Assembly: GCA_951406725.2 (NCBI GenBank)
Contig: OX597818.1
Coordinates: forward strand, 94,798,001 to 94,862,000
Direction of reading: 5' to 3'
Source of the DNA: Octopus vulgaris
Lineage: Eukaryota
DNA: 64,000 bases
The notes under the pieces: generated by a model
Told to the model about the DNA's origin: nothing
The model's input: only the letters and a program-made list of their open reading frames with translations
Databases searched by the model: none
Made by a program: the position numbers and the translations under genes
Shown: one piece after another, positions 1-64,000 of the stretch
Position numbering within the stretch: position 1 is the first letter of the stretch
Layout: each line of letters begins with the position of its first letter

Positions 1-400
1 TATTTAAATGTATTGTATAAACCATTTCATCAGGGATTAAGAATGAAATATATATTTTAATTTTAGATATTTCGTTTTTCTCTCCTGATGGAATATCTTG
101 TTTATCAATTTTGAATTAAGGATGTATTTGTTATATCTTGAGTAATATATGATCGATGATATTTTATATGTTTGTCATTGAAACAGCTGTAGAGTGAAAT
201 TATAAAAGAATCTATGTAATTTTTGCTTCTTCCTCTTTTGAACTTGTTGCTCCGGACATTCATTTTAGCCAATTTTTATATATATATGTGAATACATTCC
301 ACTTATGGGTATTGCATTGTAATAATATACTGGGTTAACAATAGATTAATAAGTGGGCTCTTAAATTCAGTAAATATATTTTATAGCACTTTGGCACTAT
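1..400 (+). mobile_element. Probable Penelope-like 3'/pLTR remnant
   Basis: Contains GATGA...GAAACAGCTGTA (about 155-192), the palindromic stem-III signature of minimal Penelope hammerheads. Confidence 0.35.
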
Positions 401-525
401 TTTGATATATTAGTTATATATTATCACATATATATTTGCATATGTATATATATATATAATAATGTATTTACCTATAAATGGCCATTTACATATGTATATA
501 ATTGTGTATGTATATGTACCTATCT

Positions 526-572
<47 letters not shown>

Positions 573-1394
573 CATATTTAATGTTCTTGTTTCTCCATGC
601 TGGCATTAGTTGGATGGTTCAACAGGATCTGATGGGTCAGAGGACTATGTTGAACTCCAGCATCTGCTTTGACATAATTTCTATGGCTGAATGTACTTTC
701 TAATGCCAACTATTCTACAATATGCACTGGATGTGTTTTTCATGGCACCATCACAAGTTAGGTCACCAAGTAAGTTGCAAGACATGAACTCTCAGCAATG
801 TTGGGGTGCAGTATTAATTGTTGAGAGACTGAAGTTAAATTGAAGGACAGGATCAGGTGTCTTACTGTACAGGAGTTGCGTAGCTACACATCACAAGAAA
901 GGGAGAAAGGATGGGGGAGATGAAATGCCAGGGTGTCCCCTCAATGTGCAAGAAGGTGGATAAAGAGAATAGGGAGAGAGAATCAAGAACCAAGGATAGC
1001 TGCATTGGTAGGTTTATGAGAGTGACAGATAGTAGAGATTAGAATGGAAGAGAATTTGGTGAATGGCAAGCATCGGTGAAAGCATGGTCAGTGGTGAATC
1101 TCAGTATAGGTGAGGGTAAAAGAAACAGGAGCGGGTCAGAGAGAAACATGAATTAGGGGCAATACATAAAAGGGAGAGAGCTACAGTACAATAAAAGAGT
1201 TGATGTGAAATAGGAAGATCATGTGAGGCATAGTGAGATGTATGTACATATATGTGCATGTTTATAAATTTCTCTATGTATGTATTATAAGGAGTGATGT
1301 AGCCAAGTCATTAGAACACCAGATAGATAGCCTTGTTGTAATCCTCATGCTAAGTTCAATACCTGGTGTAATCAATTTTACCTTTCGTGGAGTT

Positions 1395-1399
<5 letters not shown>

Positions 1400-1458
<59 letters not shown>
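1400..1458. repeat. (CT)n microsatellite
   Basis: Direct inspection. A similar tract lies at 10553-10640. Confidence 0.95.
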
Positions 1459-1460
<2 letters not shown>

Positions 1461-2166
1461 ATTGGCTGTGTCAGTCAGTCCTGGAAAGGAGAATGTAATT
1501 ATATGACTACATAAAATGTTGAGAGCCTAGGTTAAGATTTATACTTCTGTCCATGTAAGTGTCCCTGCATGCACATATCTCTACATATATGTATATGCAG
1601 TTTCATAAACATTTGTTTGTGTGTACAAGCAAGAAAGTTTATATACAAAGATTTTGCATATTCAAAGTTATGCAAAATTCAGCTTTCCACCTTTATCTGA
1701 CAGCAGGTTGTAGAAAATGTGAACAGTAGATTTGGCTAAGCAGGTGCTGTATTCCAGCATATGCACCAAATCTTGCCAATAATAAGTATCTGTACTGAAT
1801 AAATTGTGCAATGGTTTTGCTAATTTCTCCATATTTCAATGGAAAAAGGACAATGTGCCAGCCAATAAGCAAACAGGGAATGCATTGACAGGGCCACTGT
1901 GAGATGTTAAATGAAAGAGCCAAAACAACCAGTACTGGACATGCTAGGAAGATTTCAGATGTGTGAGGACCGGTTAGAAGATTGTGGAAGAACTGCAGCA
2001 GATTGACCATACTGGGAGAAGCCTGATGTATTATGAATTTCAATGTAGGAGGATCTAAATTTAAGTCGAATGTCTTCGTAATATGTATATAGTTATATGT
2101 GAGTGCAACGTACATATATATGTTAATATATGTATGTATTTGTGTGTGTGTGTACATTATTATTAA

Positions 2167-2590
2167 GGTACAGCTGTGACTGTGGTTAAGAGTTCCCTTC
2201 CCAATCATGTGGTTTTGAATTCAATCCCATTGCATGGTACTTTGGGCATGGATCTTCTGCTATAGCCCCAAGCCAATCAAGGCTTTGTGAGTAGATGTGG
2301 CAGACAGAAACTGAAAGAAGTGAACCACATGTGTGTTTGTATGTGTGAGTGTGTGTGTGCATATCTTTATCTGTGTTTATTTACATTTGCACTTCTTCAA
2401 AAGCTGTAAGCAGTGATGTCATTTCTCCGTGTGTGCTGCCTTTGCACCTTCAAATAAGAGATTGTTTCCTTGAAAATCCTCTAAGGGCTAGCAACAGGAA
2501 GAGCATCCAGCTATAAAACATTAACTCCATATTATGTTCATCTCACACATACAAGCATGGAAAAACAGATGTAAAAATAAACAAAGAAAA
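2167..2590 (+). mobile_element. Second tRNA-derived SINE family copy
   Basis: tgtggttaagag...gaattcaatcccattgcatggtactttgggca...cttctgctatagcc head with an internal (TG)n. Related copies lie at about 23750-24140 and 48090-48480. Confidence 0.65.
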
Positions 2591-2599
2591 AAATATATA

Positions 2600-3675
2600 T
2601 GAATGCATATCCTCAATTCCTCTATCCTTATCTGCAACATTGATTCAGATTTTGAATCTCAATGTGTCAATGTGACATTTCTTCTTTCATCAAGAATACC
2701 TTCAATTGGTTGTGGACTCTACACTCTACCATGCTCAGGTCATCAACTACTCTATCCCACCCCTACTCTCAATGTGCACCTACAGACCAGATTCCGTTTC
2801 CCCCCCTTTCTACTTGTCCACTCTTCTATTGTATAACACATGTATCCATAACTTCTAAATACTACTCTCTGACTCTCACAACTGCTCTGATCTTCCTTAC
2901 ACCACTTCTTTAAGACAGATTCAAACCTTGGCAAGACCTCAGCTAATTATAAGTCCCATGGCACTTGTCCATACACAGTCAAGCACTTTTAAATGCATTC
3001 ACCTGTTATTTCTACAGTCATCACTGCTCTTAAGTCACAGTACCACCTCACACAAAGCTTCTGCTGCACATCTGTCAGTGTGATATACTGCATCATCTAC
3101 AATCTTTAGGGTACTTTTTACACAAGCAAATCAAACCATTGCTTTGCTATTCGCTTTTGCACACACATTCAGTTTCCTACTATATATCTCAGATCAACTC
3201 ATAACCACACACTTCAGTACAGCAGACCAATCTATGATCCACTTATCAGTCTATGACATCTCTACACACAACGGAGCCACACAGTCAAAGAAATATGAAA
3301 GGAACAATTCTTATTCAAACTTAGAACCCTGGCACTGGTGGGTTTGTATGAATCCCTTATCCATATATAAACCTGCCCACTGAACTGCCTTTCTACCATA
3401 ATCTTACCACCAATCCTACTCCTAATTTTACATACTCATCAACTTTAGAAATAAGTCTCCTTTCTTTCCCCTTTCACCCTCTTCCTTTCTTCCCTTGTCT
3501 ATTTCTATTCCCTTCTCTGGCTACCTACACCTTGTACTCTTCCCCCCCCCCCCCCACCATCTATTTTGCACTTAAATCTCCCCATCTGACATCTCTTTAT
3601 CCTATCCTATCCTTATACACAGAGTTCACAATCATGAAGCATCTCTGATGACACCTTTAATGAAACAACTGTGGC
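2600..3675 (+). mobile_element. Penelope-like retroelement remnant (GIY-YIG endonuclease plus pLTR end)
   Basis: 3056-3172 reads SFCCTSVSVIYCIIYNL*GTFYTSKSNHCFAIRFCTHI, resembling FTCTS.NVIYCI.C..C...YIG...RL..RF.EH. It is followed by THFSTADQS, a pyrimidine tract, and a decayed hammerhead-like core CTGATGA...GAAACAACTGT at 3645-3672. Confidence 0.7.
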
Positions 3676-3708
3676 CATGTTGTGAGAGTATGAACAAATT
3701 GATATTAT

Positions 3709-3743
<35 letters not shown>

Positions 3744-4295
3744 GTGTGGTGTCCTTGTGCCTGGATTTATGGTTGAATAGGTAACTGTATAGTAATGTAA
3801 CCAATTTTCTATTGAACACTCTGTACTTTGTTATGCCATGTTTGTTTAGTGTAGTGTGTGTGAAAATAAACACAATGTTTATCGACCTTTAAGCTGAGTT
3901 TCTTTCACAAGCATGTTCAGATTGTGATTTAAAATCATTCTAGCTGTTAATCAGTAGTCTTATCTTTACTATTGTCTCTCTCACTCATTAGTTCATACCT
4001 CTTATTAGTTATCCTCATACTTTACAGCATCTTAAAACATTAATTTTGATACATTTGACCTTTTGTATTAGATTCACAGTCCTCAAGTGGCCAACCTCAT
4101 CATTATGAAACCTCTCATGCCATTTTCCCTATCAAAATGCAAAATATGTGAAGCTTTGAGACTTCATATAGCACCCTTAGCCATTGTATACTTCAGCACT
4201 ACTCTTAGTTACCAGTTTGCAACCTTGTGGGAACATATATCTCTATTCTAGTCTATTTTCTCTTAAATCTTGTTTATTTATGTCATTGTTGATAG

Positions 4296-5221
4296 ACTCT
4301 AGTGAAAGTAGTTTGGAAGATTTGAATGAACAAAGAACATTGGACAAATATGGAGAAGATCAAGCACCAGATCGGCCTCAACCTTCCGCTCCTCCATTAA
4401 ATTACTCGGATACAGCTTCAACACCATCTCCCAGTTTGGTTTCCAGGCCACATCGTAGAGCTCCAATGAGAGCAAAACCAATTGATCTACCTGAGGAATC
4501 ACCTACGTTCCATACCACCCCTCCATATCAGCCAGAGCAAACTTCAAAGAAAACAGGCATGAACAAACTTCACCGTCCCTTTGAAGTACCTGTTTTTAAT
4601 GACAGAGGCATTGGTTTGCCCAAATTGCAACCAGTAACTATGGTAGCTAGACCAAATGCCCAGTTTTCTCCACATCGCTTCAAAACAAGTTCTGATGTCC
4701 AAATCACTAATTATGCTTCCAACTTACCTTTCTTAAGATCAACACCAAGTCATAGTAAGCTAGGATTTAAAGATCTACATGAACTTCAACCTCAGTATTC
4801 CTATGATCAAATGAAATATTTCCCAGGTGGCCAAAATCAAAGACAACACTACATGCCATCTCCTCAATCTTCACCTGTGAACCCTCAGACTCGTTTTGAA
4901 CAGTTTTATGATAGATCCTCTGAGTATGCTGTTCCTCATTCAGTACCTATGTCACAGCCAGCAAGTATATATGGTAGTATTTCAATGCCATCTTTGTGTG
5001 ATATTGACCCTATGGTGCCAGTGTCATATGTCAGGGATCCCAGATATGCACATACTCAGTCCCACTTTTTAAACAGAAAACACAATACTCATTTAGCACC
5101 TGGTTGCAATCAAATGTCAGCGTCTGACTACAGTCTCCACAACATCTCAGATAATGTTGGTTTTGAAAACCTGTTCTCAACACCTATGTATGGAGCACCT
5201 CAAGCACATCGGAGATTTTAA
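4296..5221 (+). CDS. Large terminal coding exon (about 308 aa, Pro/Ser/Gln-rich, predicted disordered); probably an alternative 3' exon of CaMKII
   Basis: This is the only long non-repetitive ORF in the window. The acceptor ttgtttatttatgtcattgttgatag|AC is in phase 1. It reads (D)SSESSLEDLNEQRTLDK...GAPQAHRRF* with TAA at 5219-5221. AATAAA occurs downstream at 6255 and 6380. Confidence 0.75.
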
Positions 5222-6000
5222 CTCTGATACACTGATTTCTTATCGCTTGCTATCATCATCCTCACAACTAGCTTCTTTCTTCTGACTGATGTTCAAATGG
5301 TACAGTTAATCCTCAATGAATAGAAATAGACAGCAGACCTGCTTTTGGTTCCCAATTGGAACAGTTAGTGTTCTAATGATGCTAGAAGAGGCATCAAAGT
5401 CTCAACGTTGAATTTTTTCTTATCTTTACTAAGCAAAGCTTCAGTGAAAGATTACAGAACCAGTAGCATATCAGACAAAATATCTGTGTAGTGTTCAGTT
5501 TTGCCTTTTGATTTAATCAACTCTATGCAATGAGGGTTGATTAAATCAAACACACTATCCTCCAGTATTTCTGCTTTTGTGGCAAAATTAGAAATTATTA
5601 TTAGGATTATCTACTATAGAATCAAAGAAGCTACCAAGGAGCTGAGAAAGATACCAGAATCTAAAAGAACTAATGACCATCTGTGTTAACAGACCTCTGT
5701 TCAGTAAAGTTCACAAAATACCTGAAATCTTAGAATTCTCTTCTATCTATATCATCATAACATATTTTTAAACTTTATCCATGAGCTGATTCAGTATCAT
5801 TGTTTCAGTTCTCAAAGAGGGAAAAACTATTTTTAGAAAAATAGAAACAGTGTAGTTAAAATATGTTCCATCTCTAAAGGTGGGGTTAATAGTCCAAAAA
5901 ATTATGATCATATTAACTATAACTCAACTATGTCACTTAAACTTTGGATGGTATGCAGTCTTATTTCAGTCCCTGATAAACATCATCATCATTATTGTTC

Positions 6001-6004
<4 letters not shown>

Positions 6005-6073
<69 letters not shown>
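6005..6073. repeat. (TAT)n microsatellite
   Basis: Direct inspection. Confidence 0.95.
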
Positions 6074-6075
<2 letters not shown>

Positions 6076-9000
6076 TTTGGATGTTCATCAGGGCATCTAT
6101 TTTGATGTCTAAAAAGTGGCATGTTAAGAACTCTGTCTTACATACAACTTCATACAGTGCTCTGATATATCTCCATAGTAACAAGATCAATACTTATGTA
6201 GAATTAGAATTCATTCAACAACTATTTATCCATTTTCAAAGACAACCATTTAAAAATAAAAATCACACTCCCACATGCACACACTAAAATAATGACTATA
6301 ACAAGCTTGTATCCATACTTGAGTTAATTTATGTTGCTGTTGTCATTCTTCTAGTTAACAATGAATGCATTACCTGAGGAATAAAATCAACAAACTGATT
6401 TATAGTCTTGTGTAACTATGGATGCAGAGTTGTCATAAAAATTCAGGATGAGCCCCCATTGTTGCACTCTTTTATCCATCCTTTTATATTCTTTTACCTA
6501 ACAAGAACCTAGTTATTAACCTTGTGTAACCATTTATAAGTTCTTTATAATTGAAGTTCTTTTCTATTAATCATAGTTGCAGTGTTTTTCTTTTTTTTTT
6601 ATATTGGGTTTGTTTGCTTTTAAACAGAATATGGCACAAGCTTAATTACCCAAGATTTATGGGAGACTGTTTAGAAGTTTGAATTTAACCACTACATCCT
6701 ATACTACACTTACATATGCATGTGGAAATATATTAATATATGGCATGTTTGGCTAAATACATGACAAAGTCTATTGACCAGTTTAATGTTCAGCTCATCT
6801 GATTGTCTGATGTCTCTCACCAGGTCAAAATTGTAAACAGCTCAACATTAAAGTGGTTCATTGACTTTCCAGTTATGCATTCTAAAACATATGCAAAAAA
6901 GAATTTCATTCCTAATAAATCGTATTTTTGTGTTTGTGCGTGTATTTACATACATATATATATATATGCTTGCATATCAATCTATCTAATCTATCCACAC
7001 ACACACCCATATACATACACGCATACGCACACAAATATAGAAATAGAAATTTTTGCAAACGTTTACACTTGCAGAGAGAGAACAATTAACGACAGAGTTA
7101 AGTGAGATTGAACTCATATCTCATGGTTTATCTACAGAGTATTCTTCACTATTCATTCTCTTCTTATTGCTCCTAAATTTATACTTATGTATTTACATTT
7201 CAAAATCATTCATCAACAACTTTCAGTTTGGTTTCCTTAATATGAGCCATGGGAAAAGGAAATATTTTGCATTTAGTGTGGAGATAGCTTCTCGTCCACA
7301 AAGATGTACTGAAACAAATTGGTGAGGCATTTATGAATTGACTTAGATGACATATGAGTGTGTGTGTGTGGTCAGTCCCACCAACCACTACTGTTTATCA
7401 TTATACCTCTCTTTCTCCATCACTCTGTCCCTCTCTTTTATTATGATACCTGTGTAACAAAGGAAAGCCTCGGAAATGTGTTTAATACTTACTACTCCTT
7501 TGTGGATTATCATAATTTTCTCACCCTCATTTTGCAGTTCATTGACATCTCCCACTCACTCAGTCACTCTCTCTTACCATTGCTGATCTTTGCTGCTACC
7601 CATAAGTTGCTCTCTCACTTATGACCACCCATCTTTATTGCTATCCTTCAATCCTTCATTCTCCTTTATTCTACGTCATCCCCTGTCACTCTTTGTTGAC
7701 ATGCATCAATCTCCCTCTGTTTATCACATTGTCTCTTCTTAACATGGAGCTACCTGTCATGGTTTTCCATTACTCAATCACTTTGTTCTTACCACTCTGT
7801 CTCCTTTCATCACTCATTCTTATCCTCTTTTTTCTATTTACACTCTTGGTCATGTTTGCTCTGAGCAAACAGAGATAACTTGTCTTGCAAGAGACAAAGG
7901 AACCTCTTTAGTGCTGATTCCATGATAAAATATATCCAGTACACTCTGTAAAGTGCTTGGCAAATGAACAGAGATAATGTAGAGTGGAGAGGGCTCTTTG
8001 AACTTTCTGGAAAGCTGACAACCACCTAGTGCTGGTACCAAGTGAAAATGAATGCAGTGCATTCTGGAAAGTGATTGGTGTTGGAAAGGGCATCCAGCCA
8101 CAGAAACTGAATAAGCAAGGTGTGGTCCTGTAACCCATCTAGAAGCATACCTCCAAATTAGAACTGATATGGATCATGACAACCCATCAGATCTATGTCA
8201 GTTTGAAAATGTTGATGATATATACACACATCTATGGTGGACATTGTTGGTAGAGGTGGGAAACTCATGGTAAACCATGGGAAACTATGATTGTCACAGC
8301 TCCATTTTCCGTCCCTGTAATGCCATGACTGGGCTTGCAAATGGATTTATCATAGTGGGTATAGCCAAGAGATTTTGTATAAAATCCTGCTTGGCTTCCC
8401 CTTAAATTGTTCTCTTTCTCGCATACTTGTGTATTCATTGTATATTATTCTTACTTAGCATTTTGATACACACAAAGACATACATACTTGCACATGTGCA
8501 CACACATGTGTGTATAATATATATATATATGTAAGAGAATGACTGTGAAAAAATATTCAAGGGTGTTTGCTGCATGAAAATTTGTGAGTAAAGTGGACAC
8601 TAGCATCCTTGATATAGTAAGCCAAGAAATTTTAATTAATCAAAATTACAATCTCAGCCATGAGAATGATCGTTTTCCAAATGGCTAATTTCGGTCATAA
8701 AATGCCAGAGGAGAACAAGCAATGAATCTTAATTAATTAAAATTTTAATTAGATATGAAAAGGAATGGGAAGTGAACCTGATATAATATATATATATATA
8801 ACACAAAAGAAATTACTATATATGTAAAATATGTATGTATATATACACTCACATGCACAGGTGTTAAATCCTCTTTAAATAATATATAAACTGGAAGATT
8901 ACAATTTTTAACTCACAAACTATACAAGGTGTGTATAATTACTATTTGCTTCCTGAAACAAACCCATTTGTACAAAAAGGTAAATTAATCTGTAAACATA

Positions 9001-10549
9001 GTTTTTATATGGATTTATATTCTTCTTTTCATTTTCTACAATTGTTTGTACTCCTTTGGCAGAATCAGTAGAGCATCGGACAAAATGGCTCTACATTTGG
9101 AGTTCAAATTCCACTAAGGTCAACCTTGCCTTTCATCCCTCTAGAGGTTGATAAAATAAAGTACCAGTCTGTACTGGGGTCAGTTTTATTGACTAGCCCT
9201 TTCAAATTTCTAGCCTTGTGTCTATGTTAGAAACAATTTATATTATTATCATCATTATTATTATTATTACTGTTGTATTATTTTTTGTAATGATTTCTTT
9301 ATTTTTTAATTGCACAAATAAATTTTTAATCTCTTTGATATCACAATTATACATTCTCTTGTTTTAGATTTTTGTTAAAATGATTCTGGATGGGAGAAGC
9401 AAAACTCATTTAAGTGTTGGGGGGGGGGGGTGACACAACTAGCAAAAGGAAACAGAAAGGAAAAGATACTTCAACTCTTCTTTTCAGGTAGTGAGATAAA
9501 TTATAGTCATTAACTGACTCATAATTATGAAACATCCACTGAATTTACAGTTCAGACACACATGCACTGCTTCTATCATATTTACCTATAATATAGGAAT
9601 ATATATATTCCTGCTTATATATATATATTACCTGGAGGATTTGTGTGTATGAGCAATGGATTCTAGAAAAATAATGATTTCTTCTATTATTCCAAAATTT
9701 TGAGGATAGTTCAAAGATGACATACAAAAGTAAAACAACAAATAAAAAACAGTGAGCAACTTGCATCAAGTAAAAGACTGGAATTGACAATAATAGTAAA
9801 GACACAATAATAAAGAGACTACAAAAATAAAAAGTAAGAGTAAATTAAAATAACAATATAATAAGAGAAGGATCCCAAGGATACATGGGGCAACCTCATA
9901 GGACACCCGAAACATAACCCTGGATTACCAAAGGCAAGTCCCTTCTCCCAGTTCTTGCTGCATTGTTAGAGTACACCAAATTTAGGCATTTACATGCACC
10001 TTTCATAAGACATATTGGAAGGAAACACCTCCCATTCTACTTTCACTTTCCTTCTGAAGCAGAACTTTAATGACTTGATGAGACTTTGAACTAAGGAAAA
10101 AGCTCTGCCTATAAATGTTTAAATTGTACCCCACCACACACACACACACACACAACATCCTTTATCATAGTTATCAGGTAATGCAAGACTACTATTCATT
10201 CTTCCTTACCAAAGAAGGGCAGTGGATCAGTCTTCACAGCATGCTCACTGATAGCCAGATCTGCCCTGCAATTTAAATCCACAAAGCAGTAATGCATGAA
10301 CTCTGAATGTGTGCTGGACGGTTTATTTATCTACTCATTTATAATTTTTTTATTATAATTAATATCATAATTATTATATGTTAAAGTAGCACTAGAAGCC
10401 ATTATTATCATTATTATTTTATCTATTCTATGCTAGAGTTACCTTTTATTAGCAGGAAGTGTAGTTACAACCACCGCAGTTATTGATTAAAACATCTAGA
10501 AGATTTGTAATGCAAATGTACATATTAGTGTGCATGTGTACTTTTGCTA

Positions 10550-10641
<92 letters not shown>

Positions 10642-10894
10642 ATATATTATATTTACACATATATTTCTAAATTTCACTTCAATATGACATAAAATCTGTT
10701 TTCTATTTTGAATATCTATTTCCTCTGTAATTGAAATTGTTGTCTGCCATTGTTAACGAGATTTTCTTAATTATTATTTTCTGTTTTGTCATTAAAAAAA
10801 GGGGTGAAAGGTTAGTAACCTACATTTTTCCTTCTGCATGCCTGAGCTTGCTCTAAATAATACATACTGAAGCCAAAATATGGCATTAACTTTT

Positions 10895-10942
<48 letters not shown>

Positions 10943-10966
10943 TTGTATATACATACTTGTATGTAT

Positions 10967-10998
<32 letters not shown>

Positions 10999-13587
10999 TT
11001 AAATATATATATATATATTAACACCAGACACGGAAAGGAAGAAATGGGTCTGTTTCTCTTTCACTTGCTTGTTTAATGAAGTAAGAAGGGCATAGAAAGT
11101 GGGAGACAGTTTGTAACCAACAGGTAGAATATTTGAAACTTCTATCACGGATGGTTTTAGAGGTCATCCTACAAGCTGCTAAATGATTTATTCAGAGAAT
11201 TAATGTCAGTAATGTGACCTCAGCAAGTTCAAAAATTAAATCTTCAGCAACTCTGACAGTACTTTATTTAATAATAGTCATAATTTTTATTCAATAATAA
11301 TGGTAATAGTTTCTCCCTTATCATACTAATGACTCCCCACAGTTCTTAATTTATTTGTAGAAACGCTACTAGTTCCTTGACAGTCAACGTTTACAAACAG
11401 ATACTAAGTACTACTGAATAGAACAATCAAGACAGAAGTTTGTCACTTAGATTCCAGATTAGGTTCACAGTTTTGTGAAGAGAGGAATAACAAGTGGAAG
11501 GTGACTAACTCCAGTTAGGTACAACACTTGAGTTCGTTTATCATTTATCATTGTCAGTGCTAAATTATAGAATATTAGTGAACAGTTTACAGCAACAGAT
11601 CTGACAAGTGGAACTGGCTCTAGTAGAATAAGGATCCTCTGCTTACTGGCTCCAGTGGTAACCGCTATTTGTTGGCTAGCTCCAACACAGTATTCAAAGA
11701 ATTGTTACTGTCTGGCTTCAGTAAGATAAGGGAAGTAATATGGTCTTATTTGTATGCAAATTTCTTCCAACCAACATCTGGAGAATAAATAACCTGGCTG
11801 ATAAAGCTGCATGATATTTGAACTAAGATATAACTTTCTACTTATAAACCGATAGAATAGACCTGGTTTAATACATCTAAATTATTAAAGAACAAAAAAA
11901 AAAAACTTCCTAAAATCTGCATTCATGAGATTTTTATCAATATGGATGCTGATTATGTGACTTTATTAAAGCAGTCATCCTAAAACCACTTCAATATTTG
12001 CTTTATTTTTATTTATATTTATTCATTTGTTTAATTTTATTAATTATCTACCAGGTATATTCTATTACTGCATGACAATCTGTTGATCTAAATATGAATC
12101 TAAGGGATCAAAGAGAGAAACACATAACACATATGATGAAGAAGAGAGCGAGCTCAAGTTGAGACAGGATTTGTTTTACTGCTATCAGTTGTAGCTGTAG
12201 CTGTTGTTGTCATCGTTGTTGCTGTTGTTGTTGGTCAGCTCTGCTTCAGTAGACCTCTAGTGAACTGGAAGATAATAATGAATCATTTGACCAACAATCT
12301 AGTTATGGTTATCTCATCTTCAGTATAGAACTTAATGTTAAAATAAGACAATATCTGTTTTTAGAAAAGTAAAAGCTTTACAAATTTTCCAAAGTTTTTG
12401 TGTAAAACAAAAGTGTTGAGGAACTGAAAGTGAAGAAATTGAAAAAATTAAAGAAATCTGTTCCAACCCCTTCTCTCATTTTTTAACCCTTTCATAACTC
12501 AGCTTAAAGGCTGCCTTCGCTACTATAGACTCACACCTTCAAAGGGGATCTTAGTTTTACAGGCTACATAGAAACTACATTTGTACTGGTGCTGTAGAAA
12601 AGCACCCAGAACACTGTAAAGAGGTTTTGAATTAGGAAGGGCATCCAGCCATAGAAATCATGCCAAAGCAAGACATTGAAGCACAATGCAGTCCTCCGAC
12701 CCGTTGGATCTTGTCAAACAATCCAACCCTTTGCATTGGAAGATGGATATTAAAAGTTGATGATCATCATCATAAATAAAAATTAATTGAAAAAGAGACT
12801 AAAACACACATTACAGTAATGTTAGAGGTTATATAGTGTAACTGCTGCATTTTACAGGCTATGTTATTATGTAGCAGTTCCATTTGTGGGTTATTCAACC
12901 TCTCTCTTAATGATGGTAAGAATTTTATTGAGAGAGATTTGGCCTTTACACTGAGCTTGTCAATTAACCAAGTCACTGGACATGCTTATGGCAGCCACTC
13001 TTTTGTTTTTTAAGTTTGTTGGGAGTTATTGTTTAACTCCATATTAAACCTGACCCAGCAGATTCATGCAGCAAGGCATTTCAATCACGACCACTTCAGG
13101 TTTTATTCATTTAGTATTTCTGATGTATGTTATTCAGTGTGTCCTTCCTTTTTTAAGGTGTAGGACATAGTATAAGGGAGATTTGGCTCTTATTTCTAGC
13201 AGGTTGAATAACTACATTGAGGATCCCTTATTGACTTGGTCTTATAAAGAGTTTGTTGAGGAAAATTCCCATATTACATGTGACTAAATAACTTCATGAA
13301 GGTTTTCTCATACGGTTTGCATAGTTGTTTCACTGACCTTTAACAACTGTTAGAGTATCCTAGATTTAATTAGTACATTCTTAAGTAAGTATTATATATT
13401 TAGCACAGCAATTGCAGAAATAAATACTTTTGAAATTGATTCCATGATTTTTTTTTTTTTTATCTAATATTCAGCTTAGCTATCACATTTATGAAGAGAA
13501 ATTTAAATATCATTATCTCTAAGAAATATTTTCAAATAGCTAATTTCTCTACAGAAATATATCCTTTCTTTGAAGAATTTTTTAACA

Positions 13588-13640
<53 letters not shown>

Positions 13641-14637
13641 TGTGAGCCTAATTTTTGAAATGTCAAAATCTTAGACATATCAAAGATTTTTTTTTATCTA
13701 TTTTACCTTTGAGAAAGGGTTGATCCTTTTGGTTTGGGATTGTACTTTTACTTCTTTCACTAACATTCTCTTATCCACCTTTTCATTCTTTTTCTATTCT
13801 TTATACTTCTTTCTATCTTTCTATGTATACAATTTATACATACATACATTATATATATATATATAATGTTTTCTCAAATTGAAACCAACTCCCAAAGTAT
13901 TGTTATTATGTGGGTTCTTTAGTATGTTTTGTGTGTGTATTCATTTTCTAACCCTAAATGACTTGACATCAATGTATGTGCCACAACCTGTAATCATAAG
14001 TAGAATGTGACAAAGAAACCACATGAAGTTAATGCATTTTTAAAAACATTTATTGTCAGTTGCTTTAACATTTCATAGTCCCCACTTCAAGTTGACTTAG
14101 CTTATTAGATTAGTGCCCCAAGTATCTCCTGAACTTCAGTATAAATATGAGTAAAAACCTACACATGGCAGTCATTCATATGTTCTTCCAGTTTCATCCA
14201 GATTTTGTTGAAATTGATAACAGATATCCCATGCCTAACCCAGATGAAATAATTGTCTTATTGTTTAAACCAACTATCGTTTCTGAGCCTGCAAACCTAG
14301 AATTAAAATATCCCAATTATGACTTTTTCAGGCACACTATAAATGTGTCATTCCTTTTATATATTATAAAGTGTGATTTGAGGGAGATATGGCTGCTATC
14401 TCAAGCAAGTTGGGTGACTGCATGGAAAATCCATCATTACATCAGCAAATAAAATGTATTTCGATTTGAATGCCAATTATCTGCAACTGAAACTGCAAAC
14501 CTTTTAAATCTGACCATATAGCAACTTATAAAAAAAATGACACAAGGGTAGTTTTACATGAATGTTCTGTTCTGGATGATGTCCAAGCTTTACTTGTACT
14601 GCAAACATGTGCAGTTCTACCACTGTCTGATCTTTAA

Positions 14638-14843
14638 CCCTTTTTTTACAAACCCACCTGAGTCTATGATACAAATTTCCTGTTTTAAAGTCATCTAAAT
14701 TAAAATCTTCCATTAGAATTTCATCTTAAACTATTTTCCAAATATCAGCTTAATAATGAGTTATTTCTCTAAATTATTCATTATTTTCAAAATTATTTGA
14801 AACAAAGACAGTGTATTTCAACCACAATATGATAACAAAAGAG
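14638..14843. mobile_element. TTAA-flanked MITE (piggyBac-like)
   Basis: TTAA|ccctttt...aaaagag|TTAA. Similar internal sequence occurs at about 52120-52260. Confidence 0.45.
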
Positions 14844-15104
14844 TTAATGTTACAATATTACTTTTATCACTTTTGTCACATGGCATTATATTTTGTTATA
14901 TTATAATTTATTATATTATGTCATTATTATTATTATACCTCTCTTAAACTAGCAACTATGATTTTGTGTTGTAATGGTATTGTCAAAATATATTGATATA
15001 TCAAAACATATGTATCAAGATATATGTTATATCATTATTGAATAAAAAAATAAGCAAACAAGTAAGAAAATAAGCCTTACAGCATTTAAATAAGTTACTG
15101 TTGT

Positions 15105-16200
15105 TAAGGTAGTGGAGTGGCATACATGAGTGGAGTACCAAGCAAAAAAGCTTTATGATACTTTTTGCACTTGGAATTCAAATCCCTCAATTGATGATTT
15201 CATTTCTTCACTTTTGTTCTGATAATATACTGACATCATTTCTATATTCCATACATCCCACACCTTACAAATTGATAAGCATCAACAAATGTTAGAAATT
15301 ATTGTAGTTGTTGTGGTGATATAGTGCAGCAGTTTTATTTCATTGCTAAAGCCACTTTACTATACTCATGCTGTTGGGAAATGCATAACTATCACAACAT
15401 AGATCTTTCTGAAGAGTCAGAACTAGGACTATGGTATTTTGTTGCAGCCCTTTTACAGTCTGAGTTCAAATCTTGCTAGCATCAACTTTGCCTTTCTGCT
15501 TTCCGAGGTTGATGAAATAAAGTACCAGCCAAATATTGTGGCCAATAGCATTGACTAATCCTCTCCACTCAAAATTACTGGCCTTCTGCTTAAATTAGAG
15601 ACAATTATTACTATTGTAAAGGTGGTAAATTAGCTAACGTATTAGAGCACTGCAGCATTTCTTCTGGCTATGTATATTCTGAATTCAAATGTACTGAATT
15701 GAACATCATTTTTTCATCTTTTCAAAATTGATAAAAATAAAGTGTAAGTCATGAAGTCAGTATACCTGGCTGTTCTCTCTCCACAAATTTGTGACCTTGT
15801 ACCTAAATTATATATTATTATGATTAGAGTTGTGGATTAGCAGAACCATTAGTGTTGGTAAAAATACTTTGCAATATTTGTTCCAGCTCTTTATGTTCTG
15901 AGTTCAGATCTGCCATGGTCACTTTGTCTTTCATCCTTTCCATAGAAATAAAGAACCAGTCAAGTACTGGAGTTAATGGTGTCAACTATTCCTTCCCCCG
16001 CAAAATTGCTGGCCTTGTGCCTAAATTACAGAGAATTATTCTTAACAACAGGAAGGCAATGAGCTGACAGGATCCTTAGTGCATTGGACAAAATTTTTCT
16101 GCAACATTTCCTCCAGTCAAGTACTGGGGTTGATGTAATTGACTTGCCCACTTCCCTCAGAATTGCTGGCTTTGTGCCAAAATTAGTAACAGTTATTATA
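15105..16200 (+). mobile_element. Tandem cluster of about 5 diverged copies of a ~200-bp tRNA-type SINE
   Basis: Recurring gagttcaaat...ctttgcctttc...aataaagtaccagtc...tactgggg...ggccttgtgcc(t/a)aaattag, with attatt tails. Other copies lie at about 9055-9245, 27640-27830, 43025-43235, 44630-44830 and 49855-50015. Confidence 0.8.
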
Positions 16201-17638
16201 AACATCAGAATTACTTGAAAGTGAACAAATCAGATTTTAATAAAATTTTGTGTTTTTGAAATTAACTTTCATTACTGCCTTTTGGATTTTTCTCATCAAA
16301 TCTGACTCCACTTCTACCCCTCTTCCTTCTCTCCTCTTTCTCACTCTCCCTCTTCTGAAAAGGGAATAAAATTACATGATTTTTTTGTTCCTTTACCACT
16401 CCCCACACAAAATGCCAAGTATTTTTAACAGTTGATTTTGTGTGGTTGTACCTTTTGTGCTATTCTCTGTGACTGGTTAGAACTGCTTCCAATTTGGCAT
16501 TTGTATAAAGCATGCCAGTCGCCATTTCTCACTAGAGAGTTTTACTTCCTTCACTTTAGAACTCTCTCAACATTTAGTTCTTTCACTCACATCAACGCTG
16601 GCTTTTCAGCAAGTTCTCTTGATGAACCAGCAGGCTGAACAAACAATGTCACCTTCTTGGAGGCATTTTCACACACCCTACTAGCACTGCCATCGCCTCC
16701 ATGTTGTTTCATTTTGGATCAACCATCTGTACTGGAAGAAGATTTAATTTAGCCAAGCATCGCATGCTCAACTACTAGACACACTTACAGACTACTAAAA
16801 GTGGTGACCGTTTGGCTAAACTCTGAATGGGATGCTGGTCCATTACAGGGTTATCTTACCAGCTATTGGTGAAATTCATTTGAGTTGAGTAGACTGGAGC
16901 CACATGAAATAAAGTGTTTTGCTCAAAAGCTTGAAGTACTGAAGATGCATGGCCTAACTACTAGGCCATGCACCTTCACCCACCAGTATCAAAGACCCTG
17001 TAAAAATGTTATGAGCACTTACCCATCTTTCTCTGAATAAACTGTAAATATATAGCCTCTTAGTATGAATATTATTTTTATGACAGAATTAGTAGCGCTT
17101 TCTGGATTCAACATGTGGTGTTTAGTTTCTCTTCTTAGGTTCTGAATTCAAATACAGTTCATATGGGCTTCCCCTTTTAAATTTAACTTCACTTCACTTT
17201 ACCGTTGTGAACATATACTCTGAGCTGCAACCTTTTTTTTCTCCTACATTTTTTTTTTTTTTTTACTAATAAAGTCATTTGCTAAAGGTCAGTATTTTAT
17301 TCATGTGTATATTTAATTCTCAGTTACCAACCTATAAGTTAAAATATGATTTTCCCAATTAACCTGGCTAGCAGAAATTCTCTTTGAAACACTAAACATC
17401 CATTCCACCCTGACTTTCCAATCCTTAACACCACTGACACTGGAATTGATCCAAGTTAAGAAATAGTCCTACAGATATATTGTGTTTTGTGATAGGACTA
17501 ATGTTAACTAACCAGTGCATCCAAACCATTGTCATAATACTATAATACATGTCTTCCTTTAGATTTTTTAGATTTTGTTATTGTTAAATTGTTCCCCTTT
17601 TTTGCTCTCCAAATTGGGGTGTTTTTATTATTGTTTTT

Positions 17639-17675
<37 letters not shown>

Positions 17676-20544
17676 GATGTTTTTCTGTATTTTTAATAAA
17701 AAATGCATACATATCTGTGTGTATGTATGCATACATACATACACGTGTGTGTATGTATATCTATATCTATTTATATATATATGCCTAGTACAATATTTTT
17801 CACCACTGAGTAGGTGTAGTAAGACTTCATCGTGCTCATTCCTTTCACCAGTTTAAAGACCGGATCCTTTCCATTTGGCATTGTCTGTCTTGTCTAAATT
17901 TATTTTTTATCAACTGATCTTAATGGAATTATCTCCTTTTTCTTTTTTACATTTTAAACACTCTTAGAAGGAGATTTTTGTCTACTAATTGGCCTGGATG
18001 ATCTCAGTTGATCAACACACTATTACATAATAAAATAACATTACTACTAAAATAACTATTAACAAAAACTGTGAGTGTGTATGTGTGTGTGTGTGCATAT
18101 GTACATGCATATATATATATATATGTATATTCATGTACATGTATATTTCATATGCGTGTATGTGTGGATATATATATATATTTCAACTGTTTCAAGTTCT
18201 GATTCACACTGTGTTGTATATAAAATATTGTTTAATTAATGACATTCCAACGAAAGCAAATGCAGAAAAATTAAGATGTCTACAACTGTGGTCACATAAT
18301 TTATGACTGCTGTATATTTATGGTCACTACTGTATGCGATTGATTGGGGAAACAATTAGGGTACATCTTTTTTGATGTGTGGCCAACAAACCATGAGACC
18401 TTCTATCAGGAAACTCCCTCCCTCTTCTTTGCACTCATCATAAAGGGCTTACATTATTTCACCCCCACCTAGGCTTTGTTCTATTTAAATTTCATTTCTA
18501 CTGATTCATGGTCTGTTATGCATAAAACACACACACAGATGTATTTATTTGTATTGGATATATGTGCAAGCACTTATATACATGCATATATGTTTATAAT
18601 TTAAGGCATATACATATAAAGATACAATTGTGTGTGTACACATATATCCATCTATCTGTTTATATATGTGTATAATGTTGGTAGTTCAGCCATCAGATTT
18701 GATGATGACCTAGCAACTTCAAAAAAAAAAAAAAACAGGTAAAAAGAAAAAGAGAATGAATGAAAAGGTTATAAAATGATACCTATAGTTATGTTCATCT
18801 ATTGGTGATCATTGAGGACAACATTTCAGCCATATGGCACCTCAACAGAAGATGCAACCATGTGGGGAACAGAGAATTACACCTGCTTCAACTTACACTA
18901 CAGCTTTTCTGTGTGTCTAGAGCTTAGGAAGTTGTGGGATTTTATCATGATAGATGTGTGATACCCCCACTGCTGCCATAAAAGGTCCACCATCAGTGGC
19001 TCTGAGAAGTTTCAACTATCACTAATCAATGAAGACTGCAACTAACTACACAGCTTATCAACAAAGAATGCAGTCATAGAATGGGGGAAGGTGGGAAGGG
19101 TTGTTGGCAGAAAACCTTGACTGCTCCTCTTTACACCACACCTTCCTTGTACCTGAAACTAAGGATCTATGGTATTTCATTATTACAAATGTGCTGAGCA
19201 CTCCAACCACTACCACGAGACCTCTTACTATGTATCAGTTTATTATGTACTATACATACTGAACTTGCTAGACACAAGTGCTAAACTAGCGCGTGACCCA
19301 ATACAATGATCATTGGCAACTAAACTGGCATTTGCACCAAGCTTGCTTGGTAAGAAAGATGACTTGTGATATCCTGCCGAATGAAAAGCAAGATTTGTCA
19401 AAGGCAAATGAATCTAAAGGAGGTAAAGGCTGTACAGTAATGTCTACATATATACATCAAATATTTGTGTGTATTTAGTAGCATGTTTTCATTTATTGAC
19501 CAAATGAAGCATAAAAGAAATAAGTAACATTCATGGTTTTGAAGTTGGTGACCGCAGGCCTATAGGAGAAACTGTTGCAAGTGGTAACATACTATCATAT
19601 TGGGTTAGAAGCCATGATGCAGGGCATACAACTGGAATGATACTTTATATCCTGGATATGCATCAAATTACACGGCTCTGTAAGGTTTGAAGATCCTTGT
19701 AGTCACTTTGGCAATCTACTACCTCACATAAAAGTTCAGTTGTCTTGGTTTTATCTTAACCACTGAGCAAATTGTATAAGAATGAGAGAGTCTGATGGGC
19801 ATGCAGTTCTTTCTCACTTTCAAAAGCATTGCACTAACCTAGTATTTGTGTCTAGTGAGGAAAACTGTGGTGCATGCATGCCCTCACACACATCATATTG
19901 AGTCAAATCTTGAGCTCTGTATACTGATCAACTGATCAGTAGACTTTAGCTGTTCAGAGATGTCTGTTGACTCAGTTAATTTTCTTTTGTTTAATATCCA
20001 CTTCTCACTGGAAATTTCCATCACATACTCTTTCTCTCTCTCTGACCTGCATGCACACTCATACACACACAGACAGACAGACAGACACACACACACACAC
20101 ACATGTCTACATCCTCACTTTTACCCCCTCTCTGTTGCTCTCTCTTTATATCTATGTGTCTACTGAAATTTCTCCCTTTCTTACACACTGTGTGTGTGTC
20201 TCTCTCTCTCTCTCTTTCTCGCTCTCTCACACACACACATTGTCTTACTAGAGGTCTTCCTGTCTTATTAATTATATTATTGTTTACCTACCAACCTATT
20301 ATCTATTTTGTGTGAGTGTCTATTTATCTCCACTTGTCCAACAACTAATCTCTCTACTTAAATGTGTCTCTCTCTGTCTCTTTCTTCTATCTACCTCTCT
20401 CTTTATTCCCCACCACCAACCAACACCTATGAAACAAGTACTATATGAAGAATCTAGCTCTACCCATATTAACAAATTTCATAAGGCACCCCTCCTAGAC
20501 TTTCTACCTGTTCTACACCTATGCTGTTATGTTTCATCCCCTAG

Positions 20545-20619
20545 GGAGTACACAACAGGTTAGTAACAATGGCCAGTCACAAGGAACACCACCTCCCACA
20601 CCCAGCTTTACTGCTGCAG
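20545..20619 (+). CDS. Candidate cassette exon (75 nt, phase 1-1): (G)STQQVSNNGQSQGTPPPTPSFTAA
   Basis: The acceptor is gttatgtttcatcccctag| and the donor is CAG|gtaatt. The length is a multiple of 3, the frame is open and the peptide is low-complexity and linker-like. Confidence 0.65.
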
Positions 20620-21689
20620 GTAATTATTCTATTCTCCTTTATTTCTCTACAACTAATACCCTACATTTGCACTTGTTTCTACCATCAATTACACCACCTT
20701 TACTAATAACAAATACTAAGGATAACTATGGAATCAGTTTGCTCTTTTGTATTTAGTTTGTTTGAAATATATATATATGAAGATTTTTGGTTGTTTTTTG
20801 TTGTGTTTATATTTACTCATGTTTTTATCAAAGAGTAACATTTTGATAAAAAGTGTAGTTCTGTATTACCTCTTGGTAAGTGGGATAAGAGATGTAAGCT
20901 ATCATCATCATCATCATCATTGTCATTAGTTCTGTTTTTTATGTTTGAGTTTTTCCTGTAATGGCTGATGTTGAACAGTAACCCTCTATATAATACACCT
21001 TCTCGCCATCTTATCAACTTTCATCATTCTAGGTCTCACCTATTTTCTTAATTTGAAGTCCTCTTTGGTCTTCATCTGTCACAAATTCTTTTCATGTCCA
21101 CCTGGACTACATTTTCATCCACCCCGCATCCTCCAGTTACATTAATTGCCCACTGTATGAGTTTAAGAATCTTTTTCATCTATATATGCTAATATTCTGA
21201 GCCCAGGAGTTTTCTCTTCTCTCTTCTACTTAGATTTCATGAATTATCATTGTACATTTAACTGGCCATATTTACTTTGTTCCTCTACAGTAGCTGTAAA
21301 TATTATACATTCAATATCCATGTCTCACTGCTATACATTACTACTCCCTTTACACACATTACATATTATACACACATATAATCTGCTAAATTCCTTACCT
21401 TGTGTCTCACTACCATACAATCTGAAAGATCATACCTGCTTCACTGCCATCACATATGCCATCATACATCTTACACACATATCTTAAAAATGAAGAATAA
21501 TGCATCAGATAATGTAGTCCTAAGTGAACTATGTCCAAATAAAAGGTAGAATCTCAATGATCATGATTGAAACATCTTTGATCATAAGTCTAGATCAAAT
21601 TTTAATAACAGCACATCACAAACACACTACATATAATACATTATATGCTCAGCCCCTAAAACCAGATTCACTGTTGTCTTAGTTTTCTA

Positions 21690-22520
21690 TATCCCACCAG
21701 TGGGTTGTTGCTCTGGAGAAATTTAGTGAATGCAATGTTATTACTTCTGGCATCAATAAAGCTTTTGACGACATCTGCTCCTCTTGAGCTCCACTCACCT
21801 CTCATCTCTTAAAATGGTAGCTTCTTATCAAATCACACTCACATCTATTGACAAAGCACTTTCTCTACCTCACTCTATCAATTTTGCATCCCTTAGGTTC
21901 ATTATGTTCCCTCCACTCTCTTAATACATCAATGACCTACTTGTCATCACATTTACCATCACCTGCCCTTGCACAGCTGATACTACACTTCATTCTTCCC
22001 TAATTATGCATCAGCCACAAACAACCTAGATACCACATATCAAAATCCATACCGATTCCATAAATAGTGACCTCAAAATCAATCTCTAAAAGGAAATGCC
22101 AATCTTGTTTCATTTAACTATGAAGTACCACAGATGGTACTCATTACTCTATACTTTTCTGTAAACATGTAGCATGCAACTAGAGCCATCACAATCTCTC
22201 CATATGATGATCCATACTATCATTGAGGATCACTCCTGACAAGAGCACATTGTTAACATACCAAGGGCTGTATCACCACAAGTGGCCCTATGCTTCAGAG
22301 CCCATGTGACCTCTACTCAGTTATATGCAACCCCTTCATCTCTCCCCTTCTCAACATATTGTTGTGTCCAAACACATCCTAATGCTAACCCCTCAATGAC
22401 CACTATGTCTGTCCAGTGTTCCTCCAGAAGATTGTCCTTTGGAACTCACTCCTTGTCTTTCACACAGGTGTTAACTTGCTATGGTTCAGAAGGAACATTA
22501 ATGGCATCAATCTCGGTAGT
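21690..22520 (+). mobile_element. Highly decayed LINE reverse transcriptase remnant (CR1/Jockey-like)
   Basis: Degenerate motifs INKAFD, INDLL and ADTTLH occur in RT order, interrupted by stops and frameshifts. Confidence 0.5.
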
Positions 22521-25500
22521 TTATGAGAACCCATGAAGGACATGAACATGCACACACACACACACACACTCTAGAGCAAGCAAGTAAAAAGAATTTTTTT
22601 TTTAATGTTTCACTATTACATGTTACACCTATTGTATACATCACATATATATTCACTGTCCATCTTTCAATACCATACATCTTCACATTTCATACAACCA
22701 GCCATGTAATGATCATCAAAATATGTTTCATCTTTGTCAAACCCAATCTTAAAAGTAATTACCTCATGCAGATAACATTACCAACATTATTGTCAGCTAT
22801 ATATCAAGGTAACAAATCACTGCTAGTTTGGTATCTCAGTAACAATGTCATCATTATTACTGCTAGCTAGATATCAATATATCATGTTCAATGTCATCAT
22901 CATCATCATACCACCACCATCATTGCCAGTTAAATATCAGGGTATTAATATCCACTCATTTGATGGTCTTCCTTTTATAACTGCTGTTAACTGCTCTATC
23001 ATACAATTACAGCATGGTGTTTATTTGACCACGGGCACAATAGAACACTAATTACAGGATATAAACTACCGACCTTCCAATACCCTAACACCTCAGCAAT
23101 CCAGATCTCTTAAGTTACCAATGATAACCAGAGAATCTGCTGTCTCATAATCAGCAATTAACAAAAAAGAAAAACACTCTTCTATTACTACTTCTTGACT
23201 TCTGTTCAGTACACTTTATATATTTAATCGATTCTGCAAAGTTCATGCGTTGCCTGTCATCCATGTTTATCTATTTTTACACTTTATATTTTACTACAGC
23301 TTCTTCTGTATAGATAAGATGAACAGGCTTATTATAGTAACTCAGTCAATAAATCATCTTTCTTATATCTTCCTATAACTTATCACTGTTGTGCTTAATG
23401 CATTTTAAACACTGCAACAGCACGTATACAATCAGTCTACACAGTTATTTCTGATTGACCTATTCATATTGACCACATCCAGCAGTGTGTCTGTGTGTGT
23501 AGTGTATATGTCTGTGTGTGTGTGTGTGTGTGTATGTGTATAAATTAGCTATTATGAAAACAGTTAAAATTTTAAATATAAATTATATATGATATTTACA
23601 AGCACTCCTAAAAGCAAATAAAAAGGAGAACTACTTGTTACCCACCTGCAGTTGATATCCTAACAGAGTGGATAACCTTGTTTTCTTTTTTACAATTTTA
23701 ATCAGTGCTCATGACCATTGTTTGCGTGTGTATGTGTTTGTAGGCTATATAGGCACAGATATAGCTTTGTGGTTAAGAAGTTTGCTTACCAGCTATATAG
23801 CCTTAGGTTCAGCCCTGCTGCATGACATCCTGGGCAAATGTCTTCTGCTATAACCCCCATTGAAAAGACCTACTGTGGGTTTGTGTGTATATATGCACAT
23901 ATGTGTTTGTTTGAATTTGTATCTCTCAAACAGTCACTCAGCTACTAGCAGTGATGTTGTCCTTTATTTCTACAAATCTGCTGGCTTTGCAGTTTCAAAG
24001 ACAAGTGAAATAAGAGATCCCTTCCATGTAAAGTAGGTAAAGGTTAGTGATAGGAAGGTTATTCACCTATGAAACAATGCCTCATTACTGTAATCATTTA
24101 ACCCATTCCAGAATGGAAAGACAAATGTGAAAACAAATATATTTAGATAACCTTAATCTTTGGGTAGGACTGTGTGCATACTTGTGTGTACTTTACAGAA
24201 TACAGTGATTTTGAATAGTCTTTGTATGTAGCATTAAATTTACACTTTAACGCTTTTGTTTGAAAGTTAGATAAAATAAGTAGTTATTTGTGTGTGAATA
24301 TGTGTATACATTACATACATAGCTGTACCTTTCCATTTATACATAGTGTGTGTAAAGAGGTAGTAAACATGTATTAACTGTAGTAATTTAATTGTTAGTG
24401 TTTTTCTCCTATGCTGTCATTATGTCAAATTACTGGTTTTAACTCCTGTATTTATTGCACCATTTCATAGTAGATTACCCTTCATTAACTTTACTGGCAA
24501 TCAACTTCAGCTAGTTAAGTGGCTTGTGTCAGAGCTATGAGCAGGTTTCAAGAGAGGTTTTTACTCCAGGTGTTATGTGTACACAGACATAACTTTCTGA
24601 AACTATTTGAAATGCAAATTGTTTAGCAAAGTGAAGTAAAATTGTTAGTATGTTGGTGTTTTCTAAAATTAGTTCTTGTTTTGATTTGTTTAATAGTTAA
24701 TTAAGCATATGAAGGTTATTTATCAGTGTTGTACCACCTAAGAGCATTCAGTATCCTGCTATAGTTATGAAATCTGATCAGTATAAAACCATGAACAGAA
24801 CTATATTCTTTTATCCTATAATGTCAAGATTCTACTTTAGGATTTGATTGATGAGATGAGTTGGATGTTTCATTAACATATAATCTCCATTTCACCATTT
24901 ATAATATACAATCCAAGGACCAATACAAAGTCTAAGTCTGTTTCTAAAATTTCAACATCTTGTAGCTAACTTGATAGAAGCACACAAGATTATCCACCAT
25001 CTTTCCAACAACAGCTCTAGCCACTTTTCTCTGTTCAATACCTTTTATTACCTGTAAACATGCTCATAAAATCAAAAAACAGCATAGCATACAGACTTTC
25101 AGAAACCATTTTTCATGCTCACAATTACAGAAGCTTGAAATAAACTGTGTTGGTCGTTAGATGTCTTGACATTGTATCCTTCAAAAATTCTAAGCTTCCC
25201 CAAATTTGCCAATATCAGTCCTGATGTACCCTTTCTTGTTTATGGCTCATTTTCTGTTCATTTTTCTGAATTTTTTGTTTTATTTTGTTCTGTGCATGTG
25301 TAGTTTTGGCTATCAATTTTGTTTGTCTTTACTTATTGCTGCTTTCTGTTCCTCTTTCACCCTTTTCTGATTAACTGTAGTGTACCAGAGCAGTGTATAC
25401 AATAAGCTCATTATTATAATAAATCATGTTTGTTGATCATTAGCTTAATTTATGAAATGGGAGAGCAGTTTTAATACTTGATTTCTTGTACAAATAATTT

Positions 25501-28500
25501 GATTTTTTTTTAACAATGCTTTATTTTTGTTTGATTTAATCATTATCATCATTATCATCATCATTTTAATGTCTGCTTTTCCATGCTTGCATGGATTGGA
25601 CAATGCATGGTTCATTGACCTTTTGACATTTCAACTTTATTGAATTCTTTGTTTCTCTAAAAGCTTCTTTTCCACATAATTATCATTTTATTAACTACCA
25701 AATTATAATGTAACGTTGTTTATATTTTTATCTGATTATTAATGAGAGGCTTTAGTGACTGAGTTTCTACTACCTAGATAGTTTCGATGATGGATGGACC
25801 TTATTGGATCATTAGCCTTAGCTATAATTTAGTTGGATAAATGATATCTCAAGTCATTCTTTTTACTTCCAATATAATCTATACAATTTGTTGTTTTATT
25901 TTTACCACTAAAGACTGACTTTTTTTGTTTGATTCATTATTTCTGATTTGATTCATTCTTTCAACATATTCTCCCACCCTTACTAATGTATATATATAAT
26001 TGCAGTGTTATTCTTTCTCTCCACATCACTCCAAACGTCATTACAATGGATTATAAAACTACACATTTGTGTAGCATTATATTTTATTTTATCAAAGAAG
26101 TAACTTACCTCAGATTTTATGTTTAGAATACTTTTTATGCTGTCTTGAATACATTGTTAGAACGATGTTCTGACTAAACTTGAAATACATCTCATAATTG
26201 ATTAGTAATTCATGAACAACTACTATTGACTTTTTGATGGCAATGGTGGAATGGTGTTGTTGTTGTTGGTAGTGGTGGTGTTTAGCCTTAGATCAGCCCT
26301 AATTGAGCAGAACTATGATCAAAGGTGTTCCAGCTGTCTTCGTGTGTCAGGGACTTATCCTTCTTTATTTAAGACATTGCAATTCAAGGGATACTTGGCT
26401 GCTGTTCCTAACACAGGCTGCCACCATATCTTTGATAATATTTATAGTGTATACTTATGCTAGGGCCTAAATAGGTTAGCTACGCTGGCCCATGCTGTTC
26501 TACAGCTGCTTCCCTTCACATTTACAGCAATTACCCATTGTACAATTGACACTTGGTCGGTCAATAATACAGTTACTATGATTTATATACACCTGGTTAA
26601 TGTAATCACACAAAAAACGGCATTTATTTCATTTCCACAAAGCAATTTATCACAGTTTTAAATGATCAATGGTTTTGTATCTGTGCTAGGATATAGTAAA
26701 AGTCAGCTATTGAAGAGTACAGTTGCCACTGCTAACCCGACTAGTAAGAATGATCTTACCCAAGTATTATTGAGATAAAGCAATGGAGTTGATTACAACA
26801 TTGCAAGATAAGCATATATCAGACATTAATTAAAAAGCTTCATCTAGAAATCTTTGTTGGTTATGGAAATGCTGGATAAATATACATAGCTCTTTGATAG
26901 AAACAAACAACAGCTATTGTCTATGTGACTATATGGATTAGGTATCTCCAGTTAAGGCAAACAATTAAGCTATAACTTTACTACTATTTGTTTATCTTTT
27001 CTTCACTTATGTAGAAGGGTAATAGGTGGATAGGGTAAAACTCGGAGTTAACTCCTGCAGTTACTGGAATTTGAATTCAGAAGAACACTGTGAATTGATA
27101 TGACCCTATGCTCTACCACTTCTATGAACAGTCTCTTAAACTGATATTAGGCCCTAGTTGTTAGAGGAAGAGTATAACTAGTTGAGTCAGTCCAAATACC
27201 TTAACCCAGAGAGGTGAACAACTAAATCCAGTCTGCCCTGGCTTGATATTAAAATTTGAATGGAAACTATATATTGTAAAATGTCTCCTCTGGCACTCTA
27301 CCATTTCTGCCACAAATATACTATTTTACTGTTATTCTGTATCAATACTAGCCATAATGATTTGGTAGAGAGGTGTATTGGCTCATATGGTAGGACAGTC
27401 GATAATATATACATGTTGGATGGCAGATAATCTGGATGTGTGTGTGAGGATGGGTGAGTGGTTGGCAGATAATGTGTTTGTGGCAAGGTAGAATGTTGGT
27501 AGTACATATGTCTGTATGTTGGGTAATATACATATGTGCATGCAGAAAAAAAATGACACATTATATAAGTAGCAGTGTGGTGTGCAAGTAATGCAGGTGG
27601 CTATGAGTGTAGGGTGATGGTAAATATAAATGTTTAAGGCAGCACACTGGGCAAAATGCTTAGCAGCTTTTCGTCCATCTTTAGGTTCTCAGTTCAAATT
27701 CTGTTGAGGTCGACTTTGCATTTCATCTTTCGGGGTCAATAAAATAAGTGCCTGTTGAGCACTGGGGTCGATGTAATCAGCTTACCTCCTTTCCTGAAAT
27801 TGCTGGCCTTGAGCCAAAATTTGAAACCAATATAGGTATGTATATGTGTATGTAAGAGTGGTAGCTACTGGGTAATTAATAAAAGTGGCTGGTGGTTACA
27901 TTATTCTTTTACTTGTTTGAGTCGTTTGGGTGTAACCATGTTGGTGCCCCACTTTGAAGTGTTTAAAAAATCAAATCAACCCTAGTACTCATTTTTCAGT
28001 CTCATATTCATTCTGTTAGTTGCGTTATGCTGCATTGCTATGTTATGGGTAATGTAAACAAAGTAACACCAGATGTACTTGACTGTCATTGTTAGTTTGT
28101 TTACATATCCTGTAACTTAGTGAAAGACAAACATACATGCATACACATATTCATGCACAAACACATACATCTCTGTTATTTGTTGAATAGTAATAGCTGA
28201 CCATAGCTTTGTAAAGCAAAACGCTCAATAAAAAAGTTCCACAATAGAATGTAAGCATGGATGGAACACTCTGAATTCCTCTTGCAAGAGGCATCCATCA
28301 TTGCCTCATCTGTGCCAAAGAGTATAGGTCCCTAATGAAACTGAAAAGCCACTCCTGCACTGGATATGTGTAAGAGAATGATCAAGTGATGGCATTGCTC
28401 AAAATCAAGATGCAGCCATCATATATGAATGTGTTGAACCAGACTGACTACCCTCAAGTGAGTAACTTTTGATCTCTATAAGTCTGAAAAGACTGTCAGA

Positions 28501-28920
28501 GACATAATTAGCTGGCACACCTTGACCAATATCATAGCAACATTTTAGGTTACATATCACCCCCCATGACTAGTATTTACCTACTTGAAACACCACAGGG
28601 CTCACTCAGCTTTATTTAGTCTACATAGCCACAGATGTATGTACATACACTGTCTCATTTGCTGCCACAAGACCATGGAGGAGAATATGTATGGGATATG
28701 GTCATTGTTCTTTAACCCCAGATTAGTCCTGATCAATCAGACCTTAGATTGGAGGGATTTCACTCATGACCATACCATTTCTATCCTCTGGACCAGAGAT
28801 TTGGCTGCTCTTTCTGGCAGAAAATGCCAGATAGAAGTTCCCTAAAGCTTGTATTAATATGGTAGAATATATTTGAAGTTGCTATAGGTCAGTATTGAAT
28901 GTTGCATGTCTGATTAAAAG

Positions 28921-28964
28921 TAACTTTTGTTTTTGTTTTTTTGCCTGTATACATGTAGGTGAGT
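28921..28964 (+). other. Juxtaposed acceptor/donor (AG|GTGAGT), candidate recursive splice site
   Basis: taac-ttttgtttttgttttttgcctgtatacatgtAG|GTGAGT; TGCATG lies just upstream at 28903. Confidence 0.3.
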
Positions 28965-29839
28965 GTATATAGGATTAAGTAGAATTTGTGTGTATAAGGG
29001 AGAGAGGATGGTAAAGGAAAAAAAAATCATGTCGGTCTCTGCTGTCTTATTAATTGTGGGAATTAACAGACTTAGTTATCTCCCTTACAACTTATTTTAT
29101 ACACGTTTCACATGGTTTTTTTTAGTTTTTGCTATATTTCTTTACATCTGCTACAGATTATTACAAAGAATTTTCTCCCCAACATTGTTTCATAATTTAT
29201 TTATACACACATTTTACAGCATTTTATACATAAATAATACTCGGAGTGAGAGAGAAAGTGATGGAGAGTTTAATGCAATGCATCATTCACATACTATGTT
29301 ACTAAATCATAGCATCATAGATATTACCAGACAGTAATAACTGAACTTATTTAGTATTATGAAAATCATTGTATTCTTAGATGTTTTCCTCTCAACATTA
29401 TAAGCTTACTTATTAAGATTCCTCAGTTTATTGAGTTCATTAACATTTCCAAAGAGAGAAATAAATATATTTTGCATGGCGTTCTTGTCAATATTCAGCC
29501 TAACAATTTTTTCTGTCTTTCTTTTTCTTTCTTTCTTTCTTTCTTTCACATTTTTTCTCAAACATTTTTTCCTAATTTTTGAAAATATATTTTCCTATAC
29601 TGTTATTTTGCTATAAATAAAGATATCATTTATTTCAATTTGTATCATTAAATAACAAAACCAACATTTATCTCAACGATAACTTTTCTTAGATAATCAT
29701 ACTTTTTTGTTAAATGTTATTCTTATCTAATTGAAAGACATTTCATTAATATTGCAAGTTGTTGATCAAATGTGTTATGGTTAAGATGATTTGTTGATAG
29801 TATCGAACTTCTGCTAATACTGGCTCGTCCCTGCTCTAG

Positions 29840-29941
29840 GTACCCCAACGGTGCAGACTGTTGCAGAAAGCAGTCCTAAACCTGCTGCCCTTGGCTCAGC
29901 AAGTTTATTTGTTGCTGCTGTTGCTTCAGCATCAGCCTCAG
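29840..29941 (+). CDS. Candidate cassette exon (102 nt, phase 1-1): (G)TPTVQTVAESSPKPAALGSASLFVAAVASASAS
   Basis: There is a branch-like ctaat, then the acceptor tggctcgtccctgctctag|, and the donor CAG|gtaaat. The exon is symmetric and open, and is a GC-richer island in AT-rich non-repeat DNA. Confidence 0.7.
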
Positions 29942-31379
29942 GTAAATGGGCTTGGTGTGTTTCCCCTGAATCTTTAATAACCATGACAGCTTCTTATAGC
30001 CTGTCATTGTCCTGTGTTTTTGTGAGACATATTACCAACATTCACCAAATATGTAATCCTCTCTTTGACCACTAATATCTTTGACTGTCTGACTGTTCTG
30101 GAAGAAGTTTTAAACTAATCCCTAAAAGTATATCTCTGTTGACTTATCTGAAGTTCTTAATATCTGCATCTGAATTACTCACATGTTCACTTGGTTTCTT
30201 TCATATTTCACTTTACCATGTGTTTAAAACTCACAATCCTTATACCATTGTTATGGTCATTACCTTGTTGGTCGAATATCTTTGTCATTAGGAAACTTTA
30301 AGAAGTTTAATGTGTCTCAGTAGTGCTCCATGCACGCATGCTTGTGTGTTCAATTATTAAACTAAGTTCTACATGTATGTTTCTTTATCAAAACTTATTG
30401 TTTATTCTAAACTGTCTAAATCTAACTTAATGGTTCCATTCTGGATAAACATGTTCTCAAAGTTTTGTTGTTGCGTAAATGAAATGCAATAATGAAGGAA
30501 ATTCAACAATTATTTGTATTGGGTTTTATTATTTTATTCATATTTCTCTTTTTAACTAGTTCATTGTTGAAAATATTTTACAAAAAAAATCTATCTTAAA
30601 TTCTTTGTAGGAGACATTTATAAAGTCACATATACATCAAATATATGCACAAACTCATATAAAAGAGAAAGCAGTGATGGTGATGAAATAAAGCTATACA
30701 GACGAAGTTGATTCACACAGATACTGAATGTTTTCAAGTTTAAGACATACCTTGATAAGGAAACTGTAACTCACCCACCATTGAATTGTACCTTTTTTTT
30801 CTTTCTCCCCTGCAAATTTTACAACATAGTTTGTTCTAAACTTCTTGACTTTTTCCTACCCCATTATAACAAACTTGGTACAGCTGTCTGTCTTGTCTTG
30901 ACTCCACTGTACCTTACTCCACCATACAGATTAAATGCTTTGCCTAATTTTTCTGTTCACAGACCCACATGCCTCTCTAACTTTCACTCAGTTGTAGTTT
31001 TCTCTGCGACCACCGGCATGTTTTCCAATCCAACATTTACTACATTGATGTTAGCTTGTAATAAGTGGCTAACTATAGAGTCACCTAATTTATTACACTC
31101 CTAAACAGGTTCTCAGAACTCTCCTTCCCTTTACTAATGAATAAAAAAAGACACTTGGGTCTTCTGCATTAAACATTAATAGCCAACACAAGATAGCTGA
31201 AAGAAGCTATATATCAGAATTCAGTGATCCTAGTGGTGGTGTGTGTCAACAAACATCAGTAAAATGAAAACAATATAATTTTTAAAAAGAACAGGTGGTT
31301 GCTTGACCTTATGATTAACACCAACTAGACAAACACGTGGATTGAGATGAGATAATCTTTATGTGGTTGTTTAACCTGC

Positions 31380-31728
31380 ATATATATATGCATATAAGTG
31401 TATTTATATATATATGTACATATCTGTATGTATATATATATATGTATGTCTATGTATATATATGTATGTATGTATATATGTGTATGTGTATATATAGATG
31501 TGTGTGTGTGTGTGTGTGTATGGACATGTATGCATATATATATGTGTGTGTGTATGTATATATGCATGTGTATGTATGTATGTATGTATATATGTATGTG
31601 TATGTATATATGTGTGTGTGTGCATGTATATATATATATATGTTTGTGTATGTATATATATATGTGTGTGTATGTATATATATATATGCACGTGCATAAA
31701 TATATGTATGTGTATATATATATATATA
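31380..31728. repeat. Compound (TA)/(TG)/(TATG) microsatellite
   Basis: Direct inspection; source of several spurious ORFs. Confidence 0.95.
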
Positions 31729-32122
31729 CTAGCAGTATCGCCCGGCGTTGCTCGGCTTTGTAAGGGAAATAATTATATAAGCATTTTTAGAGATGTAAAG
31801 TATAATAGCCATCTCAATATGGCTAACCACAAAGGGGGAGGGGTGTTACTGTAGCTTTTTACGTTCTGAGATTTAATAATAAATTTTAGAGAGTTACTTC
31901 CCTTATATATTTCAAAAATGGATTAAAAATGGGAAAAATTGATGGTAATTTTTTTTTAAATCGTAGACTCATCGTAGACGCGCGCTAATACCCAGACGGT
32001 CTCGATATGAATCACGACTATAAGATACCCGGTTTTGGTTAAACTGCACCGCAAAATGTGGGAGTAGTTAGGAATCTAAATCGTAGGAGACAGACACACA
32101 ACCTCACTTTTATATATAAAGA
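31729..32122 (-). mobile_element. Non-autonomous Helitron-like element, copy 1
   Basis: On the minus strand it starts A|TC (tctttatata...) and ends with a GC hairpin followed by CTAG|T. It is highly similar to 34851-35233. Confidence 0.8.
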
Positions 32123-32287
32123 TTTCCTCTATTTACATAATATTGAGGTCTCTTTCTTTCTTTTTGTTATCTTACTGTTTTTACCAATATACATATATAT
32201 ATATATATATAAATATATATATAGTTACAGAGATGTACTTGCATAGCAAGTGACTTGATCTGAGATCGTGTGCTGGAACGAAAACAG

Positions 32288-32546
32288 TTGCAGCGTTGAA
32301 GGTGTTTATAAGCCATTTAAGAAACACACAAAAACCGTTAGATTCACTTCAACATTTAAATTAAATTTGTCAAAATATTTTCGTCGCTTTGAGACCGCGA
32401 CCTATTAGCACGATATTTTTGTCAGTGAACAGGTCGCGGTCTCAAAGCGACGAAAATATTTTGGCAAATTAAATTTAAATGTTGAAGTGAATGTAACGGT
32501 TTTTGTGTGTTTCTTAAATGGCTTACAAACACCTTCCACGCTGCAA
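32288..32546. repeat. Fold-back inverted repeat with about 116-bp arms and a 27-nt loop
   Basis: ttgcagcgttgaagg...gagaccgcgacct (32288-32403) pairs with aggtcgcggtctc...ccttccacgctgcaa (32431-32546), with few mismatches. Confidence 0.9.
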
Positions 32547-32839
32547 TATATATATACACACATATATATATATATGTATGTATGTGTGTATATGTGTATG
32601 CATGTATGTGTGTGTGTGTGCGTGTCTGTGCTTGTGATTGTCCTCCACCACTGCTTGACAACGAATGTTGGTTTGTTTACATCCCTGTCACCTAGTGGTT
32701 TGACAAAGGAAACAGATAGAATAAGTACAATGCTTACAAAAATAAAACTGGAGTTGATTCATTAAACTACAATTCTTCAAGGCATTGCCCCAGCATGGCC
32801 ACAGAGCAATGGCTGGAAAAAGCAGAAGAATAAAAGAAT

Positions 32840-33030
32840 TGAGGGGGACCTCTACATGGTAGCTAGACCTGGTAGAAATAGCAGCAAAATTTCCCCCAAA
32901 TCACACCTTACTGTCTTATCTATGTATATATGTATGTATGAGCCTATGAGGGAGACCCCTACATGGCAGCTAGACCTGGTAGAAATAGCAGCCAAATCTC
33001 CCTCAAATCACACCTTACTGTCTTATCTTT
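32840..33030 (-). repeat. Tandem duplicate of an abundant unclassified interspersed repeat
   Basis: Two copies of ctacatgg(t/c)agctagacctggtagaaatagcagc...aaatcacaccttactgtcttatct. The same motif (gggagatttggctgctatttctagc) recurs at about 13180, 14380, 26390, 28800, 53040 and 55960. Confidence 0.7.
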
Positions 33031-33120
33031 CTGCTACTTGGATATAGGTGTTATATTCGTCTAAAAAAACTTTCCTGTCACACACTCACGCACACACACA
33101 CACACACACACACGCACCGT

Positions 33121-33153
<33 letters not shown>

Positions 33154-33241
33154 GCACGTTAGCTTACAATTTTATTTATATATTTGCGTGTAAGAGGAAG
33201 TGGGAGGCAGAGTGAAAGAATCACTCACTACAGTAAGTCAA

Positions 33242-33953
33242 TTACTTTCATTTTATTCGTTGCCCACTGTGTGTGCGCGTTTGCGTGTGGTGTAAACCAG
33301 ACTAAGAAAAGCATTTGACACACACACCAGAATGTGAGTTTTCTGTAAATTTTGCTTAATTGGAGTTTAAATTTTAAAAACTGGACCTGGCATGACGCGA
33401 TGCATTGTACTCTCAAAAATGCCAGGTAAATTGTAATTGAAGAAATCCTATATTGTAGATTTGTATAACTCCCAAAGGGAGACAGATAAAATCTGCCTTT
33501 TATAATAAGAGATATATATATGTATATGCATGTGTGTGTATATATATATATATATATATGTATATGCATGTATGTGTATATATATATATATATATATATG
33601 TATATGCATGTATGTGTATATATATATATATATATATATGTATATGCATGTATGTGTATATATATATATGTATATGCATGTATCTCTTATTATAAAAGGC
33701 AGATTTTATCTGCCTCCCTTTGGGAGTTATACAAATCTACAATATAGGATTTCTTTAATTACAATTTACCTTGCATTTTTAAGAGTACAATGCATTGCGT
33801 CATGCCAGGTCCAGTTTTTAAAATTTAAACTCCAATTAAGCAAAATTTACAGAAAACTCACATTCTTGTGTGTGTGTCAAATGCTTTTCTTAGTCTGGTT
33901 TACACCACACGCAAACGCACACACACAGTGGGCAACGAATAAAATGAAAGTAA
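33242..33953. repeat. Inverted repeat with about 271-bp arms (33242-33512 / 33683-33953) around a 170-bp satellite; two divergently oriented Helitron-like 5' ends
   Basis: The arms are near-identical reverse complements (the ORF track gives the same peptide on both strands). Each begins A|TCtcttattataaaaggcag. Confidence 0.9.
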
Positions 33954-34850
33954 ATAGCGACAGAGTGATTTGAGGAAGCCTAAACTGAAAGCAATTAAAC
34001 CACTACTCAAAAAATAAAAAAACACAGCAAACAGAAACAAATAAATACATAACCATTTAGTCCTCACACAATTTCTTCAATTAGAATTTACCTAAGATTT
34101 TTCAAAGTACTCCATTCGCTCATGCCATAATATATTTCTTTCAATTTCACCCCCAATTAAGACAAAATTCGAGAAAACTCAATATTTTAACATATCACTC
34201 CGAAAGCATTGATGTACATGTGTGCTTGCGAGAGTGTGTGTGTGTCATTCCTCACACACACGCATACACATACATATACAACTACATACAACTACATACA
34301 CATACAACTACATACAAACACGTGTGTGTTTGTTATTAGTAAAAAGGCGCAAAAACACAACTCACTTATCATTCCAACACATTTGCAAAGACACACGGAG
34401 GACAGAAAAGGTAAATTGGTTTTTATTTTACTCTGTATATATTTTATTATATAATATTATATATAGATATATGTATACATAATTGCAGTATGAAACAGTG
34501 TTTATGTATAAACAGACGACACTTATATATAGTTACCAAGCCGCCCGAATTTACCTATTCATATTTAAATGAGAATATCAGAGCAAATCTCTTTAGTACA
34601 TTCGTGAAAACACGTATTATACTTCGTAAACACTTCAACTACAGTTTTGTACAAAAATCGAAGTGTAATTTTAATTCCGTGAATTATGGGAGATTTTTTT
34701 CCGAAATTTGTTCCTATTGTGTTTTCAAAATTTGTAATTCTGACAAAAAATGGATACGAATTTCATTATATCAAGCAGCGAGTCAGAATTCGAAGGATTT
34801 TCTACTGAAGACCTTCATAAATCTAACTCTATGACTGAAAAAAAAAAACA

Positions 34851-35233
34851 TCTTTATATAAGAGTGAAGTTGTGTGTCTGTCTCCTACGATTTCGATTCC
34901 TAACTACTCCCACATTTTGCGGTGCAGTTTAACCAAAAGCGGGTATCTTATAGTCGTGATTCATATCGAGCCCTTCTGGGTATTAGCGTGCGTCTACGAT
35001 GAGTCTACGATTTAAAAAAAATTTACCATCATATTTTTCCATTTTAATGCATTTTTTTCGCTTTTATATAAGGGAAGTAACTCTCTAAAAATATCTACGA
35101 TGTGTCAACGATTTAAAAAATATTTACCTTAATTTTTTTTCAATTTTTAATGCATTTTTTGGCTATAACTCTCTAAAAATGCTTATATAGTTATTTCCCT
35201 TACAACCCGAGCAACGCCGGGCGATACTGCTAG
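34851..35233 (+). mobile_element. Non-autonomous Helitron-like element, copy 2 (inverted relative to copy 1)
   Basis: A|TCtttatata 5' end, subterminal hairpin CCCG-agcaacgc-CGGG (35206-35221), 3' CTAG|T, and no TSD. Confidence 0.85.
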
Positions 35234-35289
35234 TGTGTATATATATATATGTATATGCATGTATGTGTATATATATATATATATGCATG

Positions 35290-35320
<31 letters not shown>

Positions 35321-35359
35321 GCATGTATGTGCATATATATTTATGTATATGTATGTGTA

Positions 35360-35800
35360 TCGTCATCATGGTTTAACATCCGCTTTCCATGCTAGCATGG
35401 GTTGGATGATTTGACTGAGGTCTGGTAAACCAGATGGCTGCACCAGACTCCAATCTGATCTGGCAGAGTTTCTACAGCTGGATGCCCTCCCTAATGCCAA
35501 CCACTCCGAGAGTGTAGTGGGTGCTTTTACGTGCCACCAGCACGAGGGCCAGTCAGGCAGTACTGGCAACGGCCACGCTCAAATGGTGCTTTTTATGTGC
35601 CACCTGCACAGGAGCCAGTCCAGTGGCACTGGCAACGACCTAGCTTGAATGTTTTTTCACTTGCCACCAGCACAAGTGCCAGTAACGCAGGTAACAATCA
35701 CACACGAATGGTGTTTTTTACGTGCCATCGGCACAGAGGCCGGCTTTTTGCTCTGGCAACAATCACGGTCATATGGTACTCTTAGCGCTCCAGTAGCATG
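35360..35800 (-). mobile_element. 3' end fragment of the same RTE-like LINE family
   Basis: catcatggtttaacatccgctttccatgctagcatgggttgga...gtttctacagctggatgccctccctaatgccaaccact closely matches 50700-50940. Related fragments lie at about 580-790 (-), 7900-8220 (+) and 12580-12770 (+). Confidence 0.7.
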
Positions 35801-35892
35801 GATGTATATATATGTATGTATGTGTATATATATATATGTACATATGTGTATATATATGTATGTATGTGTGTGTATATATATAGATGTATGTA

Positions 35893-35932
<40 letters not shown>

Positions 35933-36158
35933 CATATGTGTATATATGTATGTGTATATATATATATATATATGTGTACATATATGTATGTATGTGTGTA
36001 TATATATATATACATATGTGTGTATATGTATGTGTATATATATGTATGTGTGTATATATATGTATGTGTGTATATATATATATATGTATGTGTATATATA
36101 TATGTATGTATGTGTGTATATATATATATATGTATGTGTATATATATATGTATGTATG

Positions 36159-36190
<32 letters not shown>
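35800..36190. repeat. Compound (TA)/(TG)/(TATG) microsatellite
   Basis: Direct inspection. Confidence 0.95.
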
Positions 36191-36191
<1 letters not shown>

Positions 36192-37469
36192 TAATTAACA
36201 GGAGATGGATTCAGTATTAAACCTTTAATACATACAACATTCATTTCAGCCCATCCTGCTATTGTCCCTTATGTGTGCAAATCCATTCAACATGTTGTGT
36301 TGCATGGTTTTTACAGTTTGGGACTCGTCAGCTACATCGATAAAGTTATGTCTCACTACAGATTTTAGTGTTGTCTGCCTTGTTGGTATATGCGCATCAA
36401 GTGATGGAATGAATAAAAGCAAATAAGGACTACAGAAATTCAAAAGATTCAAATATGAACATGAAAATCTTCTGTTCCTGTTTAGAGAAAATGACCTCAT
36501 CGGCTTTTACTGTCATAACTTCTTAGGGGAAAAAGAAACTAGAATGCGAAAAGAAAGATAGATTAATTGATTTATGATGATATCAGCGTAATCTAATATG
36601 TCTTTGACAATATTTAGATTAATTGCCATTAAATAAGAGTTCCAGTGGAGATAATAATTCATATACAGTGATTAAACAAAATTAAAATCTCTGTTGTCTT
36701 ATCTTTGAAAAGTCATTTCATTTCTGACTTGTTTCCAAAGCATATTCAGTAACATGTGCTCCCATTCTCTTCAGTGATTGTTGCTTTATACAATGCATAA
36801 AGGTTATTAGGAATGTAATTGACACTAATCTGTTAAATTTCATTTGGTTATAGTTGTAATTTTGAATAAAATTTCAGTTAATCCTTGTTTGATAGAAAAA
36901 TGCTTGACTAGAAAATTTCTCAATATCACTAGGTCAGATTAAAATCTTTCATTCAATGTTCAGGCTCCACCAACAGCAACCATACTTTTAAGCAGCCATT
37001 GTGAAAATAGAAGGTCAGCTGGTCAACCACCTATAGAACCAAGATCTCACTCTTGTTAAAAACAGTATACAAGAATGTTCTGACTGTCTGTAGTGTCTTC
37101 TGATTAGCAAAGCACCAAATCATTTTATTTATTTAACTTGTCTAGTTAGGTAACAATAAAGAAGTGGTAATTTTCATGGTAGGCTGAGACTGTGAAGACA
37201 TCCAACCTTGCTCACATCCATATATTCATTATATTTCCTTTAAGCTATAGCCTTTGTGTCTACCTGAGATTAAGCAATATTACTTTGACCTTTGGTGAGT
37301 ACCATAGATTATCAAAGATATATTCTCTGTTAATTATATCTACAATCCAGTTATGATATATGGATTTTTGCATCGTCAATATCATTGAAATAGGCATGAG
37401 CTATGCAATATAATACTGATTTCTTATAGAGTCATTGAGGAAGAATGAAAATCAGATTATGTAATAATC

Positions 37470-37863
37470 ATGATAATTACTTTCCCCATTAGGATAACAC
37501 CACTCATTTGAAGTATAAGAGTATAGTTGATTGAATACAGAACTGGCATGATTTGGTCAATACTAGAAGAATGAAAAACATGTAAGCAAAAAGCTTCAAA
37601 ATTCCATAAAATATTTTGTCCAGTACTCCATAACATTTCTACTAAATCACTAATTCAATAATAATGTTAAAATTATGAGACTGGTTAATTAGATTCAAGA
37701 CCAATTTTTGCTAAGAAGGGATACAGTAATTTGAATAAATGCAGTATATTCCTGGTACTTAGCCTTTTGTCCTTCCAGCAACCCTAGTAGTATATGAACT
37801 CAGAATTAGAATTAATGCATTAAGTTAATGTATTTAGCCTGAATCTCTACCATTTCTGCTATG

Positions 37864-37898
<35 letters not shown>

Positions 37899-38265
37899 AT
37901 GTATGTGTAACCCCAGCACTTAACTGATACTTTATTTAATATAGGGTATGGAAAGGCAAAATTAGCTTTTACAGAGTTTGAATTCAGGATGTAAATGACC
38001 ATAACTAAATATTGCAAGGCATTTTGTCCTATGACCTGCTCTCATACCAATAATTATTTTAATCATTTCTACTATAGACACAAGATTATACGTTGTTTTT
38101 AAAAGTTCATTTACCAGTTCCAGTACTTGATGAATACTTCATTTCTTTTTCAATGGTTAAAAGCCAAGATCAACCTCAGTGAGATTTGAACATACATGGA
38201 AATGAGTAAATATCACAATATTTAATTTGTTGTGCTACTAATTCTGCCAAACTCCCACAAGTTCA
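37470..38265 (-). mobile_element. Cluster of about 4 decayed copies of the same SINE in antisense orientation
   Basis: Reverse-complement motifs: actggtacttt, gaaaggcaaa, tttgaactcag, attttgtcc. A better-preserved antisense copy lies at about 44380-44590. Confidence 0.6.
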
Positions 38266-38666
38266 ATGATAATAATATTCTTTATGATAAACCCTATGGG
38301 GTAAATGATTTCAGACAGTTTGCCAACTCGTGTTAATTAAAGCTTACTTCTGTTGGCCACTGATTTGGCAAATATCATAATCATACATAAGAGAACAGAT
38401 TACAGTGTTAAAGACCTGTTTAGATGCTGATGATGCTGTTGGTGGTAGTGAATGATGTAAAATGTTTATAATTACTCTCTAAGTTGTGTTTGTAGCTTAT
38501 GTTTTCTAATCTTGTGTGAGTTAAGCTGTTAAAGATACCTTCCACTATTGATATATTGACACATCTTGCTGTTTAGCTTTTCCATTAATCTCTCCTCTAT
38601 TTCAATTATAATTATACATGCTTCAGATCACATAGGCCTCAATTTAAGATATTTTTACCTTGCATT

Positions 38667-38700
<34 letters not shown>

Positions 38701-39325
38701 CATGCTTACACACACATGCACATATGTTTTTAAAAAAATATATATTTTGGTCCTAGAAAAGACAGTAACCATTTTCTGTGAGATTGGTACAGTTGATGTT
38801 TTTTTTAATCTGTACCAGCTGATGCAGAAAGAATGTCAGCAAGGAGGGAGCACTCAGTTTCTAAGAGAACAAGTGCCTAATTTGAAAAAGAAAAACCTTG
38901 GGGTCAATTTGATCAACTAAACCCTTCAGAGCAGTGTCCAGCATGGTCACAGTCCAATGATTGAGACACGTTATAGAATAAAAGCCTATTATGGCTGAGG
39001 AAAATACCTGAAGGGAACATTCTATTTAGTGAGTACAAACACTAAAGGGTCTTGCATATGTAATATAATGAGTTGAAATACTTTAATGAACTGAGATTAT
39101 CTAAGTTGTTAGCTGATATGATCTCCTTCTGGAAGTGTTTTAAATCTAAAAACAAGCAAAAGCAGCAACTTCAATACAATCAATTGATTGAAATATTTTG
39201 ACTATGGAGACAATACAGATTGGATCTATAAACCCAACTGATAAAACCAACAGATATGATGTGGTCTTATCAGTCCTCTTTGAAGAATAAACATTCTATT
39301 TAGTTGGTGAGACTAGGTTTGATCA

Positions 39326-39360
<35 letters not shown>

Positions 39361-42300
39361 AAGTAATAAGTAATAAGTTCTCAAATAGAAATTGAAAAGT
39401 TTGTGTTGGCAGAGCAGTCTGTGTTAAGCATACAAGACAACCCATAGCCTAATGAACACAAACTACAAAAGGCATACACTTCTGATGTACAAATTATTCT
39501 GGCTTGAAAGGACTCTTATTTTACCAAGAAAGCATGAGAAAAGAGTGAGTGAGGTCAACAGATTGTATTTGCCCCCACATGCACACACACACACACACAC
39601 ATATGTCAACAGATATTCCTTCTAAATAAATTATTGGATTGCCTATAAAGACTGAGAGATAGCAGTGTCTATACTGGCTGTTTTGTTTAATCATACATAT
39701 TTGACATTTTCCTTCTCATTATTATTAATAAAGAGGCTATATGTCCCACTCTTTTCTCTCTTTATCTTGTCTGCCTCTTGCTTCAGAGAGTGAGTAAGAC
39801 TGGGTGACAGAGAATCAGGAAGAAAGTGAAAGAAAAAGACAATGTGGGAGAATAAAAAATGAGACAGTGTGGAGGACATTAACCAAGTATGAATGTTCTT
39901 TTTCTTCTCAAAATCCTTTCAGTTCAAATTGTGACCATATCCATAAATATAAGTATATTTATATTTTGTTTGCATCTGTAGTAATTACATCTTCATCTTC
40001 AAAAAAGAAAGAACAGCATTTTAGGTTTTCAGACAGTGAAACAGTATTACACTAATGCTTTTATAATTGAATTTTAGATCCAGGCCTGCAGAGCAAGGAC
40101 AGCTATATATTAATATAGAATTGATTTAATTCTATGTAAGAATTAATTGCATAAAATATTCATGTTCTGCTATGTTACATAATCAGTTATACTGCTGTAC
40201 TAAAATGGCATAGAGAGGATATGCCATCTGTTATCAACATGATGTTGAAATATTAGCCTAATGATGAGCATCTCATCATATAGGGCATCAATTAGTATAT
40301 ATTGTTATAAACAACACATGATTAAAACCTTCAAACTTGTTGTAATTGCTAGACCTTACATAACAAGTAAAACTGCTCCTCAAAGGCTAGACTTCTCTAG
40401 AGCTCAAACATGCTTATACACTGATAAGTTGCTAACCCTCTGTGAAATCCAAGTGTAACCTATATTGGAATACTAGTCATCAATATAAGCTAGCCTTGCC
40501 TTTGCACATTGTAATATCTTAGGCTGTATCCAAGAGGTCATTCAACTGATTAGCAAAGATTTACTTACCAATGCATTACAGCCACTGGTATTCAGACATG
40601 TTATGTATTTGTTTCACATACCATCTCTGCTTTTCTGGACTTCATGCATACCCACCAAATGCACTTCACTCTCTCCATTCATTATTCATATCTCACACCC
40701 AAAACTCACTCCACCCTAAACACTTCCCAATCATTCATCATAAAGCTTCAGTCCTCAAGAATTTGTTCCCTGCCAATAATTTATCAGAGACATCAATCTA
40801 CTGAAGTTCAAAGACATCACTCAGATCAAAGTCATTGTTACATCTACTCATCCTTTTACTAAATTATCAAGATAGAACGTATGATAGTATTATGTATCAT
40901 AGTATATGAAATAAAATAATAAAACCTTTCAATAATAGCATGATTATATTGAAGCACAAACAAATGATCACATACATCAATAATAAAAAGACTTGAGCTG
41001 CACAGCACTCCTGGGAAAGATGATCTTCAATTTGGTTGTCTGTGCTGAAATGCACCTGTAATATTTATAATATTTAGATTGTGTCAGCAAATTATAGTCA
41101 TTGGAGTGGGGTATGTCTCATTAGGGAAAAGACAAATTGGATCTCAGCATATAAACAGAGTATTAAATTTGTAAAATAAAATGTTTCCTGTGAGAAAAGT
41201 TGAGTTTTGACATTTCAGAAAAAAATCCTTATCTGATATGTTAGAACTTTGTAATTAACAGACTTTATTGACTATTATTTTATCAACAGTAGCATCACTA
41301 GTTTCTTCAGATACTGATAGCAGCAACATAGTAGGTTTATTTTTTTATGATAGTTTTATTACCCAGTGTATATCTGCTGAAGACTGGATTTTGGATCTGA
41401 GAAAAGCAGCCATCTGAAATAAGTTTTTCTTTTTTTTTTGTCAATTTAGTCCACTTTCACAGTTTGGTTGTTATCTGAGGTCCTAACTTGTCCTTCACTC
41501 TTCCTACCTATTGGTGATGACCAATGGGTATTTAATTGTAGGAGCAAAGGTTTATGGCAGTTAAACATCATCATCATATTACTATGTCTTATTCTATACT
41601 ATTGTTTAATGTAATTAACATAGCTTAATCAACATATCTCAGGTTTGTTAGTTATGTTTAGTATACTATAGATAAGAACATTCACATACACTCACTGGAG
41701 TTCAAGATGAATTACAAGAGTTCAGTTTCAAGTTATAGCTGATATGTTTTAAGACATTTGTGAAATTATTTTTCCTTCACATGTTCACATACTCCTTTTA
41801 TTCTCATTTTCCACCTCTCTGTTACTTTTCTGAGGTAGAGGTAGATACCTTTATCTCCATTCTTTCTTTCTTATCCACAATACATTTACTGTTTATTTCA
41901 TTATTAACCATAACTTCTTTTTTTTTATCATTTGTAAATTACCTGATCTACCTTTAACACACACTCATCTTCAGAAATTTCTCTTACAAATCTCTATAAA
42001 ACCAGTCTTGTTGAAACTTGAGATGGCAAACTTTGCCTTTTGACACCTCACCTTTTGGTTTGGTAACTGTATTACCTCCATTACCATGACTTTATAACTG
42101 TGGCTGCTTTAAACGACCAAATTTTAGTCTTACCAACTCTCCGAAGACTGACAACACTGACAGTTTGACAATTAAGGTTACAGCTACTAATTTATTACAT
42201 GAAATTCAACATCTCAGTATTGCTTTTCTAACTAGCTTTGATATGAGATGAAACAGTGTAGCATCTTAAGGACCTCTTGCCATCTATGTAAAATTTTATT

Positions 42301-42408
42301 TGGGCTGCATATTTGTGAGTGTGTCTGTAAGAAAGATAACATTCTGAAATTATGTGAGCTACTGTTGTGTTTTCTGTTGTCATTTCTCTGTGCTTTGTGC
42401 TTTTGAAA

Positions 42409-42433
42409 ATGTACAGAATGAAAAAAAAAACAG
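42409..42433 (+). other. Candidate short exon ending at a consensus donor (MYRMKKKT|G, phase 1)
   Basis: CAG|GTAAGA at 42431-42439, with in-frame ATGs at 42409 and 42418. An alternative reading is a 17-nt microexon from the AG at 42415-42416. Confidence 0.3.
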
Positions 42434-44257
42434 GTAAGAGTTAGCTGCTGAAAAATTATCCAACTGTAAAACAATGCTTTAGCAATATGTATTCATCTAA
42501 TCCATGCTAGCATGGGAAAAAGCTTATATAAAAACAACCAATTTTTGTCAACATTATGTCAAAGAGTTCCATCAGAATCTTTTATGCTTGCATCTATATA
42601 ATCTAATTATCTTAATGCTTTTTTTTCATGTCTCAATAGACTTGCTATCTTTGGGCAATATCTTTACTTATATCACATAACTAATAAGGAATTTCTACAT
42701 AACTGTTCGTGTAACAGCTATATACTTCTCTCAACAACCTACTTAGCTCTAAAATAAGGACTGCAAAAATTGTTGACTTTGCCCTTCATATTTCCAAGGC
42801 TGATAAAATAATTACCAGTCTAGTACTTGGATTAATATGATTAACTATAAAGTTCTCCAAATTTTTAGTCAAGAAATGACTATTATTATTGCAAAAAGGA
42901 AAATGATAATGTCCAACTGAATGTCTTGCAAACCCAAGTATGAGACTTGGAGTGAAGCTAATTTATTTGGTTATATTCTCCCTTCCACAAATTTGTAACC
43001 ATGTGTCTATGTAAGAAATCATCACTGGCAAAATTGTTAGTGCATCAGATAAAATTCTAAGCAGTATTTCTTCTGGTACTTTACATTTTGAGTTCAAATA
43101 CCAATAAGTTTGACTTATCCTTTCATCCTTTTAACGGTCCATTAAATAAGTATTAGTTGAACACTGGAGTCAAAGTAATCTACTAACACATCCCACTAAA
43201 AATTGCTGTCCTCATGCCAAAATTTGAAACCATTTTTTTAGCTTTGATATAATGCTAAAGACTTGGCCTTTGAATTTGCTTGTGCTATATTCCTGATAAT
43301 AATATCTGTTGAATGTATCTGGCTCTTAAATTCAGTTTTGACTTTGAAGGAAAGATGCAGGTTTTTGTCCCAACAATCATTAAGCATAAGAAATGTTGAT
43401 TATTTCAAATAAACTAAATATACACCCACACTTAACTTTATATTTTACTAAAGTTCTCTAAAAAAAAAAAAAGCTCTAAGATACATTTCCTCATTTTTTA
43501 AAATCTTTTCTAAGTATTTTAATTCAATAATTTTCTTTCTTTTGAGGCTTATTTTAATTACTCATAATGTATCAACACTGTTTATATGCCATTACCCACT
43601 TTTCTGTAATTTCTGAAATGTCAATGCCACATGGCTATTATTTTATCAAAATGGTGTGATGGGTGTCCATACTACAATAATATGGTCACAGTTAAAACTA
43701 TCACACTTGCAGCAGAAGCTATAATGAGTGGTCATTCAACTAACTAAAGCTAGGTCAAATATCCTTCAAATCCCACCTTTTCATCTTAAAAAGTGAAGGA
43801 TGCGTTATATGATATATTCTTAGATATAATATGTCTGATAAAAGACAAGATGGTCATAACTGGAACATCTTTAATTACAGGCCTGCAGGTTCAGAGCTAT
43901 CTGAAGCTAAACAATAACCTTACAGTGTTGCTAGTGCTCTTGGCAGACTCATAATACAAAAAAAACATTGCAGCTTCTTTTGCTTTAAACGTCTGAGATT
44001 CATTTTGTAAGAATGTATTGTTTGGAAATTTAAATGGAATTTCATTATTTTGTTTATGTGAAAATTGCGTTTTTAATTTTGTTTTCTCATTTTTGTAATA
44101 ATACAATTTTTAATAGAATGCTTTTTATTCACTTAATAATTTTAAAAATACTGTTATTGTTGTTATTGTTAGTGCAGTGTAGCAATAGAAATCATAGTGC
44201 CGGACAGACTAACTATGACAAAAGATTTAGTTATGTGTCTTTATGCACTCAGTTCAA

Positions 44258-44376
44258 ATAATAATAATCATAGTAATAATAGTAATAATTATAATAATAA
44301 TAATAGTAATAGTAGTAATAATAATAATAATAATAGTAATAATTATAAAAGTAATTATTATAATAGTAATAATAAT
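44258..44376. repeat. (AAT/AGT)n microsatellite, tail of the antisense SINE that follows
   Basis: Direct inspection. Confidence 0.9.
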
Positions 44377-45083
44377 GGTTTTAAATTTTGCCACCAGGGC
44401 AGCCATTTGGGGAGAGGAGATGTGTCGATTACATCATCTCACAGTGTTCAACTGGTACTTAATTTATCAACCCAGAAAGGATGAAAGGCAAAGTCGACCT
44501 CGGCAGAATTTGAACTCAGAATGCAGCAACAGGCAAAATGCCACTAAGTATTTCATCCAGCATGCTAACAATTCTGCCAGCTCACCACCTTATATAATTG
44601 TAAAAATAATAATAGAGGCAGTTATGTGCTGATGTTTAATTATACTTTTACCTTATGAATGTGAGGCCTTGTGCCAAAGTTAAAAACTATTAAATCCCAC
44701 TGAGATCTACTTTGCCTTTTATCTGGGCTCAATAAAATAAAATACCAGTCAAGTACTGGGGTTGATTTAATTGACTAATCTGTGGCCCACATCAAATTTA
44801 AAGCCTTGTGCATATGTTAGAAATTATTGTTATCACTACTAAAACTTCTATTGTCATTGTTAGTATAATATAATAAAAGTATAATATCACAGGAGAGTAA
44901 ATAATTGGATCATACCTTACAAGTTATTTTGTTGTACTGTGATGAGGTGTTTGTCTTCAGATAGACATGGAGTCAAAAATCACAAAGCATAAATTTAATT
45001 TCTAGCTTATGTTTTACTAAACTGTATACTTTTGTACATATTCCATGTGAGTGTTTCACCATTTTATTGTCATTACTGTGTAG

Positions 45084-45185
45084 CTGCCTCCAGTGGAAGT
45101 TCAGGTAACAGTTCAGTGGGTGGCTCTTCTCAAACTATATTATCTGCTGAAAAACAATCTTCTCAACCAGGGGTCTTAGAGCCAG
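45084..45185 (+). CDS. Candidate cassette exon (102 nt, phase 1-1): (A)ASSGSSGNSSVGGSSQTILSAEKQSSQPGVLEP
   Basis: The acceptor is ccattttattgtcattactgtgtag| and the donor is CAG|gtatgt. The exon is symmetric and open, with a Ser/Gly-rich linker-like peptide. Confidence 0.7.
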
Positions 45186-45589
45186 GTATGTGGAGAGACA
45201 CCTTTGGCCTATTCTTCCCTTCCTCTTAAAAACAAATTCCGTAATATTTGCTGACTGCAAAAACCCTGGACATTTTTCTCTTACACTTTATATATTTTTT
45301 CTATTCTCCTCTCTCTATCTCTTTCTATTTTTTTTTTTTCTTATCCAGACGTTTTTCCATTTTCTAAACCTTCTCTTCCTCTTGGTTGGTAAAATACCTA
45401 CCTTCACGTTTCTTAGTATTTGCTCCTCTTAGATCTTTTTTATTTATTTATTTATCTGGTTATTTCAATCTTATCAGATACACTTTGGTATTTTTAAAAA
45501 CAATCTATCTTACCAAAACCACTGCAATAGTAGTACCACTTTAGAGCTGACCTTCCACCCATCCCATCCTCTATTCTTTTCCTCTCCAG

Positions 45590-45604
45590 CTGGTGTCCAG
45601 GTAG
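45590..45604 (+). other. Candidate microexon with tandem donors (11 nt ending 45600 or 15 nt ending 45604)
   Basis: A ctgac branch motif and a long pyrimidine tract precede ...cttttcctctccag|ctggtgtccag|gtag|gtgctg. Confidence 0.35.
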
Positions 45605-46005
45605 GTGCTGCTCCCTCCTAATTTTTAACTTTCACTGAAGATTTTTTTTTTCCCCCTCAGTGAAGAATATATATAGTTCTCCTTTTGTTTTCCATCCCCA
45701 ATATTTCTCATCTATCTATTTGCTTTTTTCTGCTTTAGCTTCTGTTTCCTCACCTATGGAGCCAGTCCATAGCTTTTGGTATTTGATTTTTTTTCTGCTT
45801 TGATGCGATTATGCTTCTATATTTATAAATATTTCTACTTTTTACGTTAAACTTTTTTCTATTCTATTTTCTGTGGTTCAGTTATTGGTACTTTAGTTTT
45901 AAATTTTAGTCTTCAGAATTTTCCATACAAATACATATATTATCAATACACAGCAAATAAATTATAACCTGCAAAAACAACAAACATTATATATTTGTGT
46001 GTGTG

Positions 46006-46043
<38 letters not shown>

Positions 46044-46274
46044 GTGTGTGTGTGTGTGTGTATAAGACAAAGATACACAAATGCATATTCATGCACAAGG
46101 TGGACTTCTTTCAGTTTCTGTCTGTTAAATGCAATTACAGGACTTTGGTTAGTTCAACACTTGCCAAAGGTTCTGCACAGTTGGAATGAATCTGAAGTTG
46201 TGGAGTAAACTTCATATTTATACATACATAACGCATACACATACATATATACATATTATATGCACACATCTATA

Positions 46275-46309
<35 letters not shown>

Positions 46310-48775
46310 TCATTTATTTAAATGTGTGTTCATTTATGTGTGTGTGTGTGTGTATATATATATATAAACACACACACACACACTCATATATATGCACAAA
46401 CACATACATGCATATTTCTTATTTTTCTTATTTTTGTGCGTTTCATTTTTCTATTGTCTTCATTTTTGTTTTAATTGTTTACTAAATAACTTTGAATTCT
46501 TCAAAACTTTAACCTTATATTATTCTGTGAGTAACAACATTCAACTTTGATATTTTCTTCAAATTATTTTTTAAAATAGTATATTAGTTTGTTTTTTATT
46601 TTCATTTTTATTCTTAAATTTTGAAGTTATTCTACCCTACTTTTTTTTTGTTCCTGTTGCTTTATCATCATTATTGTTGTCATTTCTCATCACTTCACTT
46701 CATCCCAGTTTCAATCTTTACCCATAAGGTACTGCTTTTAGCCAAACCCAATTCTCTGATTCACTCTTGCTGCATTATTTAGTTACATCCCTTTATGGAC
46801 TGAGTTCAGATACCACCTGAGTCACCTTTGCCATATACCCACCCACGATAAATAAAGTACTCACCAATATATTAGGTTTCATTCGTTCCATTATACACAT
46901 TCATGACCTGTGCTCAACACTGAGTATATTATTATATCTAATCAACAATATACTTGGGAGACAATTACAGCATGGAAGGCACATATTAGCCACTTGAAAA
47001 CACACACAAGAGCTGTTAATGTCACTAAAACATTTAATATTTAGTGTTAAAATTTTCATTGTGTCCACTGCAACCTGGTTACTGACACATTTCCATCAAG
47101 ATGGTGCAACAAAAATTTTGACACTGTTTTTTTGAATGACTAACATGTAACATGTTTCTGCCATGCTGTAATTGCTTTAGTTTTGTCACATGGTCTCAGA
47201 TCAAATTACTTGGTAGACAAGTATATCTCCAAAACACTTGGAGATTTTTTTTCATTTATAGTTTCCATATCTTACTATCTTGCTTATCTCACTCCTCCTT
47301 TGTTGATCTTTCTCACTATATCAATGCAAGATTTCACATTTCAGAGGGGGAGGGGCTTCTTTTTTGGTATTCTCTACAAACAATCTTTTATCATTCATGC
47401 ACGAATCCCATGTAGGAAGTCAGAAGAATATTTGTTTTAATAATTGTCACTAAAACATGTATGTTTGCCAGTTTAGTAGCATGTGAAAATGGAGTGCATC
47501 ATGTTTAGAACACATATTTAAATGTTTTTATGATCGTTTTCTGCCTGACAAATGTGTCTCAGATGTGATAAAGCAATGATAAAATTGGATTTCTTTAAAA
47601 TTCTTATGGAATTTTAGACATCATTCACAACACTCTCCCTTCTCTTTATATACACACAAACATGGTTTATATGTGAGATTTCATTTAAATATCGACTAAG
47701 TTAATTAACAACCTATCAGTGGTGCGTGTGAGTGTGTGTTCAGAATATCAAAAACTAGTTTCAGTTTTTGCAGGGATAATGATATAAAATCCTCGAATTG
47801 TTAATGAAACTGTATATAATCATATTACTAAAAGGTGATTTTGTGGCTTTATTGTAGCTATAAGCTTTTATCAACTGTTTATATTTCATTTGAAAACTTT
47901 TAGTTATAATCCGAAATTACTTTAACACTTTTGCTACCTCCTTGTTCACAGCCAGGGTCAATGTACAAATGAAAAGTGGAGGTCAGTTATGATTTACTGA
48001 ACTAGATAACCTTTAGAATTATTTTGATCATAAGACTTTTTGTCTAGGTTCACCAAGGCCTAAACGACTGCAACAACTGTGAATCTTATTGCATAGTTGT
48101 GTGGTTATGATGATTACTTCATAAGTTCCTAGTCTTGGGTTCAGTTCTATTGCACAACATCTTGGGTATGTCTTCTACAATCAACACAGGGCCAACCTAT
48201 GTATTGTGAATGAATTTGGTAGATGGAAGCTTTGTAGAAGCTTTTCATATGTGTATGGTGTGTGTATGTGTGTTCATCTTAGTCTCTCACTGCTTGACAA
48301 TCAATTTTGGCTTGTTTTTGCCTCCATAACATAGTTGGTCAGCAAAGAGAGATTGTTTGATTAGATACCAAATTTAGAATAAGTTTTGAAGTCAGTTTTA
48401 TTAACTAGCCCTTCAAGATGGTACCTCAACATAGCCACTATCTTCTGAGTGGAACAAGTAATGAAATAGAAGAATATACTAACAGTCATCTAGGAAATTT
48501 ATTTTGTATTCATTGTCATAGCACTCTATGTGTTGTTTATGTGATTTGGCAATTTTAAAAATAGTAATACAAAAATTAGAATGTTAATGATTTTCCTGGT
48601 CTTATCAAACATTATCGATTTATTTTGTGGCTATTTATATCTACTGAGATTAAAAGTTGTTGGCAAATTAGTTTGAAAGAGTGGTATTTCCCCTGTATCC
48701 TAATCTCTTAATTCAATAAAATTCAATGGTTTTAGTTTGTTGAGACAGCAACTGACATAATTCAGTTGTTAGTGA

Positions 48776-49009
<234 letters not shown>

Positions 49010-50572
49010 TAATATCATCTTCACTTCATCTCTACATCTGTTGTTGTGCTCTGATGACTAACCTTATTCAGCAGATATTAGCAAAGATGTTCCAGTTGTA
49101 TTCCTCTCTGCTGTTTTTTTTTCCTTTTCATTATTACAGATATATAGGGTTATCTAGTACTATTTGGATGGTTGTAATTTGTGTGAGACTTGACTGTTAT
49201 TTTTAGTAAGTTGCATAATTATGTAGAAACTTTCTTGGCTTAGTCTTAGGTTGGCCTGAGAACAAAAATGTCGCAAAACTGCTCCAGTCATGACTATCCC
49301 ATCTTACATTCAGATATAGTGTATCTAGGACTACATTTATCAAATATGTCTTTTCTCTCTGGAGATAGTAAGGACATAATTGATTTGAAGTTTTCTAATT
49401 TTTTTACCTGATAGTAACCATTTAAAATTTCCTTCATTCACATATGTTGTCACTATTGTTGTTGTTGTTCAGCATTGTTCGAGCAAATTTATCCCAACAT
49501 ATTGCTCTTTAAAAAAAAAGAATATAATTTTATTGCTTCAGTGTGTTTCGTTTGCTATTATACAAATGAGGACATCTTGGTTTGTTATTCACTGAAAATA
49601 AGCATGTATTTATTTTGGTTTATTGCATCAGAGTAGATCCCCTATTTCTGGGTATTTTATCATTTATAACTGACTCCCCATCATGTTCTCACTTTTCAAA
49701 GAAGGTGTTCTACTTTAGAGCAGCTCTCCCTTTCAATGTTTAGTCTGTGACATTATTATCAAGGTGGGACATAGAGATATACATACACCCTGTAAAAGAA
49801 AATCTAAACTGTTTTTAATTTTTAATACATACCACCACTAGAATTGTTGCCATGCTCAGTGGCATTTCTTCCAACTGTACATTGCGAATTCAAATGGGCC
49901 AGCTTTGCTTTTCCTTTTGGAGTTTACCAATTAGGTATCAGTGGAGCCCTGGGGTTGATGTAAGAGACTTACCCACTTCTCCAAAACTGCTGGCCTTGAG
50001 CCAAAATTTGAAACCACCAATTTGAAGCCCCAGTTCTACTTATACATAAACAGGTCTCCAGTTCAATACCACTGATTATTTTCATTGTATATATAGGCTC
50101 AGCTCTTAATTCTACATGTTAGTTTATGTGAGTAATTATGTGTATATACATAGCCGTCTCTGTATCATACCAAATGTAAATACATCATGTAAACCAATTT
50201 TTCTGTGGTATTCTTTTAAAAGCACAATATGTTTTAGAGGTAGGTGAAAATCATTGTAGCAGTGGCTGGTGAGAATGCTAGTTGTTCATTTCTGCCTCAC
50301 TGGGTATTATCAGTAGTATGTACTGTTAGCCAGCCACATCTTAGGATAAAATCTGTTACCTCCAATATAGAAAAACAGTAAATGAACAATCACTAGTTTT
50401 GTCAATAGCAGCCTGATTAATCATAAATTCATTATATGCAACAGATTGAAATAGCCATCTGTGCATCATACCTAATGTAATTCCATCGCACAAAGCCAAT
50501 TTGCTGTAGTATTGTCCAGAGGTAATATTTTTTATGGTGTTTTATGTATATAGTTATGTGTATATTTGTGTA

Positions 50573-50624
<52 letters not shown>

Positions 50625-50645
50625 AGGTTACATATATATACATTC

Positions 50646-50679
<34 letters not shown>

Positions 50680-51585
50680 CATCATCATCATTATCATCAT
50701 TTAACATCTGCTTTCCACACTGGCATGGGTTGGACAGTTTGACTGAGGGCTGGCAAGCCAGAAGGCTGCTCCAGGCTCCAATCCAATCTGGCAGAGTTTC
50801 TACAGCTAGATGCCCTTCCTATCACCAACCACTCCAAGAGTGTAGTAGGTGCTTTTTATGTGCCACCGGCATGGGACCAGTCAGCTAGCACTCGCATTGA
50901 CCATGCTCAAATGGTGCTTTTTACATGCCACAAGCACAGATGCCAATCAGGCAGTACTGTCATCGGCCATGACAACAACTTCACTTGCCTCAGCAGGTCT
51001 TCGCAAGCACAGTTTATTGCCCAATGACTGAAGAATACTCTTAAATGGGCTGGTTATGCTGCCCTGGTATAGGCCACGGTTACTGACTCACTTGGCTTGC
51101 TGGGTCTTCTCAAGCACAACGTATCTGTAAAAGTCTCAGTCACTTGTCATTGCCTCTGTGAGGCCCAACATTTGAAGCTCATGTCTCGGGGCACTTAAAC
51201 TTTGTCGTATATGCACACAGACATTACACATCCATCAGAGCATACTAGCTTCGTTCTTTGCAAGCTTATGCATGTCCTCAGCAGTCACAGCCCATGTTTC
51301 ACTGCCATGTAGCATGGCTGTTCACATACATGCATCATACAGTCTATCTTTTACCCTGAGCGAGAGGCCCTTTGTCACCAGTAGAGGTGAGAGCTCTCTG
51401 AACTTTGCCCAAGCTATTCTTATTCTAGCTGTCACACATTCAGAGCATCCACCCCACTACGGACTTGGTCACCTAGGTAACGGAAGCTATCAACTACTTG
51501 TAGTTTTTTCCTCCTGGAATGTGACAGAAACTGTTTTCTGCACATTTTCATTGTGTATTACCCCTGAGCATTTGCCACAGACAAA
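50680..51585 (-). mobile_element. 5'-truncated RTE-clade LINE fragment with 3' UTR and (GAT)n tail
   Basis: The minus strand reads VVDSFRYLGDQ...VTARIRIAWAKFRELSPLLVTKGLSLRVKDRLYDAC..AMLHGSETWAVTAEDM, typical of the RTE RT C-terminus. It is followed by a 3' end shared with other copies in the window. Confidence 0.8.
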
Positions 51586-51616
51586 GACTATCTATCTATC
51601 TATCTATCTTTCTATT

Positions 51617-51658
<42 letters not shown>

Positions 51659-52522
51659 CACGTGTGTGTGTGTTATGCATAAATGCAAGATTATTTGTAT
51701 ACTACCAGTGCTAGACTTCCATCCAATCCAGGGACATATTTATCTCCTATCCACCTAACACATTCCTATTAGATTATACATTTATAAACTTGGGCTTCTA
51801 CTCTAAAGTATGGCAATGATTTCTTGCTTAATAAGTATTTAATTCACTCCTATCCATATCATTAGCCTTGGTTAATAAAGACAGGGCATGCAGGTAATTA
51901 CTACTGTCCAGGTGAAACAGTTTTCTTCATATCACTCAGTTTCAAATACATAGACGTGGAGGAAATGTTCTTAACCTTCAATGTGTTGTTTGTTGAAGCA
52001 TAACTAAAGAGTGTTGTTTTATGTAGTGTATCAATGCCAGTTATAGTAAGACTCTTCATGCTCCAAACTACTTCACCTACCACTCATAGTCACAAAGCGT
52101 TAAAGGATTGTAGAAGGCCTTAACTGGGGGTTGAAAACAATAAATTTTAAATATTTTACACTTAACTAACACTATCCAACTTATTTTATTATTTTCAAAA
52201 TTAAATAAAATTCGTACACTAACAGTTGTTGATAGAAATATATTGCAGAAATAGTTAATGGACATTGGAGTGTTAAATCATGTCTCAACAGAAATATAAG
52301 TCAAGTTCAGTGACTAAAATGTTTCTACAGCTAGTGTTGTGTTATGTTGTGAGATGTCACTGATGTCCTTACATGATGTGGCAGTTATGTGGTCAAACCT
52401 TTATCACAGCTTCTATTACAATTGTATAGAACTGCTCATGTCCCCTGCAAAAATATGGACTTGACAATCTGTACTTCAGTTTTACACAGTTTATAGTGAT
52501 AACATATTTTACTACTGCTGCT

Positions 52523-52902
52523 TTGTTTGTTTGTTTGTTTGGTTAGTGAAGCAGTCTTCGTCCCATTAGTGGGAGAAGTCTGAAACGTGGTCCTTTGCTA
52601 TTCGTAAGGCCCGCAGAAGAGAAAGCAGGTCAACCCCTGACACCGAGAGTATCGACGGATGGATGAATGCGCATCCAGGCTCAGCGGTTGTGTAGGGAGT
52701 CAGGGACAAGAAACAGGAAGAAAGAATGAGAGAAAGTTGGAGCGAAAGAGTACAACAGGGGTCGCCACCACCCCCTGCCGGAGCCTCGTGAAGCTTTAGG
52801 TGTTTTCGCTCAATAAACACACACGACGCCCGGTCTGGGAATCAAAACCACGATCCTCCAACCGTGAGTCCGCTGCCCTAACCATTGGGCCATTGTGCCT
52901 CC
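52523..52902 (-). mobile_element. Young tRNA-derived SINE with target-site duplication
   Basis: On the minus strand there is an A-box TGGCCCAATGG, a B-box-like GTTTTGATTCC and a (CAAA)n tail. It is flanked by ACTGCTGCT at 52514-52522 and 52903-52911, and CpGs are retained. Confidence 0.85.
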
Positions 52903-53299
52903 ACTGCTGCTGTTATATGCACCTATATGTTATCATGCACCATTGTGTGTGTACATGTTTGATGGTTTTAAAGAAATGTATCTAAAACTACAAATCTAAT
53001 CTGTCTTTTTTATTTAAGATTGTAGGGTATGCTTTGAGAGAGATTGGGCTAATATTTCTAGCAGCTCAGCCCTATAAGTTATTACATTACCTAATCATAG
53101 ATGTTCAAATTTATTGCTAGCATTTTTTGAGTTTCCAAGCACAACACTGTATTTTACATTACCACTGTTCATCTAGCTGTATAAGAGAATAGAGGTTAGT
53201 TTATTTGTGTTGATCTTCCTTTCCATTGCATTACAGATTGTGATGACTGCATTGATAAATTAGCTATGTGAATCTCAAGTAAAACTTAGCAAGTCATCT

Positions 53300-54147
53300 T
53301 TCATTGTTTGGATAGTTGTCTCGCAAATGTTATGTTGCTGAATCTCTCTGTCTCCTTAACAACCACAGTACAGATTCTGTAAAGTAAAATCCCTTTGAAA
53401 GCCACTATTGTGGAGAAATTAGTGAAAGTGATATTTTTCCTCTCAACATCAACAAAGCTTTTGAGCATATCTAGTTGCAAATCTTTTATCAAATGGGTGG
53501 TGACTGTGAATTTCTTCAGGCATTGTAAATCTTGTTTATGCCTTAAAAGCTTCAACAGAACTATGGGTGAACCATTTGAGGAATTAGGGGTTTAGGTCTT
53601 TGTTGTATGTAGAATATGACATGCCTAGTTTCAGTTATTTGCTGGGCTGTTTCTGATGAGTCAGAAGTAGAGCACTTATGCAGCCAAGGGTATTTACCAT
53701 TAAACTAATGGAACTCCAACCTAGTCAACTGGCTTGAAGTGCTGTAGAGTACAGGGGTAGGAAGCAGTGCATTATGTGTGGATGTGTATTGGACAGTTGC
53801 AGTGAGGTAGTGGTCAGACGATCTGATAGGGGTGGACACCAGTCACATTTTGATAGAGATTAAGCTTGGAGGTAAGAGACTAAGAGTGTTTAGGTTTTCT
53901 CTGTGTGTCAATCTGAGATGTTTTTAGGGGATGAGATAAGTTGATGTAGAAAGTTGAGGATTGCAAAAGATTTGCTTTCTGCACTATTGGTATTGGTATA
54001 GAATAAATGAGTGTTTATGATTGAAGATCCAAGAATGATGACTTCAGACCAAGATGAAGTCAGGTATATGTCCTCAATGCAGAAGGAGATATTGTTGAAG
54101 AGATGCTAGTAGTTTGAGAAGTTAGAATGATAGAATTTACAGATGTC
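53300..54147 (-). mobile_element. Old LINE remnant (APE endonuclease region, CR1/Jockey-like) interrupted by the mariner
   Basis: The minus strand gives degenerate EVIILG-FN and STPIRSSDHYL segments resembling the GDFN and SDH endonuclease motifs. Confidence 0.45.
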
Positions 54148-55372
54148 TCAGGTCATTAAAAATTAAATGTCCAATTTTGAACTGAAAGTTTATTTTAATT
54201 TATCTCAGCAAAAAACAGTGCAGTTAATCAAAGTATGAACCTAAATTATCGACACAGTTTTGCCATTTTACCGGTAGCTTATTTATGCCAACAGCAAAGA
54301 ATTCTGGAGAGCAAGAGGTGATGAAATTACAAAAGGCTGCTTTTGTATTTTCTTCAGATTTGAAGTTTTTTCCTTGCAAAAAGTTGTCTGATGCCTGGAA
54401 AAAGTGATAGTCAATTGGTGCAAGGTCTGGTGAATATGGTGGATGACAGAATACTTCCAAATTCAGTTCTTGTAACCTGAGTAGCGTTCTTTGTGCAACA
54501 TGTGGTTGAGTATTGTCTTGCAAGAGAATTGGCTTGTTTCCATTGACCAATCTCGGTTGTTTAATTGCAAGCTCCCTCATCATTTCATCCAGTTGGTTGA
54601 TGTATACATCCACTGTAATTGACTTACCAGGTCTCATGAAGCTGTAGTGGATGACACCAGTGCTGGACCACCAAGCAAACACCATTAGCTTTTTTGGTGA
54701 ATATTCTTTTTTGGATTGTGTTTTGGCACTTCGCCGTTATCCAACCACCATGCAGAATCCATTTCTCAACACACGTAACAATACCATACAAAAATGGTTC
54801 GCTTTTATGCCATGAGAGCAAAGAACAGCAAGTTTCAAGATGACAAGTCATTTAATGCTCATTCAGTTGGTGTCGTACCCACTTGTCCAGCTTCTTTACC
54901 TTGCTGATTTGTTTCAGATGATCCAATACAATTGGAATTGAAACAGCAAACCTTGCTGCTAACTGACAAGTAGTTTGAGATGTATCCACTTCTACTACAG
55001 TTTCCAGCTCATCATTATCCACCTTGGTCTCAGGTCTACCATGGGGCTGATTTTCAAGAGTAAAGTCACCAGACTGGAACTTCTCAAACCATCAACGTAC
55101 AGTGCATTCATTGGCCACATCTTCACCAAACACTTCATTGATGTTTTGAGCTGTCTGGGATGCATTGGTTCCACAATGAAACTCATATTTGATCTATCCA
55201 TGGGTTCACAAAAACTGATTTACAAGAGAAAACTCACCATATAATCAGATATGGAAAATGATGTAACTCTTCAGTGTTGTAAAACAAAGAATTGTCAGGA
55301 TAAAACATTGTAGTTAACGATTGTCAAACTTGGTGCATAAGAAAATTGGACATTTCATTCTTAATGACCTGA
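54148..55372 (-). mobile_element. Mariner (Tc1/mariner, DD34D) DNA transposon, full length but decayed
   Basis: Imperfect TIRs of about 31 bp: tcaggtcattaaaaattaaatgtccaatttt (54148-54178) and aaaattggacatttcattcttaatgacctga (55342-55372), the latter followed by TA. The internal transposase frames carry LLQDN..PH and HPPYSPDLAPIDYHFF. Confidence 0.93.
54224..55201 (-). pseudogene. Frameshifted mariner transposase
   Basis: The C-terminal 153-aa frame (54224-54685) carries the YSPDLAP motif. An IVTCVEKWI segment lies in another frame (54624-54851) and the N-terminal part is broken. Confidence 0.88.
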
Positions 55373-56667
55373 TATTTGGGAGAGTGAGAAATGTGTCTTG
55401 AGAAGAATAGCATGTGTGATCTTCTTCATGTAGAATGTGATGAGCAAGATTTAGATTGGCTTGAAGTCCATGAGTATTGGAGAGGGTTTTCACATTTCAG
55501 GAAAGAGTAGAGAATGGCAGTGCATTGAAAAGTCACATCAACCCTCTGCCAAAGGCCTGAACTGAATACTTACCATACAGTGAACTCTGCTAAAGGCACT
55601 GAAGGACCAGGTAATGATATCAAACTAGGCAGTGTCTACCACACAAAAAAAAAAGTACAGGGGTTCCTTCTACACTATATACAATGGGACTACATTAGAA
55701 GAGTAACAGAAGCATAATGACAAAGAACCTGCAAGCCCCTGTGTCAAAGTCAGGTTTTCTACAAGGATTTTCACTGCTGCTAATCTTTTTAATGAATCTC
55801 AAACAACACCAAAATACTTAATCACAGCAGTATTCCGATATGATAATACTAACTTCAAGTTATCACTCATAAAGATGTTTTATATGATGTTTATTACTAC
55901 TTATCTTTATCTTTCGTAAATGCTCACATTTGGCAGCTATACTGGTCTTCCACCTCCTTGAAATAGCAGCCAAATCTCCCTCAAATCACAAGCCAGATTT
56001 TCTTGAAAAAAGAAAACTACATGGAGAAATGATGGGATGCTTACAAATGTGTTCTTTGCTCATTCAAGGCCGACCAGCAACTAAACAGCAACAGCTATAC
56101 ACACATACTTTAGTAAACCACTTCAATACAGTTAAGTGGTGTTGTTAATAGCAGCAGCATCTACAACAAGTGCTGAATAACAGCAATTTTGACAGGATAT
56201 AGCTGGTTCATCCCAGCACCTTATTGTTGATAGGTTGTTGTAGAGCAAAGTTGAAACTGATACTGAAAGTATTCACTTAGTTTCAAGCTATAAAAATATC
56301 TTCTTCAGATAAATGTGTTGTTTTATTCAGAAAGATGACAATGATGAAGAATAACTTCTGTTTCCTATATCCCTGCTGCTGTTATTGAGCGGTTGTGGGG
56401 TGGATTGGTGGGTTAGGTTGCCACTGCAACTCTATATTTGTAATCAGCAATGAACACAAGAACAAAAGAAAGAAACCTCACACATGCCACAAACAACTCC
56501 AGTAACAAAACCTCATCACACCCCTTCCATTGTTGTCCTGCTATCTAGTTACCTTTACGATTACACTAAACTTTCTTTATTTTTCTCCCTCCCCTCTCTC
56601 AAGACAAACTTTATTCACCACCTTCACCCTTTCTATCCACCCTCTAAAAATGAAATAGTCACCTGTC

Positions 56668-56673
56668 TATAAA
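56668..56673 (+). promoter_or_regulatory. Candidate TATA box of an internal promoter
   Basis: cTATAAAt is directly preceded by an E-box-like CACCTG. It is followed by about 170 nt of relatively GC-rich, ATG-free sequence ending at an ATG in strong context. Confidence 0.45.
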
Positions 56674-56844
56674 TCCAGGGTGGCTGCTAGAGTCTTCTAC
56701 CACCTGCCATCATTGCTACTGTGCCACAGTCGGTAGCAGTTACTGTCGGTGGCATTTGCTTTTGTTTCGTATCATTGGAAGCTACCATAGCCATTACTTC
56801 TGCACTGCACGCCACACCATTCTAGGCCAAGGCTAATAATCACG

Positions 56845-56866
56845 ATGGGGGCTTCTGTTGCAAAAG
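56845..56866 (+). CDS. Candidate alternative first coding exon MGASVAK|(G), N-myristoylation-type leader
   Basis: This is the first ATG after the TATA box, in context acgATGG (A at -3, G at +4). It ends AAG|gtactg in phase 1, in frame with exon 59145. Confidence 0.55.
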
Positions 56867-58463
56867 GTACTGCTACTCCCTTTTTCTTCAGTCTTAAACT
56901 TACCTCTCCAAGACTCCTCACTTTCTCTCACACACACATATACACTCACTCACGCATGTGCTCACTCACATAAATTTTATATTAAAAAAACATTAAAAAA
57001 GTGTGTGTAAAGTCTGTTACATATAGGTAACTAAACTTTTAAACACATTCACTCATATATAGACACACATGCACACATACACACACATGCATATTCTTTA
57101 CAAAATCAATTGCATGTTATCAAAATTCTGCCTTAACAGTTGTGAGAATCAATTATTGCTGTCATGACCCAAATATGTTCACAACCCAAGATACCTTTTA
57201 TTAATTGATCCAAATGACATTAGCTTTCTTCTTTCTCATTTATTCAAATGGAGCTTTCAAATTAAATTACTATTTGTATGTTATCTAAATAATTTGGGAC
57301 CTTAAACCTTTAATAGTCAATCCAACCCTGCCAGGCCTTGCTGGCTTGTTATATCTCATAGTAGCAAAACTTCCTTGATAATCACATCATTCTGTATAAA
57401 TACTTCAACATCACTAACAGCACTGATGTTATTAATACTAAGGTGTTAAACTTTAAGCAAGACACACTAACAATTCTAATCTATATAAATACACTTCTAT
57501 ATCACCATTAGTATTATAAATACCATATTATTAAACCATATACAAGTCACATCACTTTATATATACACCAACATATCTAACACCATCACTGCAATAAATA
57601 GTGAAGTGTTAAATCTTAAGCACTCTGCTTTATAAGTATATGTACCAATATATCTAAAACATTCAGTATTATGGATATAGTGTTCAGCCTTAAGGAAGGC
57701 ACACCATACTACATAAATTCACCAGAATATCTATCAATATAAATATTGTGAATACTAACTACTTAAATCAGTATTTCTGTGTTGTATTTGTTTTCCAACT
57801 AAACATTTACTATGTATTTACTTTGCCAAAGGATAAAATTTTATTTCCACTGTGTATTTTGTATCAAGTGTGTGTGTTGGAAGTGAAAGGTGTATGTGAG
57901 CATATAATGAGTGCATGTGTGTATATGTATTAGAATGTGAGGAAAATGTGAAGTATTTGTGTATATGTAGGAGGGGTGCATGTATGTATGTATATGTGTG
58001 AGTGAGAGAATGTATGAGTGTGTAGAAAGGTGTATCAATGAAATTTGGGTTATGTGAGATGATGTATGAGATGTGCACATGTGTATAACTATTGTGTGTG
58101 TATGTGTGTGTGTATTTAATAAACATGCTCAGAGGAAGAAGGAATGAAGAGAGATGTGGGAAGAAGAGAGAGATTATACTGGTAAATACACAAGATAATG
58201 GGAGACAACTTTAATTTTTATCTTACCCTCTAGAAATGCTCCAAGTGTTTATCTTAGCTGCTGTGTTTCCGTTGTTTTGCAGTTTGAACTTACTACACGT
58301 GGAGTTTACAGTGAACTGCATGTAACAATGCAGTGACCTCATATAACTTTTGGTGACCATGTATAACATGTATAATGAAGCTATCTGCCACTGGCAAACC
58401 TTTATATACAAATTATGTCCTGTGTTGTTCTCTTTGGTATAAAGGTTTCTATAATTGTGGAGA

Positions 58464-58539
58464 ATGCTGATTCATGTTTTGTCTTTGTTGTTGTCCATCA
58501 TACTAAACTGTCAACAGCCCTGTTCATTTAACTTCAACT
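58464..58539 (+). CDS. Candidate alternative first coding exon with hydrophobic leader MLIHVLSLLLSIILNCQQPCSFNFN|(C)
   Basis: The ATG has A at -3. There are 25 open codons, then GTAAGT at 58540 in phase 1, in frame with exon 59145. Confidence 0.45.
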
Positions 58540-58592
58540 GTAAGTTACTGCATCACTAGTTCAGAGTTAATTCCTCCCATAGTAAAAGCTAC

Positions 58593-58689
58593 ATGATCCA
58601 TAGGATCAGCATTCATGACAGCTGTTTTGAAAAAAGATTAGTCTCTAGACCTGATAGTAAGTATCAATACTATTGGTACATGGAATCAG
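58593..58689 (+). CDS. Candidate alternative leader MIHRISIHDSCFEKRLVSRPD|(S) (donor 58657) or extended ...SKYQYYWYMES|(G) (donor 58690)
   Basis: Same frame as ATG 58464. There are two further GTAAGT donors (58657, and a perfect CAG|GTAAGT at 58690), both in phase 1. Confidence 0.45.
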
Positions 58690-59144
58690 GTAAGTTGTCC
58701 CTTACCACCCTCCCCGACTCAATTATATATTAGGAATATGTTGTATATCTTTCCGCTCCCCGTCCCTTTCACTGTCTTCTGCCATCTTGACCACTTCATC
58801 TCTTCCCTTTTTTAACCGCTCTACCTTGGACCGTTATCCTCAAACCTTACACATGTCATTCATAGTCAAACAAGCAACCAAATCACCCATGCCTCTATAT
58901 TTTATGAATATTTTAACTGATCTCCATGTCATAACTGTGTCATGTCATGACTACACCTTGTCACAAGTGTCTGAAGTCATAATCAGCCAAATCACAAGCA
59001 TAATATTCTGTTGCCATGGTCACCACCTCATACTTCTAATTACAAGTGATATTCTATTGTACAGTATCTTTTCAGCCTCAATGTAATTTTGTTCATTTTG
59101 AAATTTGCTAGAATTGGCACTCAAATTTCTTTTCTCTATTTCAG

Positions 59145-59228
59145 GTCGTAGCTTGGTGGCAAAGAAAAACGATGGTATTAAAGAATCCACAGATAGCAGT
59201 GCTACACTGGAAGATGAAGACACTAAAA
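59145..59228 (+). CDS. CaMKII: CaMKII internal coding exon: conserved linker segment immediately N-terminal to the association (hub) domain
   Basis: The acceptor is ...tttcttttctctatttcag| and the donor is AAA|gtaatg. The exon is 84 nt, phase 1-1, and reads (G)RSLVAKKNDGIKESTDSSATLEDEDTK. It matches the CaMKII linker as I recall it (vertebrate alpha: [30 protein letters not shown]; delta: [28 protein letters not shown]). Confidence 0.93.
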
Positions 59229-60272
59229 GTAATGATATTATTATAATTTCAGTATTGATTTGAGTGTACTGTTTACTTATTTAGGTCTCAATGTTTCTCT
59301 GTTCTAGCCCTATTAGACCAGTATTTTAATATTATTATGTATGTTCATTTCTAGGTGTTATTTGTTGATTATAATGCATTTTAATTTTTCTTTTTTTTTT
59401 TCCACAATTCTTATTACTTTTATATATGTTCATATTTCCCTCAAATTATCATTCATAGCTGGATAATATACTTTGCTAATATGTTTATTTTACTGGGGTC
59501 ATTCACAAGAATTGTCAGCTGTCTACTCTTTTACGCTCTTAGGTTTCTTAACTCCTTATAGCACTGGGGTGTTTAAAAATGAATTCACTATTTAACTAAG
59601 AAATGACCAACTCCTCTTGCTTCAAGAAATTATATCTGCATTTGACACAACTTTGGCTTGGCACCAACAAATGTAAAAGGCCCCAGTCTTCAATGACAGA
59701 TTTATGCTCATAAAATAAAAAAAAATAATGACAGCTGCTAAATTCTGTATTAGAGGATTGCAACCCAACGGCTCAATCTAGCAGACCATTCATCAATTTT
59801 GATACTGTGGTATCTATTTAGTTAGATGGCCTGGCCAGTTTCGAGTTTAGATGCAATTTCTTGAAGCTAAATCAACTGATATTCTCTGACATTCTAAGAA
59901 TTGTTCCTACCTGACTTCATTCCCCCCCCCCACTTTTTTTTGTATAAGTATTTGCATAAACTGAACAGTGTTGAAACAGCAACAATCAATAATAGGGTAG
60001 ATACTTCTCATCTCTTCTGGGGTGCCACATAGATTGGTTGCGGTACTAACATAATTAAGAGCCCTTATTTAACTGTATATTTGATAAACTGTTAAGCCTG
60101 TACATTTCAGTGGAGATATTCCTGCCAAAATTTATCAAACAATAATCTCAGGGGGAATGTATGTACCAAAATATAGTTTCAGGCCATAGTTTGCTGTAAT
60201 GACATAAAGAACTAACTAAAGGTTTAAAAATTACAGTATTTTCTCCAGATATTAGCGTGGTATATGTATGTA

Positions 60273-60313
<41 letters not shown>

Positions 60314-61399
60314 AACATCTTATGTGAATCAGAAACATATTAAAATAATATAAGCATGCAATATATTTGTATGTTTATGAGTTATGTTAATTGTGATACT
60401 ATATGTAGCTTTATAAAACAGTCTGTTGCTCAGAAACTTTCAATCATAGTTATTAAAGTTGAATGTCTGTGTAGTTATCATTGAAATGTTATCTGAAGAA
60501 TGCATAGCTCATCAAGAACTTGGTAATGGCTGAGTAGATTGTTAAATAATATATTCAACATTATTTAATAGTGATGAATTCATTGTAATAAGCACCAAGT
60601 CATGCTAAAGCAATAATAATAATAATAATATAAAAATAAATGTGAATAAAAAGCAAACATAATTCATTTTTTAAATTGGTCCATTCATTTTACTTTAGTG
60701 AGGGAGAGAAGCTATTTCATACTTATCTATTTATTTTTCTTGCAATAATAGTAATCCAACTGTAGAACTGTATTTAATCTATTTCATAGTAACAAAAATT
60801 ATAGTGATAGTAAATTTCCAGTCATATATACATATCTCAATTTTCATCAAAGTGATATCAAATTCACAATAACTTGTGGAGAACAGTTAAATCAGAAAGC
60901 TGTTTTTGTTTTGTTTTTAACGAAATCAGATGGTTACAGTTTTTCCTATAAGAAAGGTGGCAAGAGAAAATAAAAGTGCCTAGATCTTTTTCAAATAGAT
61001 AGATAGATAGATGTGAAAGAGAAAGAGAGAAGAGAAAGTTGAATGAATTCATTAGTTTTCCATGCTACAGGTTTTAATGGCAGGTCTTTTCTAAATTCAG
61101 ATGTTTGATGCAAATTCTTTTCCATCTAAGTCTTTTCCTATTCAACTGCAGCCATATTTCATGTGCATACATCATGAGACAAACAACATGAACACTCAGT
61201 TCTTTGCATTCTTTTAGCTATTGCCTTCATGACAAATAACATGTGATGATAACTATCGTCATACATTAATGAGCCCACGACTGTCATTAAACAATGACTG
61301 GAAATATTTTCCTTTCACAAGCATTTTTATGATCAGTCCAATCCATTTCACATTATTGAAGTGGAGAGTGACTGTTTGATAGCAGTAGTAGTAGTAGTA

Positions 61400-61432
<33 letters not shown>

Positions 61433-61679
61433 TTGATAATAATAGAACTCTGTTTAATTTATTTTATATATAATCTGTAGTAATGAAGGTAATACAAATA
61501 ATATGCATTTCAATCTTATCTTGACCTCATCAGTGTGATATCAAATTCAAGACATTTAATGGAAATCAGATAAATCAGAAAGTCCATTGTTGTTTAATCA
61601 GATCAGATAGGATATAGGGTCTTTTTTTTTCTTAAAGAAAGGTGGGAAGAGAGAAATAAATTAATATATCATCCTATAG

Positions 61680-61900
61680 CTATACACTACACTGCCCCTC
61701 AACTATGCACATCAGTACTCAGTACATGTTTGCTATACTGTCCTGCAGTTGTACACTACACTGTCCTTCAACTGTACAATACACTGTTCTACAGCTGTGC
61801 ATTACACTGTACTATCCTACAGCTTTACACTGCATTGTCCTACAACTATACATTCTACAGTATTCCTCAGTGAAGAATACACTGTCATTCAGTTGTGTGC
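61680..61900. repeat. Degenerate minisatellite, unit about 22 nt (acactacactgtcctacagctgt-like)
   Basis: Repeated tacactg..ctacag motifs with about 22-nt spacing. Confidence 0.6.
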
Positions 61901-62306
61901 TACTCTGTATCTCTGTTGTATAATCATAGCTGCAAACTACACTCTGAAGTTGTTGACACCTCCAAACTTTCTTGGATTTTATACAATATTCTGTTCCCAC
62001 TGTACACCACATTAGTCTTTTCCATAACATCATTCTCATAATATGAGAGTTGTGATAACATAATAACCACATTTAATTATAGCTATTTATTATTTCTCCT
62101 CCACAAAAATGTAGGTAAAATGGATAGTGAGAGTAAGTAGAAACTTAGTTTCTTTTATAATCCATAACTAAAATTTGTTATTTTTAATATATTGCTAGCT
62201 CATGTTTCTTTCTGACTCCATCTCAATGTTATGTTTAATGTGTGGCCTATATTCCTTGCTTGATTTATCTGGAGTTGTCTAAACATTCAGTTCATATTTT
62301 ATCAAT

Positions 62307-62720
62307 TATCAAAGAAGGTAAAAGAGAGAAAATAGAAAGCTTCTGACAATGCAGAAAGTTTTATAAAACCTTTATATTTCAGGTGCAAAGGCCCATCTTC
62401 AGAGGAAAAACAGTCTGGGAAATGTAGGTTCCATTTACCCATTCAAATTACCTAGCGTTATATAGCAGCAACAAACTTCCAAGTTGGAAGTTCGTTTACA
62501 TCGATGCTTGGAGCATCAACTATGCCTATGTTTGGGGAGTGACTGCTGTTGCTACATTATGCTAGGGGATTTGAATGGGTTAATGGAACCTACATAACCA
62601 GACATTTCCCAGATTTTTTTATTTTCTGAAGATGGGCTTTGCACCTGATATACAAAGGTTTTATAAAACTTTCCACATTGTCAAAAGCTTTCTATTTCCT
62701 CTCTTTTACCTTCTTTGATA
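62307..62720. repeat. Fold-back inverted repeat (arms about 165-175 bp), probably inverted Penelope pLTR pair
   Basis: tatcaaagaaggtaaaagag... pairs with ...ctcttttaccttctttgata. Each arm carries a CTGAAGA...GA(A/T)A hammerhead-like core. Confidence 0.85.
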
Positions 62721-64000
62721 TTACAATGCTTCAAGCAAGCTACAACACTTATTTATCAATTATGTTCTTTTCCTACTAACATTTTTCCTAGATACACCAT
62801 ATGCTACACAATATATAGACATCTTATTGAACCTCAAGAGAGCTTCTATATAGTCACTCCAGTTCTATATAGTAGCCAGATCTTTGTTTTCAAGTTTCCA
62901 CTGTCTCTAAAATATAAACCATGGATTTAAAATTTTATATCCTGTGATTACACAATCCACAATAGGATCTGCATGTGCTAGCAAAGAAGATTCTCTGTTG
63001 TTATTGTGTTCAATATAGTAGCCAAATCTCTCTTAACAAATATTCACTATTGAATTTAAAATGATGGGTCACTTAAACTAGAAAGGAACCTTATGTATAA
63101 TCACTTGACATGATCTGCATAACAACCAAGCAATTCTTCTTCAACAAACTGCTTGCCAATTGGAAGCACTTAACAGTGAATTAACTTCTTCATAGACACT
63201 TGACTTGCACAACACAGTAGCCAAGTTTCCATCTACAAACTTTATGAAATCAGAGCTTGCTTGCTTTTCATGTCCACGTTTCAAACTAGATGACCATAAC
63301 TGAAACACTAAATAAGCTGCAGCATCTGCAGGATGCTCCTAAATATTCAATTAGCTTGCCTTCTGTCAACTATAAAACTGATGAGAATTGATCTATAATA
63401 GCATTTGCAACAATTATGTTATACTTTGTATCACATTGGCTGGGATATTTCAGCTGTTACTCTATTTAGTCTCAGTCTTACCTATAAGTTCAAACTTGGC
63501 CAGCTATAAATGAAATGTTTCATGGTTAAACAGTTAATGAAATTAGTTTAGTGATGACAAGGTCATCTGTTTGAAATTTACTGCAGGCTTATCTTGACTT
63601 CTTACATGCACATTGGATATCAAAAAAATAATGGCTTTTTTTATGAAAAGTAATGATAAATATATACAATTAGATGAACTGAGGTAGAATTAAGAGGAAT
63701 AAAAGTCACTATTATGAATTATTAAAGGGATTCAAAGTCATACCGGTTTTGGTATCAGCTATCTTTTCTCTCAACTACATCCATGTAGTCACTTAGCCTC
63801 TTAACCTGCTGCTAATAGGGAACAGATTCCCTCAAATCTCCCTACCTCTTTTGGACACAAAAAACACATTGGACACTATTGCTACACATACAAAATAATA
63901 GAATGGTCAAGATTGGAAAGACTTTTGTCATAAGTTTGCTCAATTAGAGCTGGTCTAAGACTAAACAACAATCATTGTATCAGAAATCTTGGAAGTTCAG

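Follow-up and report, generated by a model that had tools for sequence, protein, structure and literature searches.

A candidate alternative last exon of the Octopus CaMKII gene, predicted to replace the hub with a new 308-residue tail

The ring built by the hub domain is regarded as the basis of the memory properties of CaMKII, and monomers of this kinase have been studied mainly as engineered or disease truncations. A stretch of 64,000 nucleotides of the Octopus vulgaris genome (contig OX597818.1, positions 94,798,001 to 94,862,000 of the forward strand; called the window below) raises the question of whether an octopus encodes such a form naturally. An earlier note on this DNA had proposed that a frame at 4296-5221 is a terminal exon which replaces the hub. 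The proposal is supported by the position and the phase of the frame and by an independent gene model from O. sinensis with the same junction. The frame is probably an alternative last exon within the Octopus CaMKII gene, which would give a hub-less kinase with a new tail.

The open frame and its signals

The following features define the candidate exon and its surroundings:

4294..4295, + strand: AG of a weak phase-1 3' splice site; same junction as in XP_036358779.1 (between INK and D)
4296..5221, + strand: coding part of the candidate alternative last exon, a 308-residue Pro/Ser-rich tail and TAA; gapless in 4/4 sequences, single match in the genome (G000)
4280..4282, + strand: ATG in the same frame, 5' of the acceptor, at which a rival 313-aa stand-alone model begins (XP_052823880.1 and P0121); T at -3
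5540..6919, + strand: candidate poly(A) hexamers, ATTAAA at 5540 and AATAAA at 6255, 6380 and 6914

The AG is followed by 926 nt that remain open until the TAA at 5219-5221. Frame 1 from 4296 contains many stops and the open frame begins at 4298, so that the exon would be of phase 1, with 307 whole codons and one split codon making up the tail. The phase-1 acceptor, the uninterrupted frame and the stop described in the earlier note are all observed. The frame is part of the longest ORF of the window (4181-5221, 346 codons from stop to stop), and the ORF list of the window holds no minus-strand ORF of 100 aa or more overlapping it. A length of 307 codons was reached in none of 2000 shuffles (maximum 188; analytic P ~3e-8). 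The tail is single-copy in the genome, with one protein match, and a DNA-level search with the exon gave a second match of only 67 nt, in the 3' flank; these copy numbers are lower bounds. Neither multiple copies nor a mobile-element domain, the marks of a transposon or retrocopy, were found, and the 308 residues have no Pfam match.

The matrix score of the acceptor is -0.9. Lower scores occur in 3 of the 23 mapped CaMKII acceptors, and of 1204 AGs in the neighbourhood 34% reach this score; the matrix is small, and a few of its boundaries were picked automatically. Such a weak acceptor suits a minor, regulated exon, but also a gene nested in the intron. The AATAAA signals to which the earlier note had pointed are present downstream of the stop, but they are no commoner than the background of one per 800 nt across the window, and the three copies therefore say little.

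Two inverted repeats capable of forming hairpins are located in the putative 3' UTR, one at 5507-5550 (18-nt arms, 94%, 8-nt loop), which overlaps the ATTAAA, and one at 6766-6868 (30-nt arms, 83%). The former adjoins the 67-nt stretch with the second genomic match and thus may be a repeat remnant. Upstream of the acceptor the frame stays open for 39 codons (4181-4295), which would happen by chance about one time in ten. An alternative phase-1 AG at 4195-4196 scores higher than that at 4294-4295 (9.9) and would add 33 hydrophobic residues; this extension has no Pfam match and is used by no model. A degenerate, stop-containing reading about 1 kb upstream of the candidate exon (~3050-3350, + strand) may resemble the GIY-YIG endonuclease of a Penelope-like retroelement, and a fragment of a mariner-type transposase is found at 54227-54736 on the minus strand (PF01359, E 7e-17; PF13358).

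Position within the CaMKII gene

A hub search of the genome located three CaMKII hub exons downstream on the + strand, and hub-exon sequence retrieved Octopus CaMKII proteins at 100% identity. Octopus CaMKII proteins were placed on the window together with 200 kb upstream and 70 kb downstream of it. The exons follow one another in the order kinase (residues 93-273), two regulatory exons, INK microexon, candidate exon, linker exons and hub. All kinase and regulatory exons for residues 93-315 lie upstream of 4296 on the + strand and match the genome at 100% except for boundary overhangs; exons for residues 1-92 were not found within the 200 kb upstream stretch. The exons on either side of the candidate, the first two in coordinates of the contig and the others in those of the window, are:

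G000:C5:94785046-94785088, + strand: last regulatory exon, ending ...ATRNFS, with a phase-1 donor at 94785088
G000:C5:94785898-94785906, + strand: 9-nt INK microexon; better of 2 candidates in 33 kb
10802..10810, + strand: 9-nt (G/R)VK linker microexon, which opens the route to the hub downstream of the candidate exon; sole candidate in 33 kb, in 29/35 O. sinensis isoforms compared
20545..20619, + strand: linker cassette exon (GSTQQ...); 100% match to O. sinensis isoforms
29840..29941, + strand: linker cassette exon (GTPTV...); from the mapping of CaMKII proteins
45084..45185, + strand: linker cassette exon (ASSGS...); from the same mapping
59145..59228, + strand: common linker exon (RSLVAKK...EDEDTK), which leads to the hub; from the same mapping
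62115..62132, + strand: 18-nt linker microexon (KMDSE); from the same mapping

The intron between the INK microexon and 4296 is 16.4 kb long, and the first hub exon begins 91 kb past the stop of the candidate exon. Four further linker exons (10802, 20545, 29840 and 45084) separate the candidate from that at 59145, and two more lie beyond the window, before the hub. No kinase exon occurs between 5221 and 59145 or anywhere downstream of the candidate exon in the mapped region. The exon mapping bears out the claimed placement on the same strand, upstream of the linker exon at 59145. Neither of the two findings that would have spoken against the proposal, a partner exon from another gene or a kinase exon in this interval, was made, though O. 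bimaculoides annotates the frame as a gene of its own. As expected of an alternative last exon, 4296-5221 combines an in-phase acceptor with a frame that ends in a stop, and further exons of the gene follow downstream. The predicted product is a variant from the CaMKII gene and not its canonical subunit; the gene has hub exons downstream.

The CaMKII linker comprises no fewer than three microexons (two of 9 nt and one of 18 nt) and six longer exons, all of them frame-preserving, and the public O. sinensis CaMKII isoform numbers reach X40. Two further variable regions were seen in the gene. Kinase residues 114-138 have two alternative 73-nt exons (SHCIQQ... and SHCMQQ...; L020 and L018), ~160.1 kb and 143.5 kb before the window, which are apparently mutually exclusive. 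An optional exon of 37 codons (AKYCH...ADNP; L031) is located inside the hub domain at window-equivalent positions 110526-110636; it is present in many Octopus isoforms and in Argonauta, and represents unusual splicing within the hub.

Relatives of the tail, rival readings and constraint

Three relatives of the tail were found in protein collections, making with the window four octopus-type sequences that are 85-97% identical. O. sinensis XP_036358779.1 (P0141; RefSeq CaMKII isoform X11, 626 aa) runs from the kinase through the 9-nt INK exon into the tail, with the junction exactly at 4296. It reads ...ATRNFS-INK-DSSESSLED... to the same stop, and its tail is identical to that of the window in 299 of 308 residues. 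The protein matches PF00069 (E 7e-78), while neither it nor the tail has a match to PF08332 (hub). It holds HRQET287 and GVILT306T307M, the equivalents of T286 and T305/306, and the calmodulin-binding helix. In O. bimaculoides, the same frame is annotated as a separate 313-aa 'osa-like' protein starting at the ATG at 4280 (XP_052823880.1, P0140), and UniProt A0A0L8GXN8 from this species likewise presents it as a separate 313-aa gene. P0121 is a 313-aa record, 85% identical to the tail. The window's own 313-aa form is absent from the protein collection.

No relatives beyond these four were found in the protein collections. A near-length protein search with the tail gave 2 of 221 candidates and HMMER over 1.84 billion representatives gave 1 match. 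A longer-length search gave none of 689 and missed XP_036358779.1, which is probably a cluster member rather than a representative. The best score in the ESM Atlas (0.80) was at noise level, and none of 298 candidate stretches of metagenome contigs was confirmed as a tail relative. As the searches were of protein collections, the absence of the tail in squid, cuttlefish and argonaut concerns the collections, not the genomes. Only XP_036358779.1 and a partial 326-aa record (P0132) are without hub among 118 kinase-bearing proteins, a set that was chosen by a hub query and so says nothing on the rarity of hub-less forms.

The conflicting records suggest another reading, in which the intron contains a nested single-exon gene on the same strand, with the ATG at 4280 as its start and a disordered orphan protein of 313 aa as its product, the join to CaMKII being rare read-through splicing or an annotation error. 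Besides the two O. bimaculoides entries, this reading has in its favor that the ATG and the residues MSLLI are kept in the 3 sequences showing this part, that P0121 also takes in bases upstream of the acceptor, and that the acceptor is weak. However, the five conserved codons coincide with the final 15 nt of the splice acceptor and would be constrained in either case, ORF callers pick the first ATG by default, and a T at -3 is a poor start context by consensus. Moreover, the frame fits the CaMKII phase (a 1-in-3 coincidence), and the O. sinensis model joins the two. INK is present in 27 of the 35 O. sinensis CaMKII isoforms compared, while the INK, VK, GSTQ and GTPT exons are absent from all 19 of those from O. 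bimaculoides. The O. bimaculoides annotation thus misses this region of the gene, and the joined O. sinensis model is weighted more. A model with a 9-nt microexon usually needs spliced-read support in the NCBI pipeline. Altogether, a nested gene is considered unlikely.

The four tails have 308 residues each, align without gaps and end at the same stop, with 247 of 308 columns invariant and 61 variable. At least 65 amino-acid changes among them have produced no stop (neutral P 0.02-0.03, the absence of indels not yet taken into account), in a test that is biased because protein databases hold open frames only. Between O. sinensis and O. bimaculoides the tail has 24 differences, where 49.8 would be expected at 7.6% neutral divergence (0 of 3000 simulations gave 24 or fewer), the yardstick being genome-wide divergence as a proxy in place of dN/dS. 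The whole-genome similarity of O. vulgaris, the sister of O. sinensis, to O. bimaculoides is given as 92.4% in the excerpted text of PMC6472339, and excerpts of two other papers date the split of the two at ~34 million years or, in another estimate, 13-34 (PMC10700109; PMC13282606). As the differences are about half of the neutral expectation, the frame is, judging from the compared sequences, under moderate purifying selection; this constraint is marginal if the neutral divergence is 5%, at which 33.4 differences would be expected (P 0.047). The excess of conservative substitutions over the neutral expectation is not clear-cut (P 0.06-0.11). The first 56 residues have 6 variable columns of 56 compared with 55 of 252 in the rest, which is not significant (P 0.065).

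The exon might also be spliced at a low level and yield a protein with no selected function, being either a young or decaying exon or part of an intronic poly(A) route whose sole effect is to reduce the amount of full-length CaMKII made. Relative to the other alternative exons of the gene, the tail evolves far more quickly (23 of 308 residues compared with 0 of 158 in relation to O. bimaculoides, P 6.5e-5), its motifs are unenriched, its homologs in the protein collections are limited to four near relatives, and it is found in 1 of the 35 O. sinensis and none of the 19 O. bimaculoides isoforms compared. The lack of stops and indels and the halved number of changes argue against such a reading, and attenuation alone needs no frame of 308 codons, so that it appears very improbable. 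Least likely is that the frame is an internal cassette, with a donor inside it leading to a very long linker and a protein whose C-terminus is still the hub: phase-1 cassette exons are clustered in the region and frame-preserving GTs follow 4307 (score 5.9), 4754 (3.6) and 4964 (5.8), real donors scoring 2.1-12.3 on a matrix from 22 sites, a few of them mis-picked, but conservation and the stop position run past all three GTs in 4/4 sequences, and a tail-hub join occurs in none of the 117 other kinase-bearing proteins as far as checked.

The predicted product and its counterparts

With 4296-5221 taken as an alternative last exon, the route to the hub-less product can be described in some detail. 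The transcript, known only as the O. sinensis automatic model, would run from the regulatory exon to the 9-nt INK microexon and across the 16.4-kb intron to 4296. Choice of the weak acceptor would presumably lead to polyadenylation within the intron, ~120 kb before the normal end of the gene. The product, 626 residues long, would be a kinase gated by Ca2+/calmodulin that has no hub and ends in a tail which is probably disordered. Its catalytic domain, Thr287 (the equivalent of T286), Thr306/307 and the complete calmodulin-binding segment would all be retained. Judged by engineered CaMKII without a hub, the protein would be unable to build 12-mers or to enter existing ones, and its autophosphorylation at Thr287 would be poor when the concentration is low; the assembly into 12-14-mers with phosphorylation between subunits that typifies CaMKII is accordingly predicted to be absent. 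A kinase with these properties would track calcium, as CaMKI or CaMKIV do, instead of keeping a memory of it, and would have little autonomous activity. The tail would most likely be a tether that sets the location of the kinase, and its first 56 residues, the most invariant stretch, would be the best candidate for a binding site.

Two motifs within the tail had been pointed out in the earlier note:

4382..4393, + strand: PSAP motif, tail residues 30-33, inside the invariant 11-residue block RPQPSAPPLNY; in 4/4 sequences
4676..4687, + strand: RFKT, the only RxxS/T site of the tail, unconserved; in 2/4 sequences, with HFKT and HFET in the other two

The Pro/Ser/Gln/Tyr-rich character noted earlier was confirmed by measurement (P 12.7%, S 12.3%, Q 6.8%, Y 4.9%). 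FoldIndex is -0.04 for the tail and 0.15 for the kinase; within the tail its lowest values are at the N-terminus, and it rises slightly above zero around residues 200-260. The ESM Atlas model has a mean pLDDT of 0.60. From composition, FoldIndex and this model, the 308-residue tail is probably disordered; a single-sequence AlphaFold prediction of XP_036358779.1 left the kinase unresolved too (mean pLDDT 34.8) and is uninformative on disorder.

The suggestion that short motifs scaffold the kinase finds little in the motif counts. SP/TP sites, which had been called many, number 9 where 6.8 are expected (P 0.21) and are not enriched. The RFKT site exists as described, but it is the single RxxS/T site where 3.3 are expected and is kept in just half of the sequences. 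P[S/T]AP motifs are ligands of TSG101/ESCRT-I, and the PSAP motif is indeed present and kept in all four sequences. Of 22 patterns screened, P[ST]AP was the only one present with a nominal P below 0.05 (shuffle P 0.043, uncorrected), but with 247 of 308 columns invariant, four given residues would all be kept ~41% of the time, so its conservation is weak evidence. PDZ-type ends, PPxY and NLS patterns are absent from the tail. ESCRT binding and condensation of the tail are possible, on the basis of one motif and the composition.

It is tempting to speculate, though with considerable doubt, that octopuses evolved the 308-codon last exon as a switch between a ring-shaped memory kinase and a hub-free kinase. 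The tail would then provide targeting or clustering, and might restore Thr287 trans-autophosphorylation by concentrating the monomers.

Older reports exist of truncated human beta and gamma CaMKII transcripts. Several known kinases resemble the octopus form in part, according to excerpts of the papers cited here. Mouse CaMKII-betaH and betaeH are likewise natural splice variants with impaired holoenzyme formation, but they retain a portion of the hub and can still bind that of alpha, whereas in the octopus form the hub would be wholly gone and 308 new residues added (PMC5882894). The authors of that paper describe splicing outside the linker as uncommon and betaH/betaeH as the first known mammalian variants without part of the hub. 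The engineered CaMKII-alpha 1-316 and 317stop and the patient variant R396stop have, like the octopus form, the kinase and the regulatory segment without a working hub; unlike it, they are artificial or pathological and tail-less (PMC12236485; PMC8506966). Mammalian hub-less constructs are monomeric, stay outside wild-type holoenzymes, fail to bind GluN2B and, at low concentration, show poor pT286 (PMC12236485; PMC8506966; PMC5882894). Alpha-KAP, too, comes from a CaMKII gene as an alternative product without one of the two main domains, but it is the mirror image, with the hub kept, the kinase gone and another promoter (PMC5882894; PMC9913510). CaMKI, CaMKIV and DCLK1 are monomeric and consist, as the octopus form would, of a kinase, an autoregulatory segment and a variable tail without hub (PMC10602587). 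However, they are separate genes, while the octopus form would combine the catalytic and regulatory core of a true CaMKII with an unrelated tail. CaMKI and CaMKIV, moreover, require phosphorylation of the activation loop by CaMKK.

The closest counterpart is the O. sinensis protein XP_036358779.1, which has the same architecture and junction as the octopus candidate and is named by its automatic model only as 'isoform X11'. Literature searches found no paper discussing it, nor did the literature covered, most subscription papers lying outside it, yield a description of the octopus isoform or of any natural CaMKII that lacks the hub completely and has a new tail. Hub-less isoforms do not appear in the excerpts of PMC11088445, PMC9120016 and PMC9318135, nor any of six truncation terms in bioRxiv 721589. 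It is likely that a natural hub-less isoform already sits, unremarked, in the automatic annotation of RefSeq.

Alternative last exons are a common mechanism, and the model is already in RefSeq. Nevertheless, if the reading is true, a conserved natural exchange of hub for tail, in an animal whose learning circuits evolved independently, would offer a natural test of whether plasticity needs the holoenzyme, and would show how an exon restricted to one lineage can reshape an ancient enzyme. Whether CaMKII monomers can potentiate synapses is still argued (PMC12236485, in the part consulted), and camkII marks the learning cells of the octopus vertical lobe (excerpt of bioRxiv 2022.01.24.477459).

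Follow-up and report, generated by a model that had tools for sequence, protein, structure and literature searches.

The question raised by this locus is whether the CaMKII gene of Octopus vulgaris, besides specifying the full-length kinase, gives rise from an exon of its own to a hub protein that lacks the kinase domain. The window, by which is meant the whole 64,000-nucleotide stretch that was analysed (G000:C5:94798001-94862000, in a genome of 2.8 Gb), is numbered here from its first position, and the exon under study, its uORFs and TATA elements, its intron and the linker exon at 59145 lie on the forward (+) strand. A Pfam search placed the three exon matches to the CaMKII association domain at one locus only, 34-62 kb downstream of the window, which is the single CaMKII hub locus found in the octopus genome. 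Motif scans and tblastn of 264 kb of neighbouring sequence revealed that the window is preceded by the kinase exons and followed by those of the hub. The last regulatory exon, which ends in ATRNFS, is positioned ~12.9 kb upstream of it; the hub exons, which are intact, start outside it, from G000:C5:94894364. Since the majority of exons align with Octopus CaMKII proteins at 94-100%, the gene is Octopus CaMKII and the entire window represents its variable-linker region. Annotated linker exons within the window are found at 20544, 29839, 45083, 59145 and ~62117. The exon at 59145 (59145..59228, encoding RSLVAKK...EDEDTK) is shared between full-length CaMKII and the new leader described below, and RSLVAKK is present in 56 of the 59 proteins of the Octopus clusters. 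Alternative linker exons annotated for octopus CaMKII occupy 20544-20621, 29839-29940, 45083-45187 and ~62117-62137, and the O. sinensis gene is represented in RefSeq by ~40 isoforms, 3-residue micro-exons among them.

The exon of interest lies in a linker intron of 72,055 nt, 3' of every kinase and regulatory exon, and was proposed originally from sequence motifs. Examination of the sequence verified that these motifs are where the original prediction had placed them, with CACCTG at 56660, TATAAA at 56668 and acgATGG at 56845, the last of these opening a frame that reads MGASVAK. Similarly, the stretch claimed to be devoid of start codons has no ATG from 56653 to 56844, and the predicted phase 1 donor (AAG/GTACTG, after 56866) and acceptor (tttcag, before 59145) are both present, with the frame open across the join. 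The coding leader (56845..56866) comprises MGASVAK plus the first base of Gly8; an in-frame stop precedes it at 56788, and its ATG alone among those of the exon combines A at -3 with G at +4. Taken from the sequence alone, the motif pattern is nevertheless weak evidence and not beyond chance: nine Met-Gly leaders (ATG-GGN) that end at a phase 1 GT occur in the 72,055-nt intron, 16.8% of all 200-nt windows contain TATAAA, and ATG is missing from 213 of 6381 192-nt windows (3.3%). The exon is placed above chance by the presence of its junction in three sequencing runs (X5, X6 and X13) and by a homologous leader in a second protein, P0123, both of which are considered below. Another Met-Gly leader, MGWLCCP at 51045, was rejected as a chance occurrence, being located inside a repeat with 40 local matches; the repeat (50700-51200) is dispersed, with 40 matches in 264 kb, and MGWLCCP before a GT mimics a dual-acylation leader by chance.

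Transcript support was sought in 24 listed runs, 20 of which contain half or more of the words of the stretch; the runs are RNA by guess, none being recorded as RNA. Four of them (X5, X6, X13 and X10) were compared with 56250-56908, with X5, X6 and X13 originating from three studies with organism codes A, A and B, respectively. Contigs in three of the four runs (X5, X6 and X13) leave the genome at the predicted junction, 56866^59145, and continue in the 59145 exon, fitting the genome to 56868 and then 26 (X5), 24 (X6) or 28 (X13) letters of that exon past the shared GT, while the X10 contig stops at 56851, before the junction is reached, and is uninformative about it. The contigs of X5, X6 and X13 establish that the exon is real, and support its being an alternative 5' exon spliced to 59145. 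The intron so defined by sequence and contigs (56867..59144) is of the GT-AG type, is 2,278 nt in length and interrupts the frame in phase 1. The reservation expressed about its donor was justified, in that GTACTG is further from consensus than are the four neighbouring donors (GTAATT, GTAAAT, GTATGT and GTAATG), yet the splice occurs as predicted. Both sides of the junction (56600-56900 and the 59145 exon) have one match each in the assembly, and a retrocopy as the source of the joined form was ruled out, since neither exon has a second copy there. The leader is absent from the annotated proteins examined, with ASVAK found in none of the 59 of the Octopus clusters. Because the contigs reach only 24-28 nt into the 59145 exon, the connection in octopus between the leader and the hub is inferred from P0123. 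Run X13 (organism B) differs from the genome by C>T at 56588 and 56731, both of which are untranslated, leaving the coding leader unchanged, and no A>G differences were listed in the four runs (X5, X6, X13 and X10).

The 5' end of the exon departs from what had been envisaged. Contigs cover 56372-56868 in X5, 56380-56868 in X6, 56355-56522 and 56538-56868 in X13, and positions from 56660 in X10, with a further X5 contig, of depth 2, extending past 56250; the minimal extent of the exon is 56355..56866, with a start probably near 56320. The transcription start proposed at 56695-56700 is not borne out by these data, as contigs of all four runs extend upstream of the TATA at 56668, three of them by ~300 nt, and since they reach upstream of the proposed TATA the leader is longer than first read. 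A word share of 0.65 was entertained as a hint of a start at 56695-56700 and was discarded, X13 having the same share and yet being covered from 56355. The CACCTG-TC-TATAAA element (56660..56673) exists as a sequence, but the promoter role assigned to it finds no support, given that it sits inside the transcribed region; contig depth is flat, and a second, nested start at the 56668 TATA would not show. A better promoter candidate than 56668 is TATAAAAA (56289..56296), a putative TATA box of an internal promoter, located 66, 83 and 91 nt upstream of the contig 5' ends of X13, X5 and X6, respectively, although this is a weak hint in that contig ends cannot show starts. Either the promoter was misplaced by the earlier reading, or two promoters exist. 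The GC content is 48% at 56668-56866 versus 34-38% in the flanks, perhaps because the 3' portion of the leader is constrained, or because a second promoter lies here.

The same contigs bear upon the idea that the exon is instead a poison exon within the full-length CaMKII pre-mRNA, or belongs to an intermediate in which splicing of that pre-mRNA is incomplete. Such an origin could be read into the depth-2 X5 contig that extends past 56250, and into a strong polypyrimidine-AG at 56603, use of which would bring stops into the message. However, the X5, X6 and X13 contigs cross 56603 unbroken, no 5' loose end or joint was present in any of the four runs, and the 5' contig ends of three studies fall within 25 nt of one another (56355-56380). 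A conserved, Met-led leader would also be unexpected in a poison exon or splicing intermediate, and this explanation is considered very improbable. Use of the exon as an in-frame cassette in kinase mRNA was ruled out on three grounds: none of the four AG sites in 56780-56866 yields a phase 1 cassette with a length divisible by three, the AG at 56603 leads into stops, and there is the stop at 56788. There is, as shown by these sites, no in-frame route for the exon into the full-length mRNA.

If transcription starts near 56355 or earlier, then the 5' leader is at least 490 nt in length, and when measured from ~56320 it contains six ATGs in four uORFs, none of which extends beyond 56672, so that 172 nt or more separate each of them from the main ATG. 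The first uORF (56335..56388) has three in-frame ATGs and up to 17 codons, and these ATGs enter the RNA only if the transcription start is 5' of them. An ORF scan of the exon gave a second of 32 codons (56450..56548); a third of 62 codons (56484..56672) has a weak context and ends 172 nt before the main ATG, and the fourth (56650..56658) reads Met-Lys-stop. Translation from 56845 would require leaky scanning or reinitiation. It could be argued from these six upstream ATGs, several of which have a purine at -3, and from the failure of the leader to appear in any of the 59 annotated proteins of the Octopus clusters, that the transcript is real but scarcely translated, with the uORFs absorbing ribosomes and the RNA being regulatory or a by-product of the internal promoter. 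Set against this are the distance between the last uORF and the main ATG, whose context is the best of all, the 192 nt before the main ATG that contain no ATG (as in the 3.3% of such windows given above), and the conservation of both the leader residues and the frame in P0123. A scarcely translated RNA is deemed unlikely.

P0123, retrieved by cluster look-up, is a 170-aa protein from an assembled run that begins MGASYPKGRSLVAKK and runs through the whole hub. Its N-terminus, MGASYPK, is joined to the same linker exon as the octopus leader. Pfam analysis identified the CaMKII_AD domain (PF08332) from positions 1 to 126 of 128, with the kinase absent, and the top PDB match, CaMKII-alpha, aligns with P0123 starting at the linker. 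The hub of P0123 is identical to that of Sepia pharaonis at 134 of 134 positions and to that of Octopus at 157 of 162 (five differences), and it is the identity to Sepia pharaonis that indicates a protein of cuttlefish or squid type. The octopus and P0123 leaders have in common M, G2, A3, S4, K7 and the junction Gly, and differ at positions 5 and 6; the chance expectation of the shared pattern in the linker intron is 2.6e-5, for a pattern that was defined after P0123 had been seen. The test of conservation proposed with the original prediction thus had a positive outcome, ATG-GGN, Lys7 and the splice phase all being kept in a second coleoid lineage, as judged from one sequence, P0123. The claim of a kinase-less hub product is likewise borne out, with the exon lying 3' of all kinase and regulatory exons and P0123 being hub-only. 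Since P0123 is hub-only and built on the same exon, the kinase-less isoform is common to octopods and decapodiforms, lineages that split ~270 million years ago. Predicted folding of P0123 gave a mean pLDDT of 56 (10 sequences), with residues 7-35 below 50, which is too poor to serve as evidence.

The homologous leader was encountered once among the 452 proteins fetched. With residues 1-42 of P0123 as the query, none of the four candidates returned had a further Met-Gly leader, and a representative protein search revealed the leader in none of the 150 matches listed out of 1391. Its absence from two more protein searches, which extended to the best 120 of 1768 and the best 120 of 3691 matches, is weak evidence, and a plasmid search, with no match, was uninformative. 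P0391, which begins MGAS, was rejected as a homologue, as it is without the linker exon and half of the hub.

Taken together, these observations make it very probable that a kinase-less protein is produced, whether lipidated or not. The explanation preferred for the exon, to which about an even chance is given, is that it serves an mRNA for a hub subunit of ~170 residues that is kinase-less and predicted to be N-myristoylated, and that co-assembles with CaMKII and tethers it to membranes. An internal promoter, most likely at the 56289 TATA, would drive the transcript, and translation would begin at 56845 by way of leaky scanning or reinitiation past the four uORFs. Removal of Met would be followed by myristoylation of Gly2, and the subunit would then enter the hub ring alongside full-length CaMKII, mixed rings being expected because one set of exons encodes both its hub and that of the kinase. 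Avidity could hold a ring at the membrane through just a few lipid-anchored subunits, by way of a linker of ~35 residues, as several weak anchors (myristate plus Lys7, Arg9, Lys14 and Lys15) would add up on one ring. Each kinase-less subunit would also replace one kinase subunit, with the result that kinase domains would be diluted.

The leader has features that are consistent with, and features that detract from, this predicted acylation. Gly directly follows the initiator Met in both the octopus leader and P0123, each of which also has a small residue at position 3 and Lys7, and four basic residues (Lys7, Arg9, Lys14 and Lys15) are found in the first 15, with an acidic stretch after them. 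Position 6 is Ala in octopus and Pro in P0123, the favoured Ser or Thr occurring in neither. PROSITE-type patterns for myristoylation call for a small residue at position 3, a small residue at position 6 and no Pro at position 7; judged against such a pattern, the octopus leader passes and P0123 fails. Ala at position 3 is reportedly, in work by Utsumi from 2004, among the few residues that permit myristoylation without Ser at position 6. G at +4 also favours initiation, and the initiation preference for this base could alone preserve ATG-G. Passages of PMC5492501 describe Ser or Thr at position 6 (the fifth residue after removal of Met) as favoured, with many substrates deviating, and, at least in part of PMC3668125, predictors are said to be capable of conflicting with experiment at this position. 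Somewhat weakening the case for myristoylation, position 6 does not keep a small residue and Ser or Thr is present in neither form; given that the protein is made, lipidation of the leader is predicted with a probability that is a little better than even.

With position 6 being Ala or Pro, a hub protein might be made and not myristoylated. Such a protein would be soluble, with its Met removed and perhaps acetylated, and would act as a spacer, leaving fewer kinases per holoenzyme and damping autophosphorylation between neighbours. The evidence for the exon and for P0123 fits this arrangement too, and nematode hub-only gene models (C. briggsae P0358 and P0445) have N-termini that are neither Gly-led nor hydrophobic. 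On the other hand, G2, A3, S4 and K7 have been kept while positions 5 and 6 have changed, which exceeds what a start codon needs, and the vertebrate precedent at the same position is an anchor. A soluble spacer is regarded as a possible, if lesser, outcome.

The vertebrate precedent is alphaKAP, the anchor of which was reportedly described in the original papers as a hydrophobic peptide. In the sections of PMC5882894 and PMC9913510 that deal with it, alphaKAP is expressed from an alternative promoter of the CaMKII-alpha gene, has a complete association domain without the kinase, and targets CaMKII to membranes; PMC9913510 refers to the anchor as a 'lipid tail'. Those sections, together with part of PMC4033055, have alphaKAP delivering CaMKII to the sarcoplasmic reticulum and describe a role for it at the neuromuscular junction. 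Like alphaKAP, the coleoid form has no kinase or regulatory domains and retains a complete hub (as in P0123, the octopus join being deduced from it), and in both a separate 5' exon is joined to the linker exon just past the regulatory segment. Indeed, alignment revealed that in named fish CaMKII-alpha hub-only proteins the leader is attached at the point corresponding to that of the coleoid leader. In contrast, alphaKAP-type fish leaders consist of ~25 hydrophobic residues, whereas the coleoid leader has seven, is polar and shows no likeness in sequence, the best 19-residue hydropathy being 2.65 (P0216) and 2.79 (P0247) for the fish proteins versus -0.53 for P0123. A further difference is that the octopus leader belongs to the only CaMKII hub locus found in its genome. 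Because the hydrophobic-leader feature fails, the coleoid form is not classed as alphaKAP; by analogy, it is a form that would work as alphaKAP does, minus the hydrophobic helix. BAALC 1-6-8, presented in the title of a reference in PMC9913510 as a myristoylated and palmitoylated CaMKII-alpha-binding protein, resembles the coleoid form in being N-acylated and would similarly put CaMKII at membranes, but it is the product of a separate gene and binds CaMKII from outside, whereas the coleoid product would sit in the hub ring.

A hydrophobic, alphaKAP-type leader was also looked for in octopus, and remains unproven, with seven of 153 candidates passing a microsatellite filter. The region 58464-58545 contains an ATG-led frame of 25 codons, the length of an alphaKAP-type leader, that is hydrophobic in its first half and ends at a phase 1 donor (ACT/GTAAGT). 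No other candidate with a strong donor is better, and among 10 sense candidates none is more hydrophobic than this frame, but the reverse-strand control scores equally and the frame has no alphaKAP-type likeness. At 58680-58695, the sequence ATG GAA TCA G ends at a perfect donor (CAG/GTAAGT) in phase 1, 455 nt before the 59145 acceptor, and could constitute a further short first exon, encoding Met-Glu-Ser or, from the ATG at 58593, a longer frame.

Hub-only models in other invertebrates (C. briggsae P0358 and P0445, C. auriculariae P0366, Paralvinella P0072 and Dreissena P0151) share with the coleoid form an alternative N-terminus, the same linker exon, a hub and the lack of a kinase. They differ in their leaders, which are basic, hydrophobic or Cys-rich and in no case Met-Gly, and they are database gene models, some of which could be pieces of genes that annotation has split. 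In gastropods, bivalves and annelids, the hub-only entries likewise have N-termini other than the coleoid leader. The Cys-rich, basic or hydrophobic N-termini of P0151 (Dreissena), P0233 and P0241 (psyllid-type), P0358, P0445 and P0366 vary in a manner hinting, as far as database entries go, at several kinds of anchor. The P0072 model, from Paralvinella palmiformis, has a hydrophobic leader with a residue order like that of fish alphaKAP-type leaders, on the same linker exon; comparison with four such leaders, two of them from unnamed records, gave 0, 5, 1 and 0 of 2000 shuffles, and this gene model suggests that alphaKAP predates vertebrates.

In the literature covered, to which supplements and most subscription papers did not belong, no kinase-less or myristoylated form of molluscan CaMKII was found, and alphaKAP, a vertebrate protein, was the only kinase-less CaMKII product found described; the isoform may already be present in the annotations of cephalopod Iso-Seq supplements. 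That cephalopods have a spliced and conserved hub-only form, one that the annotations examined do not include, means that the strategy exists outside vertebrates, and, if the leader is myristoylated, that a lipid incorporated into the ring itself can anchor a CaMKII subunit. In the octopus, camkII marks and is enriched in the vertical lobe, a learning centre, according to bioRxiv 2022.01.24.477459, a study in which 3'-biased counting was used. Part of this vertical-lobe signal may be attributable to the hub-only form, because 3'-biased counting cannot separate kinase mRNA from hub-only mRNA. More speculatively, and with considerable doubt, kinase-less anchor subunits expressed from a promoter at one intron position may be an ancient bilaterian CaMKII device in which the anchor is exchangeable, taking the form of a hydrophobic helix in vertebrates and an annelid, of a Cys-rich N-terminus in a bivalve and, in coleoids, of seven residues that are myristoylated. 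The octopus subunit would then set both the amount of CaMKII at membranes and the number of kinases per ring, perhaps in the vertical lobe.

Follow-up and report, generated by a model that had tools for sequence, protein, structure and literature searches.

Candidate first exons for kinase-less hub subunits within a CaMKII gene of Octopus vulgaris

Four phase-1 splice donors of an octopus CaMKII gene, located in the 2.3 kb that precede its linker exon, probably end alternative first exons that would give rise to hub subunits without a kinase domain. According to the model that best accommodates the results, internal promoters would produce short transcripts whose first exons are spliced to the acceptor at position 59145. 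The most upstream of these exons (exon A) has a spliced counterpart in a cephalopod protein (P0241), whereas the remaining three donors (donors 1–3) would be alternatives to each other within another first-exon region, in which donor 3 is the most likely one to be used as the 5′ splice site.

The predicted products comprise approximately 166–195 amino acids if linker cassettes are not included (i.e., a leader plus the 163 amino acids that follow the leader in P0241). They would lack both the kinase and the calmodulin-binding segments and retain the entire hub. Because the hub is kept, the short products would be able to enter holoenzymes; judging from the intact hub and the analogy to alphaKAP, their co-assembly with full-length CaMKII should dilute the kinase domains. 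A membrane-binding leader, where present, would relocate the holoenzymes, and their targeting would then depend on the leader.

Host gene, linker exon, and annotated cassettes

The window, by which we mean the entire stretch of 64,000 nt that was analyzed (G000:C5:94798001-94862000, with G000 denoting the octopus genome), lies inside the CaMKII gene, which is encoded on the plus strand. The exon map places the end of the regulatory-segment exon 18.4 kb upstream of the window and the first hub exon 32 kb downstream. The exon that ends with the residues RNFS stops 12.9 kb upstream of the window with a phase-1 donor and is separated from the linker exon by an intron of 72,056 nt. The linker exon itself (Table 1) is identical to that in named Octopus proteins.

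In the annotated Octopus isoforms, the linker of this CaMKII gene is heavily alternatively spliced. Symmetric cassettes, whose mapped starts are at window coordinates −12102, 20545, 29840, 45084, 62115, 73049, and 83733, are inserted on both sides of the linker exon in annotated full-length isoforms. Like the candidate first exons, the annotated cassettes (RefSeq models of O. sinensis and O. bimaculoides) are in phase 1 and use a common acceptor; unlike the candidate first exons, they are internal, symmetric, and retained in full-length kinases. None of the annotated cassettes maps to 58464–58689 or 56845–56866, and internal use of the region 58464–58689 is absent from all 37 named full-length Octopus isoforms examined.

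Several other features were observed in and near the window. A phase-1 GTAAGT with an ATG-started frame of 11 amino acids lies near G000:C5:94873013 on the plus strand, between the linker cassettes and the hub, and is possibly a further first exon or a chance occurrence. Broken frames on the minus strand at window positions 54855–55193 resemble a fragment of a mariner-type transposase, and those at 51238–51557 on the same strand resemble a fragment of a LINE reverse transcriptase.

Table 1. Features of the CaMKII gene in and near the window. Positions are window coordinates unless indicated otherwise; donor scores are based on a matrix trained with 12 of the gene's own donors, a small set that is rich in GTAAGT.
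Feature	Position	Strand	Remarks
Annotated linker cassette exon, 75 nt	20545..20619	+	Mapped from annotated isoforms
Annotated linker cassette exon, 102 nt	29840..29941	+	Mapped from annotated isoforms
Annotated linker cassette exon, 102 nt	45084..45185	+	Mapped from annotated isoforms
TATA-like box	56668..56675	+	31 nt upstream of pyrimidine-purine step 56698-56699 (candidate start); weak alone
Candidate first exon A	56699..56866	+	49% GC; no ATG before 56845; 5′ end putative
Exon A donor (AAG/GTACTG)	56867..56872	+	5.7 bits, top 3.3% of window GT sites
TATA-like box	58438..58445	+	26 nt upstream of ATG 58464
Leader 1 frame	58464..58539	+	25 aa + one base; residues 1–14 hydrophobic, remainder polar and including two Cys
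Candidate donor 1 (ACT/GTAAGT)	58540..58545	+	Phase 1; 8.7 bits, top 0.6% of window GT sites
In-frame TAG between leader 1 and leader 2/3 frame	58557..58559	+	
Leader 2 frame	58593..58656	+	21 aa + one base; hydrophilic
Candidate donor 2 (ATA/GTAAGT)	58657..58662	+	Phase 1; 8.9 bits, top 0.6% of window GT sites
Leader 3 frame	58593..58689	+	32 aa (ATG 58593) or 3 aa, MES (ATG 58680), + one base
Candidate donor 3 (CAG/GTAAGT)	58690..58695	+	Phase 1; strongest of donors 1-3; 14.2 bits, top 0.03% of window GT sites
CaMKII linker exon (RSLVAKKNDGIKESTDSSATLEDEDTK)	59145..59228	+	Phase 1 at either end; shared acceptor at 59145
Annotated linker microexon, 18 nt (SKMDSE)	62115..62132	+	GTAAGT donor at 62133; used in annotated octopus isoforms
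Linker microexon, 9 nt	near G000:C5:94785898-94785906		GTAAGT donor; used in annotated octopus isoforms

Exon A and its counterpart in a cephalopod protein

Exon A, which lies outside the coordinates covered by the initial annotation and is unannotated in octopus, is the best-supported first exon of the intron, ahead of those ending at donors 1–3. Its coding part (56845–56866) specifies MGASVAK plus one base and ends in phase 1. The evidence comes from P0241, a contig-derived cephalopod protein of 170 amino acids that is continuous across the linker and hub exons. The hub of P0241 shows no difference from a Sepia model across 134 amino acids, and its linker and hub are 97% identical to those of octopus. 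At the linker junction, P0241 has the N-terminus MGASYPK, followed by GRSLV, which agrees with exon A in five of the seven leader residues, in the position of the junction, and in the phase. The leader of P0241 thus corresponds to 56845–56866 and not to donors 1–3.

The pattern of exon A is unique in the 72,056-nt intron, where it would be expected 3e-5 times by chance, a generous figure since the pattern was derived from the two sequences. There is no open in-frame upstream acceptor that would turn exon A into a cassette. P0241, like the proteins P0121 and P0122 (see below), is a single automatic model that was examined at the protein level. Exon A is likely a real first exon that the initial annotation missed, and the pair suggests that kinase-less transcripts of cephalopods start at the end of this intron. 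Of the original proposal, the host gene, the linker junction, and the formation of kinase-less products by way of first exons within the intron are supported. The same case documents that the annotation of octopus can miss such first exons.

The TATA-like box upstream of exon A is weak evidence when taken alone because the motif TATAAA occurs at a frequency of 0.94 per kb in the window. The consensus for N-myristoylation comprises a Met-Gly start and a small residue at position 6. The Ala in this position of the octopus exon fits the consensus; the Pro of P0241 does not. The Met-Gly start and the basic residues that follow it suggest that the leader encoded by exon A may be myristoylated.

The donor cluster and alternative explanations

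The three GTAAGT motifs that the initial annotation had pointed out on the plus strand are present as claimed. All of them are candidate phase-1 donors in the frame common to the ATGs at 58464, 58593, and 58680, and only the TAG interrupts this frame between leader 1 and the part further downstream. The proposed third product would start at the Met at 58593 or 58680. Leader 1 has the proposed length of 25 amino acids, but its hydrophobicity reaches only through the first 14 residues. Like the donor of exon A, each of donors 1–3 ends an open, ATG-started frame in a phase that is compatible with the acceptor of the linker exon.

A non-random cluster of strong donors in the same frame, 455–605 nt upstream of the linker exon, argues for first exons. 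The plus strand of the window contains 11 GTAAGT motifs. When these were placed uniformly (200,000 placements), three of them fell within 150 nt in 0.26% of the cases and did so in the same frame in 0.023%. Because the cluster was chosen after the fact and roughly 10–20 same-frame triples are expected by chance across the 2.8-Gb genome (by simple arithmetic), the position of the donors before the acceptor weighs as much as their number. A last exon base other than G in front of GTAAGT is normal among the donors of this gene. If the donor region is read as a phase-1 cassette, none of the well-scoring acceptors gives an open frame.

It is rather unlikely that only exon A is real and that donors 1–3 are unused intronic look-alikes. 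Annotated donors account for only 5 of the 24 other GTAAGT motifs on the plus strand of a 124-kb region, which leaves 19 that are not annotated as such, and a phase-1 ATG frame is found by chance at 31% of the GT sites. The GC content of 58464–58689 (35–38%) is intron-like compared to that of exon A, the leaders are absent from the database proteins examined, and the after-the-fact selection of the cluster points in the same direction. By contrast, the probability of a same-frame triple within 150 nt is only 2e-4 per window strand, an order-4 Markov simulation of 6 Mb produced no such cluster, and the donors occur in the required phase just before the acceptor that exon A would use.

The preferred explanation of donors 1–3 as ends of first exons overlaps with the proposal of a translated leader 1 that would anchor the hub in a membrane in the manner of alphaKAP, a role that we consider unlikely for this leader. 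Leader 1 shares the length of 25 amino acids and the Cys at the junction with the leader of the annelid protein P0122, and its 14-residue hydropathy is among the top 4.3% of the 438 open ATG frames of the window. Over 19 residues, however, its best hydropathy is 1.51, a value reached by 32% of the same frames, whereas that of seven vertebrate alphaKAP-type leaders is 2.38–2.82. The alphaKAP-like anchor that the initial annotation proposed for leader 1 is not borne out by profile comparisons. Against two profiles of alphaKAP leaders (from 9 and 39 vertebrate sequences), leader 1 scored 1.5 and 2.3 bits, which is no better than its own shuffles (964 of 2000 and 1794 of 5000, respectively, scored at least as high); it ranked 94th of 649 in a comparison led by the annelid leader. 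In a global alignment, leader 1 does not align with the leader of P0122 and scores worse than 99% of the shuffles. In addition, the usual spacing between a TATA box and the start site implies that the TATA-like box at 58438, if used, could place the start site just after ATG 58464. If leader 1 is made, a short signal or a Cys-lipidated segment would describe it better than a membrane span.

The start codons of the leaders would face competition from two out-of-frame ATGs (58474 and 58615) and from seven others further upstream, in 58236–58415. The frame of leaders 1–3 holds 7 of the 12 ATGs in 58201–58690. A hydrophobic ORF of 29 amino acids (58236–58325, plus strand) is located in the same frame and ends in a stop; it was rejected as a further leader, as it has neither a good phase-1 donor nor similarity to alphaKAP. 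A repeat origin of the exons was likewise rejected, since both the 341-nt region of the donor cluster and the region of exon A are single-copy in the octopus genome. The comparison of the two leaders did not support an origin of leader 2 by duplication of leader 1, with 11% of the shuffles scoring as high.

It is quite improbable that the donors belong to internal cassette exons of a poison or non-coding type, which would be spliced from upstream and lead to nonsense-mediated decay. Such exons would be in line with the heavy alternative splicing of the linker and with the presence of acceptors at 58283, 58445, and 58234 that rank in the top 3–5% of the AGs in the window; when tried as phase-1 cassettes, 58445 and the nearby 58583 give early stops. 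However, poison cassettes would not require that all three donors are in phase 1 of ATG-started frames, and the AG at 58516–58517 suggested as the 3′ splice site is poor, with 54% of the window AGs scoring as high.

Least credible is the speculation that A-to-I editing of the UAG at 58557–58559 fuses leader 1 with leaders 2/3 to a 75-amino-acid N-terminus: the frames are split by a single stop, UAG is a favored ADAR context, and coleoids edit heavily, but the region folds no more stably than its shuffles (z −0.75; 18 of 100 fold as well), the consensus donor 1 would have to be skipped, a start upstream of 58464 would be needed, and a protein search (133–2000 aa only) with the leader frame read through the stop as X matched none of 21 candidates.

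Proteins carrying leaders 1–3 were not encountered among the cephalopod matches and cluster members examined, but their absence is weak evidence against the first exons because exon A is also unannotated in octopus. A metagenome scan returned 80 loci, none of which was identical to cephalopods, and no counterpart of the octopus leaders was recognizable upstream of the linker exon in ten genomic metagenome loci. The 139 matches obtained in a profile search of 1.84 billion representatives comprised vertebrate leaders and intron read-through ORFs, among which no mollusc leader was recognized.

Kinase-less CaMKII models in other animals and comparison with alphaKAP

Kinase-less models with a leader at the same linker junction are present also in other invertebrates. 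The annelid Paralvinella palmiformis (P0122; KAK2169412.1) has a leader of 25 hydrophobic amino acids plus Cys, and the bivalve Dreissena (P0121) has a Cys-rich leader of 20 amino acids; both were found among the best 120 of 1493 matches, and their leaders are inconsistent with intron read-through. Read-through demands a codon starting with G for the residue before the linker exon, which was the case in 71 of the 71 rows counted; P0122 must therefore be spliced because its Cys codon does not start with G. The leader of P0122 (residues 1–26 with the Cys) has a 19-residue hydropathy of 2.93 and resembles alphaKAP (with the first profile, none of 2000 shuffles scored as high; with the second, 14 of 5000), a likeness that hints at an origin of alphaKAP before the vertebrates. 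A search of the ESM Atlas with P0122 yielded only clusters of CaMKII hubs, and the full-text literature covered, which excludes most subscription papers and also the original reports on alphaKAP, contained no report of kinase-less CaMKII isoforms in molluscs or annelids.

Other models were of a different kind. Kinase-less CaMKII models of the bivalve Argopecten (P0055, P0056, and P0082) carry a long acidic N-terminus that is joined one exon earlier. Two gastropod models with the N-termini MWS-G (P0123) and MSK-G (P0124) were set aside as support for the MES-G of octopus: S-G is compatible with intron read-through, and K-G is found at the end of known microexons as well. The short models of O. 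bimaculoides (P0068, P0069, P0118, and P0240) start at an internal Met downstream of the linker exon and are uninformative with respect to leaders.

It is conceivable, though as yet tentative, that kinase-less, membrane-targeting hub subunits of CaMKII are a recurrent and perhaps ancestral device of bilaterians rather than an invention of vertebrates, with an alphaKAP-like membrane leader in an annelid, a Cys-rich leader in a bivalve, and a Met-Gly leader in cephalopods. The octopus gene would then have as many as five N-termini to choose from (exon A, leaders 1 and 2, and the long and short versions of leader 3), which would address holoenzymes to different compartments. If so, the kinase-less subunits of invertebrates would make the alphaKAP-type design a general way to tune and place the holoenzyme, and unannotated isoforms would be added to a learning-related kinase in cephalopods.

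AlphaKAP, a non-kinase product of the vertebrate gene CAMK2A, originates from an alternative promoter, retains the association domain, and heteromultimerizes with the full-length kinase (PMC5882894, PMC9913510). It is described as an atypical product of a single vertebrate gene, with roles in placing CaMKII at muscle membranes and in stabilizing acetylcholine receptors (PMC9913510, PMC7916148). Database proteins give its leader a length of 25 amino acids, in agreement with the initial annotation. The vertebrate leader seems to be unspliced: in several ORFs (P0248, P0255, and P0256), it runs straight into the linker exon before the ORF leaves the CaMKII sequence, and the two appear to be contiguous in genomic DNA. 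In octopus, the corresponding read-through frame contains a stop and no ATG.

The leaders of octopus, by contrast, would be spliced and are several in number and unrelated in sequence to those of alphaKAP, which have longer hydrophobic stretches with an F/L-V-P motif. Since the hydropathy of leader 1 falls short of a membrane-spanning N-terminal segment, its sequence lacks homology to alphaKAP leaders, and the genomic layout differs, the octopus starts are not classed as alphaKAP; they are alphaKAP-like in architecture and not shown to be members of the group. The common architecture comprises a kinase-less product with a complete association domain, which is predicted in octopus from the frames and the exon map and represented as a protein only by P0241, the counterpart of exon A. 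Compared with alphaKAP (PMC5882894, PMC9913510; proteins P0133 and P0176), the likeness predicted for the octopus products extends to a start inside the intron that follows the RNFS exon, a junction at the beginning of the linker, and the full association domain.
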